Shown here: positions 1 to 64,000 of the stretch, in pieces | Layout of the letters: every line of letters starts with the position of its first letter | Numbering within the stretch: the first letter of the stretch is position 1 | From: Centroscyllium fabricii | Taxonomy: Eukaryota | Assembly (NCBI GenBank): GCA_051313645.2 | Contig: JBNRSN020000025.1 | Span: 24,738,001 to 24,802,000, forward strand | Direction: 5' to 3' | DNA length: 64,000 nt | Translations under genes and position numbers: made by a program | The notes under the pieces: generated by a model | Told to the model about the DNA's origin: nothing | The model's database searches: none | Seen by the model: the letters and a program-made list of their open reading frames with translations, nothing else

Positions 1-1
1 C

Positions 2-769
2 ATGACCGAGATGATGTTTGAAAGCTTCAAGGTGCCCGCAATGTACGTTGCTGTCCAGGCTGTCCTGGCTCTGTACGCTTCAGGGCGGACCACTGGCTTG
101 GTCATGGACAGTGGGGATGGTGTGACCCACACCGTCCCCATCTACGAAGGCTACTGCCTCCCACACGCCGTCTACAGGTTCGACCTGGCTGGCAGAGACA
201 TCACCCAGTACTTCGTCAGGATCTTGATGGAAGTTGGCCATTCCTTCATCTCCTCTGCAGAGAGAGAGATCGTGAAGGACATCAAGGAGAAGCTGTGCTA
301 CGTGGCCATTGATCCACAGTTGGAGATGAGGAAGAAGCGAGAAGACATCCAGAAGGAGTACAAGCTGCCTGATGGAAATGTCATACAGGTCCAGAGCCAG
401 CTGTTCAGAGCCCCGGAGATACTTTTTTCTCCTGCCAGCGTGGGCTTCGAATGTCCGGGTGTTCACAGGCTGGTCTTCAAGAGCATCTTGAAATGTGACA
501 TCGACCTGCGGAAGTACCTCCATTCAAACGTGCTGCTCTCGGGCGGCTCCACGCTCTTCCCAGGTCTGGATGAAAGGATGTTGAAGGAGCTGCAGTTGCT
601 GGCTCCTGCTGGAGTGCCGGTGAAAGTCATCGCCCCTCCAGAGAGGAAATATTCGGTTTGGATTGGGGCTTCCATCCTCACGTGCTTGACTTCCTTTCAG
701 GAAATGTGGATTACGGCTTGCGAGTACCTGGAGATGGGGTCGTGTGTGGTTCACAGAAAATGTTTCTAG
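2..769 (+). CDS. Actin-like / actin-related protein T (ACTRT2-position), 3' part only; 5' end lies outside the window
   Basis: 255 aa equivalent to actin residues ~123-375 ([51 protein letters not shown]). No introns over this span. ACTRT-like substitutions (QAVLAL, LPHAV, AGRDIT, WIGASI). Confidence 0.9.
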
Positions 770-851
770 GAACTCCTGTATGAATAAGAACTATCGCTAA
801 AACAAATAGCAGATAATTTAATCGGCCATGGTCTCTTACTGTTGAATGAAA

Positions 852-857
852 AATAAA
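852..857 (+). terminator. Candidate polyadenylation signal of the actin-like gene
   Basis: AATAAA ~80 nt after the stop codon, followed by GT-rich sequence (gttgtggggtgtt). Confidence 0.6.
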
Positions 858-1440
858 CAACTGGAACTAATATTTCTGTGAGTAGCTTCAGTTGTGGGGT
901 GTTCTGACCTTATCTCTGCTGTTAGATTGTAACAATGCACTCCAAATGACCAGGTAGAGGTATATATATATTTATAAGTTATTAAAAATCTTATATCCAT
1001 ATGCACTTCTTGTGTACAAAACTTGACTTCCTGCTGTTGTGTTTTTGTAATATTTTTGTATCAACGTTTTCCCATTATAAATTCCCGTGGCCACATTTAT
1101 GATGGAAACTGCCTGTGTAAACCTGTCACGCTGTGATTACAATCTCCCACCAGTGGGGGCACTGTAGCACTTCAAGCTTACATCTTGCGGGTCTTCACAG
1201 AAACTCCTATACTGCAACCAACTGTAATTCTCTGCTTGCCAAATTGCTTTTTAATAATAAATATCAAATCAAAGTATCTCATATAAATAGGACAAAAAGA
1301 GACCGAGTATATATATATATTTAATATTCTATATCTATCTATACATTATTCAATCATCCCCTGCCCTCTAACCTCGCTTCAGCTGTAGACTACCCTTATT
1401 CATGATTCACCATGTGCAACTCAATGGCAGATCAACTAGT

Positions 1441-1650
1441 AAGGTGTTAAAAGATATAGAAAAGGTAAACCCTACTTCAAGTTAAATCATAATGGAAGGA
1501 CTAGGGAGTACAGGTTCAAATTGGCAAAGGCCAAATTTAAGGCTGTTGTCTGGAAGTTCTTTACACAAAATGTAGTCATAATGTGGAATGGATTTCTTGG
1601 TAGGGTACTGGAGGCAAAAACACCTGAAATAATTTAAGAAACAATTGAAT
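1441..1650 (+). mobile_element. Degraded CR1 LINE 3' fragment
   Basis: Eroded CR1 ORF2 C-terminal motifs (ggactagggagtacaggttcaaatt, ttctttacacaaaatgtagtc...tggaat). Confidence 0.55.
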
Positions 1651-1651
1651 A

Positions 1652-2060
1652 AAGAAAGAACTTGCATTTATATAGTGCCTTTCATGACCTCAATAACTCC
1701 TAAAGTGCTTCACAGCTAATTAAGTACTTTTGAAGTTTAGTCGCTGTTATAATGTAGGAAACTCAGCAGCCAATTTGTTAACATCAAGGTCCCACATGGC
1801 AATTAGATAATGACCAGATAATCTATCAATAGTGAGAGATAAATATTGGCCAGGACATCAGGAGAACTCTCTTTCTCGACTTTGAATAGAGCCATAGGAT
1901 ATTTTATGACTACTTGAGAGAGCAGACGGAGTTTAAGTCTCATCCAAAAAATGGCAGCTTCAACAGTGCAGCATTCCCTCAGTACTGTACTCAAGTGTCA
2001 ACCTGGATTACGTGCTCAAGTCTCTGGACTGGGACTTGAACTAAGAGTTGAACCCAGTCC
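1652..2060 (-). mobile_element. Deu-domain SINE (SacSINE1-like) with L2-derived tail
   Basis: aaagaacttgcatttatatagtgcctttcatgac tail plus Deu-like core (cagtgcagcattccctcagtactg). Homologous to 9521-9875 and 63378-63600. Confidence 0.7.
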
Positions 2061-2384
2061 AAGCTGATGAAACGAAAGCCTCCTTTCCCTGCTGGCCACC
2101 AAGGTATTCGTGAAGTATAAACTACCCAGAATTCAGCATTAATTTCTAATTAATTAGCATTCTTGTTGAAAGAGGATATAAGGAGGATGTTGTCATAACA
2201 GGAACATTTATGAAGTAGGCTTGTGAAGCTGCAGTTGAAGCACTTTGTTAGGGGCAAGCAGAGGTTCTTTTACCCTGCTCTTTGTTTTACCTGACCTCGG
2301 AGTTCATGATGCCAACACTGGCCACTAAAAGTGAAATGTTCTATTCTCCTGCACTGGTCTTTTGTGTATTCCCCCTCCCTTTGC

Positions 2385-2610
2385 TCCACCATTGGTAGCT
2401 GTGCCTTCAACAATCTTGGGCCCCACACTCAATAATTCCCTCACTAAACCCCTCTGCATTTTCACCTCCTTGAAACCCATCTCTTTGACAAAGCTTTTGG
2501 TCACTCCCGACTAATATCTCCTTTTCTGGCTCGGTGTCCACTTTTATACCTCTATGAAGCACCTTGGAATGTTAGTCTATGTTAAACGTGCTATATAAAT
2601 GCAAGCTCTT
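2385..2610 (+). mobile_element. L2 LINE 3' fragment
   Basis: ccaccattggtagctgtgccttc...aagcaccttggaatg...gctatataaatgcaag. Reverse-complement homolog at 33027-33488. Confidence 0.7.
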
Positions 2611-3047
2611 TCTGCTTTTTTAAAATAGATAATTCTATCTATTGGGATGTAACTGTTGTCAAAGCAACTAGTTACAAGCAATCTAAAGTACAGAGAATAT
2701 GGACTTATTTTACCTCAGGTGGGGATCAGTAGGTGGGGGCCAGGGAAGTAATAAGTTCACATGCTGAGGCCCGGAGTGATTTTAGTTCCCGGGCCTCGTT
2801 GACATATGCAAGACTGGACTCCCGCCTGAAACCAGCAGAAATTACTGCCGAGTCATAAGGCAGAAACAAGAATTTGGTACAGGAAGCCACCACTGGAGCC
2901 CCATGGGAATGATCCCCTGCACAAGGCAAGTGCATTGGAGGGCTCCAGTAGGGGAATCCCTATCAAGGGAGGGGGGAAGCTTGGGGCAGGATTGGCACAA
3001 GGTTTCCTCGTGGGGCCCACAAAGAAACAAAAAAAAATGTAAAATGT

Positions 3048-3323
3048 ACCAAGTGCAACATATCAATGTTTGCAGACGATACAAAGATGGGAGGGAGAGT
3101 GATGAGTGAGGAGGACATTAAAAACCTGCAAAAGGACATAGACAGGCTAAGTGAGTGGGCAGAGATTTGGCAGATGGAATATAATAGTGGAAAGTGTGAG
3201 GTTATGCACTTCGGCAGGAAAATTCATAGAGCGAGTTATTATCTTAATGGAAAGAAACTGGGAAGTACTTCAGTACAAAGGGATCTGGGGGTCTTGGTGC
3301 AGGAAACACAAAAAGTTATTATG
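3048..3323 (+). mobile_element. CR1 LINE, RT portion (5' part, interrupted by the Gypsy element)
   Basis: FADDTKMGG...LQKDIDRLSEWAEIWQMEYNSGKCEVMHFG...RDLGVLV. Continues at 7905. Confidence 0.92.
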
Positions 3324-3517
3324 TGTAAGGATAACTGTGACTGATGTAAAGTCAGCACAGTCTGCTTTATGTTTGACATCATGCCCGAGTGGCGGGAGCG
3401 GACACCATCTGTAACATGCCTCAGTTGAGGCTTGAAATTGATGGTAGAAGACCTGAATAAAGAAGCTCCGGTTAAACTAAGTGCTGGCCTCCCGACTGAT
3501 CTCTTCATAACATTACA
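3324..3517 (+). repeat. 5' LTR
   Basis: tgtaaggata...cattaca. Direct repeat of 7711-7904. Contains AATAAA. Confidence 0.95.
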
Positions 3518-3528
3518 TGGTACCAGGA
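3518..3528 (+). other. Primer binding site (tRNA-Leu-like)
   Basis: TGGTACCAGGA immediately after the 5' LTR, complementary to a tRNA 3' end ...UCCUGGUACCA. Confidence 0.7.
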
Positions 3529-3561
3529 TTAGCAAACTCACCAACGGACTGAAGCAGCAGG

Positions 3562-4878
3562 ATGGAAGGTATCAAACCCCCAGCAAATCTTCAATTAGAC
3601 GGCAATGTGGATGAAAATTGGCGCGTATTCAACACAGATTTATGTTATACCTGACGGCCATCGAGGTGACCACAAGCGCAGGCACACGGAAAGTTGCGCT
3701 TCTACTGACGGTTGCGGGCATGCAGGCAAACCAGTTGTTCAATATTTTTGCTTTTGAGTTCAAGGAGGACAAAAGTGACTTTAATAAAGTTATGAAAAAG
3801 TTCGAGGACTTTTGCGCACCAAAGAAGAATGAGACCTACGAAAGGTTCGTGTTTTGCTCCAGAACACAGAAACCGGGGGAGACCTTTGATGTCTTCGTGA
3901 CTGACCTAAAATTCAAAGCACATTCGTGCAATTTTAAGGATCTAAAGGATTCGATGATAAGAGATCAGATAGTCTTCGGCATATATGATAAGAAACTGCA
4001 GGAAAGAATGCTGAGAGACAGCGATTTGAAGCTGGAAGAGGCAGCCAAGATCTGCCACATGAGTGAGCTATCAGCATCGCAAACAAAAATGTTTGAGGGG
4101 AACGTCCAGGGGCTGCAGAGTCTTCCAGTAGATGTAATATAGAGAAGGAAGTACGGAGAGCCACGAGAGCTTGCAGACTATCACAAAATGGCGGCGCACA
4201 ACGCGAGGGAGCCTTGAGGGGGCCACCAAGCACAAAATGGCGGCATATGACTACAGAGAGGCCAGAGGGCCCAGCGACTACAAAATGGCGGTGTTTGACT
4301 ACAGAGAGGCCAGAGGGCTCAGTGAGTACAAAATAGCGGCATTCGAATGCAATCGGTGTGGCAACAAGCATGGGGCCAGGCAGTGCCCAGCATATGGAAA
4401 AAGCTGCGCGAAATGCAAAGGAAGAAATGACTTTACAAGAATGTGCCTTTGGGAACAAAGCAAAAAGCCGGTGCATGCAGCAGGGACAGCAGAAGCGGGG
4501 GCCCAATCATGGTATGTGGGAATGGTGCGAGACACTCAGCCCACAGGACCAAACAAAGAGGCCTGGGTCGCTCATATACAAGTAAATGGAACAACAATCC
4601 CCTTTAAGCTCAATGCGGGAGCAAAAGCGAACTTGATAAGCTGTGGGGATGTAAAAAAACTAAAAGTTAAGCATCAAATGATAAAAAGGACGGTGTCCTT
4701 AAGAGCGTACAATGGACAGAGCATAGAAACAAGAGGAATGTGCAGATTGAAGCTGATAGTTAAACAGCGCAGGCACTTACTCAACTTTGTGATAGTGTCA
4801 GAAGGGCACGAATCTTTATTAGGTGATAAGGCCTGCATGGACTTGGGATTAGTCAAACGAGTGTACACTATTAATGAC
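3562..4878 (+). pseudogene. gag: Gypsy gag and protease (frameshift near 3630, stop at 4140-4142)
   Basis: MEGIKPPANLQLDGNVDENW..., ERFVFCSRTQKPGETFD, MIRDQIVFGI. Zn knuckles CNRCGNKH...C and CAKCKGRND...C. Protease motif mutated to LNAGA. Confidence 0.85.
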
Positions 4879-5093
4879 CATAATGTGAAGGTGCCGGTGT
4901 TGGACTGGGGTGGACAAATGCAAGAACTCACACAACACCAGATTATACTCCAACGGTTTTATTTTAAATCACAAGCTTTCCGAGCGTTCTGCCCCTTCGT
5001 CAGGTGAACACCTGACGAAGGGGCAGAACGCTCCGAAAGCTTGTGATTTAAAATAAAACCGTTGGACTATAATCTGGTGTTGTGTGACTTCTT
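4879..5093. mobile_element. Penelope-derived inverted (hairpin) unit with hammerhead motifs, inserted in Gypsy pol
   Basis: Arms ~4922-5006 and 5009-5093. 12-bp TSD actattaatgac at 4867-4878 and 5094-5105. Same family as 22326-22635. Confidence 0.85.
5009..5046 (+). ncRNA. Minimal hammerhead ribozyme motif (Penelope type)
   Basis: CAC-CTGACGA-A-GGGGC/AGAAC/GCTCC-GAAA-GCTT-GTG: core boxes, stem II, palindromic AAGCTT in place of stem III, short stem I. Confidence 0.65.
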
Positions 5094-7543
5094 ACTATTA
5101 ATGACATAAATGAAGCTCAAAGTGAACGGCGAGGAAGCTTGGACATAAAGTGGGACAATATTGTGCAGAGATATGCGGACGTGTTTCGGGGGTTTGGAGC
5201 GCTGCCCTTCACGTACTCGATTAAATTCAGGGAGGATGCACAACCAGTTATACATGCACCCCAGAGAGTGCCAGAGGCCCTCAGCGAGAAGCTGAGAAAG
5301 GAGCTGGTGCTAATGGAGGGATTGGGTGTGATAAAAAGAATAGAACAGCCAACTGACTGGGTCAATTCCATGGTCTGTGTCAGTTCAAAGACCAATAATA
5401 AACTGAGTGTATGCATGGACCCCAAAGATTTGAATGCAAATATAAAGAGGGAACACTATCAGATCCCAAAAAGGGAAGAAATAATGAGCAAAATGGCAGA
5501 AGCCAAATTCTTTTCGAAAATGGATGCATCCCATGGATTTTGGCAACTTAAATTGGATGAGGAAAGTGCCAAGCTCTGTACATTCAACACCCCGTTTGGG
5601 AGGTACTCATATCAAGGCCTGCCATTCAGAATAAGCTCAGCCCCAGAAATATTCCACAGAGTGATGGAAACGATTATAGAGGGCTTGGAAGGGGTGCGAG
5701 TGTATGTAGATGATATCGTGGTATGGGGTTCCACACAGAAGGAACATGACAGCAGGCTGGAAAAAACACTCCAGCGCATACAACAATATGGGCTCAAATT
5801 AAACAAAGAAAAATGCCAATTTAAAGTACAGGAGATCACTTTCCTGGGAGATAAAATCTCCACAAGAGGGGTACAGCTGAATCAAAATAAGATTAAAGCC
5901 ATACAGGACATGGGAATGCCTGAGGACAAAAAAGGGATGCAAAGGGCCCTTGGCATGGTGAACTATCTAGGGAAATTTATCCCAAATCTGGCCACGAAAA
6001 CTGGGCACCTGAGGAAGCTGTTGCAACCAGAGACAGAGTTCCAATGGGTTCATGAACACAAACAGGAATGGAAGGGGCTGTTGCGGATTTTAGCAACCGA
6101 ACCCCTGTTAAAATTCTTTTGTCCAAAAAAAAGGACAAAGGTGTCAACCGATGCTTCCAAGAATGGGCTCGGGGTGGTAATACTACAAGAGGATGAAGGT
6201 GAATGGAGGCCAGTGGCATATGCATCAAGGTCAATGACGGCCACAGAGTGCAGGTATGCACAGATTGAAAAAGAATGCCTGGTTCTTGCATTTGGGTGTG
6301 GAAAAAAAGATCCCGTGCTGAGGAAGGTAGTAAAAAACCTTCAGGAGGGATGGAAGAGAGGTTCCTGCAAGCAATACTACCAGATACAGGGGGAACTGTC
6401 AGTGGTAAATGGAATCCTACTAAAAGGGGACAGAATTGTGGTGCCCACCTCCATGCAACCGGAGATGTTGGGGAGGATACATGAAGGGCACCTGGGGGTC
6501 GAGAAATCCAAACGGCGGGCGAGAGAGGCACTGTACTGGCCAAATATGAATGCGGACATTGACCAATTAATAAGTGAATGTGCCACATGCCAGGAATATC
6601 AATATAAACAAACTAAGGAACCCCTCCTAATGACAGAAATCCCTAATCGCCCATGGGAAAAAGTAGGAACGGACATGTTCAATTTTGGGGGAAAGGACTA
6701 TTTGTTAGTCATAGATTACTATTCAAATTACCCTGAGATAGCCCTGCTGTCTAGCACCATGTCAAGAGGTGTTATTACACATCTGAAATCAATCTTTTCA
6801 AGACAGGGCATCCCCAGGATACTGGTGTCGGATAATGGACCCCCATATGCCAGCCAAGAATTTAGGGCATTTGCCTCCGAACACGATTTCCAACACATAA
6901 CGTCTAGTCCGCACTACCCTCAGGCAAACGGAAAGGGCGAAAAGGGAGTGCAAATAGTCAAACAACTCCTTAAGAAAGCAGAGAGCAGCAATGCCGACCC
7001 ATAATGTCATACAGGGCTGCACCACTGGCAAGTGGCAAGTTGCCAGCCGAGTTGCTAATGGGCAGAAAACTAAGGACAAGAATACCTTGTTACACTGCAC
7101 CAGACCAAAGAAATGATAACTGGGCGGAAAAGGCTAGAAGGCTGCAATTGTCCCAAAAGAGGTACCACGATAGGAATGCCACAGGACTAGCCCCATTGCA
7201 AGAAAGGGACATGGTCCGCATTCAGGGACCAGAGTCGTAGTCAAAAAAGGCCACAGTCCGACAGTAGGTTGCCCCCAGATCCTACAATGTAATGACGGAA
7301 TCAGGAGAGGTGTACCGAAGGAACAGGAGGCACATCTTGAAGACAAACGAGACATTTTGCCCCCAAGAGGGGGTAGAGGAAGAGGAACAGATGGGGGAGA
7401 CCTCACAAATGGAACAGGAAACAAGGGACGTGAGTGGTCCAGAGACGGACACAAGAGATAGAATGGGGGACACTATACCAACAACGGTCCCACTAAGAAG
7501 GTCACAAAGGGCCAGAAGGCCTGTGATCAGAATGGACTTGTGA
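5094..7543 (+). pseudogene. pol: Gypsy pol (RT, truncated RNase H, integrase)
   Basis: RT: MDASHGFWQ, LPFRISSAPEIF, YVDDIVV. RNase H: TDASK...YAQIEKE. Integrase: HEGHLG...CATC, IDYYS, SDNGP, PQANGKGE. Frameshifts after 7003. Confidence 0.93.
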
Positions 7544-7699
7544 CCAGGAGTGTAATGTAATAACAAACATGTATTGTAAATAGTTACAGGGGTGCCTGGA
7601 AAGGGCTCTGAAGGAAAGTCATCATAACCATGTATATTCGTGTAAATATGTTATTTCACGTGTTATCAATAGTTCATGTATGTACAATGTTACCCCTAT

Positions 7700-7710
7700 A
7701 AAGGGGAAGA
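7700..7710 (+). other. Polypurine tract
   Basis: aaaggggaaga directly abutting the 3' LTR. Confidence 0.85.
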
Positions 7711-7904
7711 TGTAAGGATAACTGTGACAGATGTAAAGTCAGCACAGTCTGCTTTACATCTGACGTCACGCCTGAGTGGCGGGAGCGGACGCCATCTGTA
7801 ACATGCCTCAGTTGAGGCTTGGAGTTGGTGGTGTAAGACCTGAATAAAGAAGCTCCGGTTAAACTAAGTGTTGGCCTCCCAACTGATCTCTTCATAACAT
7901 TACA
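7711..7904 (+). repeat. 3' LTR
   Basis: Direct repeat of 3324-3517, with about 15 substitutions by eye. Confidence 0.95.
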
Positions 7905-8850
7905 GTATGCAGGTGCAGCAGGTGATCAGGAAGGCCAACGGAATGTTGGCTTTTATTGCCAAGGGGATGGAGTATAAAATCAGGAAGGTCTTGCTACAGT
8001 TGTACAGGGTATTGGTGAGACCACACCTGGAATACTGCATGCAGTTCTGGTATCCATATTTAAGAAGACATACTTGCTCTCGAGGCAGTGCAAAGAAGGT
8101 TCACTCGGTTAATCCTGGGGAATGAGGGGGCTGACATATGAGGAGAGGTTGAGCAGATTGGGCCTCTACTCGTTGGAGATCAGAAGAATGAGAGGTGATC
8201 TTATTAAAACATATAAGATTGTGAAGGGGCTTGATTGAGTGGATGCAGCGAGGATGTTTCCAATGGTGGGTGAAACTAAAACTAGGGGGCATAATCTTAA
8301 AATAAGGGGCTGCCCTTTCAAAACTGAGATGAGGAGAAACTTCTTCACTCAGAGGGTGGTAGGTCCCTGGAATTTGCTGCCCTAGAGAGCTGTGGAAGCT
8401 ACAACATTGAATACATTTAAAACAGAGATAGACAGTTTCCAAGAAGTAAAGGGAATTTGGGGTTACAGTGAGCGGGCAGGTAAGTGGACGTGAGTCTTGG
8501 TTCAGATTGGCCATGGTCCTGTGGATGGCAGAGCGGGCCCGGGGGCCGTGTGGCCTGGTCACCTCTTACAGAAGGTAGGTTCTGCAGGAAATTCAGGGCC
8601 AGAGTGATCTCCTGGACGAGTTTCGATCGCCTAGATGGGTCGGAGAGGAATTTCCCAGATTTTTCCTCCCAAATTGCCTACTGGGTTTTTTATCTGGTTT
8701 TTCGCCTCTCCCAGGCGATCACATGGGTTTGGGTGGGATGGAGAGTAAAGGTAGATTTGAGGTTAGGATCAGATCAGCCATGATCTTATCGAATGGCGGA
8801 GCAGGCTTGAGGGGCCGATTGGCCTACTCCTGCTCCTATTTCTTTTGTTT
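7905..8850 (+). mobile_element. CR1 LINE, 3' part with extended 3' UTR
   Basis: QVIRKANGMLAFI...LYRVLVRPHLEYC, FFTQRVV-type motif, terminal gaatggcggagcaggcttgaggggcc...cctactcctgctcct. Confidence 0.92.
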
Positions 8851-9520
8851 TTATATACCTCGCTGGATTTCTGTGGCGCTGGCAGCTGTTCCTGGTAGGT
8901 TTTGCCTGGCAGGGATGCCAGTACTGCTCCCCCGCTCAGGACTCAGGTTAAACGGGCTGATCGGGCCCTGATGACATAATCAGGGCTTAATGTACATATT
9001 TATAGAGGACACTGCTGGCTTGGGGCAGGTGCCCTTGCCACCTGCAATTTAAAATAGCATTTGGCAAGATTGAGGCGGGAAAGGAGTTGGTAAGTCCATT
9101 TAACTGCCTCCATCTAATTTCCGCAGGGTGGGGAGAGTTACAATCAAGGCTTACAGGTCTTCCACAACTATTATAGAGCTCAATCCAAAAGACGTTCACA
9201 CATTGAGTAGAAGGATTTATTGAAAGAAAACCACACAGACTGTTCTAACACTGACACACAAAATGCGTGGGCTAGTACAGCCCCAAAATGACCAAAGATG
9301 TTAAAGTATACAAACAAATTAACAGGTCAATAAATTCAACATTATGAACGGGATTGATAAAGCTGATCCAGGCACATTTTTCACTGTGCTAAAGTTAGGT
9401 GTAAAAAGGAATGTTGAGCGGAATATTTTTCCACTGAAAGGGTAACAGTCTTGTGATAAGGGAAAGGCATCTAAGTGAACAGTTTATTAGGCCATTAGAT
9501 GCATTTTTAGAGAAAAAAGA

Positions 9521-9875
9521 AAAGAACTTGCATTTGTAGAACACCTTTCATGTCACCAAGACCACCCAAAGCACTTCATAGCCAATGAAGTACTTTTGAA
9601 GTGTCATCATGGTTGTAACGTAAGGAAATGCAGCAGTCAATTTATGCACAGCAAGGTCCCATAAACAGCAATGAGATAAATGATCAGATAATCAGTTTTT
9701 GGTGGTGTTGGTTGAGGGATAAATATTGTCCAGGACACCGGAAGAACAGCCTGCTCTTCCTATAGTGCCATGGGGTCATTTAGGTCCATCCAAGGGCAGG
9801 TGGGACCTTGATTAATGTCTCTTCCAAAAAACGGCACCTCCATCAGCGCTGCACTCAATTGTCAGCCTAGATTAG
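9521..9875 (-). mobile_element. Deu-domain SINE (SacSINE1-like)
   Basis: Homologous to 1652-2060. Confidence 0.65.
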
Positions 9876-10558
9876 GATAGGATGAAAAGGGGGTAGGGGT
9901 AGTTTATCTCTGAAAAGAGATGGACTAATGACCTTTTCCTATTCTGTGGTTCTTAAAGTGGCACGTTCAAACGTGGGCTGCAATAAATATCCGAGAAGAA
10001 AGCCAAGTGCATTGATGTGTTTCCCAAGAACAAATTGTTTGTGATAAGGCTTGAGAATCTAAGTGGCTTTTTCTCATTCAGTGCTTCATGTTTGTGATAA
10101 TGATGTGCTACCATGTCACCCTGTGGGACTTTTGACTGTTTTAACATTCATCGTTTTCTTTGCATAGTTTATTTGATAAGAAATAGGTCCAGACAGAATT
10201 TGTCTCTGAGGAATAAGCTTTATTTATATCCATGACCATAGATATCTGTAATAGTGTTGGATCATCTGGAAGAAGGATTTAGATAATTCCAAGGAAGATG
10301 AGGTATGGGATGAGATTTGGCTGCTTGCACACAAGGTCTCCATTGGTAACAACCTAAGAGAGATATAGTTTCAAATATTACTTTGATTCCACTGCACATC
10401 AATTGGCAAGGATATATTTTCTCAAATCCCAGTAACTATATGATAAATGCATTGCTAATTTCACAATGTAATATACTTCTGTTCCGGGTTAGCTAATTTC
10501 AGATCAAATCTATGCAAAGTCATGCAAAATATTACTAATATTTGTATCTTAAACTGAA

Positions 10559-11701
10559 GGGGATAGAGTTTCCACTAGGTTAGAGCAATTTGCCCAAAAT
10601 TGGCCAAGGCAGCATAAAAGATGGAGGAATTTCAAGCGCAAGCTACGTCCAGTGCAAATCACGTTTCCGCAATCTTTTACGCTGGTTTAAAAAACATCGA
10701 GCTGGAAGCCAGCTCTGCCCACAAAACTGGCCACCCTCCCAGATCGATTGGGCGGCACGGTGGCACAGTGGTTAGCACTGTTGCCTTACAGCACTGGAGA
10801 CCCGGGTTCAAATCCAGCCTCGGGTACTATCTGTGTGGAGTTTGCACATTCTCCCCGTGTCTGCGTGGGTTTCCTCCGGGTGCTCCGGTTTCCTCCCACA
10901 GTCCAAAGATGTGCGGGTTAGGTTGATTGGCCAGGATAAAGTGACCCTTAGTGTTAGGGGATTGAATATGTGGGGTTACGGGGATAGGGTGGGATATGTG
11001 CCGGTGTAGGCTTGAGAGGGATATGGGGACGGGGCAGGGGCGGGGTACTGGGTTTGGATGATCAGCCATGATCTCATTGAATGGCGGAGCAGGCTCGAAG
11101 GGCCGAATGGCCTACTCCTGCTCCTATCTTCTATGTTTCTATGTTTCTATGATTTAATGAGCATGCCTCATTTCTGCCAATTGCGTCTGTTTGCAGTCCT
11201 TCGAGGAGGCACTTCAAATTAAGCCTTTTTTTGGCGCAAAAGCACCAGTAGGCAACTTTTTAAAGTTTTTAAATATTAAAAAGTATTTAATTTACTAAGA
11301 AACTGACTAGTGTACACCAATAAAACTAATAAATAGTTCGGTATAGATTTTTAAAGTCATTTTCAATTATTTAAAATCAGGTTATTCACAGGTGGTGGAC
11401 TCTACACTATTATTTAAAATGCTTAGTTTTTGTGATTAAACACAATTTTAGCTGTATTAATAAAACTGCACAGGTTACCATTCTTAAATACATCAAGGAA
11501 TATTTTTTAATGCAAGGGAATAAAATAAACAATTACATTCTAAAACAATGCCCGATTGCGATTGTTCCTGGCAGATTTTAAGTTTGTGATTATGCAAATA
11601 AGTTTGAGCAGAAAATTGACCCATAACTTCACTTTGGAAAATCAGTGCAATTTTGAGCACAATTTGCAGCCAGATTGCACCCAAAGCAGAGACTCTACCC
11701 C
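10559..11701. mobile_element. MITE-like DNA transposon (Harbinger-like ends) interrupted by a SINE
   Basis: Imperfect TIRs ggggatagagtttc / gagactctacccc, with subterminal inverted similarity. Confidence 0.5.
10750..11150 (+). mobile_element. tRNA-derived V-SINE (HE1-like) with CR1 3' tail
   Basis: A box tggcacagtgg, B box ggttcaaatcc, V-domain tctccccgtgtctgcgtgggtttcctccgggtgctccggtttcctccca, (tctatgtt)n tail. Near-identical copies at 60108 and 61374. Confidence 0.92.
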
Positions 11702-12489
11702 AGATAGTTTATTTCAATCTTTAGATCGGTAGGTCAGTAAGTTGGTGAACGTCGTGCCAACTGAAACAGCACACACGTTTTTCATTCAATACTTTATGTT
11801 CTTTATAATGATGTACTACCACATAATATTCTTCAGGTGGGAAAGAAATTAATACTGGAGTAACAGTCAAACTTCACTGTGGGATATTATGTTGTTATTT
11901 ATTCCACAAAGTAATATGCACTGTATCACCATGCAATAGTTTTTATTCTCTTAGACCTGGGCACTGTACTTGGGTCCAACAAAGATTCTTGATTGCACCC
12001 TAGTTTCTGGTGTGCTCAGCCCTCTCCTTGCATTTATTTAATCAAACCCACATTAAAAGGCACCTTTGTAAGTCTCTTTATGTCCAGTACTGGTGGCAGT
12101 TATCACTTTGCTTTATTATCTAATAACCTGCTGACATGGGATCAATGTACTGTGTCAATTTTAAAGTAGGAACTTCCTACAGTTTTTTCTTACAATTTTT
12201 GTCCCCTCTCCTGAAGGTGTTGACTCTTGCTGGAGTACGGTTCCATGGACACTGTCTACCATCCAGTACCTTCCCTTACCGAATTGGCCTGCTTCACTCA
12301 TGGCAAAGGCATCCTAAAACAGGTGGTAGGCCACTCATTAACATATGCAAGGATTCTAACGCCTGTTTTACGCAACCACGCAGAGACGTCTAAAAAAATC
12401 ACCCAACCCAATATGGGATCAGATGTAGTCCAAGCATCCTTGGAGTGCAGGACATAGCACCGTGAAATTAGACCAATTTATACCTCATT

Positions 12490-12944
12490 GTTACATAGAG
12501 TTACATAGCCTACAGCACAGGAACAGGTCATTTGGCCCAACTGGTCTATGTTGGCGTTTATGCTCCACACAAGCTTCTTCCCACCCCACTTCATCTAACC
12601 CTATCAGCCTATCCTTCTATTCCTTTCTCCATCATGTGCTTATCCAGCTTCCCCTTAAATGTATCTATGCTATTCACCTCAACTACTCCGTGTGGTAGCG
12701 GGTTCCACATTCTTACCACTCTTTGTGTAAAGAAGTTTCTTCTGCATTCCCTATTGACAATCTTATATTTCTGACCTCGAGTTTTGGACTCCCCACAAGT
12801 GGAAACATTTTCTCTAAGTTTACCCTATCAATCCCTCTCATAATCTTAAAGACCTTTATCAGGTCACCCCTCAGCCTTCTCTTTTCTAGAGAAAAGAGCC
12901 CCAGTCTGTTCAGCTTTTCCTGGTAAATATATCCTCTCAGTTCT
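12490..12944 (-). mobile_element. CR1 LINE 3' fragment (host of the palindrome)
   Basis: Reverse-complement CR1 ORF2 end (atcaggtcacccctcagccttctcttttc) and tail. Confidence 0.8.
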
Positions 12945-13378
12945 TTTTTTTTTTCATTGATGGGATGTGGGCGTCGCTGGCTGGCTAGACCTGCATTTAG
13001 TGCCCATCCCTAATTGCCCTCGAGAAGATGGTGGTGAGCCACCTTCTTGAACCGCTGCAGTCCATATGGTGTAGGTACACCCACAATGTTGTTAGGAAGG
13101 GAGTTCCAGGATTTTGGCCCGGAACTCCCTTCTTAACAACATTGTGGGTGTACCTACACCATATGGACTGCAGCGGTTCAAGAAGGTAGCTCACCACCAT
13201 CTTCTCGAGGGCAATTAGGGATGGGCACTAAATGCAGGCCTAGCCAGCCAGCGACGCCCACATCCCATCAATGAATTAAAAAAAATTTTTAAAAATGAGA
13301 GGATATATTTACCAGGAAAAGCTGAACAGACTGGGGCTCTTTTCTCTAGAAAAGAGAAGGCTGAGGGGTGACCTGATA
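12857..13378. repeat. ~520-bp near-perfect palindrome (LINE 3' end plus duplicated host flank)
   Basis: Arms 12857-13107 and 13121-13378 with a 13-nt spacer. The inner part matches the LINE 3' end at ~50250-50400. Confidence 0.92.
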
Positions 13379-13995
13379 TCATCATTGTCTATTACTTGGC
13401 CCAACCTAATGTGGATAGGTCTGAATGCTTAGAATTAGTCTTAATTTTGGTTTTTTTTCTTTATCTGCTTCAGAAACAAAAGCATAATTATAAAAAGCAA
13501 AGTTAATTCATTGTCACTCACTATGCATTTTCATTTCACATACTGCAACTCCCATGCGCTCTGTGCTGCTGCAGTAATGATGCCATCTGCTGTCTTTCTG
13601 GGGCCAGGGATCGCTGTGGGAACTTGGTAAACCAATGTCTTTCAATAATGGTCAAGTTAATATATGAAACCCCTCTGCTTCTCTGGATTAGTTGGTGAGT
13701 TGAGAATGAGGATGAGAATCCCAGATCACTACAGCTTAAATTATTGAGTTCCTTTTTTCTTCTGAAGGTGCTGCCCTATGCACGTTCCAGATGTTGTCAA
13801 TCTGCATCTTGGCTCAGCTGTTCCAGGACCTCAAAAAGCCGATTACCACCTTTCCCATGACAAAATGGTGGCCAGGATTACACCTGAGATAGCTCTAACT
13901 CCCCAGAGTAGAAGGTGGACTGAATCTCCCAAATTTTGTGTTACAACTTGGCAGCCCAACTCACTGCCTAGAACAGGCCTCCACCTAAAGACTCT

Positions 13996-14990
13996 GGGCT
14001 AAAAATTCAGTTGGTTGCGCCACCCGTTAGCACCCTCAGAGGGCGTGAATGGGGGTGCAAAGCAACTAGTGTCTGGGTGCGGTGCGTTTAGCGCCATTCG
14101 GCAAATTGACTGGGCGCTCGGCGGCGGCGCTAAACATTAGCGCCACAAACTCCTGCGCCGGTAGATTGTGATGTCATTCGAGTGCGCAACGCCCCGGTAG
14201 CACCCCGGATCCGATATTGAATGGCGCCCCCTGCCTTACTGCCTGCCGCTAGCAACGATAGGTTGAGGGGAGCGTTCTGCAGTCAGAAAGGGACTGGGGG
14301 AGCGCTATTTAAAGGTGACTGCTTCCTGCCTTTTTTGTTGGTGACATTTTTGCACCACGCATTCTGAGAGAGAGAGACTTCTGGAGAGATTCAACGCTGT
14401 GTGAAGGAGTTTTGGGTACTGAGCAGTAATTTGCAGGTTCATTTTGATTTGCCCTTCCTTGTATCGGTTTAGAACAGAATGTGGGGGCTGCACTCTCAGC
14501 TCTTTCCCTGGGTTTTTCCATTGTTCTTCCCAGCAGATTTGATGCACCTGTCTCTCCAGGCCGAGATTCAAGGCTGCAATGAGCAGGATGTGGATGGAGA
14601 GCAACATCAACCCTCCCCTTTAGGATAAAAACAGAAAATGCAGGAGAAACTCAGCAGGTCAAGCAGCATCTGTGAAGAGAGAAACAGAATTAACGTTTTA
14701 GGTCAATGACCATTCGTCAGAACTCTCCTTTAAGAATTGGATGTTGCCAGTGTGTCTGTTGCATTGCTGACTGACATCACATGAGCTTTGCTAGCGCTCT
14801 GAGGTAACGCCTCGCTCCTCGGCCTTTGTGCCTTAAGAGAGGTGTGTAGCGCCTGATTTAGCGCTCTAATCACCTCCAGGAGCATTAAAACCCAAGTTTG
14901 CTGTTGGTGGCGCTAATTTGCGCCAGGTGCTAAATTTAGCGCTGCGCCGACTATAGCGCCCCAAATGTGGCAATACCGAAATTTTCCCCC
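13996..14990. mobile_element. CpG-rich PIF/Harbinger-like MITE
   Basis: Ends gggctaaaaattc / gaaattttccccc, 3-bp TSD tct on both sides, many subterminal (t)tagcgcc / ggcgcta repeats. Confidence 0.65.
14625..14725 (-). mobile_element. Penelope pseudo-LTR fragment inside the MITE
   Basis: aaaaacagaaaatgc...actcagcaggtcaagcagcatctgtg...gtcaatgaccattcgtcagaact. Same family as the 57552-60075 termini. Confidence 0.75.
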
Positions 14991-16145
14991 TCTGACTAAA
15001 CATGGAGGCAAGTACCACCCTCTCACAATCCCTCATAAATAATCAATGGGTGCACAATTCACCCAATCATATCCCTGACCATGGCCATCTAGAAGGAAAC
15101 CTGTACCATTACAAAAGGTCGACCTTCTGCCCACCATGGCAAGGCAACAACCTACTGTAGGATCTCTGTGCCAGTGACTTCAAGATGTGGCATGCGATGG
15201 AAATCATTGGTTGGACAAACTGGTCCGGCAGGGCTGGAACATAGCCTTCTAGCAACTGGCTGATAAATTTCACATTACCCAAAAAGCCTACTTTACCAAC
15301 TCCGGGGCTGCTATTTCATCCAGAAACCCCACTGTGATCTGTTAAATCCAATTCAAACCAACCACATTTGAGGTGACCATCTACAACACAGAGCCATCCA
15401 ATGGGTGAACCTCAGTCTTCTACTCACCTCTGCATCTGACAGCACAAAAAAAAAGATGTGGCCTCTGGGAGTGTAACTTTAGACATCCGCTCTCAGGAAG
15501 ATGGGAAGGAGATGCTGAGACTGGTTCTCATGTACCTCTATATGTAGCAGAGTGACAGAGGGCTATCTCAGAATCTTAAGAAGCAATGACAGGCCTGACC
15601 AACCCTCTGATCCCGAGCCTATGCATACTGTATCTACTATCAGCAGGGCAAGGAATCCAAACCACTTATAAGCTTGCACAGATCTTGCTCTGGCAACAAG
15701 TAGATGTATCCTTTGTTGTAGTGCAATTCAGCACCCCCTACAACAAACATATATGAGGCATCTGCCATTTGGAGTGAGTACTGTACAGGTCATGCATAGC
15801 ACTGGAGAAACACCAGGACCCTTCCTATGGGCCAGTCTCGCACCGACCCAAGCCCTCACAATTTGACTAGCCCCAGGGCTACCTACTGAGGAGACAATCT
15901 CCACAATGCCAACAAGGATCTGTTACTTTTGAAACCTATTGCAGCACCTCATACCCCACTGTGCAAGCTTCCAGCACCCCATGACCATGGAGGACTTCAG
16001 CCATGTCACCACGCAACCCTTGTCCTAATGTATATAACTGTAAAACTATGGCCGTCATTGCATTTACTTGCAAATATGTGAAATGTGCACTCTAGCATGT
16101 ATTCTGTATAAAACTACATCCGAAGCATGCAGTGCTTTTATAAAA

Positions 16146-16230
16146 TAGAATCATAGAATGGTTACAGCACAGAAGGAGGCCATTCGGCTCGTGGAGTCTG
16201 TGCTGGCTCTCTGCAAGCGCACCTCAGCTT
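16146..16230 (-). mobile_element. CR1 3' tail fragment
   Basis: tagaatcatagaatggttacagcacagaaggaggccattcggc. Confidence 0.7.
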
Positions 16231-16907
16231 CATTAAAGACAGTTCTCTCTTCCAATTTCACATGATGCTGTCTGTGATTTACAATAGTAACTGATTAGGT
16301 AATGATGGATTGAGGTGATGCATCCCTGCATATGGTAGATAGGTTATTATAGTGGGGCCTTCATATCACCCAATTTTGTTCGCCACAATTCTGAGGCTAT
16401 GACATTTCAAAACCAAAATGGAAAAGATAAAATTAGAACTGCAAATGAAAAGAATTGTGCAAAAAAGATAAAAGTATTGCAAGAAAAGGGAACAAGAGAA
16501 TAAGAACGGTGTAGAAATGTTGCAAAGATAAGTGAGAAAGGATTAAAAGATTATATCGTCAGATGGCAGTACATTCGAAGGGGTTAATGACAGGTTCAGT
16601 CATACCTGGGCTAGTTAAGCAAAAGATTAGACATATTTGAAGATTAAATTTAGGCTTGTTTTGGTTTTTGAAAATCTAAAACAGGCTGTATTATGACATG
16701 AAAAAGGTTTAATTAGCTAAACGAGCTTTAGGGATTTGGAATTTCATGATATGTTATAAACTAGGGTAAGTGGCGTTTGGTTAGCACAGCAAGAGGTTTC
16801 CAGATCTGAAAGGTGCAGGACCGTAGATATGGCTAAAGCTTTGTTGAAGCCGAGGATTTGTTCAGTCACTAAAAACCCTGGTAAAGGTAACAATGAACTG
16901 CTACTGT

Positions 16908-17271
16908 AACAATAGCAAAATACTGCAGATGCTGGAAATCTGAAATAACAACAGAAAATGCTGGAACAATTCAGCAGGCCAGGCAGCATCGGTGGAGAGA
17001 AATCTACAGCTGTCTCCTGTCCACAGCCCCTCCCCGCCCCCAGCCCGCCCCACCAGCATCTCGTCTCATTTCGAATACCTCTCACAGTTTTGGGGGGGGG
17101 GGGGGTTCTCTTTGTGCTGTCTTCTCTTTGTTCCCTCCCACCTCCCCCCGCCTTCCTGCTTGTGTTTCATTTCCTTGCTTTAGTTTTGATAAAGGGTCCC
17201 AACCCGAAATGTCGACTCTATATTTCTCTCCACCAATGCTGCCTGGCCTGCTGAGTTTTTCCAGCATTTTC
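16908..17271. mobile_element. Penelope-derived inverted unit
   Basis: Inverted arms (aaaatgctgg...ggtggagagaaat / atttctctccacc...ccagcatttt). 12-bp TSD aactgctactgt at 16896-16907 and 17272-17283. Decayed hammerhead ttgataaagggtcccaacccgaaa. Confidence 0.8.
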
Positions 17272-17289
17272 AACTGCTACTGTGAGTTA

Positions 17290-17880
17290 TTCCTACTCAG
17301 TTTTTTTTATCCTGCCCCCATTTCTCTGATGTAGCTCATTTTTGGTATTCTATGAATCCAGGCAGCCTTCCCATACCTTATCCAAGCAGCCAATCTTCAT
17401 GTGTGAGCCTTGACAGTGAATGAACATAAGAACATAAGAAATAGGAGCAGGAGTAGGCCAATCGGCCCCTCGAGCCTGCTCCGCCATTCAACAAGATCAT
17501 GGCTGATCTGATCCTAACCTCAATTTTATTTTAACTCTCCACCCCGCCCAAACCCATGTGATCACCTGGGAGAAGCGAAAAACCAGATTAAAAACCCAGT
17601 AGCCAATTTGGGAGAAAAAATCTGGGAAATTCCTCTCCGACCCATCTAGGCGATCGAAAACTGGTCCAGGAGATCACATGGTCGATCTGAACCTAGCCTC
17701 ACGTCCACTTACCTGCCCGCTCACCATAACCCCTAATTCCCTTAATGTCAGCGTGCTATTCAACTGTGAGGGAAATCACAGCCCATCCAAGACCAGGAAG
17801 TAAACCTAGGACCTTCCTGTTCTCTATGATTCAGTAATGCACTACACAGTGCATTTCTCATTGACCCTTCAGGGAAACCT
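17290..17880 (-). mobile_element. LF-SINE-like copy split by a CR1 3' UTR
   Basis: ccaatcttcatgtgtgagccttgacagtgaat|gtcagcgtgctattcaactgtgagggaaatcacagccc. Reverse-complement homolog of 55836-56155. Confidence 0.55.
17422..17745 (-). mobile_element. CR1 extended 3' UTR fragment
   Basis: Reverse-complement homolog of 8450-8850, with a (gaacataa)n tail. Confidence 0.85.
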
Positions 17881-18351
17881 GCTGCTTCAATGCACAATTG
17901 ATTTTCTCTCTTTGTTTTTATTTTGATTTATTTTTACCTGTCTGAGAACACACAACGCATGTCTCCACAGGAAAGAGATAAAGTAAAAAGCAAGTAAAGG
18001 GCTGGCCACTGTCCTGCTACTACTGACTGATTACAGAGCCACGATGGCAAATGACTGGCAGCACGACTGCCCCCTTGACTTCAGTCTGGGAATGGTGCTT
18101 GATCTAGAAGCATGGGGGTGGGGTGGAGGATAAAATACCCCCAAAAATGGGAAATTAATGTGGAAATGAAAATAAATCTAAAATGTATCTATGCAGTAGT
18201 GCAAAAAAGAAACAGCCTATGTCAATAACTGGCAAAGTGGGCATGCCACTGGACAAAGGCATTCAATCTCTGCCAATGACTGAAGTAATGGTCATGGCCT
18301 AGTGCCAATGATGGGATAAATGGGCATGGATTCACTGCCAATGACCGGAGA

Positions 18352-18722
18352 AATACAGAAACACAGAAGATAGGGAGTAGGCCATTCGGCCCTTCGAGCC
18401 TGCTCCGCCATTTTGATGAGATCATGGCTGATCATCCAAACCCAGCACCCCCCTCCTACCCTCTCCCCATAGCCCCCGACACCCCCAACTCTAAGAACTA
18501 TATCTCACACACATACTCATGGACAATTTTTAGCATCTCCAATTCACCTAACCTGCATGTCTTTGGGTGGTGGGAGGAAACCGGAGTACCCGGAGGAAAC
18601 CCACACGAACACGGGGAGAACTTGCAAACTCCACGCAGAGAGGTCCCGGGCCAAGCAGGATTCAAACCCAGGAACTCCTTATTGTGAGGCAGCAGTGCTA
18701 ACCACTGCACCACCGTGTTGTC
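18352..18722 (-). mobile_element. V-SINE, diverged subfamily
   Basis: tgggaggaaaccggagtacccggaggaaacccac, ggattcaaaccc B box, CR1 tail. Confidence 0.88.
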
Positions 18723-18805
18723 CAATAGGCATGGATTCACTACCCAATGACCAGAGAAATGGACATGGATTCACTGCCAATGATCGGAGAAATGGGCATG
18801 GATTA

Positions 18806-19293
18806 TAGAACATAGAACATGCAGCACTGTACAGGCCCTTGGGCCCTCAATGTAGTGCCGCGCTTAGTCCGTCTCTGATTTTTCCTGTCCCCCCTACTCT
18901 TCCTTCCCCTCCATGTACCTATCTATCATCCTTTTAAAAGCTCCCAGACTGTCCACATCCACTATTTCAGATGGTAGCCTATTCCACTCCCCGACCACTC
19001 TCTGTGTAAAGAACTTGCCCCTGCCATCCCTTCTGACTCTTCCTCCTTGAATCTTGTGCTCGTGCCCTCTTGTTGTCGTTCTTCCCACCCGGGGAAACAG
19101 TCTCTGCACGTTTACTCTATCGATCCCCTTCATCATCTTAAACATCTCTATTAAGTCCCCCCTCTTCCTTCTCCGCTCCAGGGAGAAGAGTCCCAGCTCC
19201 CTCAACCTCTCCTCGAACGACTTTCCCCCCATTCCCGGCAGCATCCTGGTGAATCTCCTCTGTACCCTCTCCAACGCCTCCACATCCCTCCTG
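18806..19293 (-). mobile_element. Young 5'-truncated CR1 LINE
   Basis: Open frame RRDVEALERVQRRFTRMLPG...LFSLERRRKRGDLIEMFK...FFTQRVVGEWNRLP, with a (tagaaca)n tail. Confidence 0.92.
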
Positions 19294-22200
19294 ACAATGA
19301 CTGGAGAAATGGGCATGGATTCACTGCCAATGATCGGAGAAATGGGCATGGATTCACTGCCCAATGACTGGAGAGAGGGAAGTGGACCCCTGCCAATGAC
19401 TGGATCAACAGAACTACATGATTTGATAAGCAGAAAAGATGAGGTGGAAAAGCCTGTGCAAGAGACAGTCGGACATACCACACCAGAGGTCTTAGGAGTG
19501 AAATGTAGAGGAGCTCAGACAGACTCTACCACCCTGGTCTTGCCAGCTGCAGGATCTAACGTTTGGAACGTGATACCGATTAGAAGTAAAGAATATCCAT
19601 TTCAGCAGCGTGTGATTGGGCCAGTCACCGTAACCATGGAAGTTACTATAAGAAATAGGATAATAGGTAAAGAATGTGAAGAAACTGCAGAGACTCCCCT
19701 CGCCTTCGTTAGAAAAGGTTGATTCTGCACCGCGATGGAGGCAATTAAGGACAATCTAGCGAAGAGCCAGGAAATGAACACCGGAGGGCTTCACACCCCA
19801 GCGGGTTTAAACGCACTAATTCCACAGTCTCAAGCCATGTACACTCTGCAAAGGGCAAATAAAAAAAGAAACGCATTTCTAAAATAAACAGGAAACTTCC
19901 CAAACTTGTCCAGTGCAAAAGAGAGCGAAAAAACCAATTCCATACGTTTTCCATCTCAATGATTCTGTTTGTGATCTTTCTGTAAAGGGAAAATTTCGAC
20001 CACGACCTTTATGCAACAGAATTGAATATAGAATTTGTTCTAGATGTGTTAAACCCAACAGAATAATTCGTATTTTTGCACTGAAAAACATTCCAGAAAA
20101 AAAATCTCATTCATTACCTTAAATATTTAAATATTAATCGCACTCCTAGCTTTTTTTAAGTAGCTAGGATTAAACTCCAATGTAGTATTGTTCGGACGAT
20201 GGAACATCAATATCACATGCTAGTCTAAAATAACTCGGAAATTACCTTTTCTTGGGATCATATTTTTAAGGAGGTATAAAAATATCAACTAAAAATGTAA
20301 TATATTCTTCAAAAAATAGTCCCTTGGAACACAAGTCCATTGGCGAATTATGTTGAGTGTTAAATAATCTGAATTGTATAGGTAGAATAAACAATGAAAA
20401 CATTTGTGTCCGAAGTTCTGTAACTTAACTGGCGCAAATACCTACCCAAAGATGCCAGTTAACCCACATTAGTTTGCTTAATAGTGTTGACTAGATGTTA
20501 CGGAATAATTTTGTGTCATACATCAAAAAAGAATGCAAGCAGGGTAGAGCTGAGAGATTGCAACTTCTGTTAGTCTAATGTTTGTAAATCCTAACCATAT
20601 AAACACAAACATCCAATAAATAGCCTTCATGGCAGTGTTATTTCCCAGAGTAAATCAATACCTACTTACACTGAACTTTTAAATTAGATAATACATTTCT
20701 ACTCATTCTACATTAAAATATTTGTACCGCTACATCTTTAAATTCGTGCTCAGCGTTATGGTAAATCTGAGTAAATTATTATTGGAGACGAAATCGAATT
20801 ACATTTTTCTGATAGAGCAGAGATTTGGAATTTGTGATAATAAAAGGTGCAGTTTTGGAGTGTAGGATCGGTACTCGATTTTAACACGCCATGTTAGTTC
20901 AAACTGACTGAAAATATCATTGTGTATATATTCTGCATAGACTGTGTGTGGGGGGTGCTTCTGGCAGGGTGAAGTTCACTTTGAAACAGTCCAATCCTGT
21001 TTACTGTTAGATCAGAGTGGAAATGATTTATTTTAGCAGAATTAAGTCTTTAATACCACCCCCCCCCCACCCCGCCCCACAACCAAAAGTGGATATGTTT
21101 AATTTGAATCCACGTTTGCAAACTTTGAGTGACAGTGTTCACAGGCTGTCAGATCCGCGTTGGTCAAAGTTCGATCTTTGTGTTGTTTCAATCGCTGTGC
21201 AATTTATTTTTTAGTTGCTGCTGTTGATTTCATGCCAGTTACGGAATCCAAGTTTAATAAACGATGGGGGTGGGGAGGGGGGACCCTGTAAAATTAATCA
21301 AAACGACTGGGAATGAAAAGGTTCTAATTCTGTGAAGGAACTCCGTGATGTCTTCCAATCTGTCCCTCCTCAAAGATTAATCGACTAAGGAGATGGGGGA
21401 GAAACATTTTTAAATTATTTAATCTGCAACTAACTACATTCGTGTATTTCCTGCTATACTGAAAGAATTTAAACTTACCCCCTGGAATCTCGGGTCCTCT
21501 GCATTACCAGAAGTTGATTGTACCTTGCTGGCTGGATCCTTTATTGTCTTTGAAAGCGTTATCCTTGTTTTCTCGTTTGTCTCTTTTGGCAGGTGATTGT
21601 TGTTGGAATGTAACCATTTTTTCTTAAGGTCGCCACGAATTGAAATTAATTGGTTTTATATTAAAGGATTGAGCTTTTAAAGTATGAATGTTTCTCTTAT
21701 GCAATCCTTGGACTCTATCAATTTGGATATGAATCTACTGCTAAGGGGCGTGTTTGGTTTGATGCCCATTACATTCTCAAGCACCGGATCAAACGATATT
21801 TCAAACAAGCATATGGTTCATATAAATCTTTGTTTCTGTGAACACTTTCATTGCTCACCGACTGATAAGTCTGATTAATGTAGAAATTAAAACCGAGATG
21901 ATTTTACCTTTTGCAAAATGGACATTGCCAATGGGCGAGTATCTCATCAACATATCTCCTGCCTGTCAGAAGTGATCCCGTGTTAGTGCATAACGCTCAA
22001 AGGGTTTCTAAATATGGGTGTAGGTGAGGGATCCGATCAGCCGTTTGGCAAGCGCGGTTTGCCACAGATTTATTTACAAAACATATAATGTATTCAAATA
22101 ATTTTACCCCAAGTTATTTCAATTTGAAGAGCAGGACCTAGAAACTCCTGTCGTAACTCTAAACCCTCAACCTGGTGTTACCATTCCCAGTTGTATTAGT

Positions 22201-22325
22201 TTTTCTCAACCAGTACTTACTTCCACGAGACAAAAATATTTAGATAAATCACTGCGGCGGCGTTGAAATGCTGCGATGGTTACAGTGTTGTGGGAAATAA
22301 TTGTTACACTCACAATATACAACTG

Positions 22326-22635
22326 TAATGTGGAGGTGCCGGTGTTGGACTGGAGTGGACAAATGCAAGAAGTCACACAACACCAGATTATAGTCCAACA
22401 GTTTTATTTTAAATCACAAGCTTTCGGAGCTTCTGGCCCTTCGTCAGGTGAAAGAGAGACTGACTTAAAGAACGCACATGTGTGATGAAGTGATATCAGA
22501 TTTCTCTCTTCATCACACATGTGCGTTCTTTAAGTCAGTCTCTCTTTCACCTGACGAAGGGGCAGAAGCTCCGAAAGCTTGTGATTTAAAATAAAACTGT
22601 TGGACTATAATCTGGTGTTGTGTGACTTCTTGCAT
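22326..22635. mobile_element. Penelope-derived inverted (hairpin) unit with hammerhead motifs
   Basis: Near-perfect arms ~22363-22490 and ~22508-22635. 11-bp TSD atatacaactg at 22315-22325 and 22636-22646. Confidence 0.88.
22547..22584 (+). ncRNA. Minimal hammerhead ribozyme motif (Penelope type)
   Basis: TCAC-CTGACGA-A-GGGGC/AGAA/GCTCC-GAAA-GCTT-GTGA. Confidence 0.7.
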
Positions 22636-23489
22636 ATATACAACTGGTCACATGTAAACACCTCGCACTCTGCCCAGCACAATGTGACTCCCTGCAAGAA
22701 TCGCCTCTATATCACTGGCACGAATGGATCAAGTAGGGCGGCATTATTCTTTGTTTAATAGCTGTTGTATCAAACCGCCGCCGTTTAATGAAGCATGTTC
22801 AATATTTGATAGTTTATTTGTAAAATGAAAACTTTTTCTGAAAATAAGTGGCTTTCCTTTTTTTCCTACTGTGCTCTCTACTTTTTCTTGTAGCCATGCA
22901 GTTTCTGGTTTGAAATTGCTAATTAAAAAGGCCGTTTAACTAAGCTGCCAAAATAATATGTAACTACAATAAAACAGGTACCTCATCTGGCCCAGGAGCA
23001 GAGACAGATGTGACCAGCAGCCCGTCTCACCCCCTCCCCCATTCACCAAACCCCCCAAAAGTTCGAAAACCTTAAATTAACTTCTTAAAAACACTACGAA
23101 CTGTCAGCAATGAGTTCGAATCAAATGCAAACAGGAATGCAATAGCTAATATGATTAAATCAGTTTTCACTGCATAACAGAAAATGTAGATTTCACACAA
23201 AAAAATCAGGCAGTCATAAATTATTAAAGTTTCAAAGCGTTTCCAATTAACACGCCTCATGTTGTACGTATCGATATAGTTGCGATGGACACTGGGTCCG
23301 GTAATACAGTGATTATTTGTCAATCTCTGGGAGTTTGAGACGTAATAAACACGAGAGGGATCATTTTTGCTAGGGAAAGTTCGTTCAAATAATTTACAGA
23401 AATTCTGCTCGGGCTATTGATTTATCTGCCCAAATAGTATTAAATGAGTCTAGTTAATGATCGGTATTTTGTTAAACGAATTACATTGG

Positions 23490-23660
23490 CTATAATTGTA
23501 GATCCCTAATTGTGTGGAATTAAAAGAGGCTCCATTTAGAATTTAGTTCCAGGACAACCAGGGATCGATTTGCTACTGTTTATTTTAATGATCGTGACGT
23601 CGTTAATTACTTTATGGCGGTTTAATTAAGTCACTCCTGTTGGCCAGTATTAAATCACGA
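23490..23660. promoter_or_regulatory. Candidate enhancer/CNE
   Basis: Clustered homeodomain sites (ctaattg, gttaattac, tttatgg, ttaattaa) and a CRE-like tgacgtc. Confidence 0.35.
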
Positions 23661-24765
23661 TAATATTTTGATTTTTAAGGTAATTGTTGAAGAAAAGAAA
23701 GCATTAAACTAGCAAATAACCAATTGTTTTCTGTTTTCCTCATTAAATCAAAGGACATGTACAATGTGTGTAACGAGCATTGTTCATGAGAGATCTTTAA
23801 ACGATGAAAGTTGAGTCTGTGCGCGTGTAAGTCTGCGAAATATGTGTAAATCCATGTGGTATGCGCGTGAGTGTTCAGGTGTGTGTAATTGAGGCGTGTA
23901 ATTGTATATTGTGACGTGTATCAATCTTTAAGTGTGTATATGTATGTGTAGATGTGCGTAGTCTGCTTGTGTGTTTTCGGTGTGTGTAAGTATATACTAG
24001 TCTGTGTGTGAGCAAATGTGTAGGTGGGTAGTGTAAATCTGTCTGTATAAGAGTGGGTGGTGGAGGATTCGAGTTGATCTGTTCACATCCCACCGCAACA
24101 ATGAAAGTGCACCAGTATATACATCTGCTACAAAAATTGCATGTATAATGCATTAATTGTCTAAAATGTACAATTAACGAGACAACTTAAGAAGCCTAGG
24201 AGATCTGGAAATGTGTATGTTATTTGCCTCGGAAATAAACACAATTTAAAGCAATTCGATTATCCCTTGGAATCTATATTAACAGCTGACCAACACTCTG
24301 GAAACAGCCGAAGTAGATCTGACTTTTAAAGGTTTGGAAACAAAGTTAAGCATCACCAGCCGATAGAGAGAGGGCTACACGCACACACGTAAGGAATTAG
24401 GCGTGCATCTATATTTTTAGCCAAGATACAGCCAGTCCCATTTGAAAATGATCATTAATAATTAAAATGACTTACAGCAGAACTATTGGACAACCAGCCA
24501 TCGCCCATTCAATGCTCCCAATCCCTTTTAAATACAGTATTTTGAACGTAGAGTTATGATCTTTGTAACTGATGCTGTACAAGTTTAAAAGAAGCACTTG
24601 AGGACATAATTTCTAAAAGATTGAGCATTGGGGCCATATAATATAAATGATCAGGTATTTACCCATAGACACAATGGACTGAAAGAAACATTAGCATCCA
24701 TGTACAAAATATCAATTCAATTATAGTGTCAGTCAATTTCAGACATCCTTGAAATGTAGCTCAAT

Positions 24766-24785
24766 GGGGGGGGGGGGGGGGGGGG
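24766..24785 (+). repeat. Poly-G tract
   Basis: About 20 consecutive G. Confidence 0.9.
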
Positions 24786-27700
24786 TTATCAAATAAAACA
24801 TTCCCTGAATAAGTATAAGTATTTTATTAATACAGGTATCATGTATTTTCTGAAAACACTTTGAAGACATTTACTTGGGTTAATTTAAAAGATTCTGCCT
24901 CACCCAGGTACATTGCAATGATCGATCAATGAAAACACAAAGAAGTGGTGTTTCTCAAACATAGGCAGATGAATGGCAGGAGATAGGGGGATACGCGCTA
25001 AATCACAGGAAGAGAAAAAAGTACACCCAGATCCTTAGGTAAGCAGTCTTTAATGTTTGTCTAACAAGCGACAAAGCGGCAGGATTTTTAGTGCGTGTGT
25101 GTTTGTTTTAGCGCCTCTAACGAGGTTGTAGTGAAAACATAACCCACTCTGTGAACTGAAAAAGGTATACCCTGTTTGTATTAGTCGTCATGTGTTAATG
25201 AGCTAAGACATGCGAATGCAAGAATCCTAGAAATAGCTCCGATTAACGTGGTCAGACTGAGAGTTCGTGAACTGACTGTAGGGAGACACAGTGATATATT
25301 GGGGTTGTAGAATGGCTCCTTTTAAGAATTCAGTATTTCCCCTTTCGAGGGGGATAGGGCAATTTTGCCTCACCATGGGGAGGGTCGTCTACATAACTCA
25401 GGTGCAGATCTCAAAGGGTTAATACGAGCCCTCTAGGCAAGAAGAAGCTATTTAATCCCTGAGACACGAAGTTTCCAATCAACAACCGGGGTACACTTGT
25501 CAGTGAAATAAGATTATAGTTAATATCAGGAGGCTGTTGTAAATGGGCAGAGACATATAATTTCCTCTAATATGCCTATGGACTCGAAATGTGTTGTTTA
25601 AAATATTCACACAGCGTTCGAGGCAGCCCAGGAGTCATGGGGCTATTTACCGGTGAGCGGTATTGTTTCACTGACAAGTGTACTCCTTGTTAACTTCCAC
25701 AGAAACAAATTGGTCTGTATTTTGTTTCTTAGAAATAGAAGGAACTCGTCCCAGTCAAGGAGGCTACAGTTTATTTTGAGATGGGATAGTTCTCTGAAAG
25801 CTGCACCCCGAATCGCCACCCACGAGAACCCTATTTACAGAAGGTGTGGTCAGGCCCTTAGCACAAACAATGCTGGATCCGTCTGTCTGTACAGGCGTGT
25901 TCCACTGAGTCAGGTAAGACTGTCTCTTGGCGGTTCTCAAATGATGTCCTTACCCCCTTGGGCATTGACAAATGATCACTATCACCCACATTGAACCCTC
26001 CCCGATTGTTGGATTTATTTTAAATTGAGAGGCTGGTCATTAGTGCCCCATTTTTTAAAAGACGGTTACAACTTACAAAAATGTATATTTTTCTGCTCAC
26101 GTCTACGGGCTGTCTGGCAGATAATATTCAGTGGTGCTGACAATAAAATAATTGGGTGAAGGAATTTCTGAGCCAATCCGGTGAGGAAGTTATCACAAGA
26201 GATTCAACTCTTAATCCAACTTCCTTTAGTAACTGAGCTTTAAAGCACGTGGATAATCCAATGCCTTCACATTGAAGCTTGGCAACTCCTTCAAAAACAG
26301 TTACCCTAATTATCAGGGCCCACTTCTTCACTAAAAATAATTCGTATTAAATCAATACAGAGAGAAAAGAAACATATTGTAAAATGAATGATAATCCGTT
26401 GTGTATTTATGTTAAAGGAAAGTGATGGTTATCTGAAAGGTTGGAGAATAGTCAAGACTTTGGAGCTAGGCAGGTTTCAGCCGGGGTTTTACCTCTTGCA
26501 GTCAACACCTCAATGTGTCTATAGACTGCGATTTTAACCAATTTAAAAAGAGAGAATATCCTGCTTAGTGTGCCCAAACGCTATACATATGTCCATTTTT
26601 ACTGAGCACGGTTCCTCAGTCGCCCCTTTTTACTCTCCTGCTTACATTTTGTGCATAACTGCCCCGCTCCCCATGTGGCACGATTGAGTTGTACTCCGGT
26701 GAGGTTATGAATTTGGAGAGTGAACTGCTGATCCCATTCACCGTATCACGCAAACGGATTAACAATTGTCGTAACAAGAGGCAACTGAGAGATATCAGTC
26801 CGCATACAAATAGTCTCACTTTCGGACTGTTCTTCTTGACCCAGGGTCACTACCAAAAAGTAGCCCGGGGGGCGAATCCTCTTGTGTCCAGAACTTTCTC
26901 TACAAGTTGCATATTGTCCCAGGTAGGACAGGAATAAGCTGCAAAAGAATCGCTGACGTGTGCCTGCAAGAAACTCTCTTCACTAATAATACGATCTAAT
27001 ATTTTAAATAGAAAACTAATATTTTAATATTCTAGGTGAGCATTTTAATTTATAAAATGTTGTAAGTCAATCTGTTGCAGTGGTACACGGCTAAACCAAT
27101 CTGAAGAGCGTTGTTTTGTTAAGGAATAATAGACAGAATCACGGAATGTGAATCGAAAGTTCCGGAATCTCATTTAAGTAAAACCATATTCGGAATTAAT
27201 CAGAGTCCATAAGCCAAAGGTCCTAACAAAAACCGATAGGATCGCAGAGCACAATCTCCAAAACACCCCTCGGTTTAAAAAAAATGAATTTGATTTATTC
27301 AGTCGCCATAAAGCAGGAGCTTTGACCCGATCAGCTCCTGACATTAACTTGCTACACCTACTTTGGGTCCCCTTAGGAAAGGGCTAAGAATTATTGTTAC
27401 AGAACATGTTACGATTACAAGGTAATCCATCAGAAGACGCTTTCCCCATTAACCGAAACATTATAGACTGGTAATCTCAACAGTTTACAGTGGGGCATAA
27501 AGGAACGTTGAAATATTGTAATATTCGTAATTTTCATATATTTTTTAAATACTTCGAATAATTTAGGGAAATTATACAACGTGAATCTGTCAACTTGATT
27601 CAAGAAAACGATTTGGTGTAATATCACATAAAAATGAGCTTCTTTGTAAAATATGGATGGTGCAATAACAGTTTGGGCTTATAAACGCCACTACAATATA

Positions 27701-30109
27701 TCTCCTGCAAAGTAACATCCCCCAGTTGAACCAGACGCCACTTTGCATTTCAATTCTGGAGTAAATAGCTTGACTGCCTTCTAACCTGCCTCTAAAGCAG
27801 TGTGGATGTTTTAAATAACACATTTCCTGACCATGGGCATATTAGAGTAAATTAAATATTTGTCATTTCGTTTACAGCAAAAAAAGGCCGAACACAAAGA
27901 TGACCCAGCTCCCTGTGTCCCTGTGCTAAGGGCTCTATTCGGTCTGATATTATTCTTTCATAAAAGATTTATGCACTCCTCCTCTGCTATTCTCTACCTC
28001 TCGTGCCCGAGGTAACAACATTTTTAAAGGGGTAAAAAAAGGTGTTTTAAAATCATGTGACTCTCTCATCTAGCTTCCCTTGAAAGATTAAGACTGTGAT
28101 ACGTGTCCCTACGGGTCGTTTGATTGATTACATCATCCTAAGGTCACTTCTACTTCTGGTAATTTTCTTTTTGCCCCGGGGCTCTGCATTCGCGCATTTT
28201 TATTGCACACTTTGGAGACGTGCAGCTTCGTTGTTTTAGTCGTATGGATTAATGACTTGAGTGCAATGAAGTGAAACAGGGATTGCAATGGCGAACTGCC
28301 TTTACAGCCACGACATGGGTCTTAAAGTGGCAACAGCCGCCCCTTTTCTCCCTCTCTCTGAATCTGGAGTATTAGTAACGGTTTAAAGATCCCTTTTAGT
28401 ACAAATAACAAGCGCCCTTGTGGTTCAGTATCTCTTATCCACCTTGAAATGTTAATATCACCAAATATAAACCATCTCCCAAAGATATAGGGGAGATTTC
28501 TTTCAAACACAATCGAAAAGGCCAACACAGCAGTAAAACATGAGGGTTGTACACCTAATACATATTACTGCAACCAGCAAAATGCAACCCAATGGTGATG
28601 TATCATATTAATTTAATCAAAGATCACGGCAAATAATTACATACAATATATTATAACACAGAAGATTTATATTTATATAACTGGTTTATTTCTACGCTTC
28701 AATATTTGTGATCTCTAATAGTAAGGTGTGGAAATATAATGGCACATTATTAATGGTTTGAACATATACCCAAATATCTGAAGAATAATGTGCCTTTAAA
28801 TGCATACTATCCTCGATCACCAAAGGCTGCTGTGTCTTTAAGAAAATGCTGGTCCTACGCAAACTTTCAAAAATCAATCTGCATATATTTGTTACCAGCG
28901 AAACGATAATTTAAAAAGTTAAAAACGACAAAAATATCTCTCTCAACACATATAATATATACATATACACAGAACACATACACATACATTCATACAAACA
29001 TACATATGCACACCCACGTATACATTAAGCAGTCATTGTTGTAACAGTTGCATCTTGGCCGCAGTGACCAAACAAAAACAGAAGTAACACAGAAACATTG
29101 GAGGAGATGCAACCTGGTTAATGTAGGCTGCTTGTAAACACCTACCAAAGGGGGCACTCAGGATCCGCCAAGTTCAAGATTTGATGCTGTTCCAAGGGGC
29201 GGTCCCGTCCATTTATGAAAAAAATACCCTGCCCTACATCTGTCTCCAAAGCCGCACCCTCACAATGGATATACAGCTCCTGAAAAGTGACTGCAGACAG
29301 ATCGCTTCAAATGTAAAACAACCAGTTATTAAAAGTTTTATTTCGGAAAAGATCAACTCAAAATTACAGTTATTTAAATATATTTTTCATAGCAATTACT
29401 GTGATGATAGATACAGGTGGGGGCGGGGGGTCCCAACACCCCTCTGTAGTGCTGGACTCAATTGTTCCCCAGATATTCAATGTAAGTGCAAAAGATGGGA
29501 GCAGAGACAAGCGAAATAAATACAGTACATGTGAATTTAGTTAAGTTCGGGGAAGAACGACAAATGATACTGACGTTTCAAGAAGTTATTTAGGAAATGT
29601 CAGAATATTTGACCACTTAATTCCACGGGAGGAAACGTGTCTATTAAAACCAAAACAAAGAAAAGTTAAGGGACAGGTTTTTTTTGCCATTTACCGGAAT
29701 TCTGAAAGCGTCTCATGATCTCTTCGCTCGAACGTGTTCAGGATTTTTGGCCGAGAACTTCGAATCCGCCAGAAGTTCGAGACATGATGGGAACATTTTC
29801 CAATGTCAAATGCACCAAAGATTTGATCTCGTCACATGGTCACAGCACCTACTCCTGTGTCTCTGTCTGTCTTCCTGCGTCTGTCTGTCTGGGTCTGCCC
29901 ATGTCTGTGCGTCTCTCACTCTCTATCTATTTATATATTTATTTCATGTCTATCTAGTTACTTGTGTGTGTGTGTGTCCATCAGTCTTTCTTTCTGTATG
30001 TCTCTCTATCTGTTTATCCATATTTCTGCCTCTCCCTCTATAAAATAAAATAAATCATATTGTGGAAACAAAAGGACAATCAGTCAAAATAATAGAAACG
30101 CACCAAGTA

Positions 30110-30440
30110 GAGGTCACGGTGTAAAATCTGGTGCTGTCCAGGCGGGGTGGCGTGGATCACAGTGATCAGGTTGATAAACTCTAATGAATGCGGAGGCACA
30201 TTTCATTGAGATGCCCGGGGCAGTTCTATCAAAAGGCGACGCCAAAACACGCGACACCCCACGCCCTGGGCTAGAGCCCGGCTTCACAAACCAGACCTGT
30301 GTCTTTGGAGGGGAAGGGGGCTCTGCCTTTATGTGGTCGCGCTCTTGAATAGAAGCAATTTGTTTACTGTTGTGAGCGACAGCCTTCTCCATTAGTTGGG
30401 GGCTGCCGGCGCGGTCCCGCAGCAGTGGACAAGTTTACAA
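30110..30440. promoter_or_regulatory. Candidate enhancer/CNE
   Basis: CpG/GC-rich non-coding block with GATA (tgataa), Fox (tgtttac) and homeodomain (ctaatg, cattag) sites. Confidence 0.4.
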
Positions 30441-32824
30441 CACTCTCAGAGAGTGAGCGATGCAAAATGAAAGGATCCTGGAAGGAGGATACTACATCAG
30501 AGCTGAGAAATGAGTGCCTTTAGTGACTAGCAGCAATCCATCACTCCCTCAAAATAGAAATACTCCTGAACCGATATTGGGTGCTGTGTTGTGAGGCAAT
30601 AGATTTAGAACATTGACTACTTTTTTCTGATATCTAAAAAAAAGCCCAGCTGCTTCACACCAGCTTTAAAAATAATAGAATCGTGTATTGGAGACCATTC
30701 TCCTGCTCCGTCATGCTATAAGTTGTTTATCAATAACTATTTTGAGTTGTTGTTCCACAAAACAATCGATTATTTAGATACTTCATTGTTTTGAACATAA
30801 TTGCTCATTCGATGGTGTATAGATTGTGTTTAAAGGGACTCCTGATTATCTCCATGTTGTTAGTCTCAGGAACTTTCACAGGAATTATATTGAATTTGGA
30901 AACATATATTTAACAGATATTTTTGTAGCGAATTTTATTTTCAGTGACTCCTCCCCGATTCAATGGAGAGCGAGAATGTCTAATTCGGGACGGCAATTAT
31001 ACATTCATTTAAAAAATCCAAAATTAAGTTTAATATTTTAATAAATATATATATTTGAGAAGAATTTTGGTCTGTCATTGATTCCCTTTCGAAAGTACTT
31101 TCTGAAAAGTTAAATGCATCTTTGGTACCTTACTCAGGATTTATTCTGCGCCCAGCCCCGCCGGGCGCACAGTATTGCGTTAATTTCCCCGGAGCAAACA
31201 ACCGAATCCAGTGCAGGTGAAAGCGACCAGTGTTCAAGCTGACAAATTGAGTCTTAACGTTTCGCAAAGTCCAGCGCTGCTGCTTTCCAAAGTGGAGCTA
31301 ATTAATTGCAATGAACTAACAACGCTGTACTCCGCCCTCCCTTTTTTCGCTCGCTTTTTAAAGATATTTATGCAATAACTAAATTATAAAAAAGTACATA
31401 TTATAAATGAAACGAGTTAAATGTTCTATTGTAACCAGCGAGGCTTTAAATCCTGACCTGCTAACCCATTTTGAGTTGAGTTTTATAATGAATGGCATTA
31501 AGGGCAATGAAAAAGTAAGGATTAATCTGTGAAAGTAAGCAGCCACTTCTAGCACTCAAGGGCAACCAATGCATCTAAACAACCAAACTAACCTTCAGAG
31601 TGCCACGTGTGTTTGTTCGAAATTATAGCATTTAATAATTCACTAATTTGTATTCAACGCTAATGGGAAACATATATGTGGGGGTTGTGAATGGGTCACT
31701 AGTGCATCCGTGTAACAGTTTGTATTGATGTATCCGCTCCTCCCCTTCACACACTATCATGTGTTATAAGTCATTGGTTTGCAAAAATTACAACGGGATT
31801 TACTTGAAACAGAACTCTGTGAACCTATTGATGTATAGTTCAGCGATATATTGCTGCTCTGCCGTCTGCTCTCCCATCTCACCTATAAAAATATATGTAA
31901 TGATCACATTTTCCTTCAAACAAGATTTGTCCCCTTGAAATACAGATCTAAACATGCTGAGTAGCCCTTGTGTTTTCTCATGCCCTCTTTGCCATTCTGT
32001 TCTAGCTTACGGCTTGGATGTGGCTGTTATCTGTGCGTTTGACCCCCTGGAGTGTTGCAGGCTGAGTCCAGCCAGTCCTGGCTCTCACTAGCCCCCAGCT
32101 GTATATCCTGATTGGGATTAGCGGTCAGACTTCTCATTTACCACAACCACAAAGGTCCTGAACCCAATTAATGGCTAATAATTACACTCTAAACTCCTCC
32201 ACAATCCCTCCCTGCATCATTAGTCGGAGCTCCGGATGTGAGAAGGATCCACTGTGATCAAGCTCTTGAGTGGCTTGGTCCGTCTACCATCCTCATTATA
32301 CACAGAGAGAAAAAACAGTTGGTCTAAAAACTAGAAGAGCTTCTATCATAATAACTGTGAATTATGTGCACAGATCACTAATGTAACTATTTGAGGAATT
32401 TTTAATACACGAGCCCTGTGGATAGGTATCAGCCTCCTTTTTCCATTCGTGAAATGCAGATAGACTCCACAATCGAGGAAAATCTTCAAGGTATAAAGAC
32501 CCCTCTTTGTGGCTATTAAATATTGGATGTGTCGTACATTTTTGGAAAACAAATGTCGGCTTGACAGCTACCAGTTAATGAGGAAACGTGCATAGCCTAC
32601 TAACTGGAGAATATTAGCTGTTAGCTGCGGCAAACCGATTTACCTGTAACATTCTTCATTCTCCCAGCAATGCCAGTGACCCCCCAACAGATTCGGTGAA
32701 CTTCAGAATGCAGAATGTTGTCAATGGCATGGAGAAGGATAAAGGTAACTGGGAACTACCTTTAAATGAATTCACAACACTTGTGCTGTGTTGTTGCGAA
32801 CTCATTTCTGATTCAAATATTATC

Positions 32825-33725
32825 AGTGACCACCTAGAGCCCCTCGTCTACTGATCATCAATCACACCATTGGTGGCCATTTACTTTGTTTTTACTCACC
32901 AATCCAATCTTAGCCATCTACCTTTCGTCTACTGAATGTCCTACCATCAATGACTTTCTAGAAACCGCGTATCTACAGACCATCTTGCCATCAGTTATCA
33001 TCCATAAACCCCGCATCTACTGACCATAACAACAACAACTTGTATTTATATGGCGCCTTTGACGCAGTAAAATGTGCCAAGGTGCTTCACAGGAGTGTTA
33101 TAAAACAAAATTGGACACCGAGCCACATAAGCGGATATTAGGGCAGATGTCCAAAAGCTTGGTTAAAGAGGTAGGTTTTAATGAGTGTTTTAAAGGAGGA
33201 AAGAGAGGCAGAGACGTCTAGGGAGGGAATTCCAGAGTTTAGGGCTTTATCAGGCTTCTGAGTCAGCCTAAGCTGAAGGCACTGCCGCCAATGGTGGAGC
33301 GATTAAAATCGGGGATGCTCAAGAGGCCAGAATTGGAGGAGCGCAGATATCTCAGAGGGCTGTGGGGCTGGAGGAGATTACAAAGATAGGGAGGGGCGAG
33401 GCCACGGAGGGATTTGAAAACAAGGATGAGAATTTTAAAATGGAGGCGTTGCTTAACCAATCAGCGAGCACAGGGATAATGGGTGAACTCTGCCTCTACT
33501 AATCATTCCATCATTAATAGCCATCCAGAAACCCTGCATCTACTGACCATCCCATCATTATTGACCATCTATAAAACATGCAGGTATTGGCCATGCTGCC
33601 AGCAGTGACCATAGTCAGAAACTGCATTTAATACTGGCCATCCCATCTTTGTGGACCATCTACAACGACTGTATGTACTCACCATCCCATTAGTGACCAT
33701 GTGCACATCCTAATTATTATGACCG
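32825..33725. repeat. Highly degenerate ~45-bp tandem repeat (catctactgaccatcccatcattagtgaccatctagaaacc) split by L2
   Basis: Recurring tctactgaccat / agtgaccat motifs on both sides of the L2. Confidence 0.6.
33027..33488 (-). mobile_element. L2 LINE 3' fragment
   Basis: Minus-strand FKILILVFKSLRGLAPPYLCNLLQP...LRSSNSGLLSIP...GGSAFS, with an (aac)n tail. Confidence 0.9.
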
Positions 33726-34421
33726 TTGCTACGTTTATGTTAGAATCGACACACCATGCTGATCATAGGAATTGTAGTAAATTCTTGAAAACGGTAGATT
33801 TAGGCTGACTCAGAAGCCTGATAAAACCTGTTTCCAAACCTGTTACATTTTACTTCTTAACTGCTTACCGAAATTGATCACAGAGAGCAGAGAGAACCAG
33901 AAACCAGAACAGAATATAAAGCGAGAGGCAACAAATTGTAACACGCTATGTGTACAAATTCTAAACTCTCTGGAACACTGAGATCCGGACTCAGATGAAT
34001 AGGAAATTTTCTTTTGACGTGTTTAAACGTTATCTGTTCAATTTTGCATTCTGCAGTTTGCACGAGTCCAAAATTAGGAAATGCCTTGATCAAAAACAGT
34101 CTATCCGACCGTCCCCCCTGTATTGGCGGCTAATTTGCAACAACTTTTGATTTGCGAGTGGTACATTTTGTGTCTGAATGGGTGCCCATTGTTCAGCAAT
34201 ATAAGACTAATATGCTGAGAACAACTACAGGTGGAAGAAGAAACTGTCTTGTAATCTTGTGCGAAATGCATATCAAATCTTAAAGAATATAAAAAGGGAT
34301 TCCTTACCTTAGGATAAAATGAGTTGGGGCCTGTGTCTAACATGTCCTGGTTCCTCCCTCTGAAGTGTAAATGGGAGCAGAAACTTGCCAAGGGGCATTG
34401 ATAGAGTAAGAGAGTGGGCAA

Positions 34422-35200
34422 CACTGTGGCAGATGGAGTTCAATGTGGAGAAGTGTGATGTTATCCAGCTTGGACCTAAGAAAGATAGATCAGAATATTT
34501 TCTAAATGGTGAGAAGCTGGGAACTGTGCAGGAGCAGTGAAATTTAGAGACCCATGTAAAAAATTACTAAAAGCTAGTGGACAGGTACAAAAAGTAATTT
34601 AAAGGGCTGGAATATAAAGGGGTGGGGGTAATGCTGGAGCTGTATTCGATTGTATCTGGAGTACAGCGTTTAGTTTTGGCACCACATCTCAGGAAGGATA
34701 TGTTGGCCTTGGAGATGGTGCAAAGTAGATTTACCTGAATGACACCGGGGCTAAAAGGGTTAAATTACGAGGACATGTTGCATAGACTGGGTTTGTATTC
34801 CCTTGAGAATCGAAGATTAAGAGATGATCTAATTGAGGTATTTAACGCGATTAAACGATTTGATGGGGAAGATAGAGGAAAACTATTCCCTCTGGTGAGG
34901 GAGTCCAGAACAAGAGGGCATAACCTTAAAATTAAAGTTAGGCCATTCAGGGGTGATGTTAGGAAGCACTTCGACACACAAAGGGTAGTGGCAATCTGGA
35001 ACTCTCTTCCCCAAAAAGCTGTTGCGGCTAGGCCAATTAAACATTTCAAAACTGAGCTTGATAGACTTTTGTTAGGTAAGGGCATTAAGGGATATGGAAG
35101 CAAGACGGGTCGACGGAGTTAAGATACCGATCCGTTATCTAATTGAATGGCGGAGCAGGCTTGGGCTGAACGGCCTACTCCTGTTCCTGTGTTTCTTTTG
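34422..35200 (+). mobile_element. CR1 LINE fragment
   Basis: WQMEFNVEKC..., LGLYSLENRRLRDDLIEVF...RTRGH...TQRVVAIWNSLP, CR1 tail. Confidence 0.9.
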
Positions 35201-38200
35201 TCCTTACGGTCTGGAATCTGAAATCATTTTTATGGTGCGTTTCTAGAAAAAAATACCTGGTCTAGAGAGATCATAAATGTATTAAAAAGACGAGCAGGGA
35301 AATAAACGGGGCGAGGTGGGGTCGAGAGACAGAGGGCAGGCAGTGTGATTAAAAAGCTTGACTGGTAATGTGCAATCTGAATCTGGGGGTGGACTGGGGG
35401 CACTCACTGACCACTACCAGTCTCCACTGCATGGACAGGCTCCTGTCTGACCTCTGCTTTAACCCTCAGACCACTAGAGCATCACATTCGAAAACAGTTC
35501 GAGATTATGTTTTCCCCATTTTCCTCGGGGTATTGGGGCGGAGAGACAGAGGAGGGAGGCTTAGTGGTGGATACATGGGGACAGAGAACGATAAGGAGAT
35601 TTCACGGGGCTTTAGGCTGATTACAGATTGTCTGTAATTTCAGTCAATTGATTTTGAAATCATTTTTCAACGTGAGTTAATTTTGTTCTGAGATTTTAAT
35701 CTCTGGTCGATTACGTGTATTATTTCATAATTCCCTATGAACGTTCCCCATTTGTCTACTGAATGAGCATTGTATACCTTATCGGTAAGAGATGCATTTA
35801 GCAAATGCCTGTGTGGAAAGTTTAATTTTGCCGAATGATTTGACTTTCACTTAATTGAGACAGTTACAAAAACAAATTAATAATTACAATGGAAATATTG
35901 GACCGCGAATGTGGAAACGAGTCATGTTTGACAGCTGAACCAGTAAAGCACGTCTGTCCTGAGGACTCCCAATACAAGCAGCCCGGCTCGTCCTCAGCTC
36001 CCAGGAGGCGATTTCTGCATCTAAACCGATTTTAAAAATATATATATATATATATATATTATTTCAAAATGTCCTTGATTCTGGAAAATGTGTCTGTTTA
36101 ATTGGAGCAGAAAAATATTCCCCAAAGACCTTCATCAGCAACTGTTTAACGCAATTTAATTACCAATTGTCACAATTAGGGATGTAGAAGTGGGATTTCT
36201 AAATGTCAGACTCGGTTTTCCAATTAATAATCCTAACCCGATTAGCAGCTGCAACTCTAACCCTTATTACCAAACCATAATCTCAACCAGACAGTGATCC
36301 GTTATACCCAACAATTTTCTTTTCAAGTAGAGCTGTGAAGTTTGCTTCGAGATGAAGGGGATGTGTGGTTTGAAATCCAAGTGCAGTTACTGCTTAGATT
36401 CTGTTCTGACCATTTCGTTGTTAGAGAGGAGAGATGATTCCCAATTACATTTTCACTGTGTGTGGATAAAACGGGATGCGTTAGTCGGGATCACAGCAAT
36501 ATAAACTCACCTGCACAGGCCTTTAAAAAATCTATTTCTCTCTCGTTTATAACAGGCAACTACTAAATGCATGTTTATAAATGCATTCACACACACACAC
36601 GCGCATAATAAATATTTACCTAAATATTACCAGTGGCGTCTCCAGGTAGCGTGTCATATTACATCCGGTGATTTTGGCATAATTAAAGCACAACCGGGTT
36701 GAAACAGACTGCCCGGCTAGATTATACAAGAGGCGGCACAGTCAGATTGTTAAGTCAGGTGAGGGAGTCATGCACTGTATACATTTATCGATTTTATACA
36801 GAGATATTTGGCTTCAACCTGAACAACTCCACCCACACAGCGATTTTGTAATCTGTACCTTTACTACTTGCACGCACTTAATTGTCCACATTAAGGGTTA
36901 ATCCGCTGTTTTATCTTTAGCAAGTCAGGAATTTTTTCAGTGGTATGTCATTAAATTCTACAGACCTGCATAGAACGTAATTGCTAATATTACCGGACAA
37001 AACGTTATCTCTCATTTAAATGCAGCTAAAGACGATCGAGAATCACTGCACAATTGCAATTGATGAGTTGTAAAAAAAAATGAAAGTACCTGCACGAACG
37101 TCTCATCGCGTGTTGCGTGTAATAAGGATTACATTGTGATAGATATTACTATGGAGATTAATTCCTTGCATATAACCATGATCTAAAGCATTAACAATGG
37201 ACACTGTGTGAGATAGAATAGAAATAGTCCGGGTTATATTGAGACCGTGATCTTTAAACAAATGCTTTCTCAAACACATTTTCGACCTCAATTCATCCAA
37301 CTTTAATTAGCATTATGACCAAATTAATTAAATCATTTCCAGCTACCTATTTATTCCCGCCCTCGATTTTTAAAAACATCTTGTTACTGTGAATACATCC
37401 AGCGATTTTCTATTGCACTTTTACTGAACGAAATGGTGTTTTATAGTTGCCGCTCTGCGTGATATTGCTGGTAATTAAACTTTTAATGTATTGTACAAAA
37501 AAAGTTGAATTAGTGGGTGTTATCTTCCTCAGATATTAATAATGAATCGATTTGTTTATTCCTTCACTCAAATATGTCCCAGTGTAAAAAAAAATAGTTC
37601 GATTACACGTTCTAGCTCAGAACACTATTTCTATTCTATCTCACACAGTGTCTCTTCTGTGCGCGGTTCCGATTGCTGGAGAGTAAGTTTGGCGGTTTGC
37701 AGCATACTTAGAATTGTAAATTGCAATCCCGCGTTTAAGTGACAAAATAAAGAGTGCGCTGAATTTAACTCTTATATCTAGGCCTGCAAATTCATAAATA
37801 ATACTTAAGTAACACTAATTGTGTATGTGTGTGGCAGAGGATACTATCAAGTCTGTCAAGCTTCTGAAAATAGGAGTTTACTGGTTAAGAAGTATACCTT
37901 CCCTCGGAGATATTTGCCCCGTGCTTATTTCGACTGCAGTGGTGTATTTTATGAGATTAACTTCAGCAACAAAGAGGACTGCGCTGACACTCAACTGTCG
38001 GCACGACTTGCAGAAGGGGTCCCGCATGGGACACAGGTTGTGACAAAATCCTACTTTAAAAAAACTGAAGATTTGATTCCGACTCGCATTTCCGAATTAA
38101 TATCATGCTATTGGAGTGTGCATTTCATTTGCAAATAGCTCTTTCATTATAATTATGTATTGTCTTGTCTCCTTTAAAATGTTAATGTTTCCCCTTCGCA

Positions 38201-39168
38201 GGCTCCAGTGAAACTTTACTTTAGGGTTTACTCAAACACTGTCCATTGTGAAAAAGGTCAGTTTTCTACAAAATTAATTATAGTGAAACATTTCCAATTA
38301 AAAACATCAATATATAGTAACAGTAAATCTCACCCAAAGATGCACGGCGAATCTAACACAGAACTTGAAATGTCTTAAAGTCTGCACTGAAAACTCCATC
38401 CTCCAACCATCACCTCAGCCGTATATCTGCAGCCCCACCTTGGCGCTGTGTGTGCGTGTTGTGCTGCACGATCTACATTTACTATATCTGGATACTAAAC
38501 ATTTGCTGTCAGGAGCTGTTACAACAAATGCAATCATACTCTAGCGATTCTCAGAAACTGAGTTAGAAATGAAAACTGGTAGAATGTCTCGCAAGGTGAG
38601 GTGCGTGGGGTAGGTACAGTCAGTGAAGAGGTGAATACTGACCATGTAGCAGTCTTCCAAAGAGCCTTCACCGGTTGTACAGCCCGAAACGTGGCGCCCT
38701 CAATGTGTCTCCCCCCTGAAGTTCAAAGACATTTAGTCTGACAGAGGGATAGAAACATGACATTAATATAACTAAACCCCCACCACACAATAGCCCAGGA
38801 ATCTATTAGAACGTAGTTAACCAGATACTGAATAGAGAATTATTAACATAGACTTTGCTTGTTTGTTTTTTTCAAGACCCAAGTGATTCTTGGATTTTGT
38901 AACTGTTTCAATTAAACTAACCATAACTATACGAGCTACACTCGGAATGATCTCAATTTGCGCCGCAATTTCATTTTCATCCGTTTTTCTGTTGCCAATT
39001 TTTTTTTTTAAATAGCAATTTCCTCGCAGTACAATATTTAAAAGAGATAATTCCGACCACCTTTCTCGGTGCACTAAAATGTCCTAATTAATACATTGGC
39101 TAGATAAAACACCGCACATAAAAGACGAATGGAAACGTGAAGCACTTACTGTGTTCAAACCCAGCTTC

Positions 39169-39192
39169 CTCTCTCTCTCTCTCTCTCTCTCT
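39169..39192. repeat. (CT)n microsatellite
   Basis: Direct reading. Confidence 0.9.
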
Positions 39193-39899
39193 CCCCCACT
39201 CCCACTCTCTCTCAAACTACAGGATCCATTCCTTTTGAGGAAGAACTTGAAGAGAATCGGTCTGGGAAGACAATGCAAAGTTGCCGATTATTTTATTTTA
39301 TTTTTCTTAAAATAACGCACATTACTTGAAACACTCAGGATTGTACTGGGTTTAAGGTAGAGAAGGAGGTGCTGAGGCTTCTATTTCGGAACAGAATAAA
39401 ATGTCTGTTTAAATGTCCGGTTCTCCGCGCCAATTAGCTGTAGTGACTGTAGTCCAAACCCCACGTTTATTATTCCATAGCTCCGGCACCTGGTGTTAAA
39501 TCACTGCTGTTATCCTGGACTATTCACTCAGCTAAAGCTATCGATAGCTTTAATTAATACTGTCATAACTGATGGGGGTTATTAGGACGCATTATTGAGT
39601 TAGGATAGCATGCCAATCTGTTCCCCTGCCACTACCAGTTGTGCTAAAGCTATATACTGTAAATCGGTCAAGTCTCTAAGTGTTAATTAGCTTAACATGT
39701 AATTTTTAACGCGAGTACCTTGTGCACTGAATTAAAATTACTTTTTTTGTGATAACTTTGATTTTGTTTTGGTAAATTTCCACGACAGATCATCTGCAGA
39801 TGAGTTCTAGAATTATTTTTTAAAAAGAAAAAAAATAGTGATTTTTTTTTAAGCAAACTGTCTTTTACCGTGCAGATACTTCCCGGGGTTTAGAAGCGG

Positions 39900-40136
39900 G
39901 GTTCGTGCAAGTGGGAGAGAGATAAAGTGTGAAATGGCGTGAGGGAGGCAGAGATAATTGGTCTGATGGAGTTGAGGACAGATCGCGGCCAAATGATGAA
40001 TATATTCAAACTTTTCCCTGCGTGATGGTGTCAGATTGAAGGCTCTGTGCGCATGTGCGAAGGTGTCCAAACTGACAATGCCAGGGAGATAGCGTGTGCG
40101 ATTCTCTGAAATCACGACCAAACGCCGACAGACAAC
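39900..40136 (+). promoter_or_regulatory. PRDM16: PRDM16 proximal promoter / 5' UTR
   Basis: Two AGATAA sites and the block gcgcatgtgcgaaggtgtccaaactgacaatgc (40049-40081), which I recall from mammalian PRDM16/MECOM 5' ends, directly upstream of the ATG. Confidence 0.75.
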
Positions 40137-40173
40137 ATGAGATCCAAGGCAAGGGCGAGAAAACTGGCCAAAA
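40137..40173 (+). CDS. PRDM16: PRDM16 coding exon 1 (MRSKARARKLAK + 1 nt, phase-1 intron)
   Basis: ATG AGA TCC AAG GCA AGG GCG AGA AAA CTG GCC AAA A|gtaggt. Matches the PRDM16 N-terminus and its 37-nt exon 1. The paralog MECOM reads MRSKGRARKLAT. Confidence 0.9.
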
Positions 40174-42189
40174 GTAGGTCCCTATTTTCTTCTCCTATCT
40201 CTCCGCACTTTTTTTTAGATCCTCTGTGTAGGCTTCCAAAAAGACCCTCCAAAAAAAGCAACAACACCAGACGTTCCGCGATACACCCATGGTCTTTGTG
40301 AAGAAGCGGTCAGGAATGCGTTTTCTCCTCCAGATGATGTCGGTGCGGTGGGGACGATCAGAATGATGTGCACCACGGGCTCGCAAAAAGGCTGGGGCGC
40401 AAGAACTTAAGACTTGAACGCTCTGGCCACAAGAGCGGCGCGGAGCTCTCTTTCTGAACAAGTTTCCCCACCTTGTTTATTTCTCTCATTCAACAGAAAC
40501 TTCCAGGCCCCCCGCGTCTCGACCCGAGAGGTTGAGAAGTTGGAGAGAAAAAACAAAAAAATAAAATAAAATGAAAGTTATCGAAGTTGACGAAAAGATA
40601 TGTAACTTTAAAAAAAAGACATATATATATATATATATATATTGGGCCATTGCAAAGTATAAACAGTTTTCCCAGAGCCTTAAATAGTGGGCGCTAGAGC
40701 ACCGTTGAAGAGCTGAAAGCTGCTGGCCAACTGTTCGTCTCTGGTTGAGAGGGGGCAAAATATCTTGGGGGAGTCGGTTTCATAGACTGAGTACGATTAG
40801 CAGCCGAGCCGTACCGGGGTTTCTGAGAAACCGGGACTAATGTTTTGGGGGCTGCTTCGGGGAATTAACAGTGTCAATGTTGTGCGGGAGAGAATCGCAC
40901 AGGACTTGCAGGGATCGGTTTGGAATAACACAGCTGACAAGTTTAAACTTTCAATGTAACCATGCCAGATCGTGAGACAGTGCTTTATGCGAAGGAAGTC
41001 TCGGATCTTGGAGGGAGCTTTTCAAAGCGTTATGGTTTTTTAAATATATTTTAATTTATAAAAGCATTTTATTTTGACTCGTAGTGTGTCAAATGTTGGA
41101 GTCGCGCTGAATATTAATCTTTAACCCGTAGCCCGAAGAAAAGCATGTGTGTGTGTGTGTTTAAAATGAAATTATATTCACGTGTTAGGACTTTAGACGT
41201 TTCTATGAGGCCGAATGTAGGTTAGTTAGATCTGTGCGGGCTTCGGTTGTTTGTTGTTTTTTTTAAGGAGATCGCCGTTCTGTAGTTGGGAAGTGTCTTT
41301 TTGTTATGATCCACACTTTCTGCTTCCGCCTCTCTTGCACGATCGCGTTGGTCAGTGTGAATGTGTGTGTGAGTCTGACCTGCTCCTACTTTCAGTTTGA
41401 AGCCTCGCTTTTCTCGCCAGCTTCTTATTTTTCTCAAACTGTCCGAAAGCGGGAACTATCAAACCTAATAGAAACCTTCTGAAAAATAAAAGATGCAAAT
41501 TATTTAACTTTTAAAGTTTGAATTGTCGGTAACTTTAACAGTCACCACTGTATGCAGAAACAAGTCTGCACATTCATATATAATAGTAGGTATACATAAT
41601 AGTGTTTATATATTTGTATACTTGATATTATATATTTATGTATTCTTGAAGTTTTTAATACATCCATGTCCTTTATTAATTGACATGACGAGTCATTTAC
41701 AAAAATGAAAGAGGAAATTAAAGTTTATTTTCTGGTATTTAGGTCAAGTTGAATTCCACATATACATATATATTTATATCACTCTATGTTGCACGGGCAG
41801 AATATCTGTTTTAAGTTATTCTCTGGAGAGGCTTCGTATCCAGTGATCCCTGATTTCATCTCCCTAATGAGAAGAATTAATTACTGAGGGCGCTTTTAAA
41901 ATAGCCTGTTCATATGTGTGATTGTGTTCTAAAGTTCCAGAGACGTGTGTGTATGTATGTGCGTGTATGTATGTATATATATATCAGATGTATTTATAAA
42001 TATTTAACTGTCGCAATTAACCACATTAATTAACAAATTGGCTAATGGACTTAAACACTTTTTTCTAAAATTTGGATATAATTTTGGACCACAATTTATT
42101 TATATTGCAGTAGCTTTTGTTGCTTGCAAGTGGCGAAATTGTTTGATGAATGGCTGTGTCCCAGTATTTTTCTAAGTTGTTTTGTTTGT

Positions 42190-42350
42190 AAATAAATGTG
42201 TGTTTAGTCTGCGTGATATGGTCCCCGCTGAGCTCGGATTACTGATTATTACCATTAAAAAATGATGTGCAGTAAATGCCGGCTTCAGGCAGGGAGAAAA
42301 GTGTATTTAATTGAGTCAGGAGGTTTGATTACATTCATATGGGGCTCGCA
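42190..42350. promoter_or_regulatory. Candidate intronic CNE
   Basis: ggatta, tgatta, ttaattg and AP-1 tgagtca cluster in unique sequence. Confidence 0.35.
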
Positions 42351-43589
42351 ACAAGAAATGGATTGATGGTGATTTTTTTTTCAAAGGTAGTGTTAGGGTG
42401 GGAGACGAGGAAGGAAAAGCACGGTCCCAAACAGCCATATTAAGCTGGGACTGGGTCGAACGCTTTTCAATGGAAGAATGCAGCACAACACACGTGTATA
42501 ACATTACTTGTTTCCCCGTGATAATATGTGCCTCCGCGCTATTAACTTTAACAATCCTCCAATATGATTTTCATGAAGGGGGTTGTGGGGAGGGGGAGGG
42601 GGGGGGGGAATGGAAACCACAATTCAACTCAGGCCATAGCTAAAAATAAACAAATAGGATTGCCAGACACTACTGCAATAGCACTCAGCATGTGTATAAC
42701 AGTGTAATTGTGCGTGGCCACACAGAAAGGCTGCTCTTTGCTTTTTACATATTAATGTGTGCACATATATGTGTGTATTTCATATATGCGTATGTACACA
42801 TATATATCAGACTTTATCATCCAAAATTCTTTCTTTGGGTCGCGCCGGTTTATTTCTGAGGAAGTTTGATACCTCCGCCACACTGTTTTTTGAGTTTGTA
42901 ATTTTTTAATGAATAGAAAGTTTGAATGATAGTGAAACAAGTCACTTGAACGCGGATGGGGAAATCGATGCTCGCTGGTTTAGCTCCCATTGAAGGAATT
43001 AATCGGTGTTTTATTTGAGCAGATATTTAAGTTTCAACGCTCAGATGAACTTGAACAGCTGTAAACATTTCCACTGGGTAGGTTTAGGCTGAGGCACCTC
43101 AAGGAGACATGAGTTATTTTTCATGCTCTAGCACCGTGTATTTAAAGTGCACGCACACGCAGTCAAACTCTTGCACACCTGGAAGATTTACAACAAGGGG
43201 ACCTTTAAGGTTTTAATGTCCTTTTAAACATTAGCGTGTTTATTTAATGGTGCCCTACCCTATGTCCAACTACCAACTTGATCATTTCACAAAGTTTTTT
43301 GTGTATATAAAAATAATCTCCTAACCAGTGGATCCTTTCTCTGTAGTTTCGGGATGATTTAAAACCGGGATCAGCGTTAACCTATCAAATATATGAAGGT
43401 ATTTGTACAGTCTTATTTTAAGAATAGAGTGAAACAGTTAAGTAATATAGGGGTTTTAATTACAATCCGCCACTGTTTTATTATAGATTGGATTGTGAAT
43501 TCAGAAAGAATTAGAACTGGACTGCACCAAGCAGCCCCTGGTGAATTTCTCCCGACAGTTCTGGGGTATTTTTTTAAATAGTAGATGAG

Positions 43590-43980
43590 AGTGCTAATTG
43601 CTGGCGTTTTATGTTTTGATGTTTAGAAGGTAATGGATTGTTTATTAAGACCAAGTAATTGAAACAGTAAACAAAGAAGTTGTGAAAGATTTTGATGTTT
43701 AACTGCTGCACGGGGGAAAGTGGCCACGGTAATGGGTTTCCAATAAAGCAATTACTGCACCCGGGGGCTGAGCGGCCAGGATCAATGTGGACAGGACAGA
43801 TTTCATATATAGGGGAGGGGAGCCAGTGATTAGAATGCTCTTAACTTGAAATCGAGTTGTTTGTCACAATAAGAGGAACTGACAAAACAGAAAGGGAGTT
43901 GGAAAAACAGCTCTCGATAATTAAGGTAAATTGGAATAGCACGTCTGATCAATGTGAAAATTGACGGCTTCAATAAAAGT
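43590..43980. promoter_or_regulatory. Candidate intronic CNE
   Basis: ctaattg, TCF-like tttgatg (x2), Fox gtaaaca, taatgg, gataattaa cluster. Confidence 0.4.
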
Positions 43981-46864
43981 TATCGAAAACTTTTTAAAGG
44001 TTTTTTTTACAACTCTGTGAGTTATGCCAATATCCTAATTTATGGAGAACAGTTTTTCTTGCACGCTTGCAAGATAACTATTCAAGGGCATCCCATCACC
44101 TTCTAAAAGGGTTTTATTTATACACAGTGGAGATTAATACGTTTAATACTAAACGTTTGTCTCTGTGTACATACGGATATTAGATTAGGACAATGACTGC
44201 CATTTATATATTTAGACACGTCAATCTATATGAAACATGTAGATTTAAAAAATCAACTGCACAATACACACGTATTATGAGCCTTTATACAATGGAACAT
44301 GTTATAATTACATCAGCTGTGATCTTTTCCTCCTATTTTGTCTGCATTGTAATTTTTTTAAATAAACTGCTTTAAATGTCGTTTTTACTTTAAAAAGCAG
44401 ATTCATTTTTTTTAGCTAAATTCAGTCCTCGCCTGTGTAGTAATTATGATTTCAAAACGTTTTGCAGAAAATATTTTACAAATTGGAGCTTTACAGAAGT
44501 TGCTGTGGCGTGAGGCTCAAATACATTAAAATGCTTAGTAAACATGTTTTGAGTATGGGAATGTCTGGTTAGGAGGGAAATAGCTAACTCCAGGAGCTGT
44601 GTTGGGTGGCTTGCCCAAGACACTGTCGGAAGAAGGTTTGCGGTGTTCTGGCTTAATGCTGACTCCTCCCCCGGGCTAATCGCACCCCCCCCCCCCCCCT
44701 TGCTTGATTTCCTTACAATAATCTGACTCGGCAATCAGACATTTTTCCGAGTTACAAGCGAGGAAATATGCTGCTATGGTAATCGGGTCAGAGTGCAGGA
44801 GAAAGAGGTTGGAGCCAGAGCGCGCTTTCTCTCTCGCTCACCGTCTCTCTCACCATTTCTCTCACTGTTTCCCCCCCGCCCCCCCCCCCCCCCATCCCTC
44901 TCAGTTTCTCTCCCTCCCTGTTTTCTCTTTCTCATATATATCTTCCATTTCTCTCTCTATGACTAACTCTGTATCTCTCCTATCTCCCGCACACCATCTT
45001 CGTCCTCTCGCTCTTTCTCTCTCTCACACACATTGCTTCTCTGCCCTCCTTTCTTCATCTACCCATTTCCTATCTCTGCCCATGCCTCTTCATTGGCAGT
45101 GTTTGTCTCTCACTCTCTCCCTTCTCCAGCAGAAACAGCTGATGCACCGCCCCGTGGTTCTCAAAAAACAAATCACCACGAATTACCGTTCATCACCGCG
45201 GCACTCCACAGCTTCCACTCTTCAGTCTTCACGTTGACTCCTGCAATCTTTTCGCACTCCGCACAAATCAGCTCATAATCTCTCTCACACACACACACAA
45301 CTGACGGGAGGCGAAATTAAAGGGGCACAACTTTTTCCAGCCTGCAAGTTGTTCCTACTTCGGGAGAGATGTTCTCAAATGCAATCAGTCTAATTTTGCT
45401 ATCTGTTGCTGAGATTTATATGTTGTCGCTAAACTCATACAGTACCGTGTACTGGAATCTGACTATAAATGAGAAATAATGCTTGCATGCACATTTTCGG
45501 TCACACACTGTCACAGTCCTGCACAAGTACAATCACTCGGCACAAACATACACTCTCACGGGCACATTTACGCACTGGACCACACACGCACACTTAGTCA
45601 CAGGCACACATACAAACAGACACACTCTCATATACGCATAGTCACCTAACACACTATATACACACACGCAAATCCTCTCATTCACTCACGCCTATTCAGA
45701 CTGACACAAAACCTCACAGACACACACTGTAATACTCAGCCGCTCACACATGCTCGGAACCTGTGTACCACGCTCACACGTACACATCTAACACAAACTT
45801 TTAAGCGTGCTTCAATTTAGCTCTTCGTCCCATTTCTGAGCATATGCTAAGATTGAATTTCATGTGGAATTGTTGGTATGGAAGCTAGTCGTTTTGGTCT
45901 GTTTGTTCTCACACATCTAACACGCCTCTAACTTCACGATCATTATTCCGGGCACTAACTCTAGCCCACGTAATAGAGAGCGCTGGCTTTTTCTGTATCC
46001 GAGTGATTGTATCTTAAGAGCACAGTTTAGGAGTTGGCTATGTGCATGAATATATGTTACGTAGTTTATGGTGTTCTAGATTATAAACTTACACCTATAC
46101 AGTATATACGATACGTAAGTATTTAAAAAACTACAAAAACGTATAATTGTATAAACACAGCACTTTTTTAACAAAAGTTTACAACACAAAAAGAGATAGA
46201 AAATATAATTGTATAAACTACAAATACAAATTAGAAATACGAACAAAATGTATCTTTATATACATTTTGAAGTCGTACACATCCTTGTATTCCCCGTGCT
46301 GCAGGTACGATACAGTTTGATTTCTTCCTGGTGATCCGAGCTCTCAAAGGGACTCTCCGACTGGGTTGGGAGATTTTCACATCGATTTTTATGTATATTT
46401 TCTAAAAAACACACCAAACAACGTTAAGAAGTTATCAACTCTCAGTTGTGCAGCGTGACCCTCTCACGGCTGATTTATTTGATTAAATATTCTTTTACTT
46501 CTCGTAATTTTCAGTTTATGAAATATTTCTTTGCATTGCCACAAATCGTTTTTAACAGGAACCCTAATCTTTGACAACCTAATAAACCTCGAATGAGAGG
46601 AAATTTAGTCCAAGATTTTTTTAATGAAGCCAGTTGTAAACAGACACTGTAATATCGAACGTAATTTCCTTAAGCAAATATTCCACAATGCTACGTAATT
46701 CATTCGGTTTGTGTGGGGGGAATAATGTGACTGAATTGCAGCTTTCATTGTACACAGTGAGGTGAGTCTGAGGGTTCTGTCAGTCGGAGCACTGTGGGTA
46801 TTGTATATAATACCCACCAACAAACTGAACCATCAGCATCGCTTTTGCCTTCTCCCTTCTTTAA

Positions 46865-47065
46865 ATTAAAAGCCCCCGTTTAATCTGTTAGAATTTCTCC
46901 CTTTCAGCCCAGCACCAGTTTAACCCCCGTCCCTGCACGCCCCCGCGTGTTTTAGTAGGTGTGATTGGGCTACTAGCCAGCGCACTCTTCCCCGGGTAGA
47001 TTTGTGGCAATCGGATGAACAGTTTGGGAGCAGACTTTGTTGATCATTTAATGCACCTGTTATGT
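46865..47065. promoter_or_regulatory. Candidate intronic CNE
   Basis: CpG-containing block with taatct, tgattgg, ctttgtt (Sox) and E-box sites. Confidence 0.3.
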
Positions 47066-47342
47066 CTTAACTTTCTCCATAACAGACATTTCTATAAAAC
47101 ACCAAGTCCCTTTTATTGTTTATGCTCTAGCTTTATGTACAGCAGCGTGCAATACCTATTGCAAAGACATCCAAACTATATATCTCTATAGCAACACAAT
47201 TGCACGTATATTTCACCAGCCAAGTCATCCTATCTCTGCCACTTTCCTTTTGTCACTATCAAACACTCGGGATATTGTCACTCGGATTTTAGCCTTTTGC
47301 CCTCGGCTTGGGTACCTCCCGAGGTCAAGCGTGCACAGCCTA

Positions 47343-47402
47343 ATGCAATGGGCATTGATGCAATGGGCCTTGATGCAATGGGCATTGATGCAATGGGCAT
47401 TG
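47343..47402. repeat. 15-bp tandem repeat x4 (atgcaatgggcattg)
   Basis: Direct reading. Gives rise to the spurious MQWAL/NAHCI ORFs. Confidence 0.9.
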
Positions 47403-49134
47403 CAAACTAAAAAGCCAGTCATGTGTTGCAGTGTCTACTTCTCCCAGCATTTGCGCTAAATAAAACTCAATCCATTATATTCAGTGCTATTACTGTAATA
47501 CTGGCTGTATCAGCACTCAGATAAATATGTTTTAGACAATAATATGTCAATGTTGTAAAATAGATTACATACGTGTATATTATTTTTAAATTTGTTTAAA
47601 GATGCACCTTTATGTTTCCATACTCTCTCTCTGGGTTATCTAACTCCTTTTCTATTCAACACTAACGTTATATTTGATAACGCTGTAATTGTGCTATTGC
47701 TTACTAAAGACATGCTGGAGCTGGGAGCGCGTAATTCAATTCACTTCGTGCAGCAAAGCTTCAGAACTCAATGTCTGCCTCTGCAACTTTTACTCCATTA
47801 AATAATTAGACACCATTTCATTGTAACGAGTGACTGACTGAACCTGTTCTCTCCCGCCCCTCTTTTATTACCAGATCTGCCTACTTGTGTTCAAAACACA
47901 ATCACAGAAATAGTCTGGAAAGTAAACGGGCTCTTGAGATTATTTAGGGAGGTAGGCGTTTGCAAATTGTTGCCCTCCCACTAATTTATAGACGTTGGGT
48001 TGATTGCATAATGAATGTATTCAAAGATTGGTTCGGCAATTATAATATATTTAAAATATATAATAGCTGGGGGACTGGATTTGATTCTTCATAGGCCGTT
48101 GTTGTGTTTTGTGGCTTTGATCTGAGAGGTGGTATTTTGGTTTGCCCGTGTTCCTCTGTATTATTTGATATTCCTTGCACTGTCCCAATGTCAAATGCGC
48201 TGGGCCATAAACTACCTTCCTCTGTGAGAACTTCGTGGGCTGGCGTTAACACGCGAAATGCAGGCTTGTTAAACCTATTTAGCAAAATGAGCTCCACAAT
48301 TACACCAACGTAACTGAGAGGCAGAGAGCCTATTATTGCAGCACAAGGCGTAATAGCAGTTCACAACGTAACATTTTAAATATGTAAAGCAAAACTGGAT
48401 TAGGTAAGAAATAAAAAATGGTAAAACCTATTTCAAAATTGTGAAAACTAACGCATTCGGGCCTCTGCACTCCAAACATACTTGTATTTGGCATCCTGTA
48501 CGATACTTGCTGTATTGGTTACAGTCTTCCCAACTTTTTGTTTCGAATATGAGCGTTACCTGATCAACTTGTCAATTTCAGGCAGTTTTGTTAATTTCAA
48601 ATCGACCTCCCTCGTCGTATCTCTATGGCTGGGACTCCATATTTAAAATACAACTTATTCAAACTTAAAACAATTTAACTTAAATAGGAGGGGTAGAATT
48701 TTTAAACAATTGCAACACACCATCTTAAAAGAAGTTAAATGTTAGGGCCACCCCCCACCCCCCCCCCAAAGGTAAATTAATAATAATCGAGAGGTTGTTA
48801 TGAGCAGGCATTTAAAAAATAAATGCTGCTTCGTGATTCATTCCGGATCAGCTTGAGTCTGGATCTGTGAAGCTGAAGAGAAAATGTTCTGTCTGTAACC
48901 GTGTTTACAAGTTGAGCACCAATGGATGCGGTCTGCGTATTGTGTTTAGCAAAGCGTGTATCAGAGAGAAGTCTGAGTACTTGAGTTGAGGATCTCATTC
49001 TCTTAACCACAAACCATATCTAAATAATCGTCCCCCTCCTTCTGTTGACTTTATGTATCATTAAATCATATCATAATTTGGACACTTGCCTGTTGAGTAT
49101 CAGAGTTGAATTCATGATTGGGAATAGAAGACTT

Positions 49135-50403
49135 CACTTGGGAGGTGTGGTCCACATTGCTATCAAGCAGCACTTATGCGCCAATAACCTGTTCACCGGT
49201 GCTCAGTTTGGGTTCACCAGGACCACTGGGCTCCAGACCTCATTACAGCCTTGGAACAAAAGAAGTGAATTCCCGAGGTAAGGTGAGTGTGACTGTCTTG
49301 ACATCAAGGTAGTTTTTGACCAAGTGTGGCATTAAGGAGCCCAGTAAAATTAAAGTCAATGGGAATCAAGGGGAAAACTCTCCACTGATTGGAGTCATAC
49401 CTAACACACAGGGAGATGGTTGTGGTTGTTGGAGGCCAATCATCTCAGTCCCAGGACATCACTGCAGGAGTTCCTCGGGGCAGTGTCCTAGACCCAACCA
49501 CCTTCCATCCATCATAAAGTCAGAAGTGGGGATGTTCGCTGATGATTCAGTGTTCAGTTCCATTCGCAACTCCTCAGATAATGAAGCAGTCCATGCCTGC
49601 ATGCAACAAGACCTGGACGACATTTAGGCTTGGACTGATAAGTGGAAAGTAACATTCATGCCACACAAGTGCCAAGCAATGACTATCTCCAACAAGCAAT
49701 AGTCTAACCACCGCCCCATGACCTTCAACAGCATTATTATCGTCGAATCCCCCACCATCAACATCCTGGTGGTCACCATTGAGCAGAAACTTAACTGGAC
49801 CAGCCACATAAATACTGTGACAATAAGAACAGTTCAGAGGCTAGGTATTCTGCAGTGAGTGACTCACCTCCTGACTCTCCAAAGCCTTTCCACTATCTAG
49901 AAGGCACAATCAGGAGTGTGATGGAATACTCTCCACTTGCCTGGATGAGTGCAGCTCCAACAACACTCAAGAAGCTCATCATCATCCGGGACAAAGCAGC
50001 CCGCTTGATTGGCACCCCATCCACCACCTTAAAAAACATTCACTCTGGCTGCAGTGTGTACCATCTACAAGATGCAACTCGCCAAGGCTTCTTCGACAGC
50101 ACCTCCCAAACCCGTGCCCTCTACCACCTAGAAGGACAAGGGTAGCAGGCACATGGGGATGCCATCACCTGCAAGTTTCCCTCCAAGTTACACACCATCC
50201 TGACTTGGAATTATATTGCTGTTCCTTTATCGTTGCTGGGTCAAAATCCTGGAACTCTCTCCCTAACAGCACTGTGGGAGTACCTTCATCACAGGGACTG
50301 CAGCGGTTCATGAAGGCGGCTCACCACCACCTTCTCAAGGGCAATTAGGGATGAGCAATAAATGCTGGCCTTGCCAGCGACGCCCACATCCCATGAACGA
50401 ATA
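49135..50403 (+). mobile_element. CR1-clade LINE, second family (degraded RT and 3' end)
   Basis: GVPRGSVL, MFADD, DLDDI, IRSVMEYSPLAW motifs. 3' end gcaattagggatgagcaataaatgctggcc...cccacatcccatga. Confidence 0.85.
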
Positions 50404-50490
50404 TTTTTTTTTTAGCTCAGTTAGGTGTGATTAATGCAGTAATCTCCCTGGATCGCCAATCTATGGGGGTGCAGCGGAATTGTAGTGGCA

Positions 50491-50603
50491 CACAAAAGCA
50501 AAATACTGCGGTGCTAGAAATCTGAAGTAAAAACAGAAAATGCTGGAAATACTCAGCAGGTCAGGCAGCATCTGTGGAAAGAGAAACCGAGTTAATGTTT
50601 CAG
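50491..50603 (-). mobile_element. Penelope pseudo-LTR fragment
   Basis: acaaaagcaaaatactgc...tgctggaaatactcagcaggtcaggcagcatctgtgg. Confidence 0.8.
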
Positions 50604-51151
50604 TGGAGGTTAGATTTGGAGTAAATGTTAATTTTACCCACCATTTATTATGGGTCATATTTTAATGTATTAAAAGAGCTTGCAGAATTAATGTGAGGGG
50701 AATGGGTTGGCAAGTCAAGGTATTTCATTTGTATCCCTGCTGTGCACACACTTCCAAATGTGCCCCAAAGGATTGCAATATGACACTGAGGCCTGTGTTC
50801 CTGAGTTGCTCCACTTTCTTTGGACTGCCTTATAGAAAGAAAGGACTTTGATGGTAGTCTATGATACTGACCTCCTATAGCAAAACTAAATGTAACATTT
50901 TGGTGTGCTGTGCTTACAGGCTACTACTATGGGCTGGTAAGGGTTTCTTATTGGAGTGTTCATGACTCCCTTACAAAGTAGACTGTTTAATTTTCTTTGA
51001 AAAAATATCACAATTTAGCATGATCTAATTACTTTGAAACTCATCACAAATGCTATGGAAATGGAGAAATGTAACTCGTGACAGTGTTAAACTACAAAAT
51101 GTTCTTATAAAATTGGGTTATCGTGTTTGTGACACATAGATTTCAAGCTAC

Positions 51152-51720
51152 ACAAAAGCAAAATACAGGTTCAACACCGTTATAACGGCACGGGCGGGAC
51201 TAGGCCCGGGCCGGTATAGCGAAAAAAACAGAAGAACGAAGCCGGCCAGTGTGCATGCATGCACCATTCAAAATGGCCGCACGCATGCGCATAACATTGG
51301 AAATGGCCGCTGCAAAGTTTTGAATGACGTGCGCATGCGCCGCCGAACGGCGAGCGCATGCGCAGATCATTCAAAAATGGCCGCCGGAAGTTTTGAATGG
51401 TCTGCGCATGCGCTCGCCGTTCGGCAGCGCATGCGCAGGTCATTCAAAACTTCCGGCGGCCATTGTGAATGATCTGCGCATGTGCTTGCCGTTCGGCGGC
51501 GCATGTGCATATCATTCGCTGAAGCATCGATCGTGGCGCCCATTTATGCTGGCCAACTGAAGTTGCCGGCTTTCCGGTTACCGGATAAACGGTGTTCAAC
51601 CTGGACTACGGATGCTGCCGATCTGAAATAAAAACACAAAATGCTGGAAATACTCAGCAGGTCAAGCAGCATCTGTGGAGAGAGAAACCGAGTTAACGTT
51701 TCAGATCAATGACCTTTCAA
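51152..51720 (-). mobile_element. Penelope pseudo-LTR fragment interrupted by a MITE
   Basis: acaaaagcaaaata|...|ctacggatgctg...aatgacc, flanked by the direct repeat tttcaagctac. Confidence 0.75.
51166..51603. mobile_element. Tc1/mariner (Tigger-like) MITE
   Basis: TIRs caggttcaacaccgtttat / ataaacggtgttcaacctg, TA on the left side, palindromic GC-rich interior. Confidence 0.8.
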
Positions 51721-53530
51721 GCTACTAGCGGACATCGCAAACATTTGTTTTAAAGCTATGATTGATAATGAAATGATGCTTCACTGGCAGCATCCTTCTG
51801 CATTCCAGCCACTGTGGCTGACTATCCCCAGGTGAATGCTGTTTCATATTTTATTGAGAACCTAGGTGAGGGGCCAAGGCCTGTAGTACAGGACACCACT
51901 AATGTTCAGAGTAGGAGAGAAAATAGGAATAGGTGGCACCAAACTTGGGGTTCAAATGTTGGGGCAGAGTTCAGAGGTCATCCTTGAGGAATTTAGATGC
52001 CCAAACTAAACATTCACCTAAGCCAAATCATTCCACTGCCAATGATCATCTGTCTATAGGAGGTGCTGTACCTGTAATTGAGAGGATAGAGAAAGTTAGG
52101 AGGTTGTGCAATAATGCCTATTTCTGAATCCTAATCATTGCCGCATTGTAGTCGGGAGGGCCAAAAATCAAAAGGGAAGGATGTCCTGAGACCACTGTTC
52201 CTGATGGTTGGCTGAGAGGAGTGTGGGCAGAGGCCTAGATACCAGGACGTGCCTAGTATGAAGATACTAGGCGACTGAAGGAAAGAACAAAAATAGCGCG
52301 TGACCAGCTATTTAATCTGTTCCAGGCAGAGTTTGCAAACCTTATATTCTATAGATGGGTTTGTGAGCAATCTGTAAGTTAAGTTGAGTCCTTGATCCCC
52401 TTCCCCTCTTTGAAATAAGCTGTACAACTTTTGACTTTAAAAATAAGTTATTCATTTTGCCAGAGTTAAAAGCTCCACTCAACCCTCTGCGTGATGAGTA
52501 TTCTTGTAGAATTTTAAGACATTCTCATGCTTTCACTGTAGCACTTTTGTAAAACTGATGCTTTCAGAGCTGTGTCGAGCCGCTTTCAGCTCCTGCCCTC
52601 TCGACTTCAGCATTGGGCAGGAAAGCCAGTTAGAATTTGAAGATGACTCAGGGCAGAGAGTCAAATGTCCTGGACTAATTCCACCCATCTATATATGAAA
52701 AGATGACAGCGAATGTGTTACAAGGTGGTTCTTGGTGGTTCATAAAGCAGGAGAACAGTTCACGATGCTATCAGAACCTGAGAAATTTATATCTCTGGGA
52801 CTTGCTTACTGCTTTCATATATATATTAAAAAGCTCTACTTTCTACAATAAGAATTCCTCTTAAGCCAGTAAGAAAAAGCATCTCTTGCCACAGTCTTTT
52901 CTGAAGCCATTCAGCTGTTAGTGTGACCTTCCCAAATATACATTACTGAGGCTCTATACATGGAGAGGGTATAGGAAGGTTTGAAACTTGGGACTGCATT
53001 GCCTTGTGTGTGATTGTACAATAGTATGAATTTCTGTAATTGAGACTGGCAACAGCTGCAATGTCTCAGCTCCCTCAATAAAAATTGACAGAGTGTTAGA
53101 CTGTCAGAAAAATTAGAGTGGTATTAAATTTGAGATCCACGAATGCCAGCAACTTAGCAAAAAGGTGAGAGAATTTTGCTGTTGAAATGACATGTTGTAG
53201 CTGCAACTCAACTATGCAAACTGCACAGGGCAATGGTTGGCATATGGGCACCAAACCAACACTGAGCCTCCTGACCCTTTGGTCATACTCCTCTGAATAG
53301 GATTGTTCCACATTCAACATGTGTGTCATGTCTAAAGCAGTATTATTTTCCAACAAATTTGTAGTGAGATATTGTCATACATCAACTGAGTGGAGCACCC
53401 AATGTCAGTGTTGGCCGTGACACTCACTGGAGGGAGGGGTACAGGCCTTTATATGACAACTGATCAGAAAAAGTGTACAGTAAGAGCTCCTTCAATTAAT
53501 GGTTCAGTTGGTAAAGTTAATATATAAATT

Positions 53531-55831
53531 AGATTCAGATTCGTTTATTGTCAGGTCACAGATATACAGGTATAAATGCGAATGAAAAACTTGTGTGCAG
53601 AGCTCCTCAACAGTGCATTAACAAAACAAAAAACAATCATCAAACCAAATTTACAAAGTTACAAGTTTACAAAATGCACATTACAAAATATACACAAAAT
53701 ATACCAGTAAGTATACAATATAAATACAAATACAGTACCCAATATACATAGAGATATAGAAATGTATGTGGAGGTTGTGCAAGTGTGCAGGGGTTTTGCT
53801 GGTGCCGGCTCACACCAGGTGGGTATGAGCAAAGTGCAGGAGTGCAGGTAAGGGTGTCGAGGTTTGAGGGTTCTGGGTGGAGTGAAGGTGCAGTGGTGGT
53901 AGTAGAGTGCATTGGTGAAGGGACCAGTAGGGTGCGGTGGTGAGGTGGGAGGTGCCTCTCTGTGATTCACCGTATACTAACCGGGGGGGCATGGGGGGAG
54001 TCTATGGGGGGTGGGGGGAGGGAGTCCATGAGGGGTGGGGAGTGCTGGCCCCAGACTGTTGCAGTGAGCAGGTGTTAGCTGTTCAGCAGCCTGATGGCCT
54101 GGTGGTAGAAGCTGTCCCGGAGTCTACTGGTCCGGGACCTGATGCTGCGATACCGTCTGCCAGACGGTAGCAGCAAGAACAGTCTGTGGCTCGGGTGACT
54201 GGAGTCCCCGATGATCCTCCGGGTCTTCAACAGACAGCGACTGGTGTAGATGTCCTGGGGGGAGGGAAGCTCACCTCCAGTGATGTGCTGGGCCGTCCGC
54301 ACCACCCTCTGCAATGCTTTGTGGCTGAGGGCAGTGCAGCTCCCGTACCAGGCGGTGATGCAGCCAGTCAGGATGCTTTCAATGGTGCTGCTGTAGAACG
54401 ACCTGAGGATGCGAGGGCTCATGCCGAACCTTTTCAGACGTCGGAGGTTGAAGAGGCGTTGTTGTGCTTTCTTCACCATCTTTCCAGTATGTTCAGTCCA
54501 TGTCAGGTCCTCGGTGATGTGTACACCGAGGAACTTGAAGCTGCTGACCCTCTCTACTGCAGTCCCATCAATGGTGATTGGAGTGTGTGCTCCTCCCCGC
54601 TTCCAGAAGTCCACGATCATCTCCTTGGTCTTGTTGGCGTTGAGGAAGAGGTTGTTTTCCTGGCACCAATGTGTCAGGGCTCTAACCTCCCCCCTGTAGG
54701 CCGTCTCATTGCCATTGGAGATCAGGCCCACCACCGTCGTGTCATCCGCGAATTTGATGATGATGTTGGAGCTCTGCATGGCCACACAGTCATGGGTGTA
54801 CAGGGAGTACAGGAGAGAATTGAGCACACATCCCTGGGGGGCTCCCGTGTTAAGGGTCAGTGGGGAGGAGGTGATGCTGCCCATCTTCACCACCTGGCAA
54901 CGGCCTGACAGGAAGTCAAGGATCCATCTGCACAGGGAGGTGTTCAGGCCCAGGGCCCTGAGCTTGGTGTCGAGCTTGGAGGGCACTATGGTATTGAACG
55001 CTGAGCTGTAATCCACAAACAGCATTCTCACATAGGTGTTCCTCCTGTCCAGGTGAGAGAGGTCATTGTGCAGTGCAATGGCAATTGCATCATCAGTGGC
55101 TCTGTTTTGGCGATAGGCGAATTGCAGTGGGTCCAGGGTAGCAGGTAGCACAGAGCAGATAAAGTCCTTGACCTGCCTCTCAAAGCACTTGCTTATGATA
55201 GAGGTAAGGGCAACAGGACGCCAGTCATTTAAGCAGGTTACCTTGGTTTGTTTGGGTATAGGGACGATGGTGGACATCTTGGAGCATGTGGGGACAACAG
55301 ACAGGGAAAGGGAGAGGTTAAAGGTGTCAGTAAATACTCCTGCCAGCTGATCCGTGCATGCTCTAAGGACGCGGCCAGGGATGCCATCTGGGCCAGCAGC
55401 CTTGCGGGTATTAACCCGCTTGAAGGACCTGCGTATGTCGGCCACAGAGATGGAGAGTGTACTGACCTCATTGGCAGCAGGGGCTCTCTCCGGGAGGACG
55501 GGATTGTTAGCCTCGAAGTGAGCGTAAAAGGTGTTTAGCTCATCCGGGCGAGAGGCAGCGGTGTTCACTACACAGCTGGTTTTCTTTTTAAAGTCTGTTA
55601 CACTTTGTAATCCCCGCCACATGCTCCTCGCATCGGTGGTGTTGAACTGTGATTCCACCTTGTCTCTGTACTCACAGTTGGCTGTCTTGATGGTTTTGTG
55701 GGGAGAAGCAGGATGGAGGAGTGGTCCGATTTGCCGAATGGAGGGCAGAGGAGGGCTTTGTATGCATCCCGGAAGGGGGTGTCGCAATGGTCAAGGGTCC
55801 GGTCCCCCCGTGTGTTGCAGCTGACGTGTTG
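53531..55831 (-). mobile_element. Rex1/Babar non-LTR retrotransposon, 5'-truncated with an internal deletion
   Basis: RT ORF, APE C-terminus (QHVSCNTRGDRTLDHC...FGKSDH) at ~55697-55828, 3' AATAAA plus (gaatct)n tail, aattag on both flanks. Confidence 0.9.
54075..55696 (-). CDS. Rex1/Babar reverse transcriptase (open but 5'-incomplete)
   Basis: KAAGPDGI, NDWRPVALT, QFAYR, FVDYSSAFNT, GAPQG, KFADD, FKFLG, AIRLLNS. Confidence 0.9.
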
Positions 55832-55835
55832 AGAG

Positions 55836-56155
55836 AATTAGCCATACCAACTTGAAGGACCTGGGCTCAGATCTTGGTCTGTGCTGAGATGAGGTGTCAG
55901 ACACTTGACCTTGGGTCCTAGGGAGGGAAAACTCTGAGTTTGTGCTCCTGATTGTGATCCCCTACTTCTGCTGGAAAGTGTGCATATATGGGTGTCAGAT
56001 GGGGACAGCATTGGGCTTCGCTGCCCATTATTGAACAGCTTTCTGATGCTCAGTCTCCACTTGCATATGACGAATGGCTGTATGGGTGAGGGATCCGCAG
56101 TTAAGTAGCATCTATGGAACCATACCACCAGCAACAGTCATTATCTTCAGGAGAA
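55836..56155 (+). mobile_element. LF-SINE-like element (its 5' head at ~53483-53530 was displaced by Rex1)
   Basis: agccatacc...ggtctgtgctgag...gggagggaaaa...ctgctggaaagtgtgc...ggaaccatacc...ttcaggaga, matching the recalled LF-SINE consensus. Confidence 0.65.
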
Positions 56156-56269
56156 AACTGGAACAGAGTAAGGTATAGTTATGTGTGTGGGAGTGACTAT
56201 AATCTAAATGATAAGCAGCTCAGTTTTCACACTTGAAGCTTCTCTGATGTATCAGCAAGGTTAGCCAAG

Positions 56270-56610
56270 GAGTAGCTGAGCCATACAGACCAGGGATGTC
56301 CCAGGTTCAAATCCCAATCCAAATAGCTGATCTCAGGAAGTTGCAATGACCAAGGGTATGACAATTGGCGTCAGTGTCCCTTGATTAGAGTGGGAGAAAT
56401 CAGCTACGTTTCTTGCAATGGATCACAATCCATTTGGAAGAACTTGTGTGTGGGTGTTGGGTGAGACTTAGATGATCCCCATTGTTGAAGTGCCTCCTCG
56501 CACATGAATGATGGCTACTTGGGTACCAGAAGCCTCCCAGCATCGGGGGAACTATCCCCCCTGCAAGGAGTCAGTGTCTTTAGGAGGGGAGAAAATTGGT
56601 GAGATGAAAA
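56270..56610 (+). mobile_element. LF-SINE-like element
   Basis: gctgagccatacagaccagggatgtcccaggttcaaatccc...caattggcgtcagtgtccc...ggaggggagaaaattgg. Confidence 0.7.
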
Positions 56611-59444
56611 AAAATCCCTCTTGTGAGTTTGGTGCCATTCGAATTCCTCAGTGAGCATTTGAGTTTTTATACATCTAGAGCAGAGAGGAAAATCCCTATT
56701 TATAACTCCACAAAAGAAAGTCTGATAATACTACATGTGTTGCCACATGATAAATTGTCCAAGACAAGATGTATTATTTATTATACTTCATCTAACACCC
56801 TGTTTTCCACTAAATACAAAGTCAACAGTTTTGGTGCAAAGTCAACCTATTGCATGCATCTGTGGTAAGATTAAAAGTGAAGCTCAGTTCCTTTAACATA
56901 TTTGTTCTGGAGTCAAGCGAATGCTATATTTTTCTTTCAGTAAACTCTTCTGGTTGCACGTGATATTTCTAACTTTGGTGATGGAGATGTTGCGAACTCA
57001 ATTGCTTTGGTACTCAGGTTCTAGCCCAAAGGCTCACAGGCTGATTTTGAGACACATACTTAAAAAAAAATAGGAAATCACAAGTATGCCAGTAAAGTCA
57101 AGTAGAATTCTTTCACTTAAAGACATGTTAGAGTTTTGGTCAAAAATTGCCAAGGAAGCCAATTGAAGTGAACATTTTAAAATGGGTTCCAGAGTTATTA
57201 GGCTGTGTTTTTGGATAGAGAATGCATTCAAGAGCATGTTGAGATCTTTCAAAAAGGGACATGCTTGTTAGGCCTAACGCCTTTTAGCTGTTGTTAAAAA
57301 TTTATGTTCTAGGAATTGTTCAGCATCAGTTGAGGAAAAGCTACCTCTTAGCTGGGTGGCTGCATGAAGCAGAAGCAAGAGTCATAGAGAAATTGTGGAA
57401 CCCGTGTCGGGAGAAGAGAGAGCTGAGGTAGTCTACCTTGAGCTGCTTGATTTTCACATCAATGTGTCTGGAGAAGGAAATGTGATGGGGACTAACCTGT
57501 AACAAGAATAGAATGGAGAATCCATGGATTTCAACAAATATAATGAACTACTACAAAAGCAAAATACTGTAGATGCTGGAAATCTGAAATAAAAACAGAA
57601 AATGCTGGAAGTACTCATCAGGTCAGGCAGCGTCTGTGGAGAGAGAAACAGAGTTAATGTTTCAGCTCGATGACCCTTCATCACAACTGGAAAAAGTTGG
57701 AGATGTGACAGATTTTTAAGCAAGTGCAGGGGCAGGGAGAGGGGGAAGGGGAGGAAAGAATAAAGGGAAGGTCTGTGGTAGGATAGAAGGCAGAAGAGAT
57801 TAAAAGACAAAAGGGCTGATGGTGCAAGGCAAAAGGAGATGGTAATGGGACAAGTTACGCAACAAAAATGAGTCTAGATGTAGTGTAAATGGGAATGGCA
57901 GAATCATCAACAGCTGCCATGTGAAAAAAAAATAGGGGCAGAGGTTATGGTCTGAAATTGTTGAACTCGATGTTGAGTCCAGAAGGCTATAAAGTGCCTA
58001 ATCGAAAGCTGAGGTGCTGTTCCTCGAGCTTACACTAAGCTTCATTGAAACAGTGTAGGAGGCTGAGGACGGAGAGGTCAGAGTGGGAGTGGATTGGACG
58101 ATTAAAGTGACAGGCGACCGGAAGCTTGGGGGCACACTTACAGACTGAACGGAGGTGTTCCGAAAGCGGTCATCCAATCTGCCTTTGATCTCCCCAGTGT
58201 AGAGGAGACCACATCGTAAGAAGCGAATACAGTATACTAGATTGCAAGAAGTACAAGTAAATCGCTGTTTCACCTGGAAATAGTGTTTGGGGCCCTGGAC
58301 AGTGGGAAAGGAGGAGGTAAAAGGGCAGATGTTGCATCTCCTGCGTTAGCACAGGAAAGTGCCATGGGAAGGGGAAGGGCTGTTGGGGGTGATTGAGGGG
58401 TGGACCAAGGTGTCTCGGAGGGAGCGGTCCCTTTGGAATGCTGAAAGGGGAGGGGAAGATGCGTTTGGTGGTGGGATCACGCTGGAGGTGGCGGAAATGG
58501 CGGAGGATGATCCGTCGAATGAGGAGGCTGGTGGGATGAAAGGTGAGGACAAGGGGAACCCTATCGTGGTTCTAGGAGGGAGGGGAAGGAGTGGGAGCAG
58601 AAGTGCAGGAAATAGATCGGACACGGTCGAGGGCCATGTCAACCATGGTAGAGGGGAATCCACGGTTAAGGAAAAAGGTAGACATATCGGAAGCACTAGT
58701 ATGGAATGTGACATCGTCAGAGCAGATGCGACGGAGACGGAGAAACTGGGAGAATGGAATAGAGTCCTTACAGGAAGCAGGGAAGTGTAACCCAGGTAGC
58801 TGTGGGAGTCAGTGGGTTATAGTGAATGTTTGTCAATAGCCTATTCCCAGAAATGGAGACAGAGAAGTCGAGGAAGGGAAGGGAAGAGCCGGAGATGGAC
58901 CATGTGAAGGTGAGGGAAGGGTGGAAATTGGAAGCAAAGTGAATGAACTTTGTGATCACACCACCAAACACATCTTCCCCCCCCCGCCCTTTCAGCATTC
59001 TGAAGGGACCGCTCTCTCCGCGACACCCTGGTCCATTCCTCAGTCACCCCCAACACCCCTTCCCCTTCCCATGGCATCTTCTTGCAAGCGCAGGAGATTT
59101 AATATCTGCCCTTTTACCTCCTTCCTTCTCACTGTCCAGGGCCCCAAACACTCCTTCCAGGTGAAACAGAAATGTATTTGTACTTCTTACAATTTAGTAT
59201 ACTGTATTTGCTGCTCACGATGCGGTCTCCTCTACATTGAGGAGACCAAACACAGATTGGGTGACTGTTTTCAGAGCACCTCCGTACAGTCCGTAAGCGC
59301 GACCATGAGTTTCCGGTCGCCTGTCACTTTAATTCGCCACTCCACTCCCACTTTCACTTCTCTGCCCTCAGCTTCTTACACTGCATCAACGAAGCTGAAT
59401 ATAAGCTCAAGAAAAAGCACCTCATCTTTCGATTAGGCACTTTA

Positions 59445-59681
59445 TAGAAACATAGAAACTAGGAGCAGGAGTAGGCCATTCGACCCTTCGAGCCTGCTCC
59501 GCCATTCAATGAGATCATGGCTGATCATCCAAACCCAGTATCCCGCCCCTGCCCTCTCCCCATATCCCTCTCGAGCCTGCATCGACACATATCCCACCCT
59601 ATCCCCGCAACCCCACACATTCAATCCCCCTAACACTAAGGGTCAATTTATCATGGCCAATCAACCTAACCCGCACATCTT
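59445..59681 (-). mobile_element. 5'-truncated V-SINE inside the Penelope element
   Basis: Reverse complement of the 3' half of 10750-11150, with tttatag on both sides. Confidence 0.9.
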
Positions 59682-59974
59682 TTATAGCCTGCTGGACTCA
59701 ACATCGAGTGCAACAATTTCAGACTGTAACCTCTTCCCCTATTATTTTTTTCACATGGCAGCTGTTGATGATTCTGCCATTCCCATTTACACTACATCTC
59801 GGCTCATCTTTTCTTTCTTCACTTGCCCCATTACCATCTCCCTTTGCCTTGTGCCATCATCCCTTTTGTCTTTTAATCTCTCCGGCCTTCCATCCTAGCA
59901 CAGACCATCCCTTTGTTCTTTCCTCCCCTGCCCCTGCACTTGCTTAAAAATCTGTTACATCTTTAACTTTTTCC

Positions 59975-60011
59975 AGTTCTGATGAAGGGTCATCGAGCTG
60001 AAACATTAACT
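59975..60011 (+). ncRNA. Minimal hammerhead ribozyme motif (second Penelope family)
   Basis: AGTT-CTGATGA-AGGGTCATCGAGCT-GAAA-CATT-AACT. Stem II imperfect. Confidence 0.55.
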
Positions 60012-60107
60012 CTGTTTCTCGCTCCACAGATGCTGCCTGACCTGCTGAGTATTTCCAGCATTTTCTGTTTTTATTATATATAATATAATGACCTACATGG
60101 GTGAAGA

Positions 60108-60509
60108 GGGCGGCGCGGTGGCATAGTGGTTAGCATTGTTGCCTCACAGCACTGGAGACCCGGGTTCAAATCCAGCCTCGGGTACTATCTGTGTGGAGTT
60201 TGCACATTCTCCCCGTGTCTGCGTGGGTTTCCTCCGGGTGCTCCGGTTTCCTCCCACAGTCCAAAGATGTGCGGGTTAGGTTGATTGGCCATGATAAATT
60301 GACCCTTAGTGTTAGGGGGATTGAATATGTGGGGTTATGGGGATAGGGTGGGATATGTGTCGGTGCAGGCTCGATAGGGATCGAGGGATATGGGGACAAG
60401 GCAGGGGCAGGGTACTGGGTTTGGATGATCAGCCATGATCTCATTGAATGGCGGAGCAGGCTCGAAGGGCCGAATGGCCTACTCCTATCTTCTATGTTTC
60501 TATGTTTCT
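60108..60509 (+). mobile_element. V-SINE (HE1-like)
   Basis: Near-identical to 10750-11150. Confidence 0.92.
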
Positions 60510-61373
60510 TTCAATTCTAGGGTGCCTGCATTGCTGGTGAGATCTGATTAGCACAATTTCTGTTTGGGTAGGCTATCATAAGCTTTGCATGGGTGGGCCC
60601 TGACTAGCTGCATGATGACTTTGTCACTCATGTGTTTTCAGAGCTTGAGGAAAAAAATAAAATCGGTGTTCCCACTATTACCATGATGCAGGTCTGATGA
60701 ACGTAGGCTTTCAAACTGGGGTCCTCTGACCCTAGAGATCTCAAAATCATCAGATTTCTGTCTGCCTGTTATCAAATTTATGTATTTTTATCTGTACATG
60801 TTGACTTGCTAACATTATTTCTATTGTTGTAAACTAATAAATATAACACTGTTTTCCTTTTGGGTAGCGGACTGTCTTTCAGAAGTTAGGACAGATGGTC
60901 CTCAGGATTGTGTCAATAATTGCAGGGGGTACCTGAAAGTGTGTTAATATTTGCAGTGGCTGTTACCCCGCCACCCCTCCCCCAACCTTCACATACACAT
61001 GTGCACACATACACACAAATGTTTGAAAGCCACTGCTGTAGAAGGTTTTACAGATAATTATAATGATTATTATTAAAGGGATACAGTCTTCACTAAACTT
61101 ACTAAGCGCATGAAGCAATGATCGCAATTACATTACTCTAAATTATGGAACTTCTCAACTTCCTTAGTTTTTCTTCCATCTCTGATTGACGGCCTTTTAA
61201 AACCCAATTGATTAGCACTCAATTTATCCAATCTTTTTTCGTACTATTTTCAACCATCTTCGAGTTTCCTTTGTGTGCACAGACTATGGCTCTTAGCCCT
61301 TCACTTAGGTTTGTCAATTTTTTAAAAAGTGTTACAGTACCATTCTACAGTTGTGCAATTGCTGATCCCTTTA

Positions 61374-61780
61374 GGGTGGCACGGTGGCTCAGTGGTTAGC
61401 ACTGCTGTCTCACAGCACTGGAGACCCGGGTTCAAATCCAGCCTCGGGTACTATCTGTGTGGAGTTTGCACATTCTCCCCGTGTCTGCGTGGGTTTCCTC
61501 CGGGTGCTCCGGTTTCCTCCCACAGTCCAAAGATGTGCAGGTTAGGTTGATTGGCCATGATACATTGACCCTTAGTGTTAGGGGGATTGAATATGTGGGG
61601 GTTACGGGGATAGGGTGGGATGTGTGTCGATGCAGGCTCGATAGGGATCGAGGGATATGGGGAGAGGGCAGGGACAGGGTACTGGGTTTGTATGTTCAGC
61701 CATGATCTCATTGAATGGCGGAGCAGGCTCGAAGGGCCGAATGGCCTACTCCTGCTCCTAGTTTCTATGTTTCTATGTTT
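61374..61780 (+). mobile_element. V-SINE (HE1-like)
   Basis: Near-identical to 10750-11150. Confidence 0.92.
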
Positions 61781-62284
61781 ACATGACCCTTGAAGAAATT
61801 CCTTTTCCTGCTTGTGTTTTATTTTGGAAGGTATTTTCTTTGCTGCAGTGATATGTTTGGTGTTTAATGAATTTTCACTTTACTTAATTCCATAATTAAT
61901 CTACTTGTGACCCCTGCAAAGAGATAATTTCAGTTATTGTAGTACAGTATATTAGCATATGTCTTGTGATGTTGCTCACAGTACTCACAGATGTGCTGTT
62001 TTGTGACTGGAAACTTATACTATGAAATGCACAATGTTTCAATCTGCTACTGAGATAAATCAGTATTTAATGTGGCCTTGTGTCTAATTGCTGTAAACTG
62101 GCACATCCTATGTTTAATTGCTGTTGGTGAGGAGAACTTGTAGGTTAGTGGGTAGTTGTAGATTTCTGGCTCCAGGTTGGAAGAAAACAGTCTGAAATTT
62201 CGATTTATGTTTTTTTTTTTTTTTTAATCCTTCCGCCCCCGCCCCCCCACCGTCACAATGTTTTTGACCCTTTTGAAACATGAT

Positions 62285-63359
62285 TGTAAGGGATCGGTGT
62301 AACGGAATGAGGGCGGGGCCCAAATGCAGAGACACTGAAAACGTCTTTTATAACAAAACTCCTTTATAACAAAACCACATAGAAGAGCATTAACATACAA
62401 ATATATAGTAAACATATTAAACACAAGTCTAACTAAAGACTGGCACAGAACTTCCCAAAGTAGTGAGAAATGAACAGAGGGATGCCACGCAACAAAGCGC
62501 ATCATTTTCCCTAGGAATATAAGTCCAAACATCTGTATTACAGGCATCACTGTCCAACTTAAACGAGTCTTCCTCTGTAAGCAGGACATCACAATCCAAC
62601 TGCTTAAAGAGAACAGAACAAGTTCTCCTCTGCGAGTAGGACATCACAATACAACTCCCCGTAGAGGATTTGGGAACAGCTTCTGCATAACAGGTATCAA
62701 TGTCCAAACCTAGGTTCGGATGAAAATGAAACAAATGTCCAAGTAGTAGATTCAGATCCACAAGCAGGGGAACGCCCTTACTCAACATATGAATTGTCCA
62801 TGCCTGAGTTCCAGATAGCAGAGCGCAATGTCAAGGCAGAGTGATCTGAGCTCCAACCCCATTGCCTCTCTTAAGCAACTCAGCCTGTGCTGCCGGTGGC
62901 TGAACTCAATGTCCCGACAGATGACAACTAGGAATTCACTGGAGACTACTCCACAGCCAGTCTCACTCTAGCTGCTACAGCTAGTCTCACCCTAGCCGAG
63001 TGGTCCAAAGGGAATCCGTCCTCAATCGGGCAAGGGAAAGTCCAAAACCATAGCCTCTCCAGAAGCACAGAAGCAGTACCACTCCCTCCAGTGGCTTGTA
63101 GCATGTGTTAGTGGAAATCCAGTTCATTCAATGATCCCGCCCTGCTCTCATCACTACCTCCAGCTTATGAACCAAAACCGGCCAACATACAATTTGGTGT
63201 TAGCCAATAAGCTGAAGGCAATGAGAACAGGAACACAACAAGCAATTGACAAAGATAATAGAATAAATAATGGAATAACAGGGGAACCCAGTCCTCAAAA
63301 CAGGTGTGAAGCACAACAAAACTGTTTTGAATTCTTAAAGGGACAGGAACCCTGTGACA
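62285..63359. mobile_element. Solo LTR or non-autonomous LTR element (1075 bp)
   Basis: TGTAA...TGACA ends with a perfect 5-bp TSD atgat at 62280-62284 and 63360-63364. Confidence 0.7.
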
Positions 63360-63377
63360 ATGATGGTGTGCACTATG

Positions 63378-63600
63378 GTGTGTCCTGGCCAATATTTCTC
63401 CCTCAACCAACATAGCAAAAACAGATTATGTGGTCATTATCACATTGCTGTTTGTGGGAGCTTGCTGTGCGCAAATTGGCTGCTACGTTTCCCACCTTAC
63501 AACAGTGACTCCACTTCAAAAGTACTTCATTGACAGCAAAGCGCTTAGAGACGTCTGGTGGCCGTGAAAGGCGCTATATAAATGCAAGTCCTTTTTCTTT
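63378..63600 (+). mobile_element. Deu-domain SINE, 3' half
   Basis: gtcctggccaatattt...gtgaaaggcgctatataaatgcaagtc. Confidence 0.8.
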
Positions 63601-64000
63601 TTTACTACAGTACAGGTATATGCAAAACTTTTAAAAAACATATTTACATTGATTATCTGAATGTTTTAAAGAAAATGGACCGAGAAATAATTCTGTGTGA
63701 TATTAATGTGTTTGTCTGAAATTATTTTGTCCATTATTTTAACTGAGGTGTTAAAATAGAAATGATACTGTGTGGTATTACTGTATGAACATGCTAAATG
63801 TTTGCATGGTACTATCACACATGGTATTTTTCTAGGCTATGGGTGTGGACGTAATCCTTATTGTAACATGGCAATGCCCACCTTGTCAAAGGGCAATTGA
63901 CTTTTTACTTTTGTGGTAATTGGTTCCACACATTATAGCTGGGTCAGCCTCTCAAAGGACGAGCAGAGACTTTTTAACGTGCCAGCCTCAGTTGAATCTC

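Follow-up and report, generated by a model that had tools for sequence, protein, structure and literature searches.

The N-terminal 12 residues of PRDM16 bind RBBP4/NuRD, and the amine of Met1 makes salt bridges with RBBP4 (PMC6379669). Full-length PRDM16 is the NuRD-binding isoform; its counterpart is a truncated, cancer-linked form (PMC6379669). The DNA that precedes the exon encoding this N-terminus can be compared with several described systems. TATA-less vertebrate promoters of the NRF1 type (PMC11269187, PMC10810270) carry sites for this factor mostly upstream of the transcription start; from there NRF1 activates, and it represses starts upstream of its own site, which are derepressed when the factor is lost (PMC11269187). 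A translated upstream ORF is already known in the human PRDM16 leader: the Ribo-seq ORF c1norep25, an upstream overlapping ORF (uoORF) whose tail overlaps the main start (PMC10032668). PRDM16 and its paralog MECOM share conserved noncoding sequences, i.e., short noncoding DNA conserved across vertebrates, and the two pairs listed in the part of PMC3595034 covered here measure 238–706 bp and lie in introns of PRDM16, away from its 5' end. Finally, the conserved-peptide uORFs of the ESUCA set (PMC7530721) are AUG-initiated short ORFs with conserved residues that lie upstream of regulatory genes; neither PRDM16 nor MECOM was found in the main text of that report.

The DNA studied here (the window) is a stretch of 64,000 nucleotides from Centroscyllium fabricii. 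An initial annotation of its letters had proposed that a block just upstream of PRDM16 was either a core promoter or a translated uORF. Which of these does the sequence support? The gene itself is entered as follows.

40137 to 40173, plus strand: coding part of PRDM16 exon 1, comprising 12 residues and one further base, with a GT donor at 40174; it encodes the RBBP4/NuRD-binding N-terminus.

For comparison, a metagenome collection was scanned with 19 bases of the block, and four loci matched. Three of them (L001, L002, and L004) were dropped as chance matches that had only a common 19-mer; the other, L003, is a vertebrate PRDM16 exon-1 ortholog that aligns across positions 39993–40179 in BLASTN (E = 6e-31). 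All conservation results below compare the window with this one ortholog. The exon-1 motif had no matches in a collection of genome contigs or in one of viral contigs, and a PDB search with exon 1 returned a single, irrelevant match (E = 1.1).

The coding part of exon 1 is identical to L003 at 36 of 37 positions. Both this part and the six bases that open the intron hardly vary at the base level, beyond what the peptide alone would need. The tail of the human PRDM16 uoORF is the overlapping frame at the main start, and it agrees with L003 at six of six residues and with the window at five of six, which ties both sequences to PRDM16. Start codon, basic N-terminus of 12 residues, and donor agree with human PRDM16, and the exon is assigned to this gene, with its separation from MECOM drawn partly from presumed residues. 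An assignment of the window to MECOM was rejected because the exon and leader match human PRDM16 via L003.

We then read the ORFs upstream of this exon. As had been annotated, an ATG at 40053 opens a frame of 18 codons that closes with TGA at 40107–40109, 27 nt short of the main ATG (40137), and a 4-codon mini-ORF (40078–40092) lies inside it.

40053 to 40109, plus strand: 18-aa ORF with a weak start context (C at -3, T at +4).
40078 to 40092, plus strand: nested 4-codon ORF with A at -3; its start and the position of its stop are kept in L003 (TAG vs. TGA).

Two features of this region had been missed. The 18-aa ORF shares its frame with the main ATG at a distance of 84 nt, and five further ATGs (39934–40025) lie upstream of it, such that the 203 nt preceding the main ATG hold 7 ATGs against 3.9 expected. 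How unusual is such an ORF? Among 1260 100-nt segments of the window, 84.8% contained at least one ATG, 56.7% contained two, and 9.9% contained a closed ORF of at least 18 aa; an ATG open for at least nine codons occurred in 12.7% of 9129 37-mers. Because such ORFs are common in segments of the window, the 18-aa ORF alone is within chance expectation.

The conservation of the region is another matter. Alignment with L003 delineated these elements:

40027 to 40081, no strand assigned: conserved zone of 55 bp, identical to L003 at 52 of 55 positions without gaps.
39993 to 40002, no strand assigned: upstream conserved block of 10 nt in the window/L003 alignment, containing two ATGs.
39950 to 39957, no strand assigned: upstream conserved block of 8 nt in the same alignment, with a GATA-type motif.

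The labels GATA-type, MEIS-type, and SOX-type are used here presumptively. The 55-bp zone contains perfect runs of 14 nt (40027–40040) and 37 nt (40045–40081) on one diagonal, and the flanks are weakly similar (47/87 identical upstream, 13/27 in the late leader, 24/57 in the intron). As judged from this single ortholog, the conservation of the block is beyond chance. Its limits are informative: the zone begins 26 nt ahead of the ATG at 40053 and ends at codon 10, and the eight nucleotides just before the ATG are all identical. Codons 1–10 are identical at 29 of 30 positions, and codons 11–19 at only 14 of 27, with gaps, while the ORF continues. In L003, the counterpart ORF has the same weak context (C at -3, T at +4) but runs for 35 aa in a different frame from the main ATG, and its stop overlaps that ATG. 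Length, stop, and frame thus all differ between the window (18 aa, in frame) and L003 (35 aa, out of frame), and in this alignment the conservation does not follow the ORF. The idea that an N-terminally extended PRDM16 is the normal product was also discarded, given the in-frame stop here and the shifted frame in L003.

We considered whether the first ten residues are nonetheless translated and selected as a ribosome-stalling or trans-acting peptide. The window and L003 agree in all ten residues and both keep the frame open, and the lone base change among the 30 nt is silent (with one silent and no replacement change, the numbers are too small to be decisive). However, only one third position in ten has changed, a sign of constraint on the bases themselves. 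This last argument must be tempered: the scarcity of silent change in codons 1–9 is weak evidence against selection on a peptide, as the true coding exon also has only one change in 37 nt. Other observations also speak against a peptide. The conserved zone extends past the ATG by 26 nt on the 5' side, the ATG itself has a weak context and projects outside the human transcript (see below), and the C-terminal part of the peptide is not conserved. Stalling peptides usually act through their C-terminal part. Two tested features of conserved-peptide uORFs, namely retention of the ORF's anatomy and conservation bounded by the ORF, are absent from the block in this comparison. Unlike the members of the ESUCA set, its ORF has no conserved stop, length, or frame, and it is probably outside the mRNA. 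Selection on a peptide is thus, in our estimation, very improbable.

The location of the ATG relative to the transcription start was estimated by projection from human data. The human CAGE peak p1@PRDM16 is at hg38 chr1:3069203 (hg19 2985767; PMC7397866 Table S12a), a published PRDM16 gene start is 2985742 (taken as hg19, equal to hg38 3069178; PMC3893250), and the uoORF c1norep25 begins at 3069195 (PMC10032668 supplement). The coordinates of this uoORF put the human main ATG at 3069260. The first residues of the human uoORF match codons 13–16 of the block frame of L003, which start 36 nt past the block ATG. A spacing of 36 nt also holds in the window, which lacks the uoORF's start ATG. The projection uses the 36-nt spacing of L003 and presumes that the block occurs in human with equal spacing. 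That human PRDM16 carries the block is a presumption shared with the initial annotation. The block ATG then projects to 3069159 and so precedes p1 by 44 nt and the published gene start by 19 nt, and the nested ATG projects to -19 from p1 and +6 from the older gene start. The main start itself projects, in the window and in L003 alike, to a T/A pair, which in the window is 40090/40091 and would mark the start site in C. fabricii.

40087 to 40092, plus strand: GATA-type hexamer holding the projected main start (A 40091, after T); the motif is in the window and in L003, and the start is projected from human p1@PRDM16 via L003.

To the extent that the L003 spacing holds, then, transcription of human PRDM16 is projected to start downstream of the block ATG, an arrangement that the initial annotation had regarded as contradicting its uORF. 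The 18-aa ORF is likely to be mostly untranscribed.

The human uoORF merits closer comparison with the block ORF. Both are upstream ORFs in the PRDM16 leader, but the human ORF begins 36 nt beyond the block ATG, with codon 13 of the L003 block frame, at an ATG that the window does not have. It has been placed in a young, de novo class, with a mammalian PhyloCSF score of -119 and no MS study (PMC10032668). L003 has a counterpart of its start (1352–1423) in the human frame relative to the main ATG, though the human ORF is classed as primate-young. By eye, part of the human uoORF peptide is frameshifted in L003, which suggests that the uoORF is conserved as DNA rather than as a peptide. It is also the sole PRDM16 entry among the 7,264 catalogued human Ribo-seq ORFs (PMC10032668 supplement). 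Two MECOM rows of the catalogue (169.14 Mb) probably represent EVI1 promoters and not the MDS1 5' end, given MECOM UTR coordinates from PMC8270899 and a build offset that we deduced. Against a start downstream of the block ATG, this uoORF begins 8 nt ahead of the p1 summit, which implies that some transcripts start further upstream. Because the calling of Ribo-seq ORFs is restricted to annotated transcripts, the catalogue is not independent of the annotated start.

We next examined the motifs of the conserved zone. The annotated placement of the ATG at 40053 within an NRF1-like 10-nt site (40049–40058) with one mismatch to the consensus was borne out.

40049 to 40058, no strand assigned: NRF1-like palindrome with one mismatch to the consensus, kept in L003; its centre gives the AT of the upstream ATG.
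40029 to 40038, no strand assigned: left arm (10 nt) of an inverted repeat centred on 40053; the one mismatch between the arms is kept in L003.
40068 to 40077, no strand assigned: right arm of the inverted repeat, containing a MEIS-type pentamer overlapped by a SOX-type motif.

The palindrome is the only NRF1-like site in L003 and, of eight in the window, the only one outside a single intronic element. In ITC, the equivalent single change in an NRF1 site gave a KD of 0.66 μM vs. 0.31 μM, the lowest among eight single changes (PMC10810270 Table 2). We thus regard 40049–40058 as a candidate NRF1 site bearing the best-tolerated mismatch, with flanks that differ from those of the oligonucleotide in that study. 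The likeness to NRF1-type promoters consists of one near-consensus site some 40 bp upstream of the projected start and of the lack of a TATA match in 39881–40180. In contrast to those promoters, the predicted site here is flanked by an inverted repeat and forms part of a near-invariant stretch of 55 bp, and the G+C content of the region around the block is only 47%.

The nested ATG is located inside the SOX-type motif that overlaps the MEIS-type pentamer, and GATA-type hexamers occur at 39920, 39952, and 40087. Factor-binding motifs likely account for the two ATGs of the block, which would be their by-products.

On a larger scale, CpG observed/expected is mostly 0.5–1.0 across 20001–48000 vs. 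mostly 0.2–0.6 in the flanks, at a G+C content of about 40%; this region resembles an AT-rich unmethylated domain.

The inverted repeat raises the prospect that the block is transcribed and acts as RNA, i.e., as a hairpin or as a site for protein binding, within the 5' leader or a divergent transcript. The repeat, 10 nt with one mismatch, was matched in 28 of 3000 dinucleotide shuffles and in 34 of 1162 55-mers of the window; it was found post hoc. Its arms are invariant and offer no compensatory change, folding of the RNA was unremarkable (z = -1.0 and -1.8), Rfam had no matches in the 64,000-nt window, and the left arm would lie, by projection, far ahead of the human start. RNA structure was rejected on account of the weak z-scores, and we hold an RNA element in general to be a distant prospect.

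Taken together, these data lead us to conclude that the 55-bp zone is probably a conserved proximal or core promoter of full-length PRDM16 that acts as DNA. Of the two possibilities in the initial annotation, the promoter gains from conservation that ignores the ORF and from a projected start that is downstream, and the uORF loses from the differences in length, stop, and frame in L003. In the mechanism that we propose, the two inverted motifs would flank a palindromic activator site, and together they would place initiation some 40 bp downstream; the NRF1-like palindrome, with the main start predicted to lie about 40 bp beyond it, would help to set initiation just downstream of itself. The ATG at its centre would consequently be left out of most PRDM16 mRNAs. 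It is this predicted position of the start codon, before the start of the mRNA, that favors a promoter over a translated mini-gene. The annotation had also suggested that the block tunes the long isoform against the short; this is plausible only in the sense that the promoter would drive the exon that encodes the NuRD-binding N-terminus.

The promoter could also have a second use. Minor transcripts with upstream starts, or MECOM transcripts, might carry one or both ATGs as repressive uORFs whose effect is independent of their sequence, such that the choice of start site sets the amount of full-length protein. The best support comes from the nested 4-codon ORF, which has A at -3 and keeps its start, length, and stop position in L003. 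The human uoORF, catalogued as translated, starts upstream of the CAGE summit, and the derepression that follows NRF1 loss concerns starts upstream of its site (PMC11269187). On the other hand, the nested start lies in an invariant block and its stop in the conserved GATA-type hexamer, and both may be passengers. Relative to the main start, its ATG projects to -19, and relative to the older gene start to only +6. PRDM16 appears once in the portion of the PMC10032668 supplements covered here, even though 221 ORFs of 3–15 aa are also reported there, and the two MECOM rows, as noted, seem to belong to EVI1 promoters. On balance, we consider this dual use unlikely, though it is the strongest of the competing explanations.

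A bolder conjecture extends this idea to both paralogs. The block may be a start-site switch that both genes share and that predates the genome duplications of vertebrates. While NRF1 occupies its site, downstream starts would yield a leader free of the block ATGs; with the site vacated, upstream starts would capture the palindrome's ATG, and less of the PR-domain, NuRD-binding isoform would be translated. Alternatively, in the present sequence, in-frame read-through would produce an extended N-terminus that loses the Met1 amine–RBBP4 contacts. We rate this conjecture as quite doubtful. If MECOM shares the block, it would belong to the same class as the paralogous conserved noncoding sequences of PMC3595034, but it is not among the pairs listed in the part of that paper covered here.

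Intron 1 and the remainder of the window contain further elements. A MITE-like element in intron 1 (51166–51603) ends in inverted repeats of 16 nt that are 94% complementary, and it contains three 72-nt repeats internally as well as nested palindromes. This CpG-rich element holds seven of the eight NRF1-type sites of the window, four of them perfect, along with motifs that we presume to be YY1-like, and as a mobile element it may spread clusters of promoter-like motifs. A perfect 14-nt match between 40682–40695 of the window and 1928–1941 of L003, at a similar distance into intron 1 and with weaker similarity around it, presumably resembles part of a CTCF motif. Judged from translations, 3615–7004 contains gag/pol frames, in pieces, of an LTR retrotransposon that we take to be of a Gypsy-like family. 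On the minus strand of intron 1, a reverse-transcriptase-like frame stays open for 571 aa (54075–55790) and belongs to a non-LTR retroelement.

In the literature covered, which was largely openly accessible, we found no description of the block as a promoter or a uORF. Searches of the PMC7889888 supplement (11 files) and of supplement file 13 of PMC7397866 gave no matches, and neither the PRDM16 nor the MECOM promoter is dissected in the covered portions of PMC8076227, PMC13246443, and PMC13067999.

Translation ahead of the human PRDM16 coding frame has thus been catalogued before, for an ORF at another ATG. Very conserved promoters are common in developmental regulators, and a promoter at this location would be of a known kind. 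If that interpretation is true, the zone would provide a compact, 55-bp target for finding what turns on full-length PRDM16. If, in addition, MECOM shares the block, or if the choice of start exposes the buried ATG, the balance of long and short isoforms of both genes would be tied to one ancient element.
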